DNA of 63,906 nt, filler included, from 6 parts of 6 records of this genome joined end to end with filler, not necessarily neighbours in it; one strand, 5' to 3'; counted from the whole stretch's first letter, positions 1-63,906 are shown. The notes: a model not told the origin generated them from the letters alone. A program made the numbers and translations.

Positions 1-28
1 TATCCCGGGGTTTGGGGCAGCGCCCCAA
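1..28. repeat. REP-like GC-rich hairpin (partial, at contig edge)
   Basis: TTGGGGC-AGC-GCCCCAA stem-loop at 12-28, downstream of the ycjF stop; resembles the reverse complement of 9295-9343. Confidence 0.45.
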
Positions 29-41
29 TCCTGAACCCCGA

Positions 42-1055
42 TCAACCTTCGGCCTGTGATCCCTTGCCGAACAACCCCGACAAGGCCCGCTTGATGATAC
101 TGCGCACTTTGGGCCTGCGCCCTTGCGAAAACGGCATCGGGCGGCACACTTCCATAGCGGCAACACCGACCCGCGCGGTCAAGGCACCGTTCACCAACCC
201 CTCGCCAAAGCGCCGAGAAAGTTTGGCCAATATCGTCCCGCCCAAAATCGGCTCGAGCATATCATCGCCAACCGCAACTGCGCCGGTTGCCACCAGATGC
301 GACATCACCACCCGTGTCAGTCGCCACGATCCAAAGAACCCGGACCGCCCGCCATAGATTTCAGCGATGCGGCGGATCATGCGCAGGTTGCTGGTCAGGG
401 CGGCGGCCACATCGGCCAGCGCCAGTGGCACCAGTGCTGTCACCGTCGCCACCTGCCGCGCTGCGGCTTCGACCTCCCGACTGGCGGCAATGTCCAGCGG
501 GCCAAGCAGTTCGGCCTCGGTCAACGCCAGCAGGCTTTGTGCATCCAATTGATCTGCGCGCAACTCGGCCAGACGGTCGCGGCCCCAGCGGGTATCTTCG
601 CGGCCCTGATACAGTGCCACCAGCCGATCCGTCACCGACCGCGCCGCTTTCAGATCATCTTGGGCCAAGGCTTCGCCGACGTCGTGATGCAATCCGTCCA
701 GCCGCGCCAACCGGCTGAACGCCGCAAGTTCGCGCAGACACAGCAGTGCCACGACCAGCAGCAACGCGCCAATCAACACGGTCATCGCCATCCCGATCAC
801 AGGATAGCTTGCCATCAGTCCGCCGATAAAGTTCCACGCGGTGATCGACACCAATGCCCCGATAAACGCCGTCAGCAACCACCAGAACAGCTTGACCAGT
901 TTGGACGGCTTGCGCGCCCCTAATCGGGCGGCAATTTGCATCGCTTGGCCCTGTGGGGCGGGCATACCAACTTCGGGCACGGGCGGCGCGTCAGAGACTG
1001 ACGGACGTGGTGCCACATCTTCCTCAAGATCAAACAATACCGGACCTTTGGCCAT
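42..1055 (-). CDS. ycjF: YcjF family (DUF697) membrane protein
   Basis: Two TM helices; ATVTALVPLALAD and EGLVNGALTARVG motifs; lies downstream of ycjX; ATG at 1055 overlaps the GNAT stop. Confidence 0.88.
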   Translation of the reverse strand: MAKGPVLFDLEEDVAPRPSVSDAPPVPEVGMPAPQGQAMQIAARLGARKPSKLVKLFWWLLTAFIGALVSITAWNFIGGLMASYPVIGMAMTVLIGALLLVVALLCLRELAAFSRLARLDGLHHDVGEALAQDDLKAARSVTDRLVALYQGREDTRWGRDRLAELRADQLDAQSLLALTEAELLGPLDIAASREVEAAARQVATVTALVPLALADVAAALTSNLRMIRRIAEIYGGRSGFFGSWRLTRVVMSHLVATGAVAVGDDMLEPILGGTILAKLSRRFGEGLVNGALTARVGVAAMEVCRPMPFSQGRRPKVRSIIKRALSGLFGKGSQAEG

Positions 1056-1498
1056 CACACAGTCTCCCGTTGCCATTCGTATTGAATATCCGGCAAGCGT
1101 TCATCATTGCCGCTTCCATCCGTGCGCTGCATCTCTACAAAACCGTGGCGCAGGTAAAACCGTTGGGCACCCTCGTTGGCTTGAAACGTCCACAATTCCA
1201 GACGGTCCACCACTGTTTGTGCATGGCGCAGCAATGCGGCCCCTATGCCTTGCCCGCGTTTTTCAGACGCCACGTAGAGCGCATCAAGATCGTCACCATT
1301 TCTGGCACAGAACCCGACCACCGTCCCGCTATCCTCGGCCACATGAACCCGACCTAGGTCGATCATACGGGCCGCATGGGCGATATCTTCGGCGCGGGTG
1401 TGAATGCGCGGCAGCCAGTCCGACGTGTCGACGAATTCCGACAAGATCGCGCCCACCGCCCCCGCATCCAGATCGCGCGCCATACGCAAAGCGGTCAC
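1055..1498 (-). CDS. GNAT family N-acetyltransferase
   Basis: Acetyl-CoA motif LYVASEKRGQGIGAALL and NEGAQRFYLRHGF; overlaps both neighbours' start/stop codons. Confidence 0.88.
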   Translation of the reverse strand: MTALRMARDLDAGAVGAILSEFVDTSDWLPRIHTRAEDIAHAARMIDLGRVHVAEDSGTVVGFCARNGDDLDALYVASEKRGQGIGAALLRHAQTVVDRLELWTFQANEGAQRFYLRHGFVEMQRTDGSGNDERLPDIQYEWQRETV

Positions 1499-2907
1499 AA
1501 CCGGTCTCCGATCAAAAACTCTGCGGCGCGGTCCAGCCGGATATGCGGTGGGCCGTCGCCGGGGCGCAGGTCCAGTTTCGCCGGGGCAAAACGCATTATT
1601 TTATAGTCCTGATCCAGCCATTTTTCCGCCCCCGCCCGCGCGGGGCTTAGCAGATGCGCGGGGTCTTTGGGCAACTCGCCAGGATAAAACGCCGCCTCTT
1701 TTCCCGTCTCAAGTAGACTGCCACGCACAACATCTAGGGTTTCGCCGCCATGCTGCATCGACGCTTCGGTCGTGGCACGTAAGGACGCCAGCGACATGGC
1801 AGAGGTCGTGGCCCCCGCAAACCGCGCGCGGTCACGGGCGTCGCGGGTCAAGGCCTCCATGATCGCGGTCAGGCGGGGATGCTGGGAATGGTGCAGATGA
1901 TCGGCCTTGGTCGCGGCAAACAGGATTTTCTCGACCCGTTTGCCGCGCAGGATTTGCGTCAGGAACCCGTTGCGCCCCGGTCTAAAGCTGCTCAGAATTT
2001 CGGTCATCGCGGCACGCAGGTCTTCGACGGCACGCGGGCCTTGATTGATCGCGCCAAGCGCATCGACCAGCACGACTTGGCGGTCGATCTTGGCAAAATG
2101 ATCGCGGAAAAACGGTTGCACGACTTTGCGTTTATACGCCTCGAACCGCCGCGCCATTTCGCGCAGCAGCGATCCGCGTGCCCCCCCGTCGCCGGGTAAG
2201 GGCGCAAAGGTCAGCACCGGCGATCCGGCCAGATCACCGGGCAGCAAGAACCGCCCCGGCGTGCAATCGGAATAGCCATTGGCCCGCGCTGTTTGCAGAT
2301 ATCCGGCAAAGCTGGCGGCAAGCGCCTGCGCCGTGGGTTCATCAAGGACCGCCTGCGCATCCGTATCTGCGACCAACGCGCGGTAGGCTGCCGCCTCGTC
2401 GCGCCCTTCAATCCGTTGCAAAACCTGCGCGGACCATTGCGCATAATCCACATCCAGCAACGCCAGATCCAGCAGCCATTCGCCGGGGTAATCCACAATA
2501 TCCAGATGGATCGTGCGCGGCCCCTGAAACCCCGCGAGCAAGCCATTTGGCCGCACGCGCAAGGACAAGCGCAATTGCGATATCGCGCGGGTGCTTTCGG
2601 GCCAATGGGGCGTGGGGCCTGTCAAAGCGGCAAGGTGATTTTCATATTCAAAGCGCGGCACGGTATCATCGGGTTGAGGCTGCAAAAACGCGGCCTCGAT
2701 CCGCCCTTCGGATGCGGCCAGCAGCCCCGGCATCCGGCCACGGTCCAGCAGGTTCGCCACCAGCGAGGTGATAAAAACCGTTTTGCCCGACCGCGCCAGT
2801 CCGGTGACACCCAGACGGATGACGGGTTCGAAAAACGCTTCTGACACGCCGTCCTGAACGTTTTCCACCTGCCGCCAAATTTCATCGGCAATTCTTGAGA
2901 GTACCAA
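1495..2907 (-). CDS. ycjX: YcjX family P-loop NTPase (DUF463)
   Basis: GVTGLARSGKT Walker A, LDIVDYPGEWLLDL, FAATKADH. Confidence 0.92.
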   Translation of the reverse strand: MVLSRIADEIWRQVENVQDGVSEAFFEPVIRLGVTGLARSGKTVFITSLVANLLDRGRMPGLLAASEGRIEAAFLQPQPDDTVPRFEYENHLAALTGPTPHWPESTRAISQLRLSLRVRPNGLLAGFQGPRTIHLDIVDYPGEWLLDLALLDVDYAQWSAQVLQRIEGRDEAAAYRALVADTDAQAVLDEPTAQALAASFAGYLQTARANGYSDCTPGRFLLPGDLAGSPVLTFAPLPGDGGARGSLLREMARRFEAYKRKVVQPFFRDHFAKIDRQVVLVDALGAINQGPRAVEDLRAAMTEILSSFRPGRNGFLTQILRGKRVEKILFAATKADHLHHSQHPRLTAIMEALTRDARDRARFAGATTSAMSLASLRATTEASMQHGGETLDVVRGSLLETGKEAAFYPGELPKDPAHLLSPARAGAEKWLDQDYKIMRFAPAKLDLRPGDGPPHIRLDRAAEFLIGDRL

Positions 2908-3000
2908 AGCCCGCGCCCGCCCTTACCTTGCTGTTGAAAGTGAACATAAGCACGGGGTGCAGGGATTGCCAGAAGGCACGACCCGCGCTAAGCCCCCGCC

Positions 3001-3771
3001 ATGTATCGCTATGCCCTGAAAATCGAATACCACGGCGAACCCTTTCACGGGTGGCAACGCCAGAACGATGTGCCCTCGGTACAGGGCGTGATCGAGGCTG
3101 CGCTGGCCAAGATCGAACCGCGCGACCACAACATTGCAGCGGCGGGCCGCACGGACAAAGGCGTTCATGCGATGGCGCAGGTCGCCCATTGCGATATGGA
3201 ACGCGACTGGACCCCGTTCCGGCTGTCCGAAGCGTTAAACTATCACATGAAGCCGCATCCCGTGGCGATTGTGGATTGCGCACAGGTCGACGAGACGTTC
3301 CATGCCCGTTTTTCCGCACAGGAACGGCGATACTTTTTTCGTATCCTGATGCGGCGGGCACCTGCGACCCATCAGGCCGGGTTGGTGTGGAACGTAAAGA
3401 AGCCGCTTGATCTGGATGCCATGCGCGAAGGTGCAAGCCATCTGTTGGGCAAGCATGATTTCACAACATTCAGGTCGACGATTTGCCAATCCATCACGCC
3501 CGTTAAGACAGTTGACCGTCTGGACATGTCATTGGCGGACACCCCCGCCGGACCCGAAGTGCATTTTGATGTGCGGGCACGGTCGTTTTTGCACAATCAG
3601 GTCCGCAGTTTCGTTGGCACGTTGGAACGGGTCGGCGCAGGGTCTCTTCGCCCCGAGGATGTCAAAACCATGCTTGAGGCGCGCGACCGTCAGGCCTGTG
3701 GGCCAGTATCCCCGCCACATGGTCTGTACCTGTCCCATGTCGGGTACCTCGTGGACCCCTTCGCGGCTTAG
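3001..3771 (+). CDS. truA: tRNA pseudouridine(38-40) synthase
   Basis: GWQRQ, catalytic [31 protein letters not shown]. Confidence 0.97.
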
Positions 3772-5195
3772 GTTTTTGCGATCACAGCCCAATCACCATG
3801 ATGGGCACCCTCTTGATCCAGCCGTTCGAACCCATGCGCCCCAAAGAAATCACGTTGCGCCTGGATCAGGTTGGCGGTGCCCCGCCCACGTCTGATCGTA
3901 TCATACCACGCCAAAGCAGCGCCAATCGCAGGTACCGCGACCCCGGACAACACGGCAGTCGCTACGACCCGCCGCAACGCCCCGATTGATCCGTCCAGCA
4001 GATCGCGAATAGCAGGCGCAAGGATCAGTTCGCCGCCGGGCAATTCACTGCGGAATGCGGTTGCGAAATCATCCAACAAGGCCGACCGGATGATACATCC
4101 TGCGCGCCAAATCTCGGATATGCGCGCCATGTCCAGCTGCCACGCGAATTCGTCAGATGCCGCCGCTAAAACGCGAAAGCCCTGCGCGTGGCCGATGATA
4201 CGTGCGGCCAGCAGCGCCTGTTGCAGGTCATCCGCATCGGGCAGTGGTGCCTTTTGCGGGTGCGCCGTCAACAGCGGCTCGGCGATCTGGCGGGTTTTCT
4301 TTTCGCTCGACCACCCGCGCGCGCCCACGGCTGCTTCGATTGTGCTGGCCGATTGGCCCAGTTTTAGCGCCTCTATCAAGGTCCAGCGGCCCGTGCCTTT
4401 TTGGCCCGCTTGATCCTTGATCACATCGACAAGGGGCCGGCCCGTGATGGCATCGGTGGTTTGCAACGCCGCCGCCGACACCTCTATCAGATATGAACTT
4501 AGCGGGCCGTTTTGCCAGCTTTCAAATAGACGCCCGATATCGGCTGCAGCTTGCCCGCCCGCGTCGCGTAAAATGCCGTATACCTCGGCGATCATTTGCA
4601 TATCCGCGTATTCAATGCCGTTGTGTACTGTCTTGACGAAATGGCCAGCACCGTCGGGGCCCAGATGATCAACGCAAGGCTCGCCTTGGAATTTGGCTGC
4701 GATGGCTTCGACCATCGGGCGCATATGTTGCCAGCTTTCTTTGGTGCCCCCGACCATGATCGACGGGCCATGCCGTGCACCGTCTGCACCGCCGGAAACG
4801 CCCATACCAACGAAATGACATCCGGTCTTTTCAACCATGGTTGACCGTCTGCGGGTATCGTGGAAATCGGCATTTCCGCCATCAATGATCGTGTCACCGC
4901 GATCCAGATACGGTAAAATCACGTCGATCATCGCCTCCATCGGCGCGCCTGACGGTATCATAAACAAGACGCTGCGGGGGCGGGATATAGAAGCTACAAA
5001 TTCAGCCAGATCAGCGGCACCGGTAAACTGCCCCGCAAGAGCGCCTGATGCCTCGATGAACGGGGCGATCCAGTCCGCTTCCTTGTTGCTGACTGCAACC
5101 TTGAAACCATGTTCAGCCAGGTTCAACGCCAGCGCGCTGCCCATGGTGCCTAACCCGAAAACCCCGATATCGGCACTGGTTTCGCGGTTTTTCAT
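3768..5195 (-). CDS. gnd: 6-phosphogluconate dehydrogenase, decarboxylating
   Basis: GLGTMG Rossmann motif, [44 protein letters not shown]; start at ATG 5195 with upstream AAAGGA. Confidence 0.95.
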
Positions 5196-5346
5196 GACTA
5201 TATTCCTTTCAAGGTAGCCCTCACAAAGTGGAACGCGCAGAGCGCCGCTGCAAGAGGCCAAATCCTAAGAAATTGATTCCTTTTACAAAATCGTTTACTA
5301 ATCAACGATAAAAACAAAAAACGTATCTGTTGGCAGGTGATCTAAA

Positions 5347-5805
5347 ATGATGCACGCATTCAAACGCGCATGGGATGAAATGTTCCTTCCTATGTGGCAG
5401 CGGCCGAAACGGCTGCAAGTCGCAGCACTATGCTATCGCGAGACATCGAAGGGTAAACAGGTGTTGCTGATCACAAGCCGTGACACCGGGCGATGGATCG
5501 TGCCAAAAGGCTGGCCCGTAGACGGTCTTGATGGTGCCGAGGCCGCCCTACAAGAAGCTTGGGAAGAGGCCGGCGTGTCAAAAGCCGACATCGAAAGCGA
5601 CCCGATCGGTTATTATGACTATAACAAACGTCTGGATCACGGGCTGTCCACGCCTGTGAATGCCCAAGTGTATCTGACACGCGTGCGCAACCTCGAAGAT
5701 AAATACCCCGAGGTTAATGAACGCAAGCGCAAGTGGTTCACCCCGGCCGAGGCTGCGAAGCTTGTCGATGAACCGGACCTGCAGGATATTCTGCGGTCGC
5801 TTTAA
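5347..5805 (+). CDS. NUDIX hydrolase (diadenosine polyphosphate hydrolase-like)
   Basis: LLITSRDTGRWIVPKGW...ALQEAWEEAGV Nudix box. Confidence 0.9.
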   Translation: MMHAFKRAWDEMFLPMWQRPKRLQVAALCYRETSKGKQVLLITSRDTGRWIVPKGWPVDGLDGAEAALQEAWEEAGVSKADIESDPIGYYDYNKRLDHGLSTPVNAQVYLTRVRNLEDKYPEVNERKRKWFTPAEAAKLVDEPDLQDILRSL

Positions 5806-5899
5806 TCTACGTTGCCCGGTTTGTCCGGCTCATAGGCTCAGACTTGTATAGGTGCAGCGTTTCTGGCAGGACGCGCCAATCGTATTGATCGGAGCAGCT

Positions 5900-7381
5900 A
5901 TGACTGACGCGCCAAAAGGCCAGCAATGGAAGACGCTGGACACTGATCTGCACCGCATTTCACGGGTAGAACAAGCAGCAACCTATGCCGCCCGCCCGAT
6001 GGTCGGTTTCGGGATCGCGCTGGCATTTATCGTGTTTGCCGCCCTTTCTGCGGGCATCTTCCTTGGCTATTCGTCGTCCAATTACGTGGTCATCGCCGCT
6101 GCGGCCTTTGGGGCCTATATGGCGGTCAATATTGGGGCCAACGACGTTGCCAACAATATGGGCCCGGCTGTGGGTGCCAAGGCGCTTAGCATGGGCGGTG
6201 CCATTCTGATTGCCGCCATCTGCGAAAGCGCGGGCGCATTGCTGGCAGGGGGCGATGTTGTATCGACCATCTCAAAGGGGATCATTGATCCGACGTCGGT
6301 TGCAGATGCGCAGGTGTTTATCTGGGCGATGATGGCCGCACTTATTTCGTCTGCTCTTTGGGTCAATCTGGCCACTTGGGTGGGCGCGCCAGTGTCGACA
6401 ACGCATTCGGTCGTTGGGGGCGTTTTGGGTGCTGGCATCGCCGCCGCTGGCCTGTCCGCCGTTAATTGGCCCTCGATGGGCATGATCGCCGCAAGCTGGG
6501 TGATTTCACCGGTTTTGGGCGGGGTCGTCGCTGCGGGTTTTCTGGCGTTGATCAAGGCGAAAATCCTGTACCAAGAAGACAAGATCGCAGCCGCGCGCCG
6601 GTGGGTTCCGATTTTGGTGGGCGTTATGGCTGGCGTGTTCGCCACCTATCTGGCGCTGAAGGGGCTGAAAAAGATCGTTCACATCGACATGGGCGTGGCT
6701 CTGTTCATCGGGTTGGTTCTTGGGATCGTTGCCTATGCCGTGTCACGCCCCGCCATTTTTCGCGCCTCTGTCGGGATGGAAAACCGGAACAAATCCGTAA
6801 AGGTATTGTTTGGACTGCCCCTGGTATTCTCAGCCGCTTTGCTAAGCTTTGCCCACGGGGCCAATGATGTTGCCAACGCGGTTGGCCCCTTGGCCGCTAT
6901 TGTTCACGCGTCGGAATTTGGCGGTTTCGAGGCCAAAGTATCCATACCCACATGGGTCATGGTGATCGGTGCATTCGGCATCTCGTTCGGGCTGTTTTTG
7001 TTCGGGCCGAAACTGATCCGTATGGTCGGCAGCCAGATTACAAAGCTGAACCCCATGCGCGCCTATTGTGTGGCCCTGTCAGCTGCGATCACGGTGATTG
7101 TAGCATCCTGGCTGGGGCTGCCTGTCAGTTCGACCCATATCGCGGTTGGCGGCGTGTTTGGCGTGGGCTTTTACCGCGAATGGCATATGGAGCGCCGATT
7201 GCGCGGGCCCGATGCCACCGTTGTCCGGGTCAAACGCATTGCCGTTGAGGAACGCCGCCGCCGCAAACTGGTACGTCGGTCGCATTTCATGACAATCATT
7301 GCCGCTTGGGTGATCACCGTTCCGGCCGCCGCAACCATGTCCGCGCTTATCTTTGTCGTGCTGACGGCGATTGTTGGCTAG
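5900..7381 (+). CDS. Inorganic phosphate transporter, PiT family
   Basis: Two GANDVAN signatures, PVSTTH/PVSSTH, many TM helices; GGAG RBS before ATG 5900. Confidence 0.93.
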   Translation: MTDAPKGQQWKTLDTDLHRISRVEQAATYAARPMVGFGIALAFIVFAALSAGIFLGYSSSNYVVIAAAAFGAYMAVNIGANDVANNMGPAVGAKALSMGGAILIAAICESAGALLAGGDVVSTISKGIIDPTSVADAQVFIWAMMAALISSALWVNLATWVGAPVSTTHSVVGGVLGAGIAAAGLSAVNWPSMGMIAASWVISPVLGGVVAAGFLALIKAKILYQEDKIAAARRWVPILVGVMAGVFATYLALKGLKKIVHIDMGVALFIGLVLGIVAYAVSRPAIFRASVGMENRNKSVKVLFGLPLVFSAALLSFAHGANDVANAVGPLAAIVHASEFGGFEAKVSIPTWVMVIGAFGISFGLFLFGPKLIRMVGSQITKLNPMRAYCVALSAAITVIVASWLGLPVSSTHIAVGGVFGVGFYREWHMERRLRGPDATVVRVKRIAVEERRRRKLVRRSHFMTIIAAWVITVPAAATMSALIFVVLTAIVG

Positions 7382-8367
7382 ATATCAGTCGGGGACAGGT
7401 GCGGTATCCCCCGCCCTGTGGCCTGATTTATCTGTTGCTGCACGCGCGTGCACAGTGGTGTTGGTACTGATTTTTCAGCGCCCAGCCTGATGATCACCCC
7501 TTGAAGCGCGTCAATCTCGGTCTTTTTTCCGGCCTCAAGATCATAGGACATCGACGTGCGCGCCGTGGGATCGATGGTAAGCATCTTGGCCGCGACCCGC
7601 TGAAAGATCGGCGTTGGAAGGCGCAAAGCCCATGGGATCAACCCCGATGGCAAGGGTGTTGAGGATCGCGTTTGAATGCCATGCGCCTTCAACACCTTTA
7701 ACGCCTCGACCATCTGTGCGGCCATGACCAAGCGCCACGGACGGCTGAGCAGTTGCGCCTGAAGCGTCAAACCCGACAAGGCATTCAGTGCATTATTCAA
7801 ATTAATCAGCAGCTTGCCCCATTGGACCGCTGCAATATCATCGCTATTTTCAAATACCAGATCAGGGTGTGACAGATGGTCGGCCAAAGGCGTCTCGCCC
7901 GCCTCGATCACAATATCACCGCTGGTAGAACGATGATACGAACCCGCACCCACAGGCACCACATTGAACGGCACCATGCCGGCGCGGACATCATGGGCTG
8001 GCAGGATGTTTCGCAAAGTTTGCACCGCCTCCATCCCGTTTTGCAGGCTGATCACCACTGCGGTTTTGGACGCGTTCCGGTTGATTTCATGCGCCATCGC
8101 GGCAGTATCTGCGGTCTTGACCGTCACCAAAACCAACGCCGCTGCTTTTAGGCAATTTGGGTCATCCGTCAGCGTCAGGTCTTGCGCGCGCACATCCACA
8201 TCCAACCCGCCAAAATCTGTCAGGTGCAGGCCGTTTTCGGTGATCTCATCCATGACACGGCGGCGCGCAAGCAGGGTCACATCATGACCGCGCGCCGCCA
8301 AAAGACCGCCCACAAAGCAACCGATCGCCCCTGCTCCCGCAACGACGATCGGTTGCTGCGAGGTCAT
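7378..8367 (-). CDS. 2-dehydropantoate 2-reductase (ApbA/PanE family)
   Basis: [35 protein letters not shown]. Confidence 0.88.
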
Positions 8368-9269
8368 TTACCCAAGCACCAGCGCATGATCGATTTTTGC
8401 GCGTGCAGCCGATTTTCAGCCTCGTCAAAGATCACCGAATTGGGGCCATCCATAACCGCGCTTGTCACCTCGTCGTCGCGGTGGGCAGGCAAGCAATGCA
8501 TGAACAGGGCGTCAGGCTTGGCCTTGGACATCAACCCATCGTTCACCTGATAGCCGCGCAACTGATTGTGACGGCGTTCACGCGCGGATTGCGGGTCATG
8601 CATGGAAACCCATGTATCGGTGACAACCAGATCTGCGCCCTCGACCGCTTTGTTCGGATCACGTTCGGTGGTGTAGAGGCCATTCAAGGCAGGTTCGGGA
8701 TCTAGCGTTGGCGGGCCGGTAAAGACCAGATCAAAATCAAAGCTTTTGGCCGCATGGGCAAAACTAGCAAAGACATTGTTGCCGTCGCCGGACCAGACGA
8801 CCTTTTTCCCTTTGATCGGGCCGTTGTGTTCCTCGAACGTCATGATATCGGCCATGATCTGGCAAGGGTGCGTGCGGTTGGTCAGCCCGTTGATCACCGG
8901 AACGCTGGCGTATTCGGCCATTTCCAAAAGCGTCGCTTCTTCGAAGGTGCGGATCATGATCAGGTCAACATAGCGTGACAACACGCGGGCTGTGTCGGCG
9001 ATGGTTTCACCGTGACCCAGTTGCATGTCTGCGCCGGACAAAACCATGGTTTGGCCACCCATCTGGCGCACACCAACATCAAAGCTGACGCGGGTACGGG
9101 TCGATGGTTTTTCGAATATCAGCGCGACCATGTGGTCTTTGAGAGGTTGTTCGTCGTCAGGCGCACCGCGCGGGCGGCCCTGACGGTCAGCCTTCATTGC
9201 CGCGGCGTTGTCGATGATACCGCGCAGTTCGGCGGGGTCGGTTTGGTGAATGTCGAGAAAATGTTTCAT
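8364..9269 (-). CDS. argF: Ornithine carbamoyltransferase
   Basis: [34 protein letters not shown]. Confidence 0.97.
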
Positions 9270-9294
9270 AGGTAATTCTTCTGTTTGAAAGGAC

Positions 9295-9343
9295 GGGGGG
9301 CCAGCCCCCCCGAACCCCCCGGAGTTTATTGGGCAAAATGAAG
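9295..9343. repeat. REP-like intergenic element between argD and argF
   Basis: GGGGGG-CCAG-CCCCCC hairpin followed by CGAACCCCCCGGAGTTTATTGGGCAAAATGAAG; its reverse complement resembles 1-28. Confidence 0.5.
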
Positions 9344-9344
9344 A

Positions 9345-10520
9345 TCAGGCCGTTTCAAGGCTGCTTGCGGTTTTGTCGAGCCGCGCAATCGCTTCGGCGA
9401 TTTCTTCATCGGTGATTGTCAGGGGTGGCAGCAGGCGGATCACATTGTCGGCAGCCGGTACGGTGACGATTTCGTGTTTATAGCCCGCCGCGACCACATC
9501 GCTGTTCGTTGCTTTGCATTTCAGACCCAACATGAGCCCAGCACCGCGAACGGAGTCAAAGACATCAGGGTGGTTGGCCACAAGACCTTCAAGCTTTTGA
9601 CGGATCATGCTGGCCTTGCGGTTGACCTCGGCCAGAAAGGCCGGATCGCCGATGATATCAATGACCGCATTACCGACGGCGCAGGCCAAAGGGTTACCGC
9701 CATAGGTGGACCCGTGGGTGCCCGCCGTCATACCTGATGCCGCGTCTTCGGTGGCAAGCACCGCGCCCAGGGGGAAGCCACCACCGATTCCTTTGGCGAC
9801 CATCATGATGTCGGGTGTGATGCCCGCCCATTCATGGGCAAAAAGCTTGCCGGTCCGGCCGACGCCGCATTGTACCTCGTCCAGGATTAGAAGGATGCCG
9901 TGTTCATCGCAGAGTGCACGCATCCCTTTCAGGCTTTGATCCGGGACAGGGCGAATGCCGCCCTCGCCTTGGATCGGTTCGATCATAATCGCGGCCGTGG
10001 TGTCGGTAATCGCGGCTTTGAGCGCGTCATCATCGCCAAACTCGAGATGTATGAACCCCGGCAGGAGCGGGCCAAACCCCTTGGTCATTTTTTCGGATCC
10101 CGCAGCCGCGATACCCGCAGAGGAACGACCGTGAAACGAACCGGAGAAGGTAATAATCTCGACCCGGTCAGGCTGCCCTTTGTCGTAGAAATATTTGCGC
10201 GCCATTTTCACGGCCAGCTCGCAGGATTCTGTACCCGAGTTGGTGAAAAACACCGTATCAGCAAAGCTGAGATCGACGAGTTTATCGGCGAGCGCTTGCT
10301 GCTGGGGTATTTGATACAGGTTCGACGTGTGCCAAAGCTTGCCCGCCTGTTCCGTCAGCGCTGCGACCAACGCAGGGTTGGCATGGCCTAACGCGTTAAC
10401 GGCGATGCCCGCGCCCAAATCCAGAAATCGGCGGCCGTCTTCCTCGATCAGCCAGCTGCCTTCGCCTTTGACAAAGCTAAGGGGCGCACGGGAATAGGTC
10501 GGCAGAACAGATGGGATCAT
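9345..10520 (-). CDS. argD: Acetylornithine aminotransferase
   Basis: Class III PLP motifs FTNSGTES, FHGRS, DEVQCG, AKGIGGG, HGSTYGGNP; adjacent to argF; start MIPSVLPTY with AAGGA RBS. Confidence 0.95.
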   Translation of the reverse strand: MIPSVLPTYSRAPLSFVKGEGSWLIEEDGRRFLDLGAGIAVNALGHANPALVAALTEQAGKLWHTSNLYQIPQQQALADKLVDLSFADTVFFTNSGTESCELAVKMARKYFYDKGQPDRVEIITFSGSFHGRSSAGIAAAGSEKMTKGFGPLLPGFIHLEFGDDDALKAAITDTTAAIMIEPIQGEGGIRPVPDQSLKGMRALCDEHGILLILDEVQCGVGRTGKLFAHEWAGITPDIMMVAKGIGGGFPLGAVLATEDAASGMTAGTHGSTYGGNPLACAVGNAVIDIIGDPAFLAEVNRKASMIRQKLEGLVANHPDVFDSVRGAGLMLGLKCKATNSDVVAAGYKHEIVTVPAADNVIRLLPPLTITDEEIAEAIARLDKTASSLETA

Positions 10521-10663
10521 CGGGATCATCCTTGTGGGGTTGGCCGCATCAAAGCCACAAAAGGCCATGGGAGGCGGAAAGGGTCAATGGAATTCAGGGG
10601 GTTTTTGCGGATTATTACCGCATATGATCAATCGCACCCCACGACAGGGATGGCGAAGCTAGG

Positions 10664-10708
10664 TCAGCTTTGGCGTCGTCGCGAAATATGTGCTACGCAA
10701 TTGATCAT
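10664..10708 (-). CDS. Putative arginine-sensing leader peptide MINCVAHISRRRQS (14 aa)
   Basis: ATG 10708 to TGA 10664; three tandem Arg codons CGA CGA CGC; ends 143 nt upstream of argD; complementary segments downstream. Confidence 0.6.
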   Translation of the reverse strand: MINCVAHISRRRQS

Positions 10709-10947
10709 GCGGATTTGTTAATCGAATGGGGCGATATTGCATAGCGTAAATTTTGCCGACCCCTGTATTTTCGGTCGATTTGGGTCAAAGAGTTCGATTT
10801 TGATGTGGTTTTGCAGCCCCGATTAGGCCCACAAGCCCCCCAAACGCTGCTTCGCGCCTTGCACCCAAGCTGTCAGTGATTAGTATAGGGACTTGAGATT
10901 TTCCAAGGCGGTCCGGAATGGGGCCGCTTTTTAGCTAAGGACGCCAA

Positions 10948-11523
10948 ATGTCTTGGACTGATGACCGCGTAGAAATTTTGAAGAAAATGTGGGGCGAAGG
11001 CCAATCTGCCAGCCAGATCGCAAAAGAACTGGGCGGCGTCACCCGCAATGCCGTGATCGGCAAGGTTCACCGTCTGGGCCTGTCAAACCGCACAACGACC
11101 GGTGCAGCCGCACCCGCCACCGCAGCCCCCAAGGCAGAGGCCAAGCCGAAGCCCGCCGCGAAGGCAACCGTGAAGCCGAAGGTCGAGCCGAAAGAAGAAG
11201 AGGTCGAGGCCGCACCCGCGCCACGGCCCAATCTGCCGGCACGCGCCAAGATCATTCCAGCAGGCCAACCCCTGCCACCACAGCCCTCTGCCAACGAGAT
11301 CAGCCCCGAGGCCTTGGCCAAGGTGAGCGAGATCGAGAAGAAATCGAAAAAGATCGGCCTGATGGACCTGACAGAGCGTACCTGCAAATGGCCCGTTGGC
11401 GATCCAGCTACGGATGATTTCTGGTTCTGCGGTCTGCCTGTGCAGCAAGGTAAACCCTACTGCGAGGCCCACGTTGGCGTGGCGTTCCAACCGATGAGCG
11501 CACGCCGCGACCGTCGCCGTTAA
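10948..11523 (+). CDS. gcrA: Cell-cycle regulator GcrA
   Basis: MSWTDDRVEILKKMW...VTRNAVIGKVHRLGL; C-terminal CKWPVGDP...FCG...YCEAH. Confidence 0.97.
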   Translation: MSWTDDRVEILKKMWGEGQSASQIAKELGGVTRNAVIGKVHRLGLSNRTTTGAAAPATAAPKAEAKPKPAAKATVKPKVEPKEEEVEAAPAPRPNLPARAKIIPAGQPLPPQPSANEISPEALAKVSEIEKKSKKIGLMDLTERTCKWPVGDPATDDFWFCGLPVQQGKPYCEAHVGVAFQPMSARRDRRR

Positions 11524-11549
11524 GGACGACATGAGTTTCAGATGATACG

Positions 11550-11577
11550 AGGGGGCTTTTTGGCCCCCTTTATTTTT
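11550..11577 (+). terminator. Rho-independent terminator after gcrA
   Basis: AGGGGGC...GCCCCCT stem followed by TTATTTTT. Confidence 0.65.
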
Positions 11578-11597
11578 GCCCGACGCCTGCCGCGAGA

Positions 11598-12182
11598 CTA
11601 GCCCGCAGCGGTCTTACCGCGCCGGTCATTGCGCAGTTGGGCATAGAGCACATGATTGCGCCAGCGGCCATCGATCTGCAGATAGCTTTGCGCGACACCC
11701 TCGTATTTGAACCCTGTCTTTTCCAGCAAGCCGCGCGATGCGACGTTCTCGGGCAGGCAGGCGGCCTCGATCCGGCTTAGGTCCAGACGCGTAAACGCAT
11801 GGTGTACGGTCGCCTCGATCGCCTCGCGCATATAGCCGCGGCGCGCGAACCTTTCGCCGGTCCAATAGCCAAGGGTGCCAGCCTGTGCCGGCCCCCTGCG
11901 AATATTATCAAGGGTGATGGCCCCGATCAGCACATTGTCTTTGCGCCGGATCATAAACAGCGGCAACGCCGTGCCCCCTGTCACAGAACGCGACGCCCAG
12001 TACACCCGGTTGGTAAACGACTTGCGCGACAGGTGGTCGCTGGCCCAAGAGGGTTCCCACCCGGAGAGATAATCAATGCTATCGGCGCGCAACGTGGCCC
12101 AAGACCGGAAATCGGAATGGATCGGAGGGCGCAAAGTCAGCCGCTCCGTCTCAATCGCGAGTTTCCGTTTGACCAATAGCAT
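11598..12182 (-). CDS. RimJ/RimL family N-acetyltransferase
   Basis: ETERLTLRP, GTLGYW, RGYMREA, IEAACLPEN, GRWRNH; typical thrC-M16-rimJ context. Confidence 0.88.
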   Translation of the reverse strand: MLLVKRKLAIETERLTLRPPIHSDFRSWATLRADSIDYLSGWEPSWASDHLSRKSFTNRVYWASRSVTGGTALPLFMIRRKDNVLIGAITLDNIRRGPAQAGTLGYWTGERFARRGYMREAIEATVHHAFTRLDLSRIEAACLPENVASRGLLEKTGFKYEGVAQSYLQIDGRWRNHVLYAQLRNDRRGKTAAG

Positions 12183-13444
12183 CAGGCAGCGCGACGCTCT
12201 TGTAGGGCTTCCAGGGTTGGTGCCGCTTCGACCGGGCCATACAGCGCCAAGGCAGCCGGCGCGGTTGACGCCATATGCTGGGCGAAATCGCGCACATCAC
12301 CTGTGGTCACGGCATCGATCTGCGCAATCGTTTCCTCCAGTGGCGGAATGCGGTCCCAAATCTGCATCAGCCTTGCAAGGCGTTCGGCGCGGTTCGACGG
12401 GCTTTCCAGCCCCATCAGCAATCCGGCTTTCATTTGCGCCCGTGCGCGTGCGACTTCGGCGGGTGACATGTCGGATGCCGCGCGCTTCATCTCGTCGACG
12501 GTGATGCCCGCCAATTCAGGGAGCTGCTCCCCGCTGGTGCCCGCATAGATCGTCATCATGCCGGTGTCGGCATAGGCCCCCGCTTGGGCAAAGATCGTAT
12601 AGCACAGACCACGGTTTTCGCGGATTTCCTGAAACAACCGGCTGGACATACCACCGCCAAGCGCGGAGGCATAGATTTGCGCGACATAGATATCATCGGC
12701 GCGGTAACCGGGGGATTCAAAGCCAAGAGCAAAATGGGCCTGCTCAAGAGGTTTGATCTGGCGAACCTCGCCCCCGGAAAATTTAGCAGCATCAACATCG
12801 AACAGCGGCTTTGACGGCATGTCACCGAACAGTTTCTCGGCAAGGCGCACGATTTCGTCGTGATCCACAGCCCCTGCAGCCGACAGGATCATCTGTTCAG
12901 GGCCGTAATGCTGCGCGATGAAACCCGACAGGTCCTCGCGAGTGAAATTTGACACACGCTCCTGCGGGCCAAGAATGGTGCGGCCCAGTGGTTGATTTGG
13001 ATACGCCTCTTCCTGCAACCAGTCAAAGATCACATCATCGGGCGTGTCCAAGGCTTGGCCGATCTCTTGCAGGATCACGCCGCGTTCAACCTCGATCTCG
13101 TTTTTGTCCAACACAGGGTTGCGCAGGATATCTGCGATCACATCCAACCCAAGGGCCACATCGTTTTCCAGCACCCGCACGTAATAGGCAGTCACCTCGC
13201 GCGAGGTATAGGCGTTGATATACCCGCCAACATCCTCGATTGCCTCGGCAATCTGTAGCGATGTGCGTTTGGCAGTTCCCTTGAAAGCCATATGCTCAAG
13301 AAAATGCGCGATGCCGTTTTGTTTCGGTGTCTCATGACGCGCACCTGCCGTCACCCACACCCCGATTGAGGCAGAGGCGAGACCGGGGATATGCTCTGTT
13401 ACGATGCGAAACCCGTTGGACAGGCGGTGTTGTTGCAGGCTCAC
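12182..13444 (-). CDS. M16 family zinc peptidase (MPP-like)
   Basis: HFLEH inverted Zn motif, NAYTSRE, LGGGMSSRLFQE. Confidence 0.94.
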   Translation of the reverse strand: MSLQQHRLSNGFRIVTEHIPGLASASIGVWVTAGARHETPKQNGIAHFLEHMAFKGTAKRTSLQIAEAIEDVGGYINAYTSREVTAYYVRVLENDVALGLDVIADILRNPVLDKNEIEVERGVILQEIGQALDTPDDVIFDWLQEEAYPNQPLGRTILGPQERVSNFTREDLSGFIAQHYGPEQMILSAAGAVDHDEIVRLAEKLFGDMPSKPLFDVDAAKFSGGEVRQIKPLEQAHFALGFESPGYRADDIYVAQIYASALGGGMSSRLFQEIRENRGLCYTIFAQAGAYADTGMMTIYAGTSGEQLPELAGITVDEMKRAASDMSPAEVARARAQMKAGLLMGLESPSNRAERLARLMQIWDRIPPLEETIAQIDAVTTGDVRDFAQHMASTAPAALALYGPVEAAPTLEALQERRAA

Positions 13445-13905
13445 TGGGCGATGCCCCCTTTGATGATATCCTTGAGGGCTGCCAGATCGTTTGGCACGCG
13501 GGTCACGCGTTCCTCGCGGTCGAATAGATCAGCCATATGGGGTGGCAATGGCGGGCGCACACCTGTTGCAGCCTCGACCGCGTCGGGGAATTTGGCCGGA
13601 TGCGCAGTGGCCAATGTGATCATGGGGGTCGCCGGATCACGCAACGCTTGGGCAACGCGGACCCCGATAGCGGAATGCGGGCACAGCAATTCGTTGGTGT
13701 TGGCGTAAAATTCCTTGATCGTGGCCGATGTTTCCTCTTCCGAGACGCGGTCAGACTTGTAGGTATTTTGCAGATCGCGCAGGGCATTGTCGCCCACATC
13801 AAAGCCACCATTGGCAAGATCGTCCATCAAGCCGTTGATCGCGTCACTGTCCTGCCCATAGGCAAAATACAACGCGCGTTCAAAGTTCGAGCTGACCTGA
13901 ATGTC
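13441..13905 (-). CDS. thrC: Threonine synthase (5' truncated by contig end)
   Basis: DIQVSSNFERAL, LCPHSA, LATAHPAKFP. Confidence 0.92.
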   Translation of the reverse strand, partial: DIQVSSNFERALYFAYGQDSDAINGLMDDLANGGFDVGDNALRDLQNTYKSDRVSEEETSATIKEFYANTNELLCPHSAIGVRVAQALRDPATPMITLATAHPAKFPDAVEAATGVRPPLPPHMADLFDREERVTRVPNDLAALKDIIKGGIAQ

Positions 13906-13906
13906 C

Positions 13907-14006
13907 NNNNNNNNNNNNNNNNNNNNNNNNNNNNNNNNNNNNNNNNNNNNTTAATTAATTAANNNNNNNNNNNNNNNNNNNNNNNNNNNNNNNNNNNNNN
14001 NNNNNN
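13907..14006. other. Artificial contig linker
   Basis: N44-TTAATTAATTAA-N44, stops in all six frames. Confidence 0.99.
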
Positions 14007-14007
14007 C

Positions 14008-14877
14008 ATGGGGGATTTGGCCGCTTTTGTCGGGATTGTCGACGATGGCGGCTTTGCGGAATCGGCGCGGCGCAGGGGGGTGTCGGCCTCTACGCTCAGC
14101 CGGTCCGTCACGCGGCTGGAAGAGCAGTTGAAGGTCACACTGTTGCGGCGCACGACGCGATCCATCGAGATCACCCCCGAAGGCGCGGCAGTTCTGGCTG
14201 AGGCGCGCGAGATTTTGGACCGCAGTGAAGCCCTTCAAGAGATCGCTACCAGCGGACAGGCCCCCGCCGGGCCACTGCGCGTAAACGCACCGGTTCCTTA
14301 CGTCCTGCATGTCCTCGCCCCGCGTCTGGCTGAGTTTCACGCAAAGTATCCGGACATCCAGCTGTCGATCGACATGACAGACTCGCTGGTGGATCTGATC
14401 GGCAGTCACGCGGATGTTGCCATTCGGCTGGGCCAGCTGCCTGATAGCGACATGTTGCACCGCCCCTTGGGGCGTACAGCTTGGAAATTGGTGGCTGCGC
14501 CAGAATATCTTGATCGAAAAGGCTGGCCAAAAACACCGGCCGACCTCTCACAACTGGAGCAAGTTCGGTTCGCGGCGCCAGATCATATCAACACATTACG
14601 CTTCACAGGTCTGGCCGAGCCGGTAACGGTGCCCAGCGCCCTGACTGCGGGCAACGGAGAGGCTGTGCGCCAGATGGTCTTGGGCGGTTTGGGCATCGCC
14701 CGCTTTTCCGATTTCATGATCGCTGACGATATTCGCGCCGGGCGCTTGGTTGAATTATTCCCCGGCCAGCTTTCAGCGGACCCACTGAATATCTCAGCGC
14801 TCTACCTTACCCGCGTCTCGGGCCTGCGGCGACTGGGAGTCTTTCTTGATTGGGTGGGGGACATCGGTGGAGGCTAA
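14008..14877 (+). CDS. LysR family transcriptional regulator (CrgA-like; possibly a few codons missing at 5')
   Basis: HTH FAESARRRGVSASTLSRSVTRLEEQL, LLRRTTR, DVAIRLG. Confidence 0.92.
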   Translation: MGDLAAFVGIVDDGGFAESARRRGVSASTLSRSVTRLEEQLKVTLLRRTTRSIEITPEGAAVLAEAREILDRSEALQEIATSGQAPAGPLRVNAPVPYVLHVLAPRLAEFHAKYPDIQLSIDMTDSLVDLIGSHADVAIRLGQLPDSDMLHRPLGRTAWKLVAAPEYLDRKGWPKTPADLSQLEQVRFAAPDHINTLRFTGLAEPVTVPSALTAGNGEAVRQMVLGGLGIARFSDFMIADDIRAGRLVELFPGQLSADPLNISALYLTRVSGLRRLGVFLDWVGDIGGG

Positions 14878-14975
14878 GTTCTGCGCGCGCCTTTCAGCAT
14901 GTTTGACGCTCCCGAGCAGAGCGTGGCCTTAAAAAGCTTGCCCCCCGTTCGGCTGATTTAGACATATTTTTAGAT

Positions 14976-15037
14976 GTCCGCTTCCTGGAAGTTGCACCGC
15001 AGCGGCAAAGCCACATGCTAAAGGCAGCTTTGGGCCG
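14976..15037 (+). repeat. ~62-bp degenerate repeat, copy A
   Basis: GTCCGCTTCCTGGAAGTTGCACCGCAGC...AAAGGCAGCTTTGGGCCG. Confidence 0.75.
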
Positions 15038-15163
15038 TCAGCTCAAGGGTCATTTGTATTGATGTGATGTCGCAGAGTCTGCTTCATGCGATATGTCCAA
15101 CGACAATGTACTGCGTTAAGGTCCTGACAAGACCCAACCAAAGAACTCTGGGGGAGTAGATGA

Positions 15164-15583
15164 ATGAGATTCTCTCTAAGTGGTGCTAGCTGGCAAACCG
15201 TTGCAGCGGTCCTAGCTTTGCCGATCTCCGTGGCCGCCGCATGGTTCACATGGGACGGAAATAGTGACGCTCGTCAGATTGCCGAGCAACAAGGTTACGA
15301 GGCGTATGTCGATACTCGCATCGCCCATTGCACTTCATTGAGTCAAAGCTATGCGACCCAGAGTTGGGCGTACGGTAGAGGGAATGGCAGTCCCGATCCT
15401 CAAATAGAAGAGTTCGCACACAAAGCGGTTGCCATCGCTCGCGCTGCACGTCTGTGTCGGAACATCAATCTCGATGTCACAGAATTGAAGACCTGCATTG
15501 AAACATTGGTCGACAAACCAGTGGGGCACTTTGTCACTGAACTTGGCTCAGACGGTAATTCGTACACCAATCTTGTTTGCTGA
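15164..15583 (+). CDS. Hypothetical protein with N-terminal membrane anchor and 4 Cys
   Basis: 139 aa, GGGGAG RBS, hydrophobic N-terminus; fills the space between repeats A and B. Confidence 0.6.
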   Translation: MRFSLSGASWQTVAAVLALPISVAAAWFTWDGNSDARQIAEQQGYEAYVDTRIAHCTSLSQSYATQSWAYGRGNGSPDPQIEEFAHKAVAIARAARLCRNINLDVTELKTCIETLVDKPVGHFVTELGSDGNSYTNLVC

Positions 15584-15620
15584 CGAAGACTGCCCCAGCC
15601 TGACTATGACTTAACTGATC

Positions 15621-15683
15621 GTCCGCTCTCCGGAACGCTGCAGCACAAGTGCAGCGAATGCCAACAAGGTCTACTTTGGGCCG
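15621..15683 (+). repeat. ~62-bp degenerate repeat, copy B
   Basis: GTCCGCTCTCCGGAACGCTGCAGCAC...AAGGTCTACTTTGGGCCG (63 bp). Confidence 0.7.
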
Positions 15684-15793
15684 TTCCAGGGGCAGGTCAC
15701 GACTAACCAACGACACACAGTATCTCCATAGATCGTCGTAAACGTGATACGTTCTGAAGATTGAATAGTCGAAAATCAGAGTGGAGTAATTTG

Positions 15794-16789
15794 ATGCGAA
15801 TAATGTCTTACAACGTCGAGTGGTTCGATGATTGCTTTGAAGATGATAATTCCCTGAAGACCACGCCCGAGGCCACAAGCAAACTAGACGCTGTGGCGGC
15901 CGTCATCACGGCGATTGATCCTGACCTGATCGGCGTCACGGAGGGTCCCAACACAACTACGACGACGGGTGAGCGGGACACTGTGGCAGCACTAAAGAAT
16001 TTTGCTGCTGCCAAGGGACTTCGACAAGCAGACGCAATGATCGGGTTTCCATCCGCAGGTCGTCAGGAAATTGCGGCGATGTTCGATCCAAACGTATGTT
16101 CGTTGGCGCATGACCCAGGCGGCAGAACAGGGCACAAGACCAATCCGCGTTTCAATGAGGCTTTTCAGGCCGACAGTGATGCGGATGGCATCAAAGAGCT
16201 CTACAAGCACTATCGCCCGCCGTTGGAAGCAAAGGTCTCTCGGGCTGATGGCGGCGCGAACTTCTGGGTGCTTGTCGCGCATGCAAAGTCAAAAGGTATC
16301 TTCAGCGCAATGGATCGCGTTCACTTCGAACGAACCTCAGACCGCAATCGGCGCAAGCTTTTTGCAGAATGCTCTTCGATCCGACTGCGTGTCGACGATT
16401 GGCTGAATGAAGGCCGTTCGTTTGTCGTGATGGGCGACATAAACGACGGTCCGGGATTCGACTATTACGAGAGTCGGTTCGGACGCAGTGCTGTTGAACT
16501 AATCCTTGGCGATGTTTTCGATCTCGACGGAATGCTTCGGTATCCGATCGGACGACCAAAGTTTGGTAGATACGGCTGGGAACCCTCGACCGCGAGGTTT
16601 ACTGACAGCTTTACCGGCGACAAAGTTAACGCTCTCATTGACCATATCATCGTTTCAGCCGGCATCACGCCAGCCGATGGAGGCGGAGCGCTTGTTTGGA
16701 ACCCCTTTCAGTTGGACGCAGCAAAACCGCTGAAGCAAGTTCTCTTGGATGCTTCGGATCATTTCCCGGTTACCTACGACATCGCCTAG
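15794..16789 (+). CDS. Endonuclease/exonuclease/phosphatase (EEP) family protein
   Basis: MSYNVEW, DLIGVTE, AHAKSK, VMGDIND, LIDHI, ASDHFPV; GGAG RBS before ATG 15794. Confidence 0.9.
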   Translation: MRIMSYNVEWFDDCFEDDNSLKTTPEATSKLDAVAAVITAIDPDLIGVTEGPNTTTTTGERDTVAALKNFAAAKGLRQADAMIGFPSAGRQEIAAMFDPNVCSLAHDPGGRTGHKTNPRFNEAFQADSDADGIKELYKHYRPPLEAKVSRADGGANFWVLVAHAKSKGIFSAMDRVHFERTSDRNRRKLFAECSSIRLRVDDWLNEGRSFVVMGDINDGPGFDYYESRFGRSAVELILGDVFDLDGMLRYPIGRPKFGRYGWEPSTARFTDSFTGDKVNALIDHIIVSAGITPADGGGALVWNPFQLDAAKPLKQVLLDASDHFPVTYDIA

Positions 16790-16945
16790 CCGCCGAAATT
16801 AGATTGGGGTGCCTCGCTATCAGGGTTTTGGCACCTGAGCCCAAGGTAAGGGCCGTTACTGGGCGGCTCGTCCGTCATGGCTTGGCCACATCACCCTTGG
16901 CTTAGAGGTCCGTCGATCGGAGTTCCGGCAGGTTTAGCAGCCAAA

Positions 16946-17007
16946 GTCCGCTTCCGGAAAGCCGCAGTGCAGCACCAAGAGCCTGGTTGAAGGTCGGCTT
17001 TGGGCCG
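16946..17007 (+). repeat. ~62-bp degenerate repeat, copy C
   Basis: GTCCGCTTCCGGAAAGCCGCAGTGCAGC...AAGGTCGGCTTTGGGCCG; internal AAAGCCG/CGGCTTT inverted pair. Confidence 0.75.
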
Positions 17008-17120
17008 TCAAAGACAAGGGCCGACGCCGCGACTTTGCAGATGCCGCGCCGCATCGGAGGTAGGCAGTGAGCCCAAAGTACCGGATGCTGCAAGGTGAAG
17101 GAATGGCAGTTCAACCGTCG

Positions 17121-17873
17121 TCACGGTTCAGGCATCCGCCACTCTTTGGGTGCTTCGCGGGTATAACCTTCGAAAAGAAATCCTCCATCCCGTTCCAAAA
17201 CACGTTCGCAAAGGCGGATAACGGGATCGGTATCCTCTTTTATGAACGCAGCCTCAAAAGCATCTGTAAAACTTTGGTGGAACTCGGGGTCGACGCCCAT
17301 AAGTCTTCTAGGAATACTCTTGCCCTTGGCAGACCACTGACTTTGGGAACGTAGAAAATGATCTGCGAGGGCGGCGTAAAGACCAGAAACCACAATACGA
17401 AGCTCGTCGGAATTGCGTGGCTCGCGGATGTCTTCGACCATATTGCTGATCGCATAACGCGAATTTTCACGTTCTTTCTGGCCCCACGGTATCGGGCCCT
17501 CCTCCAAAACTCGACGTGCCAGACTTTTGATTAGACTTCCAGTTTCCGTTTCGGCAGGTAGTTCGATGCCCTCACTCACCATATTCGGTAGAGATGGCAC
17601 TCCTGACAAGCGATCCACCTCGCGAAAGAAATACTCCAGAGTTTGAGCATCGTGTATGAACGCCTCAACAGGCCAGCCGTCAAAGACGAAAGATTGCCGT
17701 CGGGCATTCTCGACGTTTTCAAAAACAACGACGAGGTCAAGGTCAGAATAGGCCGTTGCTTCATCACGAACCACCGATCCGGCAAGCAAAAATGCGCTTG
17801 CCGTCGGAAAGAACTGTTCTCGAATTTTAGTGGCCACAGACAAGGCCGCTGACAGCTTTTGGCGCAATGACAA
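17121..17873 (-). CDS. Nucleotidyltransferase domain protein (Pol-beta superfamily)
   Basis: GSVVRDEATAYSDLDL (GS...DxD) motif plus helical C-terminal part; the TTG start may be 17867 given RBS spacing. Confidence 0.85.
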   Translation of the reverse strand: MSLRQKLSAALSVATKIREQFFPTASAFLLAGSVVRDEATAYSDLDLVVVFENVENARRQSFVFDGWPVEAFIHDAQTLEYFFREVDRLSGVPSLPNMVSEGIELPAETETGSLIKSLARRVLEEGPIPWGQKERENSRYAISNMVEDIREPRNSDELRIVVSGLYAALADHFLRSQSQWSAKGKSIPRRLMGVDPEFHQSFTDAFEAAFIKEDTDPVIRLCERVLERDGGFLFEGYTREAPKEWRMPEP

Positions 17874-18049
17874 ACTCCCGGATGGTATGTGGGAAACGTA
17901 GGCTATCGCTCAACTCTATCAGGCGATTATTGGCGGCCAACAACTTATTTTGAAACTATCGAAGCCGCCATTGGTGCAGGCGCAGCGAAATGGTGCTTTG
18001 GTCCGCAGTGCAGACCTCTGCAGCCCAAAATGTTGCATCTTCGATCAAT

Positions 18050-18111
18050 GTCTACCTCAACTGGCCGCACCGCAGCATCAGGAGCGTGGGGGCAATGTCC
18101 GGTCTGGGCCG
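18050..18111 (+). repeat. ~62-bp degenerate repeat, copy D
   Basis: GTCTACCTCAACTGGCCGCACCGCAGC...AATGTCCGGTCTGGGCCG; same 62-bp length as A and C. Confidence 0.65.
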
Positions 18112-18204
18112 TCACTTCTTCTTTCCACGGTTAAAAATCTTCCAAAGCCCCCAAATAATAAGGGCTACAATGATAAGTCCTGGCAATCCAATGTTATTCA
18201 GCAA
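18112..18204 (-). CDS. 30-aa single-TM micropeptide MLNNIGLPGLIIVALIIWGLWKIFNRGKKK, TatA-like N-terminus
   Basis: TTG start with GGAGG 8 nt upstream; TM helix plus basic tail; TGA abuts repeat D; below the ORF-track length cutoff. Confidence 0.7.
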   Translation of the reverse strand: MLNNIGLPGLIIVALIIWGLWKIFNRGKKK

Positions 18205-18302
18205 GCTCGTTTCCTCCGGTTGTTTTTGTTTGCAACAAAACCTTACGAAAAAAAGGGGCGAGGCGACAACCAAATCCCCCGTTACTGGCCTATGACCCGA
18301 AT

Positions 18303-18362
18303 GGCCGCTTCAGTGACGCTACGCTGCAAAAGGTTCAGAAGGCGAACGGCAGGTTTGGGCCG
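18303..18362 (+). repeat. ~62-bp degenerate repeat, copy E
   Basis: GGCCGCTTCAGTGACGCT...AACGGCAGGTTTGGGCCG (60 bp). Confidence 0.6.
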
Positions 18363-18383
18363 CTACCCCCATTCACCACCCCC

Positions 18384-18658
18384 CTACTCAAGGAAAGTGG
18401 CGTGCGGCCCCCTACCACTATATCGAAATCATAGGCCTCTTTCACATCCGCCGTCTGCGGATCATGCACCCTGCCGATGTTGCGTTCAAACGCCTCGCCC
18501 ATCAGGATCGCCATCGGATCGCTGGTGTTGTTCGGTTCATCAGGGAAATACGTCTGGGTAATCAGCCGCGATGATCCGCCGCTGACGGACACATGGATAT
18601 GCTTGGGCCGCCAGCGTCCGATATCTGGCCGCGCCAGATAGACACCCGGGCTGATCGC
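18384..18658 (-). pseudogene. 3' fragment of intradiol dioxygenase beta subunit, a diverged duplicate of 24207-24482
   Basis: Translates AISPGVYLARPDIGRWRPKHIHVSVSGGSSRLITQTYF...FDIVVGGR; lacks the 5' part; 1-bp deletion just before the stop. Confidence 0.88.
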
Positions 18659-18934
18659 AAGATCAAGGCTTCAGGGCGACGTGTTTGTCGTGTTCCGGGC
18701 CAGCATCTATCCACGCAGCGGTCACTGACGAAAGACCAGATTTTGCCCAAGCTTCAGTGCGCGCCCCGGAAACCAAAGGTTCATCAATATTCGTGATGCG
18801 TGCATGCAAAACGCACTGTGTATTCGTCACCCGCTCTATGCTAACTCATCCTTGTGGGATTTGGTTCGATTCCAGTTAACGGCGACATCCGGGCTTTGCC
18901 GGGTTTCACGCGATAGAAAATGGAAGTGCCCGGA

Positions 18935-19924
18935 ATGCCCGACTATACGTTTGCCATATATGAGTTTGCGGATCTGAGAGCCGTGTCCGGCTCGCCGCTG
19001 ACAACAGGATCTACGAACGGTGCATCGGGCTCTTTTGTTGTTAGAAACACAGCCGTTCCAGTCTCGATCACTGTGAACGATAACGACCCGAACTTTGAAG
19101 ACGGCTATGTAGACTATACTGGCGGAGCGCGTAGCCAGACACTGGTATCGAGCGTGGTCCTAAATGGCGTAACTTATCCCGCCGGGTCAACGATCGAGCT
19201 TGAGTTTAAGGTGTCGACCGATTCGGGTTTGACCTTTGACTATATCCGGATCAACAACGTGAACGTCGGGATCGGTGGCGTGACCCTGCCCCAGATGGGC
19301 ACGACATATCGTATCACCGGTACAACGGACGGGCAAAACGACGCTTGGACGGACTTGGCCTGTTTCGTGCAGGGCACCTTGATCGAGACAAAGAATGGCC
19401 TGCGCGCGATCGAGGATTTGGTGGCAGGCGATCGTTTGCGGACACGAGATAACGGCTGGCAGCCGCTGCGCTGGATCGGCCATCGCAACCTGTCGCGCAC
19501 GGAACTGCAGGGCATGCCTGACCTTGCGCCAATCCGGTTTGAGGCTGGTTCCATCGGCAACAGCCGTGCTCTTTCTGTTTCGCCACAGCACCGCATTCTG
19601 GTGGAAGGCTGGCGCGCGCAGTTGAATTTCGGCACCGATAGTGTGCTGGTTCCTGCAAAATCGATGGTGAACGGGACGACAGTGCGTCAGGATACATCCG
19701 GGCAACCGGTGACCTATTACCACATTATGTTCGATGCCCATCAGATCGTCTTTTCCAACGGATGCCCGACCGAGAGTTTCCACCCCGGCGACGTCGGTTT
19801 GCGCGGCCTTGAAACAGCGGTGCGCGCGGAACTGGGGTATCTGTTCCCCGAGATTGTCGGCCAATTCGGCGATACGGCACATCAAGTCATACGCGTAGCC
19901 GAAGCCCGCGCCATCAATTGGTAA
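18935..19924 (+). CDS. Hint-domain (bacterial intein-like, Hint_2 type) protein
   Basis: ACFVQGTLIET, VSPQHRIL, TYYHIMFDAHQIVFSNGCPTESFHPG; beta-rich N-terminal domain; alternative start 18920. Confidence 0.9.
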   Translation: MPDYTFAIYEFADLRAVSGSPLTTGSTNGASGSFVVRNTAVPVSITVNDNDPNFEDGYVDYTGGARSQTLVSSVVLNGVTYPAGSTIELEFKVSTDSGLTFDYIRINNVNVGIGGVTLPQMGTTYRITGTTDGQNDAWTDLACFVQGTLIETKNGLRAIEDLVAGDRLRTRDNGWQPLRWIGHRNLSRTELQGMPDLAPIRFEAGSIGNSRALSVSPQHRILVEGWRAQLNFGTDSVLVPAKSMVNGTTVRQDTSGQPVTYYHIMFDAHQIVFSNGCPTESFHPGDVGLRGLETAVRAELGYLFPEIVGQFGDTAHQVIRVAEARAINW

Positions 19925-20320
19925 ATTTTCGCGCTACGGGTGGCCGGCCGCCGTCCTGATCACAGCCCGCTGGAAGGCTGGACGCTCTACGGCGGGTGAT
20001 GCGGCTCTCTGATCTTGGTTTCCCCGTCACGAGACGACAAGGCCGCAACGCGTGGTAGCTCACCTACCATCGCAAATAGCACAATTTTGCCTCGTAGGTG
20101 CAGACGTCAGGCGGCGGCGCTTGCGATCAGCTTCCCAAAGGCTCCGCCAGAATGGGCCGTTCGTGTCACTTTTCAGTTGTTAGGCACTAAGGACCGCCAC
20201 GTGGACAAAGCTGCCTTCCATTGCAAGGCACCAATGTCCGGTTTAGCAAACCGTTCATAAACGGTGGTTTCTGTCACGGTCAGAAACTCGTTCCAAGAAC
20301 CACGTTTTCGAGCTGACCTG

Positions 20321-21196
20321 TTATTTGTCATCCGATCTGAAATAAGTCGGACACCATATCAGACGCCCAAAGCAGATGCGTAACCGGTCTGTCCATGTCC
20401 GGCAACGGCGCATGTCGCGTAGGATGCTGCGGTATTCGATGACGTTGATTGTGACCGGGTTGTTGGTCTCTATGTTCACGGTCAAGCCATAGGTGACCGC
20501 ATCTTCCTCGCGTTGGAATGTGCCAAACAGCTTGTCCCAGATGATCAGCACGCCACCGTAATTCTTGTCGAGGTATTTTCGGTTCGATCCGTGATGGACC
20601 CGACGGACCGAGGGGGTGTTGAACACCTCGTCCAGCCACCCCAGTTTATGCACGCGTTCAGAATGAACCCAGTGCTGATACTGCGCCACCAGAACAAGGC
20701 CGATGATGGCTTGGAACGGGTTGAACCCCAGCAGAATCATCGGGATCAGGAATATCCATTCGAACAACCCCTCTACCCAACTGAGCCGGAAGCCAACCGT
20801 CAGGTTATAGTCCTCTGACGAATGGTGAACGCTGTGATTGGCCCAGAGGATGCGACGCTCGTGCTCGATCCGGTGCAGCCAATAATAGGTGAAATCGGCC
20901 GCGACAAAGGCGATGATCCATGTCCACCAGAGCATGGGAATTTCCCAAGGCACAAGCCAGAAGAACGGCAGCAGTCCGATCAGTCCGATAGACGCGAACA
21001 CGGTTCCCTCCAGCACCTGCCCGACGACGAAGATTGCGCAGTTTGCCGCCGTATCCTTCCAGCGCCGCTCCTTGCGGGTGAACAGATCGAGCATCACTTC
21101 TCCGACTGTGAGAGCCAAGTTTATGAGAAATATCGTGCCGACGATGGTCATCAGTGACGATGTGGCAAAGAGTTCGACAAGCGCTTCAATGGTCAT
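20321..21196 (-). CDS. Sterol desaturase / fatty acid hydroxylase family (alkylglycerol monooxygenase-like)
   Basis: HRIEH, HSVHH, QHWVH, NYGGVLIIWDKLFGT; last His box reads RRVHH; alternative GTG start 21205. Confidence 0.85.
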   Translation of the reverse strand: MTIEALVELFATSSLMTIVGTIFLINLALTVGEVMLDLFTRKERRWKDTAANCAIFVVGQVLEGTVFASIGLIGLLPFFWLVPWEIPMLWWTWIIAFVAADFTYYWLHRIEHERRILWANHSVHHSSEDYNLTVGFRLSWVEGLFEWIFLIPMILLGFNPFQAIIGLVLVAQYQHWVHSERVHKLGWLDEVFNTPSVRRVHHGSNRKYLDKNYGGVLIIWDKLFGTFQREEDAVTYGLTVNIETNNPVTINVIEYRSILRDMRRCRTWTDRLRICFGRLIWCPTYFRSDDK

Positions 21197-21287
21197 GTCC
21201 GACACTTCTGATCCGAACGAAAGCCGCAGGCGAAGCTTTGAACCTCGTGATTGTGCATTTTCATTTCCGTATGCCTCTGCTATTTAT

Positions 21288-21309
21288 TCGGTGAACGAAT
21301 GTTCATCGA
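21288..21309. promoter_or_regulatory. Candidate TetR operator palindrome
   Basis: TCGgTGAAC-gaat-GTTCAtCGA in the divergent desaturase/TetR intergenic region. Confidence 0.5.
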
Positions 21310-21343
21310 GATAGTCTGCGCATGTGCGAATGAAAGGGTCAAC

Positions 21344-21949
21344 ATGGAAGATCAGGTGCCTCAGCGGACCAACCGCGACAAGACGACTCGCGCACGCCGC
21401 GCACTGCTGGTCGAGACGGCAATCGCCTGTTTTGTCGAAAAGGGCCTTGCACGGACGGGAATGCGCGACATCGCGAAACAGGCAGGGGTGAGCGTAGGGA
21501 ACCTTTACAACCACTTTCCGGGCCGTGGCGATCTGATCGCCGAGATTGCGCAGATCGAAACGGCAGGACTTGACGACATCGTGGCTCAAGTCGCCAAATG
21601 CGCCGACCCACACAAGGCGATCGATACCTTGGTCAAAAGCTACTTTCTGTATTGCGCTGACCCCGTTTCGGCGGTCCTGACCGTCGAGATCACCTCCGAA
21701 GCCCTGCGCAATCCGGCGATAGAGGACCTGTTCAGCGGTAACCGGGCACTGTTGGTCAATACGCTGGCAAAAGCTCTCTCGCAAAGCAGCGGAAACGCCA
21801 ATCGCGCAACAGTGACTGCCGGTCTTGTCATCGATACTATCGAGGGTTTCGCGCTGCGGATCGGGTTGACCGGAAAGAAGCCGCGCAAGCGAGATGCCGA
21901 GGCACTGATATCCTTTGTGCGCAACGCCCTGACGCCTGGGGCTGACTGA
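21344..21949 (+). CDS. TetR/AcrR family transcriptional regulator
   Basis: HTH TGMRDIAKQAGVSVGNLYNHF. Confidence 0.92.
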   Translation: MEDQVPQRTNRDKTTRARRALLVETAIACFVEKGLARTGMRDIAKQAGVSVGNLYNHFPGRGDLIAEIAQIETAGLDDIVAQVAKCADPHKAIDTLVKSYFLYCADPVSAVLTVEITSEALRNPAIEDLFSGNRALLVNTLAKALSQSSGNANRATVTAGLVIDTIEGFALRIGLTGKKPRKRDAEALISFVRNALTPGAD

Positions 21950-21950
21950 T

Positions 21951-23006
21951 ATGCGCCGCTTGCTGTTGATCGCTGCCGGTCTTGCAGCAATTGCCTTGTT
22001 CGGTCTCGGGGCAATCGTCGCATTTTCGCGGATCACGGATTTCGAGCTGCCGGAAATTACGCAGCAAACGTTGTCGTTTAGCGATAGCGGTAACAGGCTG
22101 GAAGGAACGTTGATCACCGCGTCTGCTGATGGTCCCACCGTGCTTTTGGTTCATGGCGACGGCGCGCGGGACCGGTGGTCTGACGATGGATACCTGCCGC
22201 TCGTCAACACGCTGCTCGACGCCGGAATTTCGGTGTTCAGTTGGGACAAGCCCGGTGTGGGTGCTTCCACAGGAAACTGGCTGCATCAGTCCATGACTGA
22301 TCGGGCCAATGAGACTGTTGCCGCCCTCGCTGCTGTGCGGCAGGCTACGGGTTTCGAAGACCGCATCATCGGTCTGCTTGGGTTTTCACAGGCTGGCTGG
22401 GTTTTGCCACGTGTCCCCGCGCTGACCGATGATGCCTCGTTTCTGGTCTTGATGGGCGGCGCTATCAACTGGCAGGCTCAGGGGCGATACTACGCCACCA
22501 TTCGGTTAACGCACGAAGGTCAGACATCTACGCGGATCGCGGCCGAACTGCTGCGACAAGCGCAGGCACAGTCGGAATGGCTCAGGTCCGATGCAACATA
22601 TGCGGATTACAGCGCGGCAAGTCGACCGGAGGACGGTTTTTTGTCAGCAAACAGGTTTCGTTTTGCACAATTGAACTATCGGGAGGATGCCCGCGAAGAC
22701 ATTGCCAAATTGACCTTGCCAGTGCTGGTTCTGTCAGGTGCCGCAGACCTCAACGTTGACTCAAGGGAAACCATCGCTGTCTACACGCAGCTTTTGAAAG
22801 CTGTTCATCCGCTCAACGCATTTCATCTTGTGCCGAACGCAAGCCATTCGCTGATGTCGGCCAGCTATCTCAACTACCAGCTACCGGATCAAATTCCGCT
22901 TTTGGTGAAGGCAAGGTTCATTCTGGCGGGGCGCGATGCCTACGAGGGGGATGTTCTGAAAACCGTTACTGACTGGGTTTTTGACGTGTCTCAGGCCGCG
23001 CCATGA
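21951..23006 (+). CDS. Alpha/beta hydrolase with N-terminal signal/anchor
   Basis: LVHGDG, WDKPGVG, GFSQAG nucleophile elbow, GAADLNV, NASHSL. Confidence 0.87.
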   Translation: MRRLLLIAAGLAAIALFGLGAIVAFSRITDFELPEITQQTLSFSDSGNRLEGTLITASADGPTVLLVHGDGARDRWSDDGYLPLVNTLLDAGISVFSWDKPGVGASTGNWLHQSMTDRANETVAALAAVRQATGFEDRIIGLLGFSQAGWVLPRVPALTDDASFLVLMGGAINWQAQGRYYATIRLTHEGQTSTRIAAELLRQAQAQSEWLRSDATYADYSAASRPEDGFLSANRFRFAQLNYREDAREDIAKLTLPVLVLSGAADLNVDSRETIAVYTQLLKAVHPLNAFHLVPNASHSLMSASYLNYQLPDQIPLLVKARFILAGRDAYEGDVLKTVTDWVFDVSQAAP

Positions 23007-23100
23007 TGATGCGCGTCCCGTGTGTAGCGATCATAACTTCCGGGGATTGCGAAATACTGGCTTCGTTCCACGTAACAGCGAGACTCGGAACTTTCATCTC

Positions 23101-23960
23101 ATGCTGAACGACATCCCGCTGACAGTTTCATCTCTCCTTCGCGCCTTCCGGTATCGCATCGGGCTGACGTGGCTCTTGACGCTATGCGAGACAGTTCTGA
23201 TTGCAATTGTCCCCCTCTTCGTCGGGTTTGCCATCGACGGGTTGTTGCCTGAGAATACTGGCGCATTGTTTCAGTCGGTGATTATCATGGCCGCCCTAAT
23301 CGTGGTCAGCTTCGCGCGCCGGGCCTACGACACCCGCGTGTTTGGCACTATTCGGGTAGAAGTTGGAAAGGCGCAGGCCGCACGCGCCCGGGATCAACCT
23401 GTCTCGTTGTCTCGATATTGAATGCCCGCCTTGGCATGGGACGCGAGATAGTCGACTTCATGGAAAACGACTTGCCGCTCGTGATGGCAGCTCTGATCCA
23501 GCTCATCGTCTCAATCATCGTATTGTTCTCATTTGGTCCGATGCTGGCCATAGCCGGGATTATTGCGGTCGTGGCGATGCTGCTCACCTATGCGCCGTTC
23601 CACCAAAATTTCTACCGATTGAACGGACATCTGAATTACCATATGGAGCGGCAGGTTGGTATACTGGTTACTCGCTGACCGCAAAGGCTGTTGTCGCATT
23701 TGCTACATCTGTGCAGAGTTGAGGTGCGTCTCTCGGACACTGAATCTTTCCTCTACGGAGCGATCTTCATCGTCCTTCTGGGCCTCGTCGTGTTCAATCT
23801 TTGGTCCGCCACAACTGTCTTGTCTATCACGACCTGCACGATCTTTTCCATCGTCAGCTACTCGTTGGAATTTGTCGACTCCGCGCTTGTACTTCCGGTT
23901 ACCCTACAGGGATGGTCGCGCCTTTCGGAAATCACGAAGCGGATCAACCCGGACGTTTAA
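23101..23960 (+). pseudogene. ABC transporter six-TM-domain protein, disrupted
   Basis: Three ORF pieces; frameshift from an 8-bp duplication at 23401-23416; in-frame TGA at 23676-23678; RRAYDTRVF and LSDTES motifs. Confidence 0.75.
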
Positions 23961-24164
23961 CGCTTTTCGGACGACGCTCATGTTTCCTAAAAGTCCGTTT
24001 TTGGAACGTCAGCAAAACACCTGATACAACGCTGCCACAAACCCGGTTTTAAACTCAAGCAGTTGATGAAGGTTTTTGGCGCTACCATGATTGCAGACAT
24101 AAGCCGCATCGCAGAATTTCGGGAATGAGGGCTCGAACCCTGCCGTTGGCTGCGGACGTCACGC

Positions 24165-24181
24165 AGTTCCGCTAAGGGCCG
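24165..24181 (+). repeat. Terminal repeat half-site next to the dioxygenase gene end
   Basis: AGTTCCGCTAAGGGCCG, similar to the right end of repeats A-E; a left-half-like GTCCGTTTTTGGAACG lies at 23993. Confidence 0.45.
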
Positions 24182-24206
24182 ACCACCCACATTCACCACC
24201 CCACCC

Positions 24207-24875
24207 CTACTCAAAGAACGTCGCGCTCCGTCCGCCGACCACGATATCAAAGTCATAGGCCTCTTCTACCCCTGCCGTTTGCGGGTCACGCAGTCTGCCG
24301 ATGTTGCGCTCGAACGCGTCGCCCATCAAGATCGCCATCGGATCGCTCGCGTTGTTCGGCTCATCTGGGAAATACATCTGGGTGATCAGCCGCGATGATC
24401 CGCCGCTGACCGACACATGGATATGTTTGGGCCGCCAGCGTCCGATATCGGGCCGCGCCAGATACGCACCTGGGCTGATCGCCCAGAACCTATATCGCCC
24501 CTCCCCATCGGTCAGCACCCGCCCCATCCCAAGGTGGTTGTCGTCCAGCTGCAGGCCGGAATGATCCTCGACATGGCGGTAGCGGCCATAGTGGTTGGCG
24601 CTCCAAACCTCGAGCAGTGCGCCCGCCACCGGACGGCCCGATGCACTGCGCACCCGGCCTGTCACTTCGATCGGAACGCCATCGGCGCGGGGGCGGTCCG
24701 GTGCTGTGCGGGTCATGTCCCATTCATGCGGGTTCGTCGCATAACGTGCGGGCACGACGGGGACAAAACTGGCCCGTGCGATGCCGGGGATCAGGCGCAG
24801 CGGCTGGCGCGGGGTGCGTTGATCTGACGTGTTGTCGGTCGGGCCAATGCCCAGAATGCGTCCTTGCTTGGCCAT
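24207..24875 (-). CDS. Intradiol ring-cleavage dioxygenase, PcaH-like beta subunit
   Basis: All four Fe ligand motifs: WSANHYGRYRH, PGAY, WRPKHIH; also LITQMYF. Confidence 0.88.
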   Translation of the reverse strand: MAKQGRILGIGPTDNTSDQRTPRQPLRLIPGIARASFVPVVPARYATNPHEWDMTRTAPDRPRADGVPIEVTGRVRSASGRPVAGALLEVWSANHYGRYRHVEDHSGLQLDDNHLGMGRVLTDGEGRYRFWAISPGAYLARPDIGRWRPKHIHVSVSGGSSRLITQMYFPDEPNNASDPMAILMGDAFERNIGRLRDPQTAGVEEAYDFDIVVGGRSATFFE

Positions 24876-24878
24876 GGC

Positions 24879-25478
24879 TCAGCTCTCCAGATCGTCAAAG
24901 AATGGGGTCTCGCCGGGGCCCGCCATGACGATGTCAAAGACATAGACCTCGGCCCCGCTGGCGGTGCGCCCGTCATGGCGTGCAATCAACTTGGGCGCGT
25001 CATTGCCAACCGATTGCAGAACGGGATCGGCGTCATTGCCCGCCTGCCCGTCAAAAAACACCTGCGTGACGATCCGGCTGATCCCGTCGGAAAAGATCGT
25101 GATCGTGATGTTTGGCGCGCGCCCCGGCGCAGCCCCCGGCAAGATGGTGCGGAATTCATAAGCACCCGACGCTGTACGCAACCGGCCATAGCCGTCGAAC
25201 CACGGGTCGATCCCCGCGTCCCCTTGGTTTGCAGGCGTGCGGTAGACGCCCGTTGCGTTGGCTTGCCAAAACTCCAGCACGGCACCATTGGCCAGTTCGC
25301 CGTGACGGTCCAGAACACGGCCGCGCAAGATGATCCGCGTGCCCTCGGCCGCGCCCACGACACCGGGGGCAAAGCGGGTCAGATCCTCGAGCGCGGGATC
25401 GGCGAAATAGATCGGGAAATACGGCCCGCAGGTGTCTTCATTCGTCGCTGGTAAAAGGTTGGATGCCGGATCGGTCAT
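24879..25478 (-). CDS. Intradiol ring-cleavage dioxygenase, PcaG-like alpha subunit
   Basis: TCGPY, LEFWQANATG, FRTILPG, ADPVL, FDIVMAGPGETPFFD; GGAGG RBS. Confidence 0.87.
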   Translation of the reverse strand: MTDPASNLLPATNEDTCGPYFPIYFADPALEDLTRFAPGVVGAAEGTRIILRGRVLDRHGELANGAVLEFWQANATGVYRTPANQGDAGIDPWFDGYGRLRTASGAYEFRTILPGAAPGRAPNITITIFSDGISRIVTQVFFDGQAGNDADPVLQSVGNDAPKLIARHDGRTASGAEVYVFDIVMAGPGETPFFDDLES

Positions 25479-25504
25479 CGCCTGTCCTCCATTGTCTTTG
25501 GTCC

Positions 25505-25520
25505 GTTTTGCATATTAAAC
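25505..25520. promoter_or_regulatory. Candidate IclR operator 1
   Basis: GTTTTGCATATTAAAC, 14/16 identical to 28598-28613. Confidence 0.55.
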
Positions 25521-25552
25521 ACCAAGGAACGCAATACGGAAACCAGTCGCCT

Positions 25553-26341
25553 ATGACCAAAGCGTCCAATCATGATGTCTATTTCGTTCCCGGTCTGCAT
25601 CGGGGTCTTCGGGTTCTCGAAATTCTGGGCGCAGCAGAAACGCCCATGTCGCTGAGCGATATTGCCCGCGCGATGGAGCTGAGCCGGAGTTCGGCGTTTC
25701 GTCTGGTCTATACTTTGCGGCAGATGGAGTTCATTCGCGAGGCGGAGCAGGCCAATACCTTTACCCTTGGCGCGCGCGTTCTGAACCTTGGCTTTGCCTA
25801 TCTGAACCAGCAACCCATCACCGCGATTGCCCGCCCCATTCTTGCAACCCTGCGCGACGAAACGGGCGTTTCCACGCATCTCAGCGTGCTTGAGGGCGAC
25901 GATGTCTTGTACCTTGTCAGCCATCAGGCCCGGTCTGGATATGTGTCCAACATGCGCACCGGCACCCGCACGCAGGCCTATGCGTCGGCGATTGGCTGGT
26001 GTTTGCTGGGTGACAAGACCGACACTGAACTCAGCGCCTTTGCCGAGACCCAGAACTGGCATCGCTATACGCAACACACGCCGATGGATGCGGCCAGCCT
26101 TGCCGCCCGCGTGACGCAGGCGCGCACAGCGGGCTTTGTTGTGTCGCGTGGTTTTCGCGAAGCGGGCGGGTCGAGCATCGCCGTGCCCGTGCGCGACAAT
26201 AGCGGCGCGATCGTGGCCTGCGTGAACCTGTCCGGCCCCGACAGCGGGTATGATTTCGACCGGGTAGAAAGCTTTTACCTGCCCAAAACCCAAGACGCGG
26301 CGCTGCAAATCTCGCGCGCTTTGGGGTACCAGGGCAGCTAG
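25553..26341 (+). CDS. IclR family transcriptional regulator
   Basis: PGLHRGLRVLE, HTH LSDIARAMELSRSSAFRL, ASAIG, SIAVPVRD. Confidence 0.93.
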   Translation: MTKASNHDVYFVPGLHRGLRVLEILGAAETPMSLSDIARAMELSRSSAFRLVYTLRQMEFIREAEQANTFTLGARVLNLGFAYLNQQPITAIARPILATLRDETGVSTHLSVLEGDDVLYLVSHQARSGYVSNMRTGTRTQAYASAIGWCLLGDKTDTELSAFAETQNWHRYTQHTPMDAASLAARVTQARTAGFVVSRGFREAGGSSIAVPVRDNSGAIVACVNLSGPDSGYDFDRVESFYLPKTQDAALQISRALGYQGS

Positions 26342-26343
26342 GC

Positions 26344-27222
26344 TCATCGCGTGATGCCCAGAATGGCGCGGGCCTCGTCCGGGGTGGCAAGCGCGCCGCC
26401 CAGATCGCCGATGATCCGCGCCGCTTTTCCCACCAATTGCGCGTTGCTTTCACAATGCTGGCCCTTGGCAATATGGGCCGTGTCTTCCATGCCGATGCGG
26501 ATATGCCCGCCCAGCAACCACGCCTGCGCCAGCATCGGAAACGCCACGCGGCCAATGCCAAAGGCGGCCCATTCGGTGCCGTCGGGCAGTTGACTGACCA
26601 GATAGGCCATCGTTGCCGGATTGGCGACCGCACCAAAGCGCACGCCCAGCACCATTTGCACCATCAGCGGCGTGCGCAAAACACCGCGCGCGACGAAATC
26701 CTTGACCATGTGCAGATCACCGCTGTCGAAAACCTCTATCTCGGGTTTGACGCCAGCGTCGTAGATACGGCCCGCCATGATCTCGAGGTTGCGCGGCGCG
26801 TTGATCACGGACGCCTGACCCGACCACATGGTGTTGAAATCCAGCGTGCAAATATCGGGCTGCAAAGCCTCGACATGGGCCACGCGTTTTTCAGGCGCGC
26901 ATAGGGTCGAACCGGGTGCGGCGATCTGTGGATCATCCTCCGACGGGATAAACCGCCCGCCCTCGCCCGTTGTCAGGTTCAACAGCACGTTGGCGTTTTC
27001 GGCACGGATACGCGCCACCAGTTCTTCATACAGATCAAGCCGCATGGACCCTTTGGCGCTTTCCGGATCACGCACATGCAGATGCACAATGGCAGCACCC
27101 GCCGTTGCGGCATCCAGCGCTTGGCGCGCGATCTGTTCGGGGGTGACGGGTAAATGCGGGCTGATTTCTGGCGTCATCAGGTTGCCGGTGATCGCGGCGG
27201 TCAGGATTGTCTTGCGCGTCAC
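26344..27222 (-). CDS. Beta-keto acid cleavage enzyme (BKACE/DUF849, Kce family)
   Basis: TAAITG, AIVHLHVRD Zn motif, NLTTG, PEIEVFD, RIGMED; GTG start with GGAG RBS. Confidence 0.92.
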   Translation of the reverse strand: MTRKTILTAAITGNLMTPEISPHLPVTPEQIARQALDAATAGAAIVHLHVRDPESAKGSMRLDLYEELVARIRAENANVLLNLTTGEGGRFIPSEDDPQIAAPGSTLCAPEKRVAHVEALQPDICTLDFNTMWSGQASVINAPRNLEIMAGRIYDAGVKPEIEVFDSGDLHMVKDFVARGVLRTPLMVQMVLGVRFGAVANPATMAYLVSQLPDGTEWAAFGIGRVAFPMLAQAWLLGGHIRIGMEDTAHIAKGQHCESNAQLVGKAARIIGDLGGALATPDEARAILGITR

Positions 27223-27226
27223 CTTA

Positions 27227-28561
27227 TTACTCCAACACATCCGATACGGCGGCGACAAGCGTCTGAACGATCAGCTCGATCTCTGCCCCGGTGGAGGTAT
27301 AGGACGGTGCCAGCAAGACGTGATCGCCGTGAACCCCGTCAATGCAGCCCTGCGCCGGATACAGCATCACGCCGCGCGCATTGGCCGCTGCGCCAATTTT
27401 CATGGCGATGCTTTCGGCGGGGTCGAACGGCGCTTTGGTGTCGCGGTCTGCAACCATTTCGACCGTCCAAAACAGCCCGCGCCCGCGGATATCGCCCACA
27501 TGTGGATGCTGGGCAAATGCCGTACTCAACGCGGTCTCAAGCTGCGCGCCGCGTTTGACCACATTGTCCAACAGGTTTTCGTTCTCGATCACGTTTTGCA
27601 CCGCCAATGCGCCCGCCGTCGCAATCGCGTGGGACATATAGGTATGCCCGTTCCACAGCTTGCCACTGCCCGCTTTGATCACATCAACCACGCTTTGCGC
27701 GGCCAGAACGGCGGCAATCGGCTGGTATCCAGCCCCGAGCCCCTTGGCCATTGTCGTCAGATCGGCGGCAATGCCTTCTTGCTCCAGCGCATAGGTCGTG
27801 CCGGTCCGGCCCATGCCGCTCATCACCTCGTCGGCGATCAACAGAACACAGTGCTGGTCGCAAATTTCGCGGATACGTTTGAAATAGCCCTTTGGCGCAG
27901 GTTGCGTGCCCAAGGACGCGCCCACAACGGGTTCCGCCACAAAGGCCATCACGCTCTCGGGCCCCAAGCGTTTAATCTCATCCTCTAGCAGGTTGGCCAT
28001 GCGTAGTGCAAAATCGGCCTCGCTCTCTTTGTCATGCTGCAAACGGTAAGGGTACGGCGCATCGATATGCGTGACGTCGATCAGCAATGGCGCAAAGGGC
28101 GCGCGTCTGCCCGCATGGCCACCCGTGGCCAAGGCCCCCAATGTATTGCCGTGATAGCTTGGCTTGCGCGCAATGATCCGGTGGCGGTCGGGCTCTCCCT
28201 TCTCGATGCAGTATTGCCGCGCCAGCTTGAGCGCAGCCTCCATCGCTTCGGAGCCGGAGCCAAGGTAAAGCACCCTGCCATCGCCGGTCCCTTTCGGTGC
28301 GCGCGCCACAAGATACGCGGCCAGATCTTCGGCCGGTTGATTGGTAAATGATCCCGTGTGGGCAAAGGCCAGCTGATCGACCTGCGCCTTGATCGCCGCG
28401 CGGACCTTGGGGTGGTCGTGGCCGATGCAAGACACAGCCGCCCCGCCACACCCGTCCAGATATCGCCGCCCCGACGCATCAATAAGGTAATTGCCATCCC
28501 CGGCAACGACCACAGGAAGGTCAGAATTCAGGTCGCGGTGGAAGACGCTGCTTTGGGCCAT
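27227..28561 (-). CDS. Class III PLP aminotransferase
   Basis: YLDGCGGAAV, SGSEAME, SYHGNT, ADEVMSGMGR, MAKGLGAGY, GHTY. Confidence 0.93.
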   Translation of the reverse strand: MAQSSVFHRDLNSDLPVVVAGDGNYLIDASGRRYLDGCGGAAVSCIGHDHPKVRAAIKAQVDQLAFAHTGSFTNQPAEDLAAYLVARAPKGTGDGRVLYLGSGSEAMEAALKLARQYCIEKGEPDRHRIIARKPSYHGNTLGALATGGHAGRRAPFAPLLIDVTHIDAPYPYRLQHDKESEADFALRMANLLEDEIKRLGPESVMAFVAEPVVGASLGTQPAPKGYFKRIREICDQHCVLLIADEVMSGMGRTGTTYALEQEGIAADLTTMAKGLGAGYQPIAAVLAAQSVVDVIKAGSGKLWNGHTYMSHAIATAGALAVQNVIENENLLDNVVKRGAQLETALSTAFAQHPHVGDIRGRGLFWTVEMVADRDTKAPFDPAESIAMKIGAAANARGVMLYPAQGCIDGVHGDHVLLAPSYTSTGAEIELIVQTLVAAVSDVLE

Positions 28562-28578
28562 GGCTCTCACATCAATAT

Positions 28579-28613
28579 GTCTTGTATGTAAACGTGTGTT
28601 TTGTATATTAGAC
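28579..28613. promoter_or_regulatory. Candidate IclR operators 2 and 3 (tandem)
   Basis: GTCTTGTATGTAAAC (28579-28593) and GTTTTGTATATTAGAC (28598-28613) in the divergent promoter region. Confidence 0.55.
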
Positions 28614-28642
28614 AGAAATTCAGATCACAAGGTTTTACTGAC

Positions 28643-29809
28643 GTGACAAGCGCACTGACCAACATAAAGGTGCTGGACCTGACCCATGTGCTGGCGGGTC
28701 CGTTTTGCACCTATCAATTGGGGCTTTTGGGCGCGGATGTGATCAAGATCGAAGACCCGTCCAATCCGGACTGCGCGCGCGGGCGCGGACCGGATGATGC
28801 GCTGAACGCCGCAGGGCTTGGGCTGAATTATCAGGTGCAGGGCGGGAACAAGCGTAGCCTCGCGATGAACCTGCGCAGCGCCGAGGGGGCCGAGCTGCTA
28901 AAGTCGCTCGCTGAAACTGCAGATATCATCGTCGAGAATTATACCACCGGCGCATTGGCCGCCCTTGGTCTAGGCTATGATGTTTTGGCGTCGATCAACC
29001 CGCGCCTAATCCATTGCTCTATCACGGGATATGGCGACAGCGGGCCGCAGGCTGAACACGGTGCCTATGACAATGTCATTCAGGCCACCAGCGGCACCAT
29101 AAGCCAATGCGGCGGTGTCAAACCGGCTGTGTCCTTTGTCGATTATGCCACGGGATATGCCGCCGCCTTTGCCGTGACTGCAGCGCTTAACGGGCGCACG
29201 CAATCCGGACGCGGCACGCATATTTCGGTCTCCATGCTTGAGGTCGCGATGCAAATGATGGCCCCCGAAGCCGCCGCCGCCCAGCGCCCCGCATCTGCCG
29301 CACGCAGCAAGGAACCGGGCATCGCCAGCTATGATACCCAAGAGGGCCAGCTGATGCTGGGTGCGTTTCATCCAGCGCAATACCGCAAGCTGGCCGCGCT
29401 TTTGGGCGGGTTGGGCCACCCCCTGCCCGCATTGGCGCAGATCAAGACGTGGTCCGACGTTTGGACATTGCCCGAGACGACCACAGACGCCCTGCGTGAC
29501 ATATTCCTGACGGCAGACGCGGACACATGGGTGACCCGCCTGCGGGCGGCCGATCTCCCCGCAGAGCGGATCAAAACCTTGGCCGAGGCCGTCACTTTGC
29601 CGCAACTCGCTGCGCGTGGCTATTTTCAACCCAGCCCTATGGGCGTGGACATACCGTTGCCCACGACTGCCTTCCACATGGGCGGCAAAGCGGCCACAAT
29701 CAATCAAGCGCCCCCAATGCTCGGCCAGCATTCCCATGCGGTTCTCGCCGAAATGGGGCTAAGCGAGCGGCAAATCAGACAGCTTTACGATGCAGGGATC
29801 GTCACATGA
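28643..29809 (+). CDS. Family III CoA-transferase (CaiB/BaiF)
   Basis: KVLDLTHVLAGP, GADVIKIE, NKRS, VENY, SITGYG, FVDYATG; start uncertain. Confidence 0.92.
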   Translation: MTSALTNIKVLDLTHVLAGPFCTYQLGLLGADVIKIEDPSNPDCARGRGPDDALNAAGLGLNYQVQGGNKRSLAMNLRSAEGAELLKSLAETADIIVENYTTGALAALGLGYDVLASINPRLIHCSITGYGDSGPQAEHGAYDNVIQATSGTISQCGGVKPAVSFVDYATGYAAAFAVTAALNGRTQSGRGTHISVSMLEVAMQMMAPEAAAAQRPASAARSKEPGIASYDTQEGQLMLGAFHPAQYRKLAALLGGLGHPLPALAQIKTWSDVWTLPETTTDALRDIFLTADADTWVTRLRAADLPAERIKTLAEAVTLPQLAARGYFQPSPMGVDIPLPTTAFHMGGKAATINQAPPMLGQHSHAVLAEMGLSERQIRQLYDAGIVT

Positions 29810-30684
29810 CCCGACTGACCGCTACCCTTTGGACAGAACTGCCAGATGAACTGCATCATCGCGGTGAGCCGTCTGACTGGGCCAAAATGACCCGCCCCGG
29901 CCAGCCGATGCATTCCTTTCTGGAGGCCGCGTTCTTTGACGCGGATGCCAATCTGTGGCTGTCAGATGTTCCATACGGGCGGGTGTTCCGCGTCTCACCA
30001 GACGGCAACTGGACACAGATGCATCAGATTGATGGCGAACCCCACGCGATGCGCATCGCACCCGATGGACGCCGCATTGCGGTCGACTACCGGCACGGGC
30101 TGATCGAACTGACCGGCGACACCACGTTTGATGTGCTCAGCACCGGGGGCACATCGCCCTTCCTTGGCCTGTCCGATATGACCTATGGCCCCGACGGCGC
30201 GCTTTGGTTCACAGACAGCGGGCGCAGCAGCTTAAGCGACCCGCGCGGGCGCGTGTATCGTTGGCAGGATGGCAATCTGCGGCTGGTGCTGGACTGCGTG
30301 CCCTATTCCAACGGCATTGCCGTGTCGCCTGACAACGCATGGGTCTATGTGGCCGCGACGCGCGCCAATCAGGTCTGGAAATTCTCGACCCGCCTGCCAG
30401 CGGATGGCGCGCCTATGGTCGGCACCTATCTGCACCTGTCCGGCGGGCTTGGCCCTGACGGGCTGGCCTGCAACCCCCACGGCTGGCTGGCGGTTGCCCA
30501 AGCCCAAGCAGGCCGTGCCTATGTGTTTGATGCGGTTGGCGATCTGATCGCCGACGTGCGCCTGCCCCGCGGATTGTGGACCACATCGGTCACTTTTGAT
30601 CCCGCCGACCCGCACCGCCTGATTATCGTGGACGCCCAATATGGCGGCGTCTTCACCTGCCACATCCCGACGCCAAGGACCTGA
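29806..30684 (+). CDS. SMP-30/gluconolactonase/LRE family protein
   Basis: SFLEAA, WFTDSG, YSNGIAVSPD, GPDGL; ATGA overlap with upstream gene. Confidence 0.9.
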   Translation: MTRLTATLWTELPDELHHRGEPSDWAKMTRPGQPMHSFLEAAFFDADANLWLSDVPYGRVFRVSPDGNWTQMHQIDGEPHAMRIAPDGRRIAVDYRHGLIELTGDTTFDVLSTGGTSPFLGLSDMTYGPDGALWFTDSGRSSLSDPRGRVYRWQDGNLRLVLDCVPYSNGIAVSPDNAWVYVAATRANQVWKFSTRLPADGAPMVGTYLHLSGGLGPDGLACNPHGWLAVAQAQAGRAYVFDAVGDLIADVRLPRGLWTTSVTFDPADPHRLIIVDAQYGGVFTCHIPTPRT

Positions 30685-30688
30685 TCCC

Positions 30689-31588
30689 ATGCAAAAAGAC
30701 GACCTTCACGGCTATGTGCCTGCCATCGCGACCCCCTTCAACGACCGCGGCGAGATTATGGAGGATGCATTTGTCGATCTGTTCGAATTCCTGCTGTCAC
30801 GGGGGGCAAGCTGCATCTGCATCGCGGGCGATAACGGTGAAAGCTGGACGCTGAATGCAGATGAACGCGGGCGTCTTGTCCGGCTGGCCAAGGACACCGC
30901 CAAGGGGCGCGTGCCTGTAATGATGGGCGTGTCTGCCCCCACGATCGATGCCTCGTTGGCCTATGTCCGCGCGGCCCAGGAAAACGGTGCCGACGTGCTG
31001 CTGTCGATGCCGCAGACCTATGTTCTTAAAGCTTCGGATGCGGAATTGATGGCGCGGTTCGACAAGGTTTCAGCGGCCACCAAACTGCCGCTGGTGCTGT
31101 ACAATTCGCCGCGCCGTATGGGGTTTTCCCTGACCATCGACCAGACCGAACGCCTGCTCGACAATCACAACGTGATCGGGATCAAGGAAAGCCAACGTGA
31201 CTTTTTCTATCACACCCACCTGTTGCACCGCCTTGGCCATCGCATGTCGGTAATGACTGGCCCCTGCCATTATATCCTGCCCGCCTTTGCCCTTGGCGCA
31301 AAAGGCTTTATCGCGACAGGGCCAGAGTTTACCGACCTACTGCCGTCGGACATGGCCACCGTGGGCACTGCGGCACCAGATGACACCTATCGCCACGCCC
31401 ACCATCAGTTGACGGTTCTGTACGAGGTCTTGATGGGCACCGGCACATGGCCTGCTGCCTTCAAGGCCGCGCTGAACCTGATCGGCCAACCGGCGGGTGT
31501 GCCGCGCGATCCCGTGCTGCCCTTGGCCGAGGCTGATATCGACAAGATTAAACGCACATTCGACGATCTCGGCATCTCGTACTCATGA
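30689..31588 (+). CDS. DHDPS/class I aldolase family protein
   Basis: ATPF, GDNGES, LYNSP, GIKES (Schiff-base Lys). Confidence 0.9.
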   Translation: MQKDDLHGYVPAIATPFNDRGEIMEDAFVDLFEFLLSRGASCICIAGDNGESWTLNADERGRLVRLAKDTAKGRVPVMMGVSAPTIDASLAYVRAAQENGADVLLSMPQTYVLKASDAELMARFDKVSAATKLPLVLYNSPRRMGFSLTIDQTERLLDNHNVIGIKESQRDFFYHTHLLHRLGHRMSVMTGPCHYILPAFALGAKGFIATGPEFTDLLPSDMATVGTAAPDDTYRHAHHQLTVLYEVLMGTGTWPAAFKAALNLIGQPAGVPRDPVLPLAEADIDKIKRTFDDLGISYS

Positions 31589-31869
31589 TCCGGCTGGTTG
31601 CAAACCAAGCGGCGCAAATCCAGCGTTCCGAACGGGTGACCTTTACCTTTGATGGTATGCCCGTCGAGGGGCACAGCGGCGAAAGCCTTGTCTCGGCCCT
31701 GCTGCGCGCGGGCCACCTGAGCCTGCGTCTCGCCCCAAACGACAACGCCCCGCGTGGCGCGTTCTGCTGCATGGGGCTGTGTCAGGAATGCGCTGTGGTG
31801 ATACACGGTCAGGTCGTCGAAGCCTGCTGCACGGGTGTGGCGGCGGGCCTTGTGGTCGGGCGGGTCTGA
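31585..31869 (+). CDS. 2Fe-2S subunit (HcnA / opine oxidase-type)
   Basis: GESLVSALL, RGAFCCMGLCQEC...AC. Confidence 0.9.
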   Translation: MIRLVANQAAQIQRSERVTFTFDGMPVEGHSGESLVSALLRAGHLSLRLAPNDNAPRGAFCCMGLCQECAVVIHGQVVEACCTGVAAGLVVGRV

Positions 31870-33269
31870 TGGATGAACACTATGATACTGCCGTGATCGG
31901 CGCAGGCCCTGCGGGTGGTAACGCCGCACTGCAAGCCGCGCGCAGGGGGTTGCGGGTTGTGCTGCTGGATGAACAACCCGCGCCCGGCGGGCAGGTTTGG
32001 CGGGCCAAGTCCGCCAGCATCATCGCTGCCCCTACAACACCAGAAAGCAGCGCAGGCGACGCATTGCGCAGCGCGTTAGGGGCAAGCGAGGTGACATTAC
32101 GGGCCAGCACCCGTGTCTGGGATATCCGGCGTCAGGCTGGCGCATGGACCCTGCAAATCCTGCGCGATAATAACTCGCTGGAGATCACCGCCCGCACGCT
32201 GATCCTCGCCACCGGTGCGCGCGAATACGTGCAACCTGTACCGGGGTGGACGACGCCGGGCGTGATTGGGCTGGCGGGTGCGACGGCTCTTTTCAAGCAC
32301 TCCCTATCGCTTCCCGGCAATCGCACCGTCGTCAGCGGGACAGGCCCCCTGGTGTTCTATGTCGCCAGCGAAATCCGCCGTCTGGGCGGCACGGTCGCGG
32401 CCATCGTCACACCGAACAGTCGCGCGGATTGGGCGCGTGCTGTGCCATCAATGCTAGACCAGCCGAAATTGATGGCACGGGGGGCCGTTTGGCTGGCCGA
32501 TCTGATGCTGGCGCGGGTACCAATCTTGTGGGGCCATGCCGTGTCCGACGTCTTGGGCACAGACCATGTCACAAGCGTAAAGACCCGCAATCTGCGAAGC
32601 AGTTTGGCAGGCCCGGAATTTGCAGCGGACAGCCTGTGCCTCGGCCACGGGTTGGTGCCGAATATTGAAGCCGCGCAAATGCTTGGGGTGCCGATACGCC
32701 ATGATGCAAGCTTGGGCGGTTGGGTGCCCGAAGCCGAACCCGACGGGGTAACAAATGTCGAAGGCTTGTACCTGTGCGGCGATGGTTGCGGCATCCGTGG
32801 GGCCGCCGCAGCGGGACTGCAAGGCACATTGACGGGCGCGCGCGTGGCCCGCGATCTGGGGAAATCCGCTCCCACGCCACCGCTGCGGCAATGGCAGCGG
32901 GCCGCGCGGTTTGGCCAAGCGATGACAGCGCTCAGCCACCCCCGCCCCGAAGTGCAAACGCTGACAACCCAAGACACCATCGTCTGCCGCTGCGAAAGCC
33001 TGCGCCGCAGCGATATCACCGCCGAGATCACAACCGGTGCCGCCAGCGCCAATGCGGTCAAATCAGGACTGCGGGCGGGTATGGGGCCCTGCGGCGGTAA
33101 ATATTGCCAGACCGCCATCGCGGGTCTGATCGCGGCACAAACCGGCAAGGCCATCGCAGACGTGCCGCCGCCCACACCGCGTCCGCCATTGCGCCCCTTG
33201 CCGCTTGGGCAGGCCGTGGGTGATTTTGACTATGACGATCTGCCCATTCCAAAACCGGCACCCCTATGA
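31869..33269 (+). CDS. FAD/NAD oxidoreductase with BFD-like 2Fe-2S (HcnB/OoxA-type subunit)
   Basis: GAGPAG, LATGARE, PGWTTPGV, C-terminal CRCE...GMGPCGGKYC...RPP. Confidence 0.9.
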   Translation: MDEHYDTAVIGAGPAGGNAALQAARRGLRVVLLDEQPAPGGQVWRAKSASIIAAPTTPESSAGDALRSALGASEVTLRASTRVWDIRRQAGAWTLQILRDNNSLEITARTLILATGAREYVQPVPGWTTPGVIGLAGATALFKHSLSLPGNRTVVSGTGPLVFYVASEIRRLGGTVAAIVTPNSRADWARAVPSMLDQPKLMARGAVWLADLMLARVPILWGHAVSDVLGTDHVTSVKTRNLRSSLAGPEFAADSLCLGHGLVPNIEAAQMLGVPIRHDASLGGWVPEAEPDGVTNVEGLYLCGDGCGIRGAAAAGLQGTLTGARVARDLGKSAPTPPLRQWQRAARFGQAMTALSHPRPEVQTLTTQDTIVCRCESLRRSDITAEITTGAASANAVKSGLRAGMGPCGGKYCQTAIAGLIAAQTGKAIADVPPPTPRPPLRPLPLGQAVGDFDYDDLPIPKPAPL

Positions 33270-34369
33270 CCGCTGACACAGCATATGACATCGCCCTTAT
33301 CGGCGGCGGGATCATGGGCTGCGCAACCGCGCTGCGCGTCGCGGCGGGTGGCATGTCGGTGATCGTTCTGGATCAGGGCGACCTTGGCCAAGGCGCTTCC
33401 GGCGTCAACGCGGGCACGCTGAGCCTGCAAATCAAACGCGTGAAACTGATGCCTTATGCGCTGAAGGGGCATCATCTATGGGCAGAAATGGGCGATGCTG
33501 TCGGCTTTGCCAAAACCGGCGGCTATACGCTGGCGTTCAACGCCCGCGAGGCCGAGATGTTGCACGAACGGCAGACCCTCAAGGCGCAGGCAGGCGCGCC
33601 CATCGAATTCGTATCAAACAACCGCTTGCGCGCCGCCGAACCTAACCTGACCCACAAGGTCGAAGCAGCCAGCTTTTGCCCCGAGGACGGCTATGCCAAT
33701 GCCGCGCTTACCGGGCAGTATTACCGAGGCCGCCTGCGCGACGCCGGCATCCAGTATCGCGAGGGTTGCAAGGTCACGGCGATTGACCGCAACAACGGTT
33801 TCGCCCTGACCACACCCCAAGGGACAATACGCGCGAAACGGATTTTGCTGGCCGCAGGCGCATGGTTGAAACCCCTCGCGGCGCTGCTGGATGTGGATCT
33901 GCCCGTTAATGCGCGCGTCAACACGGTATCGGTTACCGAACGTATGCCCCCCCTGATAAGTAGTGTCATCGGCCATGCGACGGGTCTGCTCACCATGAAG
34001 CAAAAGGCAAACGGCACCGTGTTGATCGGCGGCGGCTGGCAGGGGCTTGGCACCCCGCAAGACGGGCGCGGCACCGTGAACGCGCAAACCGTGCGGCCCA
34101 ATCTAGCCTTGGCGCAATACGCGGTGCCTGCACTTGGCACAGCCCGTGTGACGCGCAGCTGGACAGGGTTCGAGGCGAATGTGCCGGACTTTTACCCGCT
34201 GGCGGGTGCCCTGCCCGGCGTGCCTGACGCCTTTGTGCTGGGCTGCGTGCGCGGCGGTTACACCATCGGCCCATATATCGGGCAATTGATGGGCGATGCT
34301 ATTCTGGGGCGAGAGCCTGAAATGCCCCTGTTCGATCCGGGACGCGATTTTGAAAAGGACATGATATGA
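33266..34369 (+). CDS. FAD-dependent amine/amino-acid oxidoreductase (DAO family; HcnC/OoxB-type subunit)
   Basis: IGGGIMG, GASGVNAG, AAGAW, RSWTG, GGYTIGP. Confidence 0.9.
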   Translation: MTADTAYDIALIGGGIMGCATALRVAAGGMSVIVLDQGDLGQGASGVNAGTLSLQIKRVKLMPYALKGHHLWAEMGDAVGFAKTGGYTLAFNAREAEMLHERQTLKAQAGAPIEFVSNNRLRAAEPNLTHKVEAASFCPEDGYANAALTGQYYRGRLRDAGIQYREGCKVTAIDRNNGFALTTPQGTIRAKRILLAAGAWLKPLAALLDVDLPVNARVNTVSVTERMPPLISSVIGHATGLLTMKQKANGTVLIGGGWQGLGTPQDGRGTVNAQTVRPNLALAQYAVPALGTARVTRSWTGFEANVPDFYPLAGALPGVPDAFVLGCVRGGYTIGPYIGQLMGDAILGREPEMPLFDPGRDFEKDMI

Positions 34370-35142
34370 CACAAGACCCCGCCCGACTGGACGGAAAACT
34401 GGCCGTGATCACCGGCGGCGGCAGCGGTATCGGCGAGGCAACGGCCCATGTCTTTGCTCAAGCGGGCGCAACCGTCGTGGTCGCGGGGCGCAGGTTAGCG
34501 CCACTAGAGAAGGTCGCAAAGGCCGTCGGCGGGCATGCCATCGCCTGCGATGTCTCCGACCAAGACGACGTTCGCGCCCTGTTTGCCAAGGCGCGCAAAA
34601 TCACGGGCCGCATTGATGTCCTGCTGAACAACGCAGGCGGCCCCGGCCCAATCGCGCCGGTGGCCGAGGTCGACATGACCGACTGGGTGGGCTGCATGAA
34701 CATCAACCTCGTGGGTGCGATGTATTGCCTGCAAGAGGCCGCCAAAATCATGACCGCCCAAGGGGCAGGATCAATCATCAACATGTCGTCGCTGATGGGC
34801 ATTCAGGGCTATCCGATGCGGTCAGCCTATGTGGCGTCAAAATTCGCCCTGATCGGCATCACCGAAAGCATGGCGCGCGAACTTGGCCCCGTCGGTGTGC
34901 GCGTCAATGCGTTGATGCCCGGTGCGGTATCAGGCGAAAACATGGACCGTATCCTTGCCCGCCGGGCTGAAGCCGAAGGTCGCCCCGCCTCCGAGATCGA
35001 ACGCGAGAACTACACCGATGTGGCCGCCCTCAAACGCTGGGTAACACCAGAGGAAGTCGGCCGCGCAGCGCTTTATTACGCCAGCGATCTAAGCTCGGCC
35101 ATCACGGGCGATAAGATGAAAGTGGATTGCGGGCGCTTCTAG
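34366..35142 (+). CDS. Short-chain dehydrogenase/reductase
   Basis: TGGGSGIG, NNAG, YVASK. Confidence 0.93.
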   Translation: MTQDPARLDGKLAVITGGGSGIGEATAHVFAQAGATVVVAGRRLAPLEKVAKAVGGHAIACDVSDQDDVRALFAKARKITGRIDVLLNNAGGPGPIAPVAEVDMTDWVGCMNINLVGAMYCLQEAAKIMTAQGAGSIINMSSLMGIQGYPMRSAYVASKFALIGITESMARELGPVGVRVNALMPGAVSGENMDRILARRAEAEGRPASEIERENYTDVAALKRWVTPEEVGRAALYYASDLSSAITGDKMKVDCGRF

Positions 35143-35181
35143 CGGTTTCGGTCCAACGACTTTTCATATTGCGCCCCCCCC

Positions 35182-35221
35182 AAAAAAAACGCCCCGCCGT
35201 TGTTAGACAGCGGGGCGTTTA
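35182..35221. terminator. Intrinsic terminator between convergent SDR and BCCT genes
   Basis: A-tract plus AAACGCCCCGC...GCGGGGCGTTT stem. Confidence 0.75.
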
Positions 35222-35239
35222 TGGTTTTATGTCAAAAGC

Positions 35240-35786
35240 TTAGGTGTTCTTCAACTCGGACCGTAGGCCTTTGTAGATGGCGTAGCACATCACCAGCAAA
35301 ACAACGGTAAACGGCAACCCGGTCGAGATTACCATCGACTGGAGCGACGACAGCCCCCCGACCGACAGCAGCAACACCATTGCGACCGCACCTTCGAACA
35401 CACACCAGAACACACGTTGTGGCAACGGCGCATCGACCTTGCCGCCTGCTGTGATGGTATCAATCACCAACGATCCCGAATCCGACGAGGTCACAAAGAA
35501 CACGATGACCAGAATGATCCCGATCATCGATGTGATCCCCGCCAAAGGCAGCGCATCAAGCATGGCAAACAGCTGGCGTGGCAGTTCGGCCTCTTGGGCG
35601 GCAGTATAGCCGTCTTGCACGACCTGCTGGATCGCAACGCCACCAAAGACGCTCATCCACAAGACGCAGACAAGGCTGGGGATCAGCAGCACGCAGGTCA
35701 CGAATTCACGCACCGACCGGCCACGGCTGACGCGGGCGATAAACATGCCCACAAAAGGTGACCAGCTGATCCACCACGCCCAATAG
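35240..35786 (-). CDS. BCCT family transporter (5' truncated)
   Basis: YWAWWISWSPFVGMFIARVSRGRSVREF, FFVTSSDSG. Confidence 0.93.
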
Positions 35787-35886
35787 NNNNNNNNNNNNNN
35801 NNNNNNNNNNNNNNNNNNNNNNNNNNNNNNTTAATTAATTAANNNNNNNNNNNNNNNNNNNNNNNNNNNNNNNNNNNNNNNNNNNN
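35787..35886. other. Artificial contig linker
   Basis: N44-TTAATTAATTAA-N44. Confidence 0.99.
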
Positions 35887-35887
35887 C

Positions 35888-36364
35888 TCCACCGCCATGC
35901 GCCAGAATGCCACCAATATCTTTAACGGCATGTGGCTGTTCTATGTGCCCCTGGCGTTGATCGGCTTCAATCCTGTGTGGATCGGCGTGGCTTATGCCCT
36001 CTCACTGGTGTACCAGTTTTTCATTCACACCACGCTGGTTGGCAAACTGCCAGGCTGGGTGGAAACCGTGCTCAACACCCCCAGCCATCACCGGGTTCAC
36101 CATGGCCGCAACCCCGGCTATATCGACCGCAACTATGGTGGCACTCTGATCGTCTGGGACCGACTGTTCGGCACCTTTGTCGCCGAAGACGAACAGGCAC
36201 CACCGGACTACGGCATTACCCGACCGGTACACTCCAGAAACCTGCTGGTGCTGTGGACCCACGAGTACGTGGACCTGTTCCGGGCCATGGCCCGACCAGG
36301 CGGCCTGCAAGCCCGCCTGAAGCACCTGTGGAAGCCACCCGAATGGGATCGGGACGCGGACTAG
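35888..36364 (+). CDS. Sterol desaturase family (alkylglycerol monooxygenase-like), 5' truncated
   Basis: YQFFIHT, TPSHHRVHHG, NYGGTLIVWDRLFGT. Confidence 0.85.
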   Translation, partial: STAMRQNATNIFNGMWLFYVPLALIGFNPVWIGVAYALSLVYQFFIHTTLVGKLPGWVETVLNTPSHHRVHHGRNPGYIDRNYGGTLIVWDRLFGTFVAEDEQAPPDYGITRPVHSRNLLVLWTHEYVDLFRAMARPGGLQARLKHLWKPPEWDRDAD

Positions 36365-36462
36365 CGCCACAAAAGCCGGATTTTCCGGCTCCGTCTCACA
36401 TTAACGTCCGATTTCCGGCTAGACTCCCGTTTACGCCACCAAACCGCCCGGAATCGACCAAC

Positions 36463-37380
36463 ATGGACCTGCAGGAAAGTTTCATCAACAGCCCCGATCA
36501 CCATCGAATTCCGTTGCTGTCGTGGGCGGCGGAGACCCCGTCGGCCGTGCTGGTCATTGCCCACGGCATGGCGGAGCATGCAGCCCGCTACCAGCCGCTG
36601 GCGCTCTGGCTGAACCAGCAGGGGGTATCGGTGATTGCGATCCAGCATCGAGGCCACGGACCGCATTGCCCCGAAACTGACCTTGGCCATTACGCCGACC
36701 ACAAGGGCTGGCAGAAAGTAGTGGACGACCTGCAGCAAGTCGTTGTCCATGCCAGAAAGCAACACCCCGACCTCCCGCTAACGCTGTTCGGCCACAGCAT
36801 GGGTTCGTTCATCGCCCAGGCCTTCAGCCAGCAGTATGGTGACCAGATCGACAGACTGATCCTCTGCGCGACCAATCGTATCGACAAACCGAAGTTGCGG
36901 GCCTCCCTGGCACTGGTCCGCTCTCTCCGGGCACTGCGCGGGAAACGGCACCACAGCCGCCTGATCGACAATATGACCTTCGGTGCCTTCAACAAGGCGT
37001 TCTCCCCCAATCGCACCAGCCATGACTGGCTCAGCCGCGACCCGCAACAGGTGGACCGCTACCTGAGAGACCCACTCTGCGGCTTTCCCTGCACGGCAGG
37101 CCTATGGTCCGACTTCATTGGTGGCATGCTAACCATCAATCCAAAAACATGGCGCAAGGACCTTCCGATACACCTGCTGGCCGGTGACAGCGACCCGGTT
37201 GGCGAGATGGGACACGGTTTCAACCGGCATGTTGCCAACCTTCGTGGCGCCGGCCTGCTCGTTGCCTCCGACCGTCTGTTTCCCGGCGCCCGTCACGAAC
37301 TGGTCAATGAAACCAATGCTGACGAGGTCTGGCACCACATCCTCGACTGCCTGCGTACCGGGACAGACTCCGGCGCGTAA
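36463..37380 (+). CDS. Alpha/beta hydrolase (lysophospholipase/monoglyceride lipase-like)
   Basis: HGMAEHAARY, HRGHG, GHSMGS, GDSDPV, RHELVNE. Confidence 0.9.
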   Translation: MDLQESFINSPDHHRIPLLSWAAETPSAVLVIAHGMAEHAARYQPLALWLNQQGVSVIAIQHRGHGPHCPETDLGHYADHKGWQKVVDDLQQVVVHARKQHPDLPLTLFGHSMGSFIAQAFSQQYGDQIDRLILCATNRIDKPKLRASLALVRSLRALRGKRHHSRLIDNMTFGAFNKAFSPNRTSHDWLSRDPQQVDRYLRDPLCGFPCTAGLWSDFIGGMLTINPKTWRKDLPIHLLAGDSDPVGEMGHGFNRHVANLRGAGLLVASDRLFPGARHELVNETNADEVWHHILDCLRTGTDSGA

Positions 37381-37444
37381 AAACATGACGCCGACCGGCC
37401 CGGGGCGCTAAGATCAATGCCACCCAACTAATCGGAGTAAGCCC

Positions 37445-38242
37445 ATGTTTACCAACAGAGTCGTGTGGATCACCGGCGCCTCGTCCGGCATTGGTGAGGC
37501 CCTGGCAGCCAGGTTTGCGCGCGAAAATGCAAGAGTTGTTCTTTCGGCGCGACGCCAGCCAGAGCTGGAGAGGGTCCGCCAGCACTGCATTGATGCCGGC
37601 GCCGCCCCGGAAAACATGCTGGTATTGCCTCTTGACGTTACCGACCTGCCCTCACTTCCGGTAGCTGCCGACCACGTCATCAGTCACTTCGGCCAGATCG
37701 ACCTGCTGATCAACAACGCCGGCCTTTCCCAACGCTCTCTGTGCAAGGATACCGAGCTGTCGGTGTACCAGAAGCTACTGGATGTGGATGTGATGGGGCA
37801 GATTGCGCTGACCAAGGCCGTGCTCCCCCATATGCTGGAGCGCCAATCCGGACACCTGGCGGTGACCGCCAGCGTGGCCGGTAAAGTCGGCGTCCCCCTG
37901 CGCACCGGCTACTGTGCCGCCAAGCACGCGGTGATGGGCTTCTTCGACGCCCTGCGGGCCGAGGTGGAAGACGATGGCATTCTGGTCTCCACCATCACCC
38001 CCGGATTTATCCGCACGGACATTTCCCGCAATGCCCTGGCGGCCGATGGCTCTGCCTTCGGCGAGGAAGACGAGAACATTGCCGGTGGCATGGACGTCGG
38101 CGAGTGCGCGGATGTCATCGTCAGTGCGCTGGCCAAGGGAAAACGCGAGATTCCCGTCGGCAAGGGCAAGGAAATGGCAGCGCTTTGGGTCAAGCGTGTC
38201 GCTCCCGAGATGATGTTTAAGTTGGCGCGCAAGCAGAACTGA
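37445..38242 (+). CDS. Short-chain dehydrogenase/reductase
   Basis: TGASSGIG, NNAG, YCAAK. Confidence 0.92.
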   Translation: MFTNRVVWITGASSGIGEALAARFARENARVVLSARRQPELERVRQHCIDAGAAPENMLVLPLDVTDLPSLPVAADHVISHFGQIDLLINNAGLSQRSLCKDTELSVYQKLLDVDVMGQIALTKAVLPHMLERQSGHLAVTASVAGKVGVPLRTGYCAAKHAVMGFFDALRAEVEDDGILVSTITPGFIRTDISRNALAADGSAFGEEDENIAGGMDVGECADVIVSALAKGKREIPVGKGKEMAALWVKRVAPEMMFKLARKQN

Positions 38243-38265
38243 ATCTGGAGTCACTGAAAACGGTT

Positions 38266-39066
38266 ATGTACCAATCCACGTCAGCGGATCATCAACCAAG
38301 AGTCTGCTTCTTACGCATTGCCACGCTGCTGTTTTTTTCAATAGCCAGCCTCCCGGTCATGGCCGGTGAAGTCAGCCTCGGCGTTGCTGCTAATTTCACC
38401 GACACCACCCGCGAACTGGCCAAACAGTTTGAAGCCAAGACTGGCCACACGGTTTCAGCCAGCTTCGGGTCCACCGGCAAGCTGTACGCCCAGATCCGGA
38501 ACGGTGCGCCCTTCGACGTGTTCATGGCCGCCGATGCACGCAGACCGGCGCTTATTGAGAAGGCGCGGGCCGGCGCCCCCAATACCCGCTTCACCTATGC
38601 CCGGGGCAAGCTGGTGCTTTGGAGCCCGACCCCGGACGCTTTCGGGGACGCTGAGAGCTACCTGGCCCAGCAAACGTTCGCAAGGCTGGCCATGGCAAAC
38701 CCGAAGACCGCGCCCTACGGCCTTGCAGCACAACAGGTTCTGGAACATTTAGGCCATTGGCAGGCACTGCAGGCGAAGCTGGTTCGTGGCGATTCCATCG
38801 CCCAGACCTTTCAGTTTGTGGTCAGCCGCAACGCCCAGGCCGGCTTTGTAGCCCTGTCTCAGGTAACATCCTGGGACGACAAGGAAGGCTCCCTTTGGAA
38901 CGTGCCCCAGGACTATTACCAACCCATTGACCAACAGGCTATCCTTTTGAACCGGGGAACCAGCAATGAGGCAGCCTTGGCCTGGATGGACTTCCTGAAA
39001 TCGAACACTGCCATCGCCACGATCCGGGGCTATGGCTATGACCCCGCTTACGACACGGCTGACTGA
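38266..39066 (+). CDS. modA: Molybdate ABC transporter substrate-binding protein
   Basis: Signal peptide, VAANF, GSTGKLYAQI, ANPKTAPYG, PIDQ. Confidence 0.94.
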   Translation: MYQSTSADHQPRVCFLRIATLLFFSIASLPVMAGEVSLGVAANFTDTTRELAKQFEAKTGHTVSASFGSTGKLYAQIRNGAPFDVFMAADARRPALIEKARAGAPNTRFTYARGKLVLWSPTPDAFGDAESYLAQQTFARLAMANPKTAPYGLAAQQVLEHLGHWQALQAKLVRGDSIAQTFQFVVSRNAQAGFVALSQVTSWDDKEGSLWNVPQDYYQPIDQQAILLNRGTSNEAALAWMDFLKSNTAIATIRGYGYDPAYDTAD

Positions 39067-39746
39067 TGCTTGAAACCTACTGGGACCCGGTCTGGCTGAC
39101 ACTCAGGCTGGCCACGACCACCACATTGTTGCTGCTGCTCATTGGCACGCCCATCGCCTGGTGGCTGGCCCGCTCCCGGCGCTGGCTGCGCCAGCCGGTT
39201 GCAGCGATCGTCGCCCTGCCCCTGGTGCTGCCACCCACAGTGCTCGGTTTCTACCTGTTGCTGGTCATGGGGCCTGACGGCTGGGTTGGCCAGATAACAC
39301 AGTCCCTCGGGATCGGCCTTTTGCCATTTACCTTTGAGGGCCTGGTGGTGGCGTCGGTCATATACTCCCTGCCATTCACCGTTCAACCTCTGCAGAATGC
39401 CTTTGAAGCCGTAGGCGAGGGGTTCATGGAAGCCGCCGCAACCCTTCGTGCCGCCCCGTGGGAACGGTTCCTGTTTATCGCCGTGCCCCTGGCAAGAAAC
39501 GGATTCCTGACCGCCTCCGTGCTCACCTTCGCCCACACCATCGGTGAGTTCGGCGTGATCCTGATGATCGGTGGCAACATCCCGGGTGAAACCAAGGTGT
39601 TGTCGGTGGCCATCTACGACCACGTGGAATCCCTTGAGTACGCCCAGGCCCACTGGCTGTCCGCCGGCATGGTGGTGTTCTCCTTTGTGGTTCTGGTGAC
39701 CCTCTACGCGCTTAACGGCAAAGCCCGCGCGGGAGCTCTCAGATGA
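39066..39746 (+). CDS. modB: Molybdate ABC transporter permease
   Basis: LPLVLPPTVLGF, EAAATL, GEFGV, GGNIPGET. Confidence 0.95.
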   Translation: MLETYWDPVWLTLRLATTTTLLLLLIGTPIAWWLARSRRWLRQPVAAIVALPLVLPPTVLGFYLLLVMGPDGWVGQITQSLGIGLLPFTFEGLVVASVIYSLPFTVQPLQNAFEAVGEGFMEAAATLRAAPWERFLFIAVPLARNGFLTASVLTFAHTIGEFGVILMIGGNIPGETKVLSVAIYDHVESLEYAQAHWLSAGMVVFSFVVLVTLYALNGKARAGALR

Positions 39747-40819
39747 CCGCCACTATCCATGCCCGCTTCCGGTGTGCCTTTCCGGGGTTCGACCTGGACG
39801 TTGACCTGACCCTCCCGGGTACCGGCATTACCGCCCTGTTCGGGCACTCCGGTTGCGGCAAGACCACGCTGCTTCGGTGCATGGCAGGCCTTCAGAACGC
39901 GCCCGGAACCATGACCGTTCTGGGCGAACCCTGGCAGACGGAAGAGTTCGTCCGGCCGGTACACAAGCGCGCCCTGGCGTACGTGTTCCAGGAAACCCAG
40001 CTTTTTCCCCACCTGAACGTCCGCAGGAACCTGGAGTTCGGTTACCGCCGTATTCCCGCCGGCGAACGACAGATCAGATTCGATGACGCCGTTCGCTGGC
40101 TTGGCCTGGAATCCCTCCTGGAGCGCATGCCGGCCGGACTTTCCGGCGGTGAGCGCCAGCGGGTCGCGATTGCGCGGGCACTGCTGACCAGTCCAAGGCT
40201 GTTACTGATGGATGAGCCGCTGTCTGCTCTGGACCGAGCCAGTAAACAGGACATCCTGCCCTACCTCGAGAGGCTCCGGGACACCCTCGCGATTCCCATC
40301 ATCTACGTGTCCCACTCCACGCCAGAGGTCGCCCGCCTGGCCGACCACATCGTGATGATGGAGGATGGCCGGGTGGTGGCCCAGGGCCCGCTGCAGGAAA
40401 CGCTCGCCCGCACCAACAACCCCTTTCGACTGGAAGACGATGCCGGGGTTCTGCTGGAAGGACGGATCGACCATCTGGACCCACGCTGGCATCTGGCCCT
40501 GTTCAGGTTCGACGGGGGCCAACTGTGGTTGCGCCAGGACGACCGGCTGACACCGGGAGACAGGGTTCGTGTGCAGGTCCTGGCGCGGGATATCAGCCTC
40601 GCGCTGGCTGAGCATTCCGACCAGAGCATCCAGAACCTGGTTCCGGCCATCATCGATCAGGTCGATCCGGATGTGGCGCCGGGCGTTAGCCTTGTCCGGC
40701 TTCTGGCGGGGCCAACCCCGCTGTTATCAAGGCTGACCACCCGCTCCGTAGACCAGCTCGGCCTTGAACCCGGCAAGACCGTGTGGATGCAAATAAAGTC
40801 CGTAGCTCTCGTGGACTGA
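39743..40819 (+). CDS. modC: Molybdate ABC transporter ATP-binding protein
   Basis: GHSGCGKT, LSGGERQ, DEP, C-terminal TOBE/Mop ending QIKSVAL. Confidence 0.95.
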   Translation: MTATIHARFRCAFPGFDLDVDLTLPGTGITALFGHSGCGKTTLLRCMAGLQNAPGTMTVLGEPWQTEEFVRPVHKRALAYVFQETQLFPHLNVRRNLEFGYRRIPAGERQIRFDDAVRWLGLESLLERMPAGLSGGERQRVAIARALLTSPRLLLMDEPLSALDRASKQDILPYLERLRDTLAIPIIYVSHSTPEVARLADHIVMMEDGRVVAQGPLQETLARTNNPFRLEDDAGVLLEGRIDHLDPRWHLALFRFDGGQLWLRQDDRLTPGDRVRVQVLARDISLALAEHSDQSIQNLVPAIIDQVDPDVAPGVSLVRLLAGPTPLLSRLTTRSVDQLGLEPGKTVWMQIKSVALVD

Positions 40820-40909
40820 CACCTTTGGCCCGGTGTTTGGCCCGCCCTGCTATCCGGCGTCGGCGCCAGGATGGTTACCCTGACCTGACTCTCAAACACA
40901 GGGCAGGTA

Positions 40910-41797
40910 TTGATTGTGGGCAATCATCAAACACACTGGGTGCACAGCGGCGGGCTCACTATCCATGCCGTTACCGAAGGCCATCCGGACTCGACGCCGC
41001 TGGTGTTGGTTCATGGCTACCCGGACAATCTTCAGGTCTGGGACAAGGTCAGCGCCGCCTTGAGCCAGGAGTATCTGGTGATCCGTTACGATGTCCGTGG
41101 TGCCGGCAAGTCCGGCAAGCCCCGAAAAACCCGGGATTATCGCCTGGCCCTGCTGGCCGACGACCTCCAAGCGGTGGTAGACACCCTGATCCCCGGACGC
41201 GAGTTCCACCTGATCGCGCATGACTGGGGGGCGATCCAGAGTTGGGAGTCCGTCACCGGAGAGCCCTTGCAGAATCGCATTCGCTCCTACACCTCCATTT
41301 CCGGCCCCTGTCTGGACCACATCGGCTTCTGGCTCCGGAAACAGCTGGAAACACCCGGGCTGGCAGGGGCAGCGAAGGTACTCCAGCAACTCACAAGCTC
41401 CTGGTACGTGTTCCTGTTCCAAGTGCCTGTGATCCCGGAAATGATCTGGAAAGCCGGCCTCGACAGGCTCTGGCCAGGGTACCTGAAGCATCATGAGCAG
41501 GTTGCCGATGCCAGGTTCAGCGCCTCCCAGAAGTCCGACGGGCTGTATGGGGTCAAGCTTTACCGGGCGAACTTCCTGACCCGGTTGCTGCGGCCACGAA
41601 CCCGGGTGGCGCGCTGTCCGGTCCAGGTAATCATCCCGACCAGGGACGCATATGTGCGCCCTCAACTGAACGAGCATCTGGTTCGCTGGACAGGAAAATT
41701 AACCCTGCAAACGCTGGATACAACCCATTGGGCGCCACTGACGGAACCCGAAGCCGTATCTCGTGCCGTCCGCACATTCGTGGCTGCGCACCCCTGA
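40910..41797 (+). CDS. Alpha/beta hydrolase (epoxide hydrolase-like)
   Basis: HGYPD, YDVRGAG, AHDWG (Asp nucleophile), HW; start may be GTG 40916. Confidence 0.87.
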   Translation: MIVGNHQTHWVHSGGLTIHAVTEGHPDSTPLVLVHGYPDNLQVWDKVSAALSQEYLVIRYDVRGAGKSGKPRKTRDYRLALLADDLQAVVDTLIPGREFHLIAHDWGAIQSWESVTGEPLQNRIRSYTSISGPCLDHIGFWLRKQLETPGLAGAAKVLQQLTSSWYVFLFQVPVIPEMIWKAGLDRLWPGYLKHHEQVADARFSASQKSDGLYGVKLYRANFLTRLLRPRTRVARCPVQVIIPTRDAYVRPQLNEHLVRWTGKLTLQTLDTTHWAPLTEPEAVSRAVRTFVAAHP

Positions 41798-41813
41798 GCT
41801 GCCCCATACAATG

Positions 41814-41841
41814 AAAAAGGCCGCTGGTTCCAGCGGCCTTT
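41814..41841. terminator. Intrinsic terminator between convergent genes
   Basis: AAAAAGGCCGCTGG-TT-CCAGCGGCCTTT. Confidence 0.8.
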
Positions 41842-41863
41842 CGGGACAGGGTGATAATCGGTT

Positions 41864-42505
41864 TTAGCGGGTACCGTACACCACCATGGTCTTGCCCTTG
41901 ACTCGCACCAGGCCCTGGTCTTCAAGGGTTTTCAGAACCCGCCCGACCATCTCCCGGGAGCAACCCACGATCCGACCGATCTCCTGGCGGGTGATCTTGA
42001 TCTGCATGCCATCAGGGTGGGTCATGGCGTCCGGTTCCTTGCACAGGTCCAGCAGGGTGCGGGCAACCCGTCCAGTCACGTCCAGGAAAGCCAAATCACC
42101 CACCTTGCGGGTGGTCTGGCGCAGACGTGAGGCCATCTGCTCGCCGATGAAGTACAGAACCCTGGGGTCCTGCTGGGCGATTTCACGAAACTTGGTATAG
42201 CTGATCTCGGCAACTTCGCACTCCGTCTTCGCCTTTACCCAGGCGCTGCGCGAATCCATGTTGTCGAACAGCCCCATTTCACCGAAGAAATCCCCAGCGT
42301 TCAGGTAAGCCATGATCATCTCGCGGCCATCGTCGTCTTCAATAATGACGGTAACGGAGCCCTTGACGATGTAAAACAGGGAATCGCTTTTGTCCCCTGC
42401 ATAAATAATGGTGCTCTTGGCAGGGTAACGCCGGCGATGGCATTGCGAAAGAAAATAGTCCAGATGCTTGGTTTTCTGCTCAACCGGCTTGACGATAGTG
42501 GCCAT
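41864..42505 (-). CDS. crp: cAMP receptor protein CRP/Vfr
   Basis: [43 protein letters not shown]; alternative start 42517. Confidence 0.96.
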
Positions 42506-42741
42506 AGTGCGAGTCATGCCTCCTTTGTACTGGCGGGATCCCAATGTTTTTATTCACCCTGCTTTCCCTGCGGGTTTATTCATTATGAGCGCAACTTATA
42601 ACAAGATGGCCCGGTTTCGGCAACCTGAAACATTATAGACCACATCAGCGGGGCTGCTTTTCAGCGGGCTGCTGGTGCTGACGGGATGTGCTAGCATCGC
42701 TGCCAATCGTACGTTATATCCCACTCGGAGCGCGAAATCAG

Positions 42742-43164
42742 ATGAAAGCAACCATTGACTGGACCGGCGACGCCAGCTTCCGGGCAACCAGCGGCAGCGG
42801 CCACTCGGTGCAAATGGACGGGCCACCCGACCATGGCGGCAAGGACCTGGGGCCACGCCCCATGGAAATGATGCTGATGGGGCTGGGCGGCTGCTCGTCC
42901 TTCGACGTCATGAGCATTCTGCAGAAAAGCCGTCAGGACGTCACCGCCTGCCATGCCGAACTCGAAGCGGAGCGGGCCGACACCGTTCCGGCAGTGTTCA
43001 CCCGCATCCATCTGCATTTCGTGGTCACCGGAAACAACCTCAAGGAAAACCTGGTGAAGCGGGCCGTCAGCCTCTCGGCCGAGAAGTACTGCTCTGCGTC
43101 TATCATGCTGGAAAAGGCGGGCGTTACCATCACCCACAGCCATGAGATACGCGACACCGCCTGA
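42742..43164 (+). CDS. OsmC/YhfA family protein
   Basis: GPRPME, GLGGCSSFDV, EKYCSAS; divergent from crp. Confidence 0.9.
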   Translation: MKATIDWTGDASFRATSGSGHSVQMDGPPDHGGKDLGPRPMEMMLMGLGGCSSFDVMSILQKSRQDVTACHAELEAERADTVPAVFTRIHLHFVVTGNNLKENLVKRAVSLSAEKYCSASIMLEKAGVTITHSHEIRDTA

Positions 43165-43420
43165 ACAGGCAAACAACAGGTTCCCACAACGCGGTCACAG
43201 CGGCCTGCCAGTCTGTGGCAAACCGGCGGTTATTACGGATGCTAGAATGTTGCCCCGTACTCTACCCAAATTGAAGGTCGATGTGCATAATACGCACCCT
43301 TCTCCGCCGGTCTGCGCAAAAGGTAAACAATCCGGTCAGTTATCGGTGGCGGCCTTGGTGGCATGCATCAGACAGACATGACCACTGACATTCATCTCCA
43401 GACAATTGGGGGGGCTGAAC

Positions 43421-43986
43421 ATGGAAACCAAACTACAGTTACATGGTTTCAATAACCTGACCAAATCACTGAGCTTCAACATCTACGACATCTGTTATGC
43501 GCAGACCGAAGAGCAACGTGAAGCTTACATTGACTACATCGATGAGATGTACAATGCCGAACGCCTGACCCAGATCCTCACCGACGTGGTCAAGATCATC
43601 GGTGCCAACGTGCTCAATATTGCCCGTCAGGACTATGAGCCCCACGGCGCCTCTGTCACCATGCTGATTGCCGAACACGAACTCAGCAACGGTGAACCGG
43701 ACAACGAGGAGTCACCCGGCCCCCTGCCGGATGCCATCGTGGCCCACCTGGATAAAAGCCACGTAACAGTACATACCTACCCGGAGAGCCACCCCTACGA
43801 AGGCATCAGCACCTTCCGGGCGGATATCGACGTGTCGACCTGCGGTTTGATCTCGCCGTTGAAAGTACTGAACTACCTGATCCACAGCTTCGACTCCGAT
43901 GTGGTCACGGTGGACTATCGTGTGCGCGGCTTTACCCGCGACGTGGACGGCACCAAGCACTACATCGACCACGACATCAACTCGAT
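43421..43986 (+). CDS. speD: S-adenosylmethionine decarboxylase proenzyme (3' truncated)
   Basis: [31 protein letters not shown] cleavage site, STCG. Confidence 0.96.
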
Positions 43987-44086
43987 NNNNNNNNNNNNNN
44001 NNNNNNNNNNNNNNNNNNNNNNNNNNNNNNTTAATTAATTAANNNNNNNNNNNNNNNNNNNNNNNNNNNNNNNNNNNNNNNNNNNN
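43987..44086. other. Artificial contig linker
   Basis: N44-TTAATTAATTAA-N44. Confidence 0.99.
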
Positions 44087-44087
44087 G

Positions 44088-44678
44088 GTTCTGAACCACT
44101 ACGGCGGGAACATGGTTAACTCGTTGACCAACGCTGTTCAGTTCGGTCTGCGCGACAAGCAGGTTAACGGCAAGAACTTCGAAATCGTTGTTCCACTCTA
44201 CTCCGAGCTGATGGCTCGCGGTGCAGGCAAGAACATTGCCGGTATCGTTGGTTCGCAGAACTGGGATTGGAAACTCGAAGACCAACTGGGTTCGCGCTAC
44301 ACAGGCACAAACGCCTTTGTTCAGTCGTTTGGTACCAAGTACGGCTTCCCACCCAGCCAGGCAGCTCAGACCTGCTATGCACAGACGCTTCTGTATGCTG
44401 ATGCGGTTGCCCGTGCCGGTTCGTTCAACCCATGTGCCGTTGTCGAAGCTCTTGAAGGCTTTGAATTTGACGGTCTGGGCAACGGTCCAACGTTGTACCG
44501 TGCTGGCGACCACCAGTGCTTTAAGGACGTTGTCGTTGTGAAGGGTAAAGAGAACCCTGAAAACGAATACGATCTGGTGGAAATCGTCGAAGCCACACCA
44601 GCCGAGAAAGTTACCTATGATGTCGATCACCCGATGTTTGCGGGTGGCGAATTGGGCAACTGTAACCCAGGCGCGTAA
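44088..44678 (+). CDS. Liv-type ABC transporter substrate-binding protein (5' truncated)
   Basis: Open frame from the contig start, biased codon use, precedes LivH/M/G/F-type genes. Confidence 0.85.
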   Translation, partial: VLNHYGGNMVNSLTNAVQFGLRDKQVNGKNFEIVVPLYSELMARGAGKNIAGIVGSQNWDWKLEDQLGSRYTGTNAFVQSFGTKYGFPPSQAAQTCYAQTLLYADAVARAGSFNPCAVVEALEGFEFDGLGNGPTLYRAGDHQCFKDVVVVKGKENPENEYDLVEIVEATPAEKVTYDVDHPMFAGGELGNCNPGA

Positions 44679-44688
44679 GCACAAGTCT

Positions 44689-44714
44689 AAGGCGGAGGGA
44701 GACCTCCGCCTTTT
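44689..44714 (+). terminator. Hairpin/terminator after the SBP gene
   Basis: AAGGCGGAGG-GAGA-CCTCCGCCTTTT. Confidence 0.7.
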
Positions 44715-44767
44715 CTTGCAGGCGGTTTCATCCGCCTTTCACTTATTAAAAATTCGAGGGCCCCGAG

Positions 44768-45799
44768 ATGGACGCCATTCTTTTGCAACTTCTTAACGGG
44801 TTGGACAAAGGCTCAGCTTATGCGCTCATCGCGCTTGGTCTGACCCTGATCTTCGGCACATTGGGCGTGGTCAACTTTGCCCACGGTGCCATCTTCATGA
44901 TTGGTGCGTTTTGTGCTGTCACCCTTAGCAAAATCTTCAGCCTGAGCCATCTGGCCTCAGAGCCGTCGGGCACCGACTTCTTGGGAAAACCCAAGTACGA
45001 AGATATCCTTTACATCAAAGAATGGTTTGGCGAGAGCGCTGGTGCCTGGATGCTGGACTGGTCCGTTCCGCTGTCGATCCTGTTTGCCATCCCCGTCATG
45101 ATCGCCATCGGCTTCATCATGGAGCGGGGCTTGATCAAGCACTTCTACAAGCGCCCCCATGCGGATCAGATCCTTGTGACCTTTGGTCTGGCAATCGTGC
45201 TTCAGGAAGTGATCAAGTATTTCTACGGCGCAAATCCGATCCCCACGGCCGCCCCCGAGGCATTCCGCGGGTCGTTTGATTTCGGCGTGCTGTTGGGCTT
45301 TGATCCCAACGCGATCATCTACCCCTACTGGCGCCTGATCTATTTCGCCTTCTCGGCCCTGATCATCGGCGGCGTCTTTGCCTTCTTGCAGTTCACCACC
45401 TTCGGTATGGTGGTGCGTGCTGGCATGGCAGACCGCGAAACCGTCGGCCTTTTGGGTATCAATATCGACAAGCGCTTTACCATTATGTTTGGCATCGCCG
45501 CCGCTGTCGCCGGATTGGCAGGTGTCATGTACGCCCCGATTAACTCGCCCAACTATCATATGGGCATGGATTTTCTGGTTCTCAGCTTTGTTGTGGTTGT
45601 TGTTGGCGGCATGGGCTCTTTGCCCGGTGCGGTGCTGGCGGGCTTCCTTCTGGGTATCCTGGAATCCTTTGCCTCGATGAACGAAGTCAAAAATATCCTG
45701 CCGGGTATCGACCAGATCATCATTTATGTTGTCGCGATTATCATCTTGCTGACACGCCCCCGTGGCCTGATGGGCCGCAAAGGCGTGATGGAGGAATAA
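44768..45799 (+). CDS. Branched-chain amino acid-type ABC permease (LivH-like)
   Basis: ALGLTLIFG..VVNFAHG, VVVGGMGS. Confidence 0.92.
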   Translation: MDAILLQLLNGLDKGSAYALIALGLTLIFGTLGVVNFAHGAIFMIGAFCAVTLSKIFSLSHLASEPSGTDFLGKPKYEDILYIKEWFGESAGAWMLDWSVPLSILFAIPVMIAIGFIMERGLIKHFYKRPHADQILVTFGLAIVLQEVIKYFYGANPIPTAAPEAFRGSFDFGVLLGFDPNAIIYPYWRLIYFAFSALIIGGVFAFLQFTTFGMVVRAGMADRETVGLLGINIDKRFTIMFGIAAAVAGLAGVMYAPINSPNYHMGMDFLVLSFVVVVVGGMGSLPGAVLAGFLLGILESFASMNEVKNILPGIDQIIIYVVAIIILLTRPRGLMGRKGVMEE

Positions 45800-45802
45800 G
45801 CC

Positions 45803-46993
45803 ATGCTTGGACTAAACAAAAAAGACCTCGGGGTTTTGTTGCTGGTGGCTCTTCTTGCCATGGCCGCACCGATCCTGCTCAACCCCTTCCCGGCCGATTC
45901 CGGTATGGCGCAATTCAACGCGGGTTATCCCGACCTGATGCAACGCTTTGTGATCTTCGGGATTTTCGCCATCGGATATAACATCCTGTTTGGCCTGACC
46001 GGCTATCTCAGCTTCGGACACGCCGCCTTTCTGGGTGTCGGAAGCTACTCCGCGGTCTGGATGATGAAACTGCTGTCGATGAACGTGATCCCTGCTATCG
46101 TTCTTTCGGTCATCGTGGCGGGCCTGTTCTCGGTCGTGATCGGCTATGTGTCGCTGCGCCGTTCGGGGATCTACTTCTCGATCCTGACGCTGGCCTTTGC
46201 GCAAATGTCGTTCAACCTGGCCTATTCGGTGCTGACACCGATCACGAACGGTGAAACCGGTCTGCAAATCTCGCTTAGTGATCCGCGCGTTCTGGACGGT
46301 GCCAATGCACCGAGCTACCCCAACCTATTCGGGGCGCAAATGAACTCCGCGGCCACCCTTGAACTTGGCAGCTGGTCCTTCACCTTCTCCGTTGGCTACT
46401 ACTTGTGTGCCTTCCTCATGCTTGTTGCTTTCTATATCTCGATCCGCATCTTCCGCTCGCCTTTCGGGTTGATGCTGCGTGCCGTGAAATCGAACCAGCA
46501 GCGCATGAACTACACCGGCCTGAACACCAAGCCTTATACACTGGCGGCCTTTGTAATCTCGGGCATGTATGCGGGTCTTGCTGGCGGTTTGCTGGCCTCG
46601 ATGGACCCTCTTGCCGGGGCCGAGCGGATGCAGTGGACCGCATCTGGCGAAGTTGTTCTGATGACGATCCTTGGCGGTGCCGGTACCCTTCTGGGTCCAG
46701 TATTGGGCGCGGGCTTTATCAAGTACTTCGAAAACATCTTTTCCAAGATCAACGATAACGTTCTGCACGGCTGGTTTTCCTTCATGCCAGACGGGCTCGA
46801 AGACTTTATCGTCACGATCATCCACCCCTTCGTGGGCAAAGGCTGGCACCTGACATTGGGTCTGCTGTTCATGCTGGTCGTGATCTTCTTGCCCGGTGGT
46901 CTGGTCGAAGGCGGACAACGCATCGGTCGCATGTTCCGCCGCAAGAAATCTGACCCCAACACGCCTGACGGCGAAACAACCCCTGCAGAATAA
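45803..46993 (+). CDS. Branched-chain amino acid-type ABC permease (LivM-like)
   Basis: [29 protein letters not shown]. Confidence 0.92.
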
Positions 46994-47005
46994 GGAGCGG
47001 ACGAG

Positions 47006-47770
47006 ATGAATATTCTTGAAATCAAAAACGTCAACAAGCGCTTTGGTGGTCTGCAAGCCCTTGGCAATGTGAACCTGAATGTCGCTGAAAACACAGTGCA
47101 TGCGATCATCGGGCCAAACGGCGCGGGCAAATCCACCCTGCTGAACGTTCTGGTCGGCAAACTGATCCCCGATACCGGGTCGGTGATGTTTGACGGGCAG
47201 TCGGTGCTGGGGCGCAAACCCTACGAGATCAACCAGATGGGTATTTCCCGCGTTTTCCAAACGCCCGAAATCTTTGACGATCTCAGCGTGCAGGAAAACA
47301 TGCTGATCCCCTGTTTTGCAAAACGTGACGGGGCATTTGCGATGAACGGCTATAATTCCGTCGGCAGCCAGCAAGACGTCATGGACAAAGCCGAGGAAAT
47401 GCTGGTCGAGATGAAACTGGCGGATAAGCGTCACATGCACGCGGCGTCCATGTCGCGTGGTGACAAACGCCGGCTTGAGATCGCGATGTGTCTGGCGCAG
47501 GATCCACGGCTTTTGCTGCTGGATGAACCGACAGCGGGGATGGCGCGCGCCGATACCAACAACACCATTGATCTGCTCAAACAGATCAAGGAAGAGCGCG
47601 ACATCACCATCGCCATCATCGAACATGACATGCATGTGGTGTTCTCATTGGCCGAGCGGATCACGGTGCTGGCCCAAGGCACGCCATTGGTCGAAGACAC
47701 CCCCGATAACATCAAAGGCCACCCCAAGGTCCGCGAAGCATATTTGGGCGAATCCCAAGTCGCCGCATGA
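47006..47770 (+). CDS. ABC ATP-binding protein (LivG-like)
   Basis: GPNGAGKST, LLDEPTAG, EHDM, VREAYLG. Confidence 0.93.
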   Translation: MNILEIKNVNKRFGGLQALGNVNLNVAENTVHAIIGPNGAGKSTLLNVLVGKLIPDTGSVMFDGQSVLGRKPYEINQMGISRVFQTPEIFDDLSVQENMLIPCFAKRDGAFAMNGYNSVGSQQDVMDKAEEMLVEMKLADKRHMHAASMSRGDKRRLEIAMCLAQDPRLLLLDEPTAGMARADTNNTIDLLKQIKEERDITIAIIEHDMHVVFSLAERITVLAQGTPLVEDTPDNIKGHPKVREAYLGESQVAA

Positions 47771-47813
47771 TGAAGGGCGGGGCCTGCCCTGCACCTCTCG
47801 TAAGGATAGTATT

Positions 47814-48569
47814 ATGAACACGACCCCCGATTTCTCCAATAACGCCAACCACGCGGCGACCGCCCCCGCCTATCTGTCGGTGTGGGATATCCATGCGTAT
47901 TATGGCGAAAGCTATATCGTGCAAGGTGTCAGCTTTAACGTCCACGAAGGCGAAATTCTGGCCCTACTGGGCCGCAACGGTGCGGGCAAAACATCGACCC
48001 TGCGGACACTTGCACAGATCGGTGACCCGGAGCTGCGCAAGGGCGAAGTGTGGCTGGATCACAAACCACTGCACAAAATGGCCAGCCACGAGGCATCTGC
48101 CAACGGCATCGCGCTGGTACCCGAGGACCGCCGTATCATCGCGGGCCTGACGGTCGAAGAAAACCTGCAACTTGCGCAAATCGCCCCGCCCATCGGCTGG
48201 TCGCTGGAACGCATCTATGAACTGTTCCCCCGCCTCAAGGAACGCCGCAAGCAAGAAGGCGTGACGCTTTCTGGTGGTGAACAACAGATGCTGGCCATCG
48301 CCCGCGCCCTGGCGCGTGACATCAAGGTGCTGTTGCTGGACGAACCCTACGAGGGTCTGGCCCCCGTCATCGTGGACGAGATCGAAAAGACGCTTACGTT
48401 GATCAAATCCCAAGGGATCACGACCATTCTGGTGGAACAAAACGCCGTGCGCGCGCTGAAATTGGCGGACCGTGCGGTGATTATGGACACAGGCAGCGTG
48501 GTATTTGACGGCACCGCCGAAGAGGTGTTGAACAACGCCGAACTGCGGGCGGAATACCTCGCCATCTAA
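47814..48569 (+). CDS. ABC ATP-binding protein (LivF-like)
   Basis: GRNGAGKT, LSGGEQQM, LDEP, VEQN; AAGGA RBS before ATG 47814. Confidence 0.93.
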   Translation: MNTTPDFSNNANHAATAPAYLSVWDIHAYYGESYIVQGVSFNVHEGEILALLGRNGAGKTSTLRTLAQIGDPELRKGEVWLDHKPLHKMASHEASANGIALVPEDRRIIAGLTVEENLQLAQIAPPIGWSLERIYELFPRLKERRKQEGVTLSGGEQQMLAIARALARDIKVLLLDEPYEGLAPVIVDEIEKTLTLIKSQGITTILVEQNAVRALKLADRAVIMDTGSVVFDGTAEEVLNNAELRAEYLAI

Positions 48570-48579
48570 AGCGAACAGT

Positions 48580-48643
48580 AGCGGGGGGCGGCGGAATTTT
48601 TCAAAAATTCCGAACCGGAAAATTTGAATTTTCCGCCCCCGCT
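48580..48643. repeat. Nested palindromic element between convergent genes
   Basis: Outer AGCGGGGG/CCCCCGCT arms enclosing CGGAATTTTT-C-AAAAATTCCG and CGGAAAATT-TG-AATTTTCCG. Confidence 0.7.
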
Positions 48644-48649
48644 GCAGCC

Positions 48650-50143
48650 TTAGGGTTCCAACATGGACCGTAGTTCCGTCTTTAGCACCTTGCCGTAGTT
48701 GTTCTTGGGCAGGCTATCGACCCTCACATAGGTTTTCGGTCTTTTGAACCGCGCGATGCGCCCCAGACACAGCGTGTCCAGCTCGGCGTCTCCTGCGGTT
48801 CCCACAATAAACGCCACGACTTCCTCGCCCCAGTCGGAATGCGCGCGCCCCACGACCGATGCTTCGGTCACCCCGTCATGTTCCAACAAGACTTCCTCGA
48901 CCTCGCGGGGATAGACGTTTGATCCGCCGGTGATGATCACATCCTTGCTGCGGTCTTGCAGGGTCACGAACCCCTCGGCATCCATCATCCCCACATCCCC
49001 CGTCATCAGCCAGCCGTCTTTCAGCGTTGCATCTGTCGCGTCCGCATTGTTCCAATATCCCGGCATCACGGTCTGCCCGCGCACCATAATTTCGCCCGGG
49101 GTGCCATCTGCAATGGGCATCCCGTCAGCATCCCCGATCCGTACTTCGACCGCCGATTGCGCGCGTCCGACGGACCCAAGCCTGCCCCGCCAGTTGGGGT
49201 GTTCGCGGTCGCTGACCGTGGCGCGGGGCAGTGCCGTGATCCCCATCGGGCATTCCCCCTGCCCGTAGATCTGCACGAATACCGGCCCGAAATGATCAAC
49301 CGCATCAATGATGTCGGCGTTGTACATTGGCCCACCGGCATACACGATCGTGCGCAGCCCCGTACCACTGCGCCCCAATGCCCGCGCACCATCTGTCAGG
49401 CGTTTCACCATCGTGGGTGCCGCGAACATATGAACCCGCCCGAAATGCGCGGCCAGATCCAAAATTTCAGGCACCTCAAACCCACCCGATGCGGGGCAGA
49501 CATGGCGTGCGCCCGCCTGCACATGCATCAGATTGTACAGTCCCGCGCCGTGGCTCATCGGGGCCGCATAAAGCGCCGCGTCATCGCCTGTGACCTGATC
49601 CACATCCACGCCGTAGCAAAGCGCCATCGACAGGGCCATAGCATGGGTAATGATCACGCCCTTGGGCTTGCCCGTTGTCCCCGAGGTATAGAACAGCCAC
49701 GCCAAGTCATCCCCCGCACGGTCGGCAACCGCCTGCACGGGTTCAGACGCCAGAATCGCGCTGTAGCGATCCGAGGGTGCAACGATCACGTCGGAGCCTT
49801 GGCCCAGACCTTCGGCCAAACCGCCACTGGCAAACACAAAACGCGCACCTGAATCGTTCACGATAAAATCCGCCTCGCGGCTGTGCAGCTTTGCGTTGAT
49901 TGGCACGACAGCGGCCCCCGCATACCAGATCCCGTAAAACACGATCAGATAGTCCGGTGTGTTCTTCATAAAGATCGCAACGCGGTCGCCGGATTTCACC
50001 CCTTGGGCGCGTAACCACCCTGCCACAGCCCGCGCAGCCGCATCAAATTCGGCATAGGTTGCGACCTGCGTTTCCCCCGAAAACAAGGCAGGTCGGTCAC
50101 CGCCCGCCTGCGCGCTGCGCGCCAGCCAATGTGCTAAATTCAT
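48650..50143 (-). CDS. AMP-binding acyl-CoA synthetase
   Basis: YTSGTTGKPKG, YGQGE, TGD, RSKDVII, PKNNYGK. Confidence 0.93.
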   Translation of the reverse strand: MNLAHWLARSAQAGGDRPALFSGETQVATYAEFDAAARAVAGWLRAQGVKSGDRVAIFMKNTPDYLIVFYGIWYAGAAVVPINAKLHSREADFIVNDSGARFVFASGGLAEGLGQGSDVIVAPSDRYSAILASEPVQAVADRAGDDLAWLFYTSGTTGKPKGVIITHAMALSMALCYGVDVDQVTGDDAALYAAPMSHGAGLYNLMHVQAGARHVCPASGGFEVPEILDLAAHFGRVHMFAAPTMVKRLTDGARALGRSGTGLRTIVYAGGPMYNADIIDAVDHFGPVFVQIYGQGECPMGITALPRATVSDREHPNWRGRLGSVGRAQSAVEVRIGDADGMPIADGTPGEIMVRGQTVMPGYWNNADATDATLKDGWLMTGDVGMMDAEGFVTLQDRSKDVIITGGSNVYPREVEEVLLEHDGVTEASVVGRAHSDWGEEVVAFIVGTAGDAELDTLCLGRIARFKRPKTYVRVDSLPKNNYGKVLKTELRSMLEP

Positions 50144-50292
50144 TCCGAATGCCTCTTTGTTTACCGCAGTTTGGCAAGCCGCTGCCCTATAGGCAACTGG
50201 TTGCTTTCCATAACCGCGCCCATGTCCTATAAGACAGCAGCTTTGGGGCTGAGGCACTCGCGCCCCGCGTTATATACTGGCTGAGGAACAAA

Positions 50293-50781
50293 ATGACAAA
50301 AAACACCCATGACGCAGATGTGGCATTTATCCGTGCGCTTGCCGAATTGTTGAATGAAAACGACCTGACCGAGCTTCAGGTCAAGCGTGATTATGCCGAA
50401 GACGACAGCCTGAATGTGCGGGTCAGCCGCAAGCCCCCTCAGCAGATCGTGGCCCCACAACAGATGCACGCGGCACCGATGGCAGCTGCAGCACCTGCAC
50501 CTATGGGTGCCCCTGCAGCGGCTGAAAGCAGCGATCCCGCATCCGATCCCGGCGCAGTTGTGTCGCCCATGGTTGGCACGATCTATATGCAGGCCGAACC
50601 CGGTGCCCCTGCCTTTATCAGCGTTGGCACAACCGTTGCCGAGGGTGACACCTTGTTGATCGTGGAAGCCATGAAAACGATGAACCACATCCCCGCCCCG
50701 CGTGCAGGCACGATCAAGCGTATCTTGGTCGAAGATGGTGCAGCTGTCGAATTCGGCGCACCTTTGGTGATCCTGGAATAA
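50293..50781 (+). CDS. accB: Acetyl-CoA carboxylase biotin carboxyl carrier protein
   Basis: SPMVGT, EAMKTMN biotinylation motif, Ala/Pro linker. Confidence 0.97.
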
Positions 50782-50792
50782 GGCGTAAACCC

Positions 50793-51937
50793 ATGTTCAA
50801 GAAAATCCTTATCGCCAACCGGGGCGAGATCGCGTTACGCGTGATCCGCGCCGCGCGCGAAATGGGCATCGTATCTGTCGCCGTGCATTCCACCGCTGAC
50901 AGCGATGCAATGCATGTGCGCATGGCGGACGAATCTGTCTGCATCGGCCCGCCTTCATCCCAGCAATCCTATCTGTCGATCCCGTCGATCATCGCTGCTT
51001 GCGAAATCACCGGTGCCGAGGCGATCCACCCCGGCTATGGTTTTCTGTCTGAAAACGCGGGCTTTGTGCAGATCATCGAAGACCACGGCCTGACCTTTAT
51101 CGGCCCCACAGCTGCGCATATCCGCATCATGGGCGACAAGATCACTGCCAAAGACACCATGAAGGAACTGGGCGTGCCTTGCGTGCCCGGATCTGACGGC
51201 GGTGTGCCCACGGTCGAAGACGCCAAGCGTATCGGTGCCGAAATCGGCTATCCTGTTATCATCAAGGCCACGGCTGGCGGTGGTGGCAAGGGCATGAAAG
51301 TCGCGCAGACTGCGGCTGACATGGAACGCGCCTTTATGACGGCCCGTGCCGAGGGCAAATCGAACTTTGGCAATGACGAAGTTTACATCGAGAAATACCT
51401 GACCACGCCACGTCACATCGAAATTCAGGTGTTTGGCGATGGCAAAGGCCGTGCTGTGCATTTGGGTGAACGCGATTGTTCGCTACAACGCCGCCACCAA
51501 AAGGTATTCGAGGAAGCCCCCGGCCCCTCGATCACGGAATCCGAGCGTGCGCGTATTGGTAAGGTCTGTGCCGATGCGATGGCCAACATTAACTATATCG
51601 GTGCTGGCACAATCGAATTCCTGTACGAGAACGGCGAATTCTATTTCATCGAGATGAACACACGTTTGCAGGTCGAACACCCCGTCACCGAAGGTATCTT
51701 TGGCGTCGATCTAGTGCGCGAACAAATTCGCGTGGCGTCTGGCATGGACATGTCGTTCACCCAAGAAAACCTCAAGATCAACGGTCACGCGATCGAAGTC
51801 CGGATTAACGCGGAAAAGCTGCCTAACTTCTCGCCCTGCCCCGGTAAAATCACGCAGTACCATGCCCCCGGTGGCCTTGGTGTGCGGATGGACAGTGCGC
51901 TTTATGACGGCTATTCGATCCCGCCCTATTACGACAG
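50793..51937 (+). CDS. accC: Acetyl-CoA carboxylase biotin carboxylase (3' truncated)
   Basis: [46 protein letters not shown]. Confidence 0.97.
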
Positions 51938-52037
51938 NNNNNNNNNNNNNNNNNNNNNNNNNNNNNNNNNNNNNNNNNNNNTTAATTAATTAANNNNNNN
52001 NNNNNNNNNNNNNNNNNNNNNNNNNNNNNNNNNNNNN
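51938..52037. other. Artificial contig linker
   Basis: N44-TTAATTAATTAA-N44. Confidence 0.99.
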
Positions 52038-52047
52038 CGTCAGGAGC

Positions 52048-52491
52048 ATGACGATGAAAGTCACCAATTCATATCCGATCATCATCACCGAGAAATTCAC
52101 CCAAAGCCGCGCCTTCTATAAAAAACTCGGCTTTACGCCCGTGTTTGATGGCGAATGGTACTGCCAGTTGGTCTGGGCAGACTTCCCATCGGTTCAACTG
52201 GGCCTGATGAAACCCGGCCATGACACCCAACCCGAACTGTTTCATGCGGCAACCCTTGGCGAAGGCAGTGTAATCTGCCTTGAAGTCGAAGACGCTGGTA
52301 TTGCTGCGGATGAAGTGCGCGACGCAGGATTTGAATTCGCCCTTGAAGTCCGCAACGAGCCATGGGGGCAAAAACATTTCGCGCTGCTTGATCCCAATGG
52401 TGTGAGGATTGATATAGCAAGCCAGAACGGCGTGGTTGCCCCGGAATATGCCCAGCATTTTCTTGATGCCACCGAAGTTGCACTGGCCTGA
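52048..52491 (+). CDS. VOC/glyoxalase family protein
   Basis: FYKKLGF, LEVED, EPWGQKHFALLDPNG; start may be 52054. Confidence 0.87.
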   Translation: MTMKVTNSYPIIITEKFTQSRAFYKKLGFTPVFDGEWYCQLVWADFPSVQLGLMKPGHDTQPELFHAATLGEGSVICLEVEDAGIAADEVRDAGFEFALEVRNEPWGQKHFALLDPNGVRIDIASQNGVVAPEYAQHFLDATEVALA

Positions 52492-52590
52492 TTGCACGGC
52501 ACGACAACGAAGAAAATCACCCAATATGTGACCTACTTGGGGGTACGATATACGATACCCGGTATAACAGCCCGCCAATCCGGCGGGCTG

Positions 52591-53226
52591 TTATGTCACA
52601 AGGCCTCGGGCAAAATCGTTGATGGCCGTGGCAGCATCTTTGATGTTTTGCGATTGCGTTCGGCCAGAGCTTTTGCGTGGCTTGAAATCATGATCACCAT
52701 CCGCAACCCAATGCAGGGCAATGGTGTCGGCCAAATCATACGCGGCAATTTCATCGGGCGTGCCAAATGGATCACGTGTGCCATGACAAATCAGGGTCGG
52801 TGTTTTTAAACCGGTCAGATGTTCGGTCCGCAGATTTTCGGGCTTTCCGGGTGGATGAAACGGATAGCCAAGGCACACCAACCCGGCCACACCAAGATCC
52901 TCTGCCACCATACTCGCCATGCGTCCACCCATGGATTTCCCGCCAATCACCAACTGGCCCGGATCACCCAACTGATCAACAACATCGCGAAAGAATTCCA
53001 ATAAAACCGGTGCACGGTCAGGTCCCCGTTTTTTGCCATCCAGACGGCGTTTGGCCATATAGGGAAACTCAAACCGAGCAATGCGACAGCCAAGCCCGGT
53101 CAACTCACCCGCCATCTGATCCATAAACGGACTGTCCATCGTAGCTCCCGCCCCATGGGCCAAAACAATGGTCAGCGGGGCATTTTCATCACCATCAAAA
53201 ATGACCTGAATGTTTTCATGGCTCAT
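52591..53226 (-). CDS. Alpha/beta hydrolase (KANL3/Tex30-like)
   Basis: LAHGAGA, RFEFPY, GGKSMGGR, GYPFHPPG, GTRDPFG, DGDH. Confidence 0.88.
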   Translation of the reverse strand: MSHENIQVIFDGDENAPLTIVLAHGAGATMDSPFMDQMAGELTGLGCRIARFEFPYMAKRRLDGKKRGPDRAPVLLEFFRDVVDQLGDPGQLVIGGKSMGGRMASMVAEDLGVAGLVCLGYPFHPPGKPENLRTEHLTGLKTPTLICHGTRDPFGTPDEIAAYDLADTIALHWVADGDHDFKPRKSSGRTQSQNIKDAATAINDFARGLVT

Positions 53227-54175
53227 GGGAGATATCCTGTAAGACTGGTAATTTCGTTTTGGCTGGAACACGCAATTTCTGACCATCGCCAATGACGTTA
53301 CACAAAGATACCAACGTCGCACCGCTGACCGCCACGCCAAGGCGCGCGAGTATGTAGTGTCGGCTGACTTGCCCAAACACGCCTTTGCCCAGTTCCTTCT
53401 TTTCCCATTTACGAACGCGCGACAGCACCTTTTTCGTAATCAATCTGCGCTTGTCTGCTGTAATTCCCGGATGATCGGCAAGGAAATAGGCAAGCGCAAT
53501 ACTGGCATCATGAATGACCTGCGCCTGATTATTCATGATCCGGCCCGGCTCGTCCTCGGGACCCAAACAGACAACATGCTTGATCTGCCCCAACTTGCCA
53601 TGTTCCATCAGGCGAATGAAAAGGCTATGGTCCTGCGAGAAAATTCGTGGATCACAACCTCCCGCCCGATCAAATAGATCTTTTTTAAACAGGCAATGAC
53701 TGACGCGCGCGAAACCACGATCAAGCACCGTCCAAAGTGGGTCATCAAATAAAATGGTCTTAAGTGACGCAATATCGGTTTTGGGAAATACAGGCCCGGT
53801 TGCCATGTCATAGTAGTCAGCAGACCCGAAGATGAAATCAAGATCATGCACCAGAGCATTACTCAAAAGAAGTTCTGAACAGTGAGGTGCAATAACATCG
53901 TCAGAATCAACAAGCTTGATCCAGTCACCCGTTGCAATTGAAACCGCATTATTTGTCGCAATAGCCGGGCCATGATTTGGCTGTGTGACAATGCGAACAT
54001 CATCCATACCAGACGTCGCCGTGCGAATGACATCGATTGAATTATCCGTTGATCCATCGTCAATGAAAATGAATTCGCGGTCAAACGATCCGGTTTGATT
54101 GCGCAAACTGTCAATCACAGATGGCAAGAACGGGGCCTTGTTAAAGACCGTTACGACATAGGATATCTTGGTCAA
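53216..54175 (-). CDS. Glycosyltransferase family 2
   Basis: VTVFN, IDDGSTD, LVDSDD, SQD. Confidence 0.88.
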   Translation of the reverse strand: MTKISYVVTVFNKAPFLPSVIDSLRNQTGSFDREFIFIDDGSTDNSIDVIRTATSGMDDVRIVTQPNHGPAIATNNAVSIATGDWIKLVDSDDVIAPHCSELLLSNALVHDLDFIFGSADYYDMATGPVFPKTDIASLKTILFDDPLWTVLDRGFARVSHCLFKKDLFDRAGGCDPRIFSQDHSLFIRLMEHGKLGQIKHVVCLGPEDEPGRIMNNQAQVIHDASIALAYFLADHPGITADKRRLITKKVLSRVRKWEKKELGKGVFGQVSRHYILARLGVAVSGATLVSLCNVIGDGQKLRVPAKTKLPVLQDISHEP

Positions 54176-54462
54176 CTTTCCCCCCCGAACTTCGCACGCT
54201 AATCCGCAACATCAATATTGCGAACCGCTTACTTTAGGCCAATCAATGACTAATACGAAACTTCACATGCTCTGTCCAAGCACAATCAAGTCCGCCAAGC
54301 CCCAACTCCGATATGATTGCTAACCCCCTCGATTATTCGACTTTTTTCGGGTTATACTGCGCGCGTACAGCTTATGGCGTTCCCCCACGAACGCCGTAGC
54401 CTATGCCATCCGCGCCACCACGCGGACGACCTGCCTTTTGCCACCATATGAGGCGACTGCCC

Positions 54463-55608
54463 GTGTCATCTGATTCTGATCTGTCCGATCTTGCTCAAAC
54501 GCCCCAACCTGCCCCGAACGAACGCATCGGTCGCCTGCCCAAAAGCCTGCAATGGCTGTTGATGGTAACGGTCTCACTGGGATTCTCGGTTCTTCTACAT
54601 GAATTCCATGTACCTGCGGCCTTGCTGCTTGGCCCGATGATCATTGGCATCATTATGGGAACCAATGGTGCGACCATTGCTACGCCAAAACCAATTTATC
54701 TTGGTGCCCAATCGGTCCTGGGCGTCATGATTGGTGGATCAATGTCCATCGGCATCCTGACATCCTTTACCCATGACTGGCCGCTAATCCTTGGGGTCAC
54801 CGCACTAACCATGCTCGCAAGCAGTCTGCTTGGCTGGATACTCTGTGTGCGTCAGGTTCTTCCGGGAACCGCCGGCATTTGGGGATCATCCCCCGGTGCG
54901 GCTTCCGCAATGGTGATCATGGCTGAGGCATTTGGCGCCGATGCCCGGCTTGTTGCCTTCATGCAATATGTTCGGGTGGTGATTGTGGTTGCAGTTGCGT
55001 CATCGATTGCCAACCTTTGGGTCGACCCGGAACTCGCCGCCGCAGCAGGCACCTATGACTGGTTTCCGGCCATTGATTATGGCCAGTTTGCCATAACCCT
55101 TGCACTGGTTGTTGGCCTGTGTGTGGCTGGCATCTATTCACGGCTGCCATCGGGTCCGCTTTTGCTTCCGATCATTATAACGACCATCCTTCACATCAAC
55201 GGATGGGTCGATATCGTTCTACCCGAGTGGTTTCTTGGGTTGGCCTATGCCGCCATTGGCTGGGCTGTCGGATTGAAATTCACGCCTGCAGTGATCCGAC
55301 ATGCGGCATATGCCCTGCCCAAAATCCTGCTGTCGATCACTGTCCTGATTGCGTTCTGTGCAAGTATTTCAGTCCTGTTGGTGGTGTTTATGGATGTCGA
55401 TCCGCTCACGGCGTATCTGGCAACCAGTCCCGGCGGACTTGATTCGGTGGCGATTATCGCCGCCAGCACCAATGTCGATCTGTCATTTATTCTGGTCCTG
55501 CAAGCCACCCGTTTCTTTATGGTGCTTGCACTTGGCCCACCGCTTGCGCGGTTGATTGCGCGGCGCACCGCCAAATTCACACCCGGCCCGGATGTGCCGC
55601 TGACCTAA
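54463..55608 (+). CDS. AbrB family duplicated membrane protein (putative ammonia monooxygenase family)
   Basis: PAALLLGP, SPGAASAM, MQYVRV, then a repeated SPGG...QATRF half; start uncertain. Confidence 0.87.
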   Translation: MSSDSDLSDLAQTPQPAPNERIGRLPKSLQWLLMVTVSLGFSVLLHEFHVPAALLLGPMIIGIIMGTNGATIATPKPIYLGAQSVLGVMIGGSMSIGILTSFTHDWPLILGVTALTMLASSLLGWILCVRQVLPGTAGIWGSSPGAASAMVIMAEAFGADARLVAFMQYVRVVIVVAVASSIANLWVDPELAAAAGTYDWFPAIDYGQFAITLALVVGLCVAGIYSRLPSGPLLLPIIITTILHINGWVDIVLPEWFLGLAYAAIGWAVGLKFTPAVIRHAAYALPKILLSITVLIAFCASISVLLVVFMDVDPLTAYLATSPGGLDSVAIIAASTNVDLSFILVLQATRFFMVLALGPPLARLIARRTAKFTPGPDVPLT

Positions 55609-55653
55609 ACAAAATCCGGAGTCTGAGCCCAAGAACAAACAGCCGACATGGCG

Positions 55654-57084
55654 TCACATCACAAGGATCTTGCCAACAAACCCTTCGACCCGCGCGCTAA
55701 GCTCGGAACCCTGCCCTTCGAGATTGATCGCAGCCTCACCAAGCTCGGTCGAAACCGTGGTGGCGTGATGTATGGCTTGGTTGATTTCCACCACACTGTC
55801 GCCGACCTTGCGTGCTTCTGCCACGGCAGCATCGGCATCACGTGCAACCGACATGCAGATTTCTGCCTGTCTATCGGTCTGAACAGCTGTTGCTTCGGCG
55901 CGTTGCTGTAACCCGTCCATGGCAATGGCGATATGTTCAATATCGCCCCCGGCTTTGGAAATGGCCTCCGTCATACCATTCATCCAGTGGGCGATTTCCT
56001 CTGTTGCAGTGGCCGATTGCCCGGCTAGCGCCTTGACCTCTTTGGCGACAATGGCAAATCCCTTGCCTGCTTCGCCTACACGGGCCGCCTCGATGGAGGC
56101 ATTTAGTCCAAGCATTTTGATCTGGGCTGCAATGGCCGCAATGCTCGACAGCATTTTTTCTGCATCAGCTGCGCGGTCCTGCAGGGCGGCAAAACCATCA
56201 CGCATATCGCGTGCTTGCTGACCAATGACATGGGTGGTTTTCACCGTTTCCCCGGCGTCGCGTCCAACGTTGGCCAATTCACCCTGCAAGGTTTCCATGT
56301 GATCGGCGACATTTTCGATATTAGACAACGCACTGCTTGCGGATTGATCTATTGCCGTTCCGCAGAATTCGGTTCTTTTGTTACTATTGCCAAGAACATC
56401 AAGCGCACTGCGCATCTGACTGACGGCAGCCCCCAGCATCCCAACTGTGCCCTGCACCTGACTTTCAAAGTCCGATGCCAGTTTTTCGCGCGATTTCAAA
56501 ACATCATCGCGCTCTATCACCCGCGCAACCTGCCCACCGACGAACCCCAAAAGCTCAAGAAGTTCGGCATCAAGTTTGGCTATCTCGGGGCTGAAAAACT
56601 CGATCACGGCAACGGTCTGACCACCCAGTTTCACCGGCAATGCAAAACAGCCGCGCAATCCGTTTCGGGCCGCGCTTGCAGCGCGCAGAAATCCATCCTT
56701 TTGCGTGACATCTTCAATACAAACAGGTTCACCGCGCACCGCAACCGTTCCAATAAGTCCTTGGCCCAGTGCAAATACCGTTTCTACTGACTGCGTGCGA
56801 AATTCAGCAAGATCAGCCGTCGAAATGTTTCCATCAATCGACCAGATATCAGCAGATGACAAATGATCGCCATCGCGCACATAGGCATGCCCGATCGGCC
56901 ATGCGCAGTAATCACATACCGCCGTGAGGATTGCCAAGATCGCACCATCACGGTCGGATGCCTCGTCTGCGACAGCCCCAACTTTGCGCAAAAGTCGCAA
57001 AACATCAGCAAGTCCCGCATCTTTGTGCGGCGAAAGACATTGGTCATTTTCTGGGGATATGGAACGGATGAAACCGGCAAACAT
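55654..57084 (-). CDS. Soluble methyl-accepting chemotaxis protein with N-terminal GAF domain
   Basis: GQGLIG...PVCIEDV...FALPV...VIEFF GAF; IAAQIKMLGLNASIEAARVGEAGKGFAIVAKEVKALA signalling hairpin; no TM segment. Confidence 0.9.
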   Translation of the reverse strand: MFAGFIRSISPENDQCLSPHKDAGLADVLRLLRKVGAVADEASDRDGAILAILTAVCDYCAWPIGHAYVRDGDHLSSADIWSIDGNISTADLAEFRTQSVETVFALGQGLIGTVAVRGEPVCIEDVTQKDGFLRAASAARNGLRGCFALPVKLGGQTVAVIEFFSPEIAKLDAELLELLGFVGGQVARVIERDDVLKSREKLASDFESQVQGTVGMLGAAVSQMRSALDVLGNSNKRTEFCGTAIDQSASSALSNIENVADHMETLQGELANVGRDAGETVKTTHVIGQQARDMRDGFAALQDRAADAEKMLSSIAAIAAQIKMLGLNASIEAARVGEAGKGFAIVAKEVKALAGQSATATEEIAHWMNGMTEAISKAGGDIEHIAIAMDGLQQRAEATAVQTDRQAEICMSVARDADAAVAEARKVGDSVVEINQAIHHATTVSTELGEAAINLEGQGSELSARVEGFVGKILVM

Positions 57085-57327
57085 GACAAAACTCCGAGGC
57101 AAAACAAGCTGGCCTTTCAAACGAAAGAACCAGAAGGTTGCGCAAGCCTCGTTGCCTGCCGATCAAGATGGGAAAGATACGGCGCCGTTGCCGTCATCCA
57201 CTGTTACATTAGCGTAATACTGCATACGCGAAAAGGACAATTCGCGCATGCAGCAAAATTTATTCAATCTTCAATTGCAGCCAAGTATCACCACAGCACA
57301 ACTGTTTGGCTGTCCGGACAATACGGA

Positions 57328-58060
57328 TTACCGCAACACCCCGCGAAACACGCCAGATGCCACCATCACGCCAAAGATCACCAATGCGACGGCCGCCACC
57401 AAGGCAAGGTTGCTTTCTTCACCCAGAAGAAACACGCCGCCAAGGGCGGTGAGTGCCGGGGTCATGGCCCCAAATGCCGATGCACCGGTCGATCCGATGT
57501 GACGTACAGCAAGGCCATAGGTAATAACAGCAACACAGCCGGCCAGAAGCCCCTGTGTAACAAGCAACATCATCACATCGCCCATCGGAGCATCGGGAAT
57601 ATGTGTGCCGGTGAAAAGGGCGATCACCGCAATAATGACAAAGGACCAAAAGCCGACAAAACTTGCCGCTTCAAGTGCGCCAAGACCACTTTGGCGCATG
57701 GCATGGGTATAGGATGCCCACATCAACGCCCCGGCAGACACAAGGCCATAGCCATACAGCATATCAGTACTGGCATCGCCGCCCGGCTTAAGCGCCACAA
57801 GCAACATAACCCCGACAATCACCGCACCATATCCGGCAAGTCGGACACGGCCGGGCCGTTCGCCAAACAGGACAATCGCGATTAAAACCGCCCAGATCGC
57901 CATCACACCGGGCAACAAAATCCCGACATGACTTGCCGGAACGAACTGCAATGCACTGGCAACCATCAGGGTGTAAAATGCACCAGACCCGATCAACATC
58001 ATAAGCCCATTGATCAAGGACAATCCCTTTGGCCAGATGCCTTTTTTGATCCAGATGGGG
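57328..58060 (-). CDS. DMT/EamA family transporter (5' truncated)
   Basis: Multiple TM helices, LFGERP and LLGEE repeats. Confidence 0.87.
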
Positions 58061-58160
58061 NNNNNNNNNNNNNNNNNNNNNNNNNNNNNNNNNNNNNNNN
58101 NNNNTTAATTAATTAANNNNNNNNNNNNNNNNNNNNNNNNNNNNNNNNNNNNNNNNNNNN
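58061..58160. other. Artificial contig linker
   Basis: N44-TTAATTAATTAA-N44. Confidence 0.99.
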
Positions 58161-58161
58161 C

Positions 58162-61100
58162 AGCAACAACAGCAGCAGCAGCAACAACAAGAAGGCAGGT
58201 GGAGCGAACGCAAAGCCAGCGTCTCCATCATCTACCTCGGCGGCCGTCTCGGCGGCTGCTGCTGCGTCAGCTGCACGGCGGAGCGCAGCGGGTACCTCGG
58301 GCAGCGCGCCAAATGCTGTCGAAACTGAAAACTCCCGCCAGCGCAACCGGCTGTACGAGCGGATTATCCACTCGGAGCGCGACTATGGGACGCACTTGTC
58401 CAAGGTCCTGTCCTTTGTGGTCGAGCCAATGCGAGTGGCGCGGAGCGCGCCCAAAGGTTTCGAGACGCTGATTCGCTGCTTCACGGACGTGCTGGACAGC
58501 CACCGGGCCATCCTTCACTACGTTCACAGCAACGTCGAAACCCGCCCGTCTCGGGTTGTGTCAAATGCGTTCATCAAGCACGTGCACACTCTAAAAAGCT
58601 ACGCCAGGTACTTTGTGCAGTTTCCAAGCTTCCTCGGAGCTGCGCGCAAATGCCTCGGGGACTTGAGGACGCTGGCAGCAGATGACACGTTCAAAGGGGC
58701 CACGCTCCCAGTGATTCTGTTTCGACCGGTGTTGCGGCTGTATGAGTACGAGTTTTACCTGTCCAACCTTCTGTACTTCACCGAGCGAACGCATCAGTTC
58801 CACGGGTCTTTCCAGAAAGCTCACTCATTCGCGCTTTCTGCGTTGAAGGAGCTGCAGTCTGTCATGCAGAAAGATAAGGCGCACCACGTTGGTGACTTGA
58901 TGAAAGTGTGTGACCAGCTTCAAATTCCCAGCTTGATCCTGCCAGGCAGACGGTACAATTCCACTTGGAGTGTGGTGAACTGTGCCATCAATGGCGCAAA
59001 GGAAGACCTCTTCGGCCAGGCGGATCTGCACATCTTCACAGACATGGTGTGTCTGGTCCCAGTTTCAAGGAAGCCTGCTAGCCAGGAAGCCATCGCCCGA
59101 CGTGACATGCTCGCTCCAGAGCTTGTGCTCTACCATTGTGATCTCACAGCGGTAAAAGTGCAAGCCACGAAGCCCTCTCAAGCTGGGCAGCCCAGCGGGA
59201 GCGGCACAGTCAGCATCCACCTCAATGACCCTTTTCGGAAGGCACCCGTCGTCTACAAACTGCTTTTTTCCCAACGCACGGAAGCGTCTGACTTTGTGAT
59301 GGCCTTTCAGGCCCTCCTGCGGGCCCCGGAGGTCAAGTTTGGTCTGCCCGCTCCCGTTGCGACATATCCGGCAGTGCAGTTTTTCCTGGCACCCCCGCGA
59401 CCCGGAGGAGATAAAAAAGGCAGTGGGCATAGAAATAGCAATAGCAGCACGAGCACTAGCTCAAGTTCCGGGTCGGGTTCCGGGTCGGGTGCCGCGTTCG
59501 CGGGCGCCTCAACCTCTTCCAGTGGCATTGGTGCTGGTGCAGAAGAGAAACCAAAGGCAAAGACGCGCAACTGGGCCAGCCGCCGCAACAATAAGAGCGG
59601 TTCAGCAACGAAGGGAAGTGCTGCAGGTGATTTCAAGAAATCTGCCGAAAAAACGATTGTGGGGACTTCCCAAAGTCGAAAGAAGGCGGCTGCCGCTGGT
59701 GGTGGCGCCCCTTCGTCTACACCAGAGTTGCAGCGACGCACAACAGTCGATAGCGATGCCAGTAGTGGCGGTGGTGATGACAATAGTGGAGCTGCGTCCC
59801 CGAACAAGTCGCCCGAGGAGCGTAACAAAGACTGCCTGTACCGATTGCACATTTACCGGGAACTTATTTCCACAGAGCAGACGTACGTGGCCAACCTGAA
59901 GGTGCTCGTGGAGGAGTTTAAACACAACATGCGCGACCAGCAGCTCGTTGACCTCGGAACCTTGAACAAGATTTTCGGTGCGAGTGAGGAGATTCTGGGG
60001 GTCAACTCCAAGCTGGCTGAGTCGATTCTGGGGGCATCCGTTTCCGCCGTGGCGGCGCAGGACCCGAAAACAGGGAAAGTGGACTTCAATGCGGAGGCCC
60101 GCAGCGCGAGTGTCATCCTCAAGGCCTTCGCCGAGCTGCTGCCATATCTGAAAATGTACGGGACGTACTGCAACTCCTACCCGGCAGCGCTGGCGTGCGT
60201 GGATGAAGCCTCTAAACAGAACGAGCGGGTGAAGAAGTTTATTGAAAAGAAGACAAAGCAATTGGGTATGAACCTGGATTCATACCTGATTCTGCCCGCG
60301 CAACGCTTCTGCAAGTACCCACTTTTCTTCCGCGACATTCTGGCACACACGCCACCTGACCATCCCTGCTTCAAAGTGGTCAAGGAGGTAAAATCGGCCA
60401 TGGAGATCCGCGCTCGAGAAGTAAACGAGCTTGTGTCAAACTACCAACGCCGACAGCGCGTGGCTGAAATTCAGCAGCGAGTGTCAGGCGTTGACAAACT
60501 GCTCAAAGCTGATCGTTTGTAAGTGCATGCACGTTGTTGTGTGTGCACGCGACTGCGCACACATACTTGGCCTTGAACATGCGTGCCTGCACATGGATTG
60601 AAAGTGTGGCCACTGATTACGCATGGCCGGCCTTTCCACTATTTTGCAGGTATTTGAACGACTTTAAGGTGCAATTGCTGCGTGCTGACGGCACAGGGCG
60701 CGAGAAATGGAAGAAAGTGACGTTGTTTGTGTTTTCCGATGTGTTGGTGGTGGCCAAGCCCGACAAGGCACTGTTCGCCAAGAAGGGGACGCTCAAGTAC
60801 ATGAATCTTATTCGATGGGAAGAGCTTGACTTCACGAGCACTGTGTCAGCTGCAGCAGCAGGTGGAAAAGCGGCTGGTTCTGACGGCGCCAATTTGGATC
60901 TGGAGTTCACTGCGACTCAGGCAAGCGAGACCAATACAACTGTGACCAACTACCAAGTACGTTGCAAGGACATGGCACAAAAGCGCAAGGTCGAAGAGCA
61001 GTTTGGTGAACTTACACGAAACCGCACCAAGCGTTCGAGCACACTCAAAAAGAATCAACAAGTGGGGCTCAAGCAGCGAAAATGGGGCACACAGGGGACG

Positions 61101-61247
61101 CGTGTTACATGGCGTCGCGGACAGAAAAAACAGGCGGAATCGGAAGCTGAAGAAGGAGCAGCCGGCGGTGGCACTGCAGGCAGCCATGCGTCTGGCACGT
61201 ATGGCACCTTGGAAATTTTCAATCGCTACAAAAAGGAGTCTGAGTGA
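58162..61247 (+). CDS. Eukaryotic RhoGEF with tandem DH-PH modules (5' truncated; exons <58162-60518, 60650-61247)
   Basis: DH1 IIHSERDY...LFRPVLRLYEY; PH1 LHIFTD; DH2 ELISTEQTYV...LILPAQRFCKYPLFF; PH2 LFVFSDVLVVAK; splicing restores the frame (TT+G = Leu). Confidence 0.88.
60519..60649 (+). other. Spliceosomal intron (131 nt)
   Basis: GTAAGT donor, CTGAT branch-like motif near 60613, pyrimidine tract, GCAG acceptor; frame-consistent. Confidence 0.85.
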
Positions 61248-61589
61248 GCTGAGCAGCGCGGGAAGGGGATGGCAGAGAAACCTTGTTCCGCTACAGAGCT
61301 TCATCAGGAATAGAAAGGCACAGCACTAGCGAGCACACCTCTGCGTTGCAATTAAAATAATTACTCAATTTCATCCAGCTTATTTTATTTAAACACTTGT
61401 TCATTATTATCTTTGAACTTCCATCGAACAAATCGAGGTAGCGGACAACGGATGGGTAAACGAGGTATTTACTGTATTTACGAATTTACAGTCGTCGATT
61501 GGCCAAATTCTGATTTTTCAACAATTTGTTTGGCGCTGGGTTTGACAACACAGGTCTCGAGGGACTACAGCCAAGACTCGCAGGCGCCT

Positions 61590-63696
61590 CTATGGCTTTG
61601 TGGCTGCCTCGTCAACCGTTCCAGTTCCATCAATTCGACCAATGCTGTCAATAAGATGGTTGACGTCAAGTTGCAATATGTCGGCCTGGCATCCCAGAAG
61701 AGAGCCAACGCTCGGGGTTGTGCGGCCTGGCCGGCCATGAGTGGTCGCGATTTCACGTTCAAGCGTCAAAATAACAGCTGAACAACAACATGGCGCGTTC
61801 ATCTCGCAGAGCAAATGAACAGTCATACGCACCGCGGTCGCTATGAACAAACTCTTTGATGTAGGTACCTGCTGCCGCCTATGTTCGTCCGTTGACAACA
61901 AAATTGGCATCAGCACAATAACCACAGCATTGCGTTGGGAGGTCGCAAAGTGACGCAATTTCGCGAATTCGTACCACGAGTTCGAGGATAAAGAAATGTG
62001 GGTTCAGGTAAGTTGTAGTCTGCTCCGTCCGTGTGCGGTCAATTGAATCGCACGGGCCCGTACAATGTGTGAACACATCAATTGACACAGCACATGAGCT
62101 TGAGCGATTTTAGCAGCGAAACAACAGTCTGCCCTGGCGAAACGAAACCTACCATCGAATGTATTACTTTCGGGCGCTCCATGAGACTCCGTCGATGGGC
62201 AACGCGGATTGGTGTTGTCTGAGCATGTCCAGTGAGCGTGAAAGCACGCATTTGTCAGACAATAGCAGCGGTTGCACGCAAGATCTGCTCTTCGTGAACC
62301 AACGTATTTCACAACATGAGCGGAGAGGAAATACCTGAATAACTATCAGCTCTTTCGTGGCGTCAAGCCCGGCCAAATCTGCAGGACCTTGGAGCGCCTT
62401 GGAGACCCACACTACACAACTAGCACAGTCACAGAAACAGAGTCAACACAAAGTTCTGCAAAAACGTTGAGAAAAGCGGGTGCTTCAGCGGGCGAAGTCA
62501 AACCTGTAGCTTTTGCGCTTGGTCTCCGCTCCCTCCTTCAATTGGTCAAACTCAATTGTGGCAGGGCGCAGGCTGTTCACGCGCACAAGCGTGGCTGTTG
62601 GACACTCATCTGCATTGTTCATGTGCCTTTCCAGTTTTGCGTACGCAGTTCGGTCCAAGTCTCCGATCGTTGCATCAATAAGTTCTAAGATGAACGGCCG
62701 GCCATTGCCGCACATTCGAACATTAAAGTCTTCACGGCCGGCAGAATGAAACTTAAAAGTGGTTGGACGAAACTGATCAAGGATGGGTCCTGCGAGAGCC
62801 TCTTCGACAGACGAGATTCCCTTTCGCTGGCCGTTAATCACCCAAGGAGTCTGGCTCAGCCGACGGCTGCATTTGATGTAGCGCCCAAACACTAGAACCG
62901 GTTCGCGGAAGACTCGAATGTTCACAGCAACCTGTTCCGACACGTCTTCAAGCGTGAAGCTCTGGTGGTCCTCTGGGATCACTTCTTGGGCCGAATTCTG
63001 AACGCTATTGACGAGCTCATTGCGACTAAGCGTTGACGCAGACGATGCATGTGCACCCCGTTGCTTGTTTTTGCCTCCCTTTCTGTTGAAGCGTCCCCGC
63101 TTCCTTGGATTTCGGTCAGACGAAGTACGCTGCAATAGCTGCTGCTGCAACCGACTTCGGACTTGCTTGTCAACAATGCGCACTGAAATCAATAAGGCAC
63201 CTTGCTGTCCTGGCTCCCGAGGCTGGAGGTGAGCCAACAGCGAATGATTGTTGAATGCTTCCTTGACTAATCGGCGAAATTCATCCTTTACACGCGCGAG
63301 GGAGGGAAAGGGACTGCCCGGCGTTGCTGAGCCGTTGCCAATCGGCCTTTGAATCTGCTCGAACTCTTTTGTCATAAACTCCAGCTTGTACAATGTAGCA
63401 TCATACCCACGCTCGCCGATGCACTTCGCCAGCTGATCCACTAAGCGTGCTGGCAACGAGGCTTCCTGCAACAGGCCGCAGCAACTCCGGCAAGCAGCTT
63501 CTGTGCTTGTCACTGGAGAAACTGGATTTGCGGGTTCAATAGTGCCATCGGCTGCCACATTGGACGAGGATGACGCTGCTGTCTCAGGTGCCTTCAGCAA
63601 GGCATTTACTGCGGCGGAAGGCGCAAGCTCACGGCATTTGGGACACACTGAATCGACTGCCTGTGACTGTACGGGTGCCGGCGCCGCGACCGACAT
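61590..63696 (-). CDS. PUS10: Eukaryotic tRNA pseudouridine synthase Pus10 (exons 63696-62504, 62419-62335, 62218-62153, 62019-61975, 61878-61833, 61726-61590; ~523 aa)
   Basis: CPKC/CRSC Zn motifs, GRYIK...QTPW, SAGREDFNVRM.G.GRPF, TPIRVAHRR, AGTYIKEFVH, DILQLDV; five GT-AG introns, all phase-consistent. Confidence 0.9.
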
Positions 63697-63882
63697 TGCG
63701 GAACTCGACTGAGTGCGAACGGCAGAGAGCGAAACCGGCAAAACAAACAAAAAGCGACACGAATAACAAAAAACAAAAAATAAAAAATAAACGGAAGCAG
63801 CAGTCGAAGCAAAGGGAAAGCAGCAGTTGCCTTGGCGAATCCGCAAAAAGCTGCTCTCGCTGGCGCTCGCCCGCTTTTGAGA

Positions 63883-63906
63883 CTCTCTGTCTCTCTCTCT
63901 CTCTCT
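63883..63906. repeat. (CT)n microsatellite at contig end
   Basis: CTCTCTGTCTCTCTCTCTCTCTCT. Confidence 0.85.

Follow-up and report, generated by a model that had tools for sequence, protein, structure and literature searches.

Co-oriented ~62-bp repeats that separate unrelated genes are candidate cassette recombination sites of an integron-analogous system

INTRODUCTION

Integron cassettes are bounded by attC sites, which carry the inverse core RYYYAAC at one end and the core GTTRRRY at the other, have the cassette border inside G|TTRRRY and fold as a single-strand hairpin, while the integrase IntI is a protein of ~320 aa with an IntI-specific insertion. The pdif sites of Acinetobacter plasmids are 28 bp long, dif-like and of alternating orientation, and are served by the host recombinases XerC and XerD. 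REP/BIME-type repeats are short and palindromic and are scattered over the whole genome in both orientations. Cury et al. (2016; PMC4889954) detected neither integrons nor In0 or CALIN elements in 243 genomes of Alphaproteobacteria.

Here, we analysed a window of 63,906 nt (the whole stretch of DNA under study), made up of six stretches joined by N/linker blocks. An array of unrelated genes separated by short repeats lies inside the second stretch (14007-35786). With a probability of roughly 0.7, these repeats may be the cassette recombination sites of an integron-analogous system, for which we found no description and which would act in trans here.

RESULTS

Five co-oriented repeats in the window

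Two models were used to annotate the locus: R1, a sequence-only model of the repeat (R arm), trained on the five window copies and seven from other genomes, and R2, a model of a second, related element (L arm), whose training set includes the window copy at 17039-17115. The features were as follows.

14008..14877, plus strand: LysR-family regulator, left flank of the array (Pfam HTH_1 and LysR_substrate)
14976..15037, plus strand: repeat A, the first site past LysR (R1 51.9 bits)
15038..15683, plus strand: putative cassette 1, orphan ORF 15164-15583 (139 aa) and repeat B 15621-15683 (R1 32.9 bits)
15684..17007, plus strand: putative cassette 2, EEP-family nuclease/phosphatase ORF 15761-16789 (Pfam Exo_endo_phos) and repeat C 16946-17007
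17008..17115, minus strand: 31-nt spacer and L arm 17039-17115, probable remnant of a recombinase unit (upstream side), gene missing (R2 55 bits, this copy being in the model)
17121..17873, minus strand: cargo, nucleotidyltransferase-domain protein of 250 aa (Pfam NTP_transf_2)
18050..18111, plus strand: repeat D (R1 43 bits)
18112..18273, minus strand: cargo of putative cassette 4, short ORF of 53 aa from a TTG start, stop codon abutting repeat D
18303..18362, plus strand: repeat E, the final array site (R1 39.4 bits)
18363..18658, minus strand: displaced copy of the dioxygenase gene 3' end and downstream region, 87% identical to 24197-24482 (repeat families D1 and D10; alignment)
24094..24181, plus strand: weak L-arm-like relic 24094-24154 (R2 E 0.0025) and GGGCCG junction 24176-24181
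24207-24875, minus strand: intact dioxygenase gene, just beyond the GGGCCG junction (Pfam Dioxygenase_C)

An earlier note on this DNA had described five repeats of ~62 bp on one strand and not seen in the core-gene contigs, and both observations were confirmed. R1 found the five copies at the same positions, all on the plus strand, with E-values of 1.7e-15 to 1.6e-9 (21.8-kb stretch, filters off), values which are partly circular because the window copies sit in the model; the next match had an E-value of 0.08, and the best match in the other five stretches, which held no copy, one of 0.68. Independent support for a repeat family came from the untrained copies that R1 also detected in other genomes. 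Conserved sequence falls into three blocks per site: GTCCGC marks the outer end, GCnGCAnnGCAGC the centre and AAnGnCnGCTTTGGGCCGTC the inner end. A and C share a 13-nt identity, CTTTGGGCCGTCA. The end motif CTTTGGGCCG by itself (≤1 mismatch) was only mildly enriched, with 15 occurrences observed against 8.0 ± 2.8 expected.

The same note had also listed weaker copies further to the right, which fared less well. One ending at 20159 gave no R1 match at E ≤ 10, and a sub-motif near 20233 reached only E 1.1. As for a right-end copy at 24181, its GGGCCG is a real junction, and homology between the flank of repeat E and 24176 onwards begins at this GGGCCG, but the preceding DNA is the weak R2 match and not this repeat. 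The claim of one module per interval held for 14976-18362, where each interval has one ORF and cassette sizes range from 0.25 to 1.3 kb, but not to the right of 18362, where the intervals are not bounded by this repeat. Cargo ORFs lie in either orientation and the repeats are always co-oriented. No Pfam or PADLOC match was found for the 139-aa ORF of cassette 1, and no family match for the 53-aa ORF of cassette 4.

No stable DNA fold was detected in the repeat copies (z-scores of -1.24 to +2.41, both strands), RNAalifold gave five end pairs with 0 compensatory changes, and the central motif paired no better than shuffles (76.9% vs 77.2%), which together suggest a site that is double-stranded rather than folded. 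The proposed check against Rfam likewise turned up nothing, with 0 matches at E ≤ 1 in an Rfam 15 covariance search of 13900-27000. That the sites are not attC sites was borne out: the copies begin with GTCCGC and finish with TTTGGGCCG|TC, neither strand reads R''/R' (RYYYAAC/GTTRRRY ends), and there is no hairpin. A REP/BIME-type repeat was rejected on the lack of a hairpin and on the clustering and co-orientation of the copies in the six stretches of the window and in relatives.

The sites are co-oriented in relatives and co-occur with a small tyrosine recombinase

Repeats and recombinases were surveyed in 121 sampled genomes of the same family. The scan of relatives with a repeat model, as suggested previously, found the family in 42 of them, in co-oriented clusters: all 27 pairs of R1 hits within 15 kb share a strand, as do the 13 sites of a 16.5-kb array in genome G235, and on a Tateyamaria contig (10.7-35 kb) 11 of the 12 R1 hits with E < 0.1 are on the plus strand.

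The sites adjoin genes for a 210-aa tyrosine recombinase (Pfam PF00589, Phage_integrase, 60.9 bits vs a cut-off of 27.1), which lie within arrays and are convergent with the sites. In Tateyamaria, a Halocynthiibacter MAG, G005, G116, G165 and G235, the stop codon of the convergent gene and a repeat's GGGCCG end are ~20 nt apart; two of the three Tateyamaria copies adjoin such an end, and the third has a partial repeat end only. Across 21 copies of 210-211 aa, residues R61, K89, H158, R161, H184 and Y193 do not vary, the catalytic residues align with those of XerA, and from its sequence the enzyme looks active. With ~30 residues ahead of its catalytic domain, the protein lacks a core-binding domain. 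The Tateyamaria paralogues are 91-95% identical in protein and ~78% in DNA, pointing to purifying selection. There were 77 recombinase hits in 43 genomes, ~19 of them with internal stops, and several genomes had multiple copies and many fragments.

At a recombinase threshold of E ≤ 1e-30, repeat and recombinase occurred together in 27 genomes, the repeat only in 15, the recombinase only in 16 and neither in 63 (n = 121; odds ratio 7.1, p 2.6e-6, phylogeny ignored). Two observations count against cassette sites: 15 of the 42 site-positive genomes had no recombinase match at this threshold, and only 11 of 93 site hits lay within 20 kb of a recombinase hit. The expected correlation with a recombinase or HUH family was thus found for one recombinase family, but it is a tyrosine recombinase and not HUH. 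The statement that the contig has no recombinase stood as regards the gene (best tblastn E in the window 0.52), but the window does hold the recombinase-unit relic at 17039-17115.

A core palindrome and a second arm flank the recombinase gene

Beside the recombinase gene, the repeat end is completed to a perfect palindrome, GGGCCGyC-N6-GrCGGCCC. In an alignment of 51 sites, the full palindrome occurred at 8 and an adjacent recombinase likewise at 8, with 7 sites in common. This palindrome was found at 16 of 18 recombinase loci with ≥73% identity, and another one, GGCGnnCGGC-N3-4-GCCGTTCGCC, at 6/6 loci with 65-68% identity. Its second half is absent from all five window copies, which counts against a cassette function, and the palindrome could just be the terminator hairpin of the recombinase gene, inherited with it.

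The L arm at 17039-17115 aligns with a conserved region ~85-170 nt upstream of recombinase genes at 14 loci. The L arm is related to the R arm, and the two point towards each other from either side of the gene. A composite of R arm, ~30 nt and L arm is present at 7 of the 13 G235 sites and once in the window, and an eighth G235 site has the recombinase gene between the two arms. In G165, the order is LysR, repeat A, 4.4 kb of cargo, a full-palindrome site, an intact recombinase gene (88% identical) and an L arm, with which 17039-17115 of the window aligns.

Breakpoints at GGGCCG and recurring cargo

LysR DNA followed by repeat A was found in four other genomes at 81-90% identity; repeat A is kept after LysR in 5/5 genomes, and all ten pairwise alignments of this locus stop 0-9 nt past its GGGCCG. 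In Sulfitobacter sp. CW3, repeat A runs straight into what lies beyond C in the window; exactly 15038-17007 (cassettes 1 and 2) is missing from CW3, and this two-cassette difference falls at GGGCCGTCA. The nucleotidyltransferase gene of CW3 is 97.3% identical and its LysR gene only 89.6%; a near-identical repeat D is followed by different DNA.

Comparisons were extended to assembled contigs of X2 (seawater) and of X3 and X8 (metagenome), in which repeat A occurs with a 17-nt AT-rich left extension (14959-15037) and without this LysR gene. The EEP cassette is 89% identical in the G235 array, behind a different upstream repeat, and a 1706-nt X2 contig covers 15678-17007 with unlike DNA on either side, so the prediction that cargo recurs elsewhere with the same borders came true. 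In four contigs of X2, X3 and X8, the match stops at 17007/17008 and unlike DNA continues. Contigs of X3 and X8 with the nucleotidyltransferase gene cover 16988-18048 between unlike flanks; their similarity stops at 18048, where D has its outer end, and not at GGGCCG. This counts against the cassette interpretation: either some borders lie elsewhere than at the inner end, or sites diverge fast. Also against it, neither circular nor deletion junctions showed up in the four runs compared, all of them assembled contigs. The idea that strain differences break at GGGCCG hence applies to the LysR locus and CW3, but not to these two metagenome contigs.

Comparison with described recombination systems

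Like integrons, the system has a tyrosine recombinase and short sites, co-oriented in arrays, between which lie unrelated cassettes, mostly of a single gene. Cassettes are gained or lost precisely at a conserved end motif, many arrays have no integrase nearby, and the same cassette turns up in different arrays. In the window, 5/5 copies are co-oriented, intervals have single ORFs and the CW3 loss is at a site. It differs in its second arm type (L), in a recombinase without a core-binding domain, and in the position of that gene, which is inside arrays and convergent with the sites, whereas integron intI is divergent at one end beside attI/Pc. Cargo in either orientation, unlike most integron cassettes, counts against cassettes here. 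The recombinase was rejected as an IntI, since TIGR02249 matched only residues 141-217, at 23.5 bits (cut-off 265), and the protein is 210 aa long.

With pdif modules, the array shares gene modules bounded by short recombinase-type sites, most of them without a dedicated transposase. Its sites, however, are ~62 bp long with sequence blocks other than those of dif, co-oriented (27/27) and tied to a dedicated small recombinase, which was rejected as XerC (49.8 bits vs 335.15) and XerD (31.2 vs 329.6). The best sequence and fold matches were Xer-type "simple" recombinases (archaeal XerA, PDB 4a8e and 5hxy; XerH), with which the catalytic R, K, HxxR, H and Y and a core formed by a short inverted repeat with a ~6-nt spacer are shared. 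Only XerA residues 110-266 align, though, the fold match is weak (TM 0.39, from a predicted model with a mean pLDDT of 64.8), and the sites here form arrays and have a further ~50 bp of conserved sequence. The small tyrosine invertases FimB and FimE are similar in size (~200 aa) and in their minimal N-terminus. An enzyme of this type was rejected (DNA-invertase model 21.3 bits vs a cut-off of 222), and the sites here are direct repeats delimiting cassettes, whereas theirs are inverted repeats around a promoter.

DISCUSSION

We propose that the R arms would serve as double-stranded recombination sites for 210-residue tyrosine recombinases that consist almost entirely of a catalytic domain and appear common in marine Rhodobacterales. 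The palindrome would be the core for binding by two recombinase monomers and for strand exchange; recombinase binding, circular intermediates and a crossover within GGGCCGyC or next to it are what we infer. Cassettes with one or a few genes would integrate at this core as circles and leave via recombination between directly repeated sites, which would result in co-oriented arrays with borders at GGGCCG. In the window, the array A-orf139-B-EEP-C may once have reached a recombinase unit whose gene has since been lost, with repeat C and the upstream arm of the unit left behind, and a second short array, nucleotidyltransferase-D-peptide-E, would have been joined to the dioxygenase gene at its downstream end, the seeming target site. 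Present-day movement would need a recombinase in trans. The earlier note had already read the repeats as sites of an integron-analogous capture system that acts in trans and has its module boundaries at GGGCCG; the family survey, the co-occurrence with one recombinase family, the breakpoints and the recurring cargo support this.

It is unlikely, in our view, that the repeats are instead the inverted-end relics of a small IS- or MITE-like element (a ~0.9-kb unit of R arm, gene and L arm, with a ~170-bp gene-less R-L derivative) that inserted repeatedly beside its earlier copies, the genes in between being merely bracketed and not mobilised. Such an element would fit with related arms opposed around the recombinase gene, with the multiple recombinase copies and fragments per genome, and with the composite of R arm, ~30 nt and L arm in G235 and the window, whose inverted related arms resemble a gene-less derivative of the unit. 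A transposing unit would, however, be expected to give breaks at the outer ends and not, as here, at the inner GGGCCG end; four of the five window sites are solo R arms without an L arm; the enzyme is a tyrosine recombinase and not a DDE or HUH transposase; and individual cargo genes are found again in other places between the same borders. Strict co-orientation is a prediction of circle integration, and the ~22% DNA divergence of the Tateyamaria paralogues shows that these are not recent transposition copies.

Considerably less probable is an ordinary intergenic motif (a terminator, regulatory site, REP-like element or small RNA), with breakpoints that arose by homologous or microhomology-mediated exchange. 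The repeats are indeed intergenic, the recombinase-proximal copy is a GC-rich hairpin that could terminate transcription, and the 13-nt identity shared by A and C could assist illegitimate recombination. Against this stand the missing fold, covariation and Rfam match, the clustering of all five window copies within 3.4 kb, with the remaining 60 kb free of them, co-orientation whatever the gene direction, and the specific physical and genomic tie to one recombinase family. One ORF per interval, co-oriented sites of ~60 bp and cassettes of 0.25-1.3 kb would also resemble an integron cassette array that had degenerated (a CALIN) and whose attC sites were unusual, but the RYYYAAC/GTTRRRY ends are unreadable in every copy, there is no hairpin, the 210-aa recombinase falls far below the integron-integrase cut-off, and the 243 alphaproteobacterial genomes cited above had no such array; we give this origin next to no credence.

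Beyond cassette recombination sites as the preferred reading, we lean slightly towards a wider interpretation, in which Alphaproteobacteria and, by plasmid hits, also other Proteobacteria would own a widespread undescribed gene-capture platform, with a 210-residue recombinase, hardly more than a catalytic domain, that would insert and excise cassettes at ~62-bp double-stranded sites around the GGGCCGyC-N6-GrCGGCCC core, and with integron-like arrays in chromosomes and plasmids, and in which the window would be an array after recombinase loss. If true, this would mean that Alphaproteobacteria, a class where integrons are conspicuously missing, have a gene-capture platform of their own.

The array region and its repeats

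The window consists of six contigs joined by 100-base runs of N around a TTAATTAATTAA linker (13907-14006 and four further places), and because it is a concatenation, features are not to be read across the joins. The cassette array lies in the second contig (14007-35786), with the genes below; those assigned by Pfam are marked.

Genes of the array region
14008-14877, + strand, LysR regulator (Pfam)
15164-15583, orphan ORF of 139 aa
15761-16789, endonuclease/exonuclease/phosphatase-family (EEP) ORF (Pfam)
17121-17873, - strand, nucleotidyltransferase-domain (NTase) ORF (Pfam)
18112-18273, - strand, ORF of 53 aa
18335-18592, - strand, 3' fragment of a dioxygenase gene, 85 aa
beyond this fragment, in order: Hint_2 protein, fatty-acid hydroxylase, TetR regulator, alpha/beta hydrolase, ABC membrane-domain fragment (Pfam)
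24207-25478, - strand, two intact Dioxygenase_C genes (Pfam)

A PADLOC search of the array cargo for anti-phage defence gave weak NTase-motif matches only, and when plasmids were searched for near-identity with the array region, the LysR gene was the sole match.

The five repeats of about 62 bp described in the earlier note exist and are co-oriented, at 14976-15037 (A), 15621-15683 (B), 16946-17007 (C), 18050-18111 (D), and 18303-18362 (E). R1, a sequence-only covariance model, combines these copies with seven from other genomes. Run on the 21.8-kb stretch with filters off, R1 scored copies A-E at E values of 1.7e-15 to 1.6e-9, with the next best match at E 0.08. These values are partly circular, since the copies are themselves in the model; independent support for the family comes from the untrained members that R1 recovers in other genomes. 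The repeats are absent from the other five stretches (best R1 score, E 0.68). A weaker copy said to end at 20159 and sub-motifs placed at 20233 and 23990 had no significant R1 match. For another weak copy, ending at 24181, the GGGCCG at 24176-24181 proved to be a true junction, while the element preceding it was a different, though related, one.

Just ahead of copy D (17975-18005, + strand), we observed a shorter relative of the repeat. It combines a block of the GCAGC type with a short spacer and finishes with TTTGGTCCG in place of TTTGGGCCG; this end motif also occurs at 23799 and 25496. The stretch 17962-18022 matches two loci from other records (L001, 9286-9345, and L002, 7802-7847) in reverse orientation. 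To the left of repeat A lies a conserved extension of 17 nt (AT-rich, GACATATTTTTAGAT-like, 14959-14975), which accompanies the repeat in four other genomes and three metagenome contigs.

The site behaves as a motif of double-stranded DNA

The array repeats had no match in Rfam, neither strand folded better than shuffled sequence, and an alignment of 12 copies gave five terminal pairs with zero compensatory changes. As the earlier note had claimed, attC-type ends were present in no copy. From these results, together with the pairing of the central block given below, we conclude that the site acts as a double-stranded sequence motif and not as a folded element.

Several other identities were considered. 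A hairpin in the near-palindromic central GCnGCAnnGCAGC block was rejected, with pairing in 76.9% of cells versus 77.2% in shuffles and no covariation. A coding remnant was ruled out by reading all frames by eye, as the copies differ by indels and have no common frame. For a tRNA 3' fragment, i.e., the scar of a tycheposon-like island, a GGTTCGAGCCC-like string near 24135 forms no T-arm by eye. A terminator was also rejected, its hairpin being confined to sites beside recombinase genes and mostly not followed by a T-run, and this remains a caveat.

The repeat family in other genomes

A gapped pattern derived from copies A-C matched 11 loci in a collection of species-representative genomes. Four were alphaproteobacterial (Sulfitobacter sp. 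CW3, Tateyamaria sp. 1078, a Halocynthiibacter MAG, and a Hyphomicrobiales MAG), and all four had the internal blocks of the repeat in common; the other seven, from unrelated phyla, had no R1 match and were treated as chance.

Among 121 evenly sampled genomes of the family, 42 had an R1 site (E <= 1e-4). A neighbor within 15 kb was found for 30 of the 93 sites, and in all such pairs (27/27) both lay on the same strand. In the relative G235, 13/13 sites were co-oriented within 16.5 kb, and the array on the Tateyamaria contig ran from about 10.7 to 27.7 kb. When 51 sites were aligned, they had three conserved blocks (GTCCGC, GCnGCAnnGCAGC, and AAnGnCnGCTTTGGGCCGTC) and a nearly invariant TGGGCCG.

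Breakpoints and shared cassettes

The LysR gene with repeat A was compared in five settings: the window, Sulfitobacter CW3, a Sulfitobacter DSM 110093 plasmid, and two relatives among the sampled genomes, G099 and G165. The prediction that variation should break at GGGCCG was borne out, as all 10 pairwise alignments stopped 0-9 nt past the GGGCCG of A, and for 9 of these pairs the DNA downstream of A was unrelated. The CW3 copy of repeat A, which has two substitutions, was joined at GGGCCGTCA to the window sequence that follows C, so that CW3 lacks exactly cassettes 1 (139-aa ORF and B, 15038-15683) and 2 (EEP ORF and C, 15684-17007). Its NTase segment was 97.3% identical to that of the window and its LysR gene 89.6%.

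The same cargo was indeed found elsewhere. The array of G235 contained the EEP cassette at 89% identity, preceded by a different repeat, and a seawater metagenome contig (X2) spanned 15678-17007 with unlike DNA on either side. Contigs from ice (X3) and sediment (X8) carried 16988-18048, i.e., an L arm (see below) and the NTase gene, between other repeat variants. Repeat A was present in all three metagenomes on contigs without this LysR gene. Counter to a simple picture, however, the X3 and X8 contigs diverged at 18048, the outer end of D, and not at GGGCCG.

A 210-aa recombinase associated with the sites

The Tateyamaria array contains a 223-codon ORF with a Phage_integrase domain, convergent with a site and stopping 20 nt from its GGGCCG end; the protein is likely 210 aa long, starting at an internal ATG. 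In each of the four genomes or records examined first, homologues (63-95% identity) were next to sites or in their vicinity, and two relatives (G005 and G116) had the same recombinase-to-site spacing, 24 nt. The suggested correlation between repeat and recombinase was found in the 121 genomes: both were present in 27, the repeat only in 15, the recombinase only in 16, and neither in 63 (odds ratio 7.1, Fisher p 2.6e-6, a statistic that ignores phylogeny).

Intact proteins were 210-211 aa long in 21 of 23 loci checked, with R61, K89, H158, R161, H184, and Y193 invariant. The Pfam match and the sole PDB sequence match (XerA 4a8e, E 7.7e-4) span the catalytic domain only, and the roughly 30 N-terminal residues outside it are too few for a core-binding domain. 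The protein scored far below curated models for IntI, XerC, XerD, and Fim-type invertases. A Xer-like fold has weak support from the AlphaFold model (mean pLDDT 64.8), whose best fold matches were Xer recombinases, XerA first (TM <= 0.39). Tateyamaria paralogues were 91-95% identical in protein and about 78% in DNA, which argues for purifying selection on the protein.

The family comprised 831 clusters at 50% identity (E <= 1e-30), and the best 120 relatives listed were 81-96% identical, mostly 210 aa long, and generically named. Plasmid records with a homologue numbered 438, among them records from Sinorhizobium, Pantoea, Escherichia, and Vibrio, and the family extends to enterobacterial plasmids. 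The E. coli IncFIB plasmid NZ_CP116920.1 (L092, 11382-11984) encodes a 'site-specific integrase' of 200 aa that has 57% identity to the Rhodobacterales enzyme; its gene lies among hypothetical genes and adjoins IS26. On the conjugative plasmid pP30_b of Phaeobacter inhibens P30 (L093, 43246-49974), two inverted 210-aa recombinase genes enclose 5.5 kb of metabolic genes.

Nearly all copies in loci L049-L077 had a strongly conserved leader about 30-70 nt ahead of the start codon, with a short GTCAACGTCGGGTTGTCGTTG-like hairpin and a purine-rich stretch, which may control recombinase expression. By manual count, about 19 of 77 recombinase matches had internal stop codons and many others were fragments, which indicates that the gene has often decayed, as it has in the window.

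The core palindrome and the L arm

Of the 18 recombinase loci with at least 73% identity, 16 had, past the stop codon, GGGCCGyC, 5-8 bases, and GrCGGCCC, and then the 62-bp repeat in reverse complement. The palindrome differed at all six loci of a recombinase subfamily with 65-68% identity (L071 and L073-L077), where it read GGCGnnCGGC-N3-4-GCCGTTCGCC, which suggests that enzyme and site specificity diversify together. Of the 51 sites in the alignment, eight had the full palindrome and eight an adjacent convergent recombinase gene, and these coincided at seven. The repeat would therefore be one half of an inverted-repeat core plus an arm of about 50 bp (the R arm), and the second half of the core travels with the recombinase gene. 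All five window copies have the first half only.

Many recombinase genes have a second conserved element, the L arm, about 85-170 nt upstream. Its blocks (a CATTCG-like outer end, GCAGCATC, and TTGGGCTC on the inner side) resemble those of the repeat, relative to which it is inverted. One L arm is present in the window at 17039-17115 (- strand), beginning 31 nt past copy C. In G235, an L arm lay 29-47 nt from the GGGCCG end at 7 of 13 repeats, and at an eighth the recombinase gene lay between the arms. The order in G165 was LysR (81% identical), repeat A, other cargo (4.4 kb), a full-palindrome site, an intact recombinase gene at 88% identity, and an L arm to which the window relic at 17039-17115 aligns. 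With the same LysR gene, repeat A, and aligning L arm, the window looks like a G165-type platform that has lost its recombinase gene.

The right-hand 5.8-kb segment

Positions 18363-18658 are an 87%-identical direct copy of 24197-24482 (the dioxygenase 3' end and downstream region), and the homology of both copies begins at a GGGCCG. Given these duplicated flanks, the 5.8 kb between them (18363-24181), which holds the genes from the Hint_2 protein to the ABC fragment, acts like a single large insertion into a target immediately past the 3' end of the dioxygenase gene. The segment has no R arm of its own and, with the L-arm model R2, a weak L-arm-like relic at 24094-24154. It looks to have carried along the dioxygenase gene end from another lineage or a previous host, an arrival route that we infer.

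A proposed cassette mechanism and its alternatives

We propose that the recombinase would bind a resident site and a circular-cassette site at the core formed by the inverted repeat, probably also at the blocks of the arm, with strand exchange in or next to GGGCCGyC. Integration would produce directly repeated sites, and recombination between those would excise cassettes. This mechanism fits the co-orientation, the GGGCCG borders, and the cassettes common to several arrays. We rate the system as one of the site-specific-recombination gene-cassette platforms, its activity being predicted from sequence comparison.

That the repeats were instead left behind by a recombinase unit resembling an IS or MITE is possible but unlikely, as this would leave the inner-end breakpoints, the solo arms, and the movement of cargo with fixed borders unexplained. 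A plain regulatory or REP-like motif is poorly supported and quite improbable. Poorest of all is a degenerate integron, which we consider hardly credible: although an integron works alike, the sites fail attC tests and the recombinase fails IntI tests, and an attC identity was ruled out by ends, folding, covariation, and integrase-model tests. The cassette system also differs from Fim-type switches and from Xer/pdif modules.

Full-text searches of the openly accessible literature found no description of this recombinase-site system. In the relevant passages of Cury et al. (2016, PMC4889954), all 243 of 243 alphaproteobacterial genomes are given as without integrons, In0, or CALINs, and the absence from that class is called 'extremely puzzling'. 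If active, the cassette system would be a second, mechanistically different path to integron-like gene capture in that class. It would also give a role to very many generically named proteins ('tyrosine-type recombinase/integrase'), offer a very compact recombinase and site pair for genome engineering, and account for the small islets of genes that vary between strains of the Roseobacter group, which is of ecological importance.
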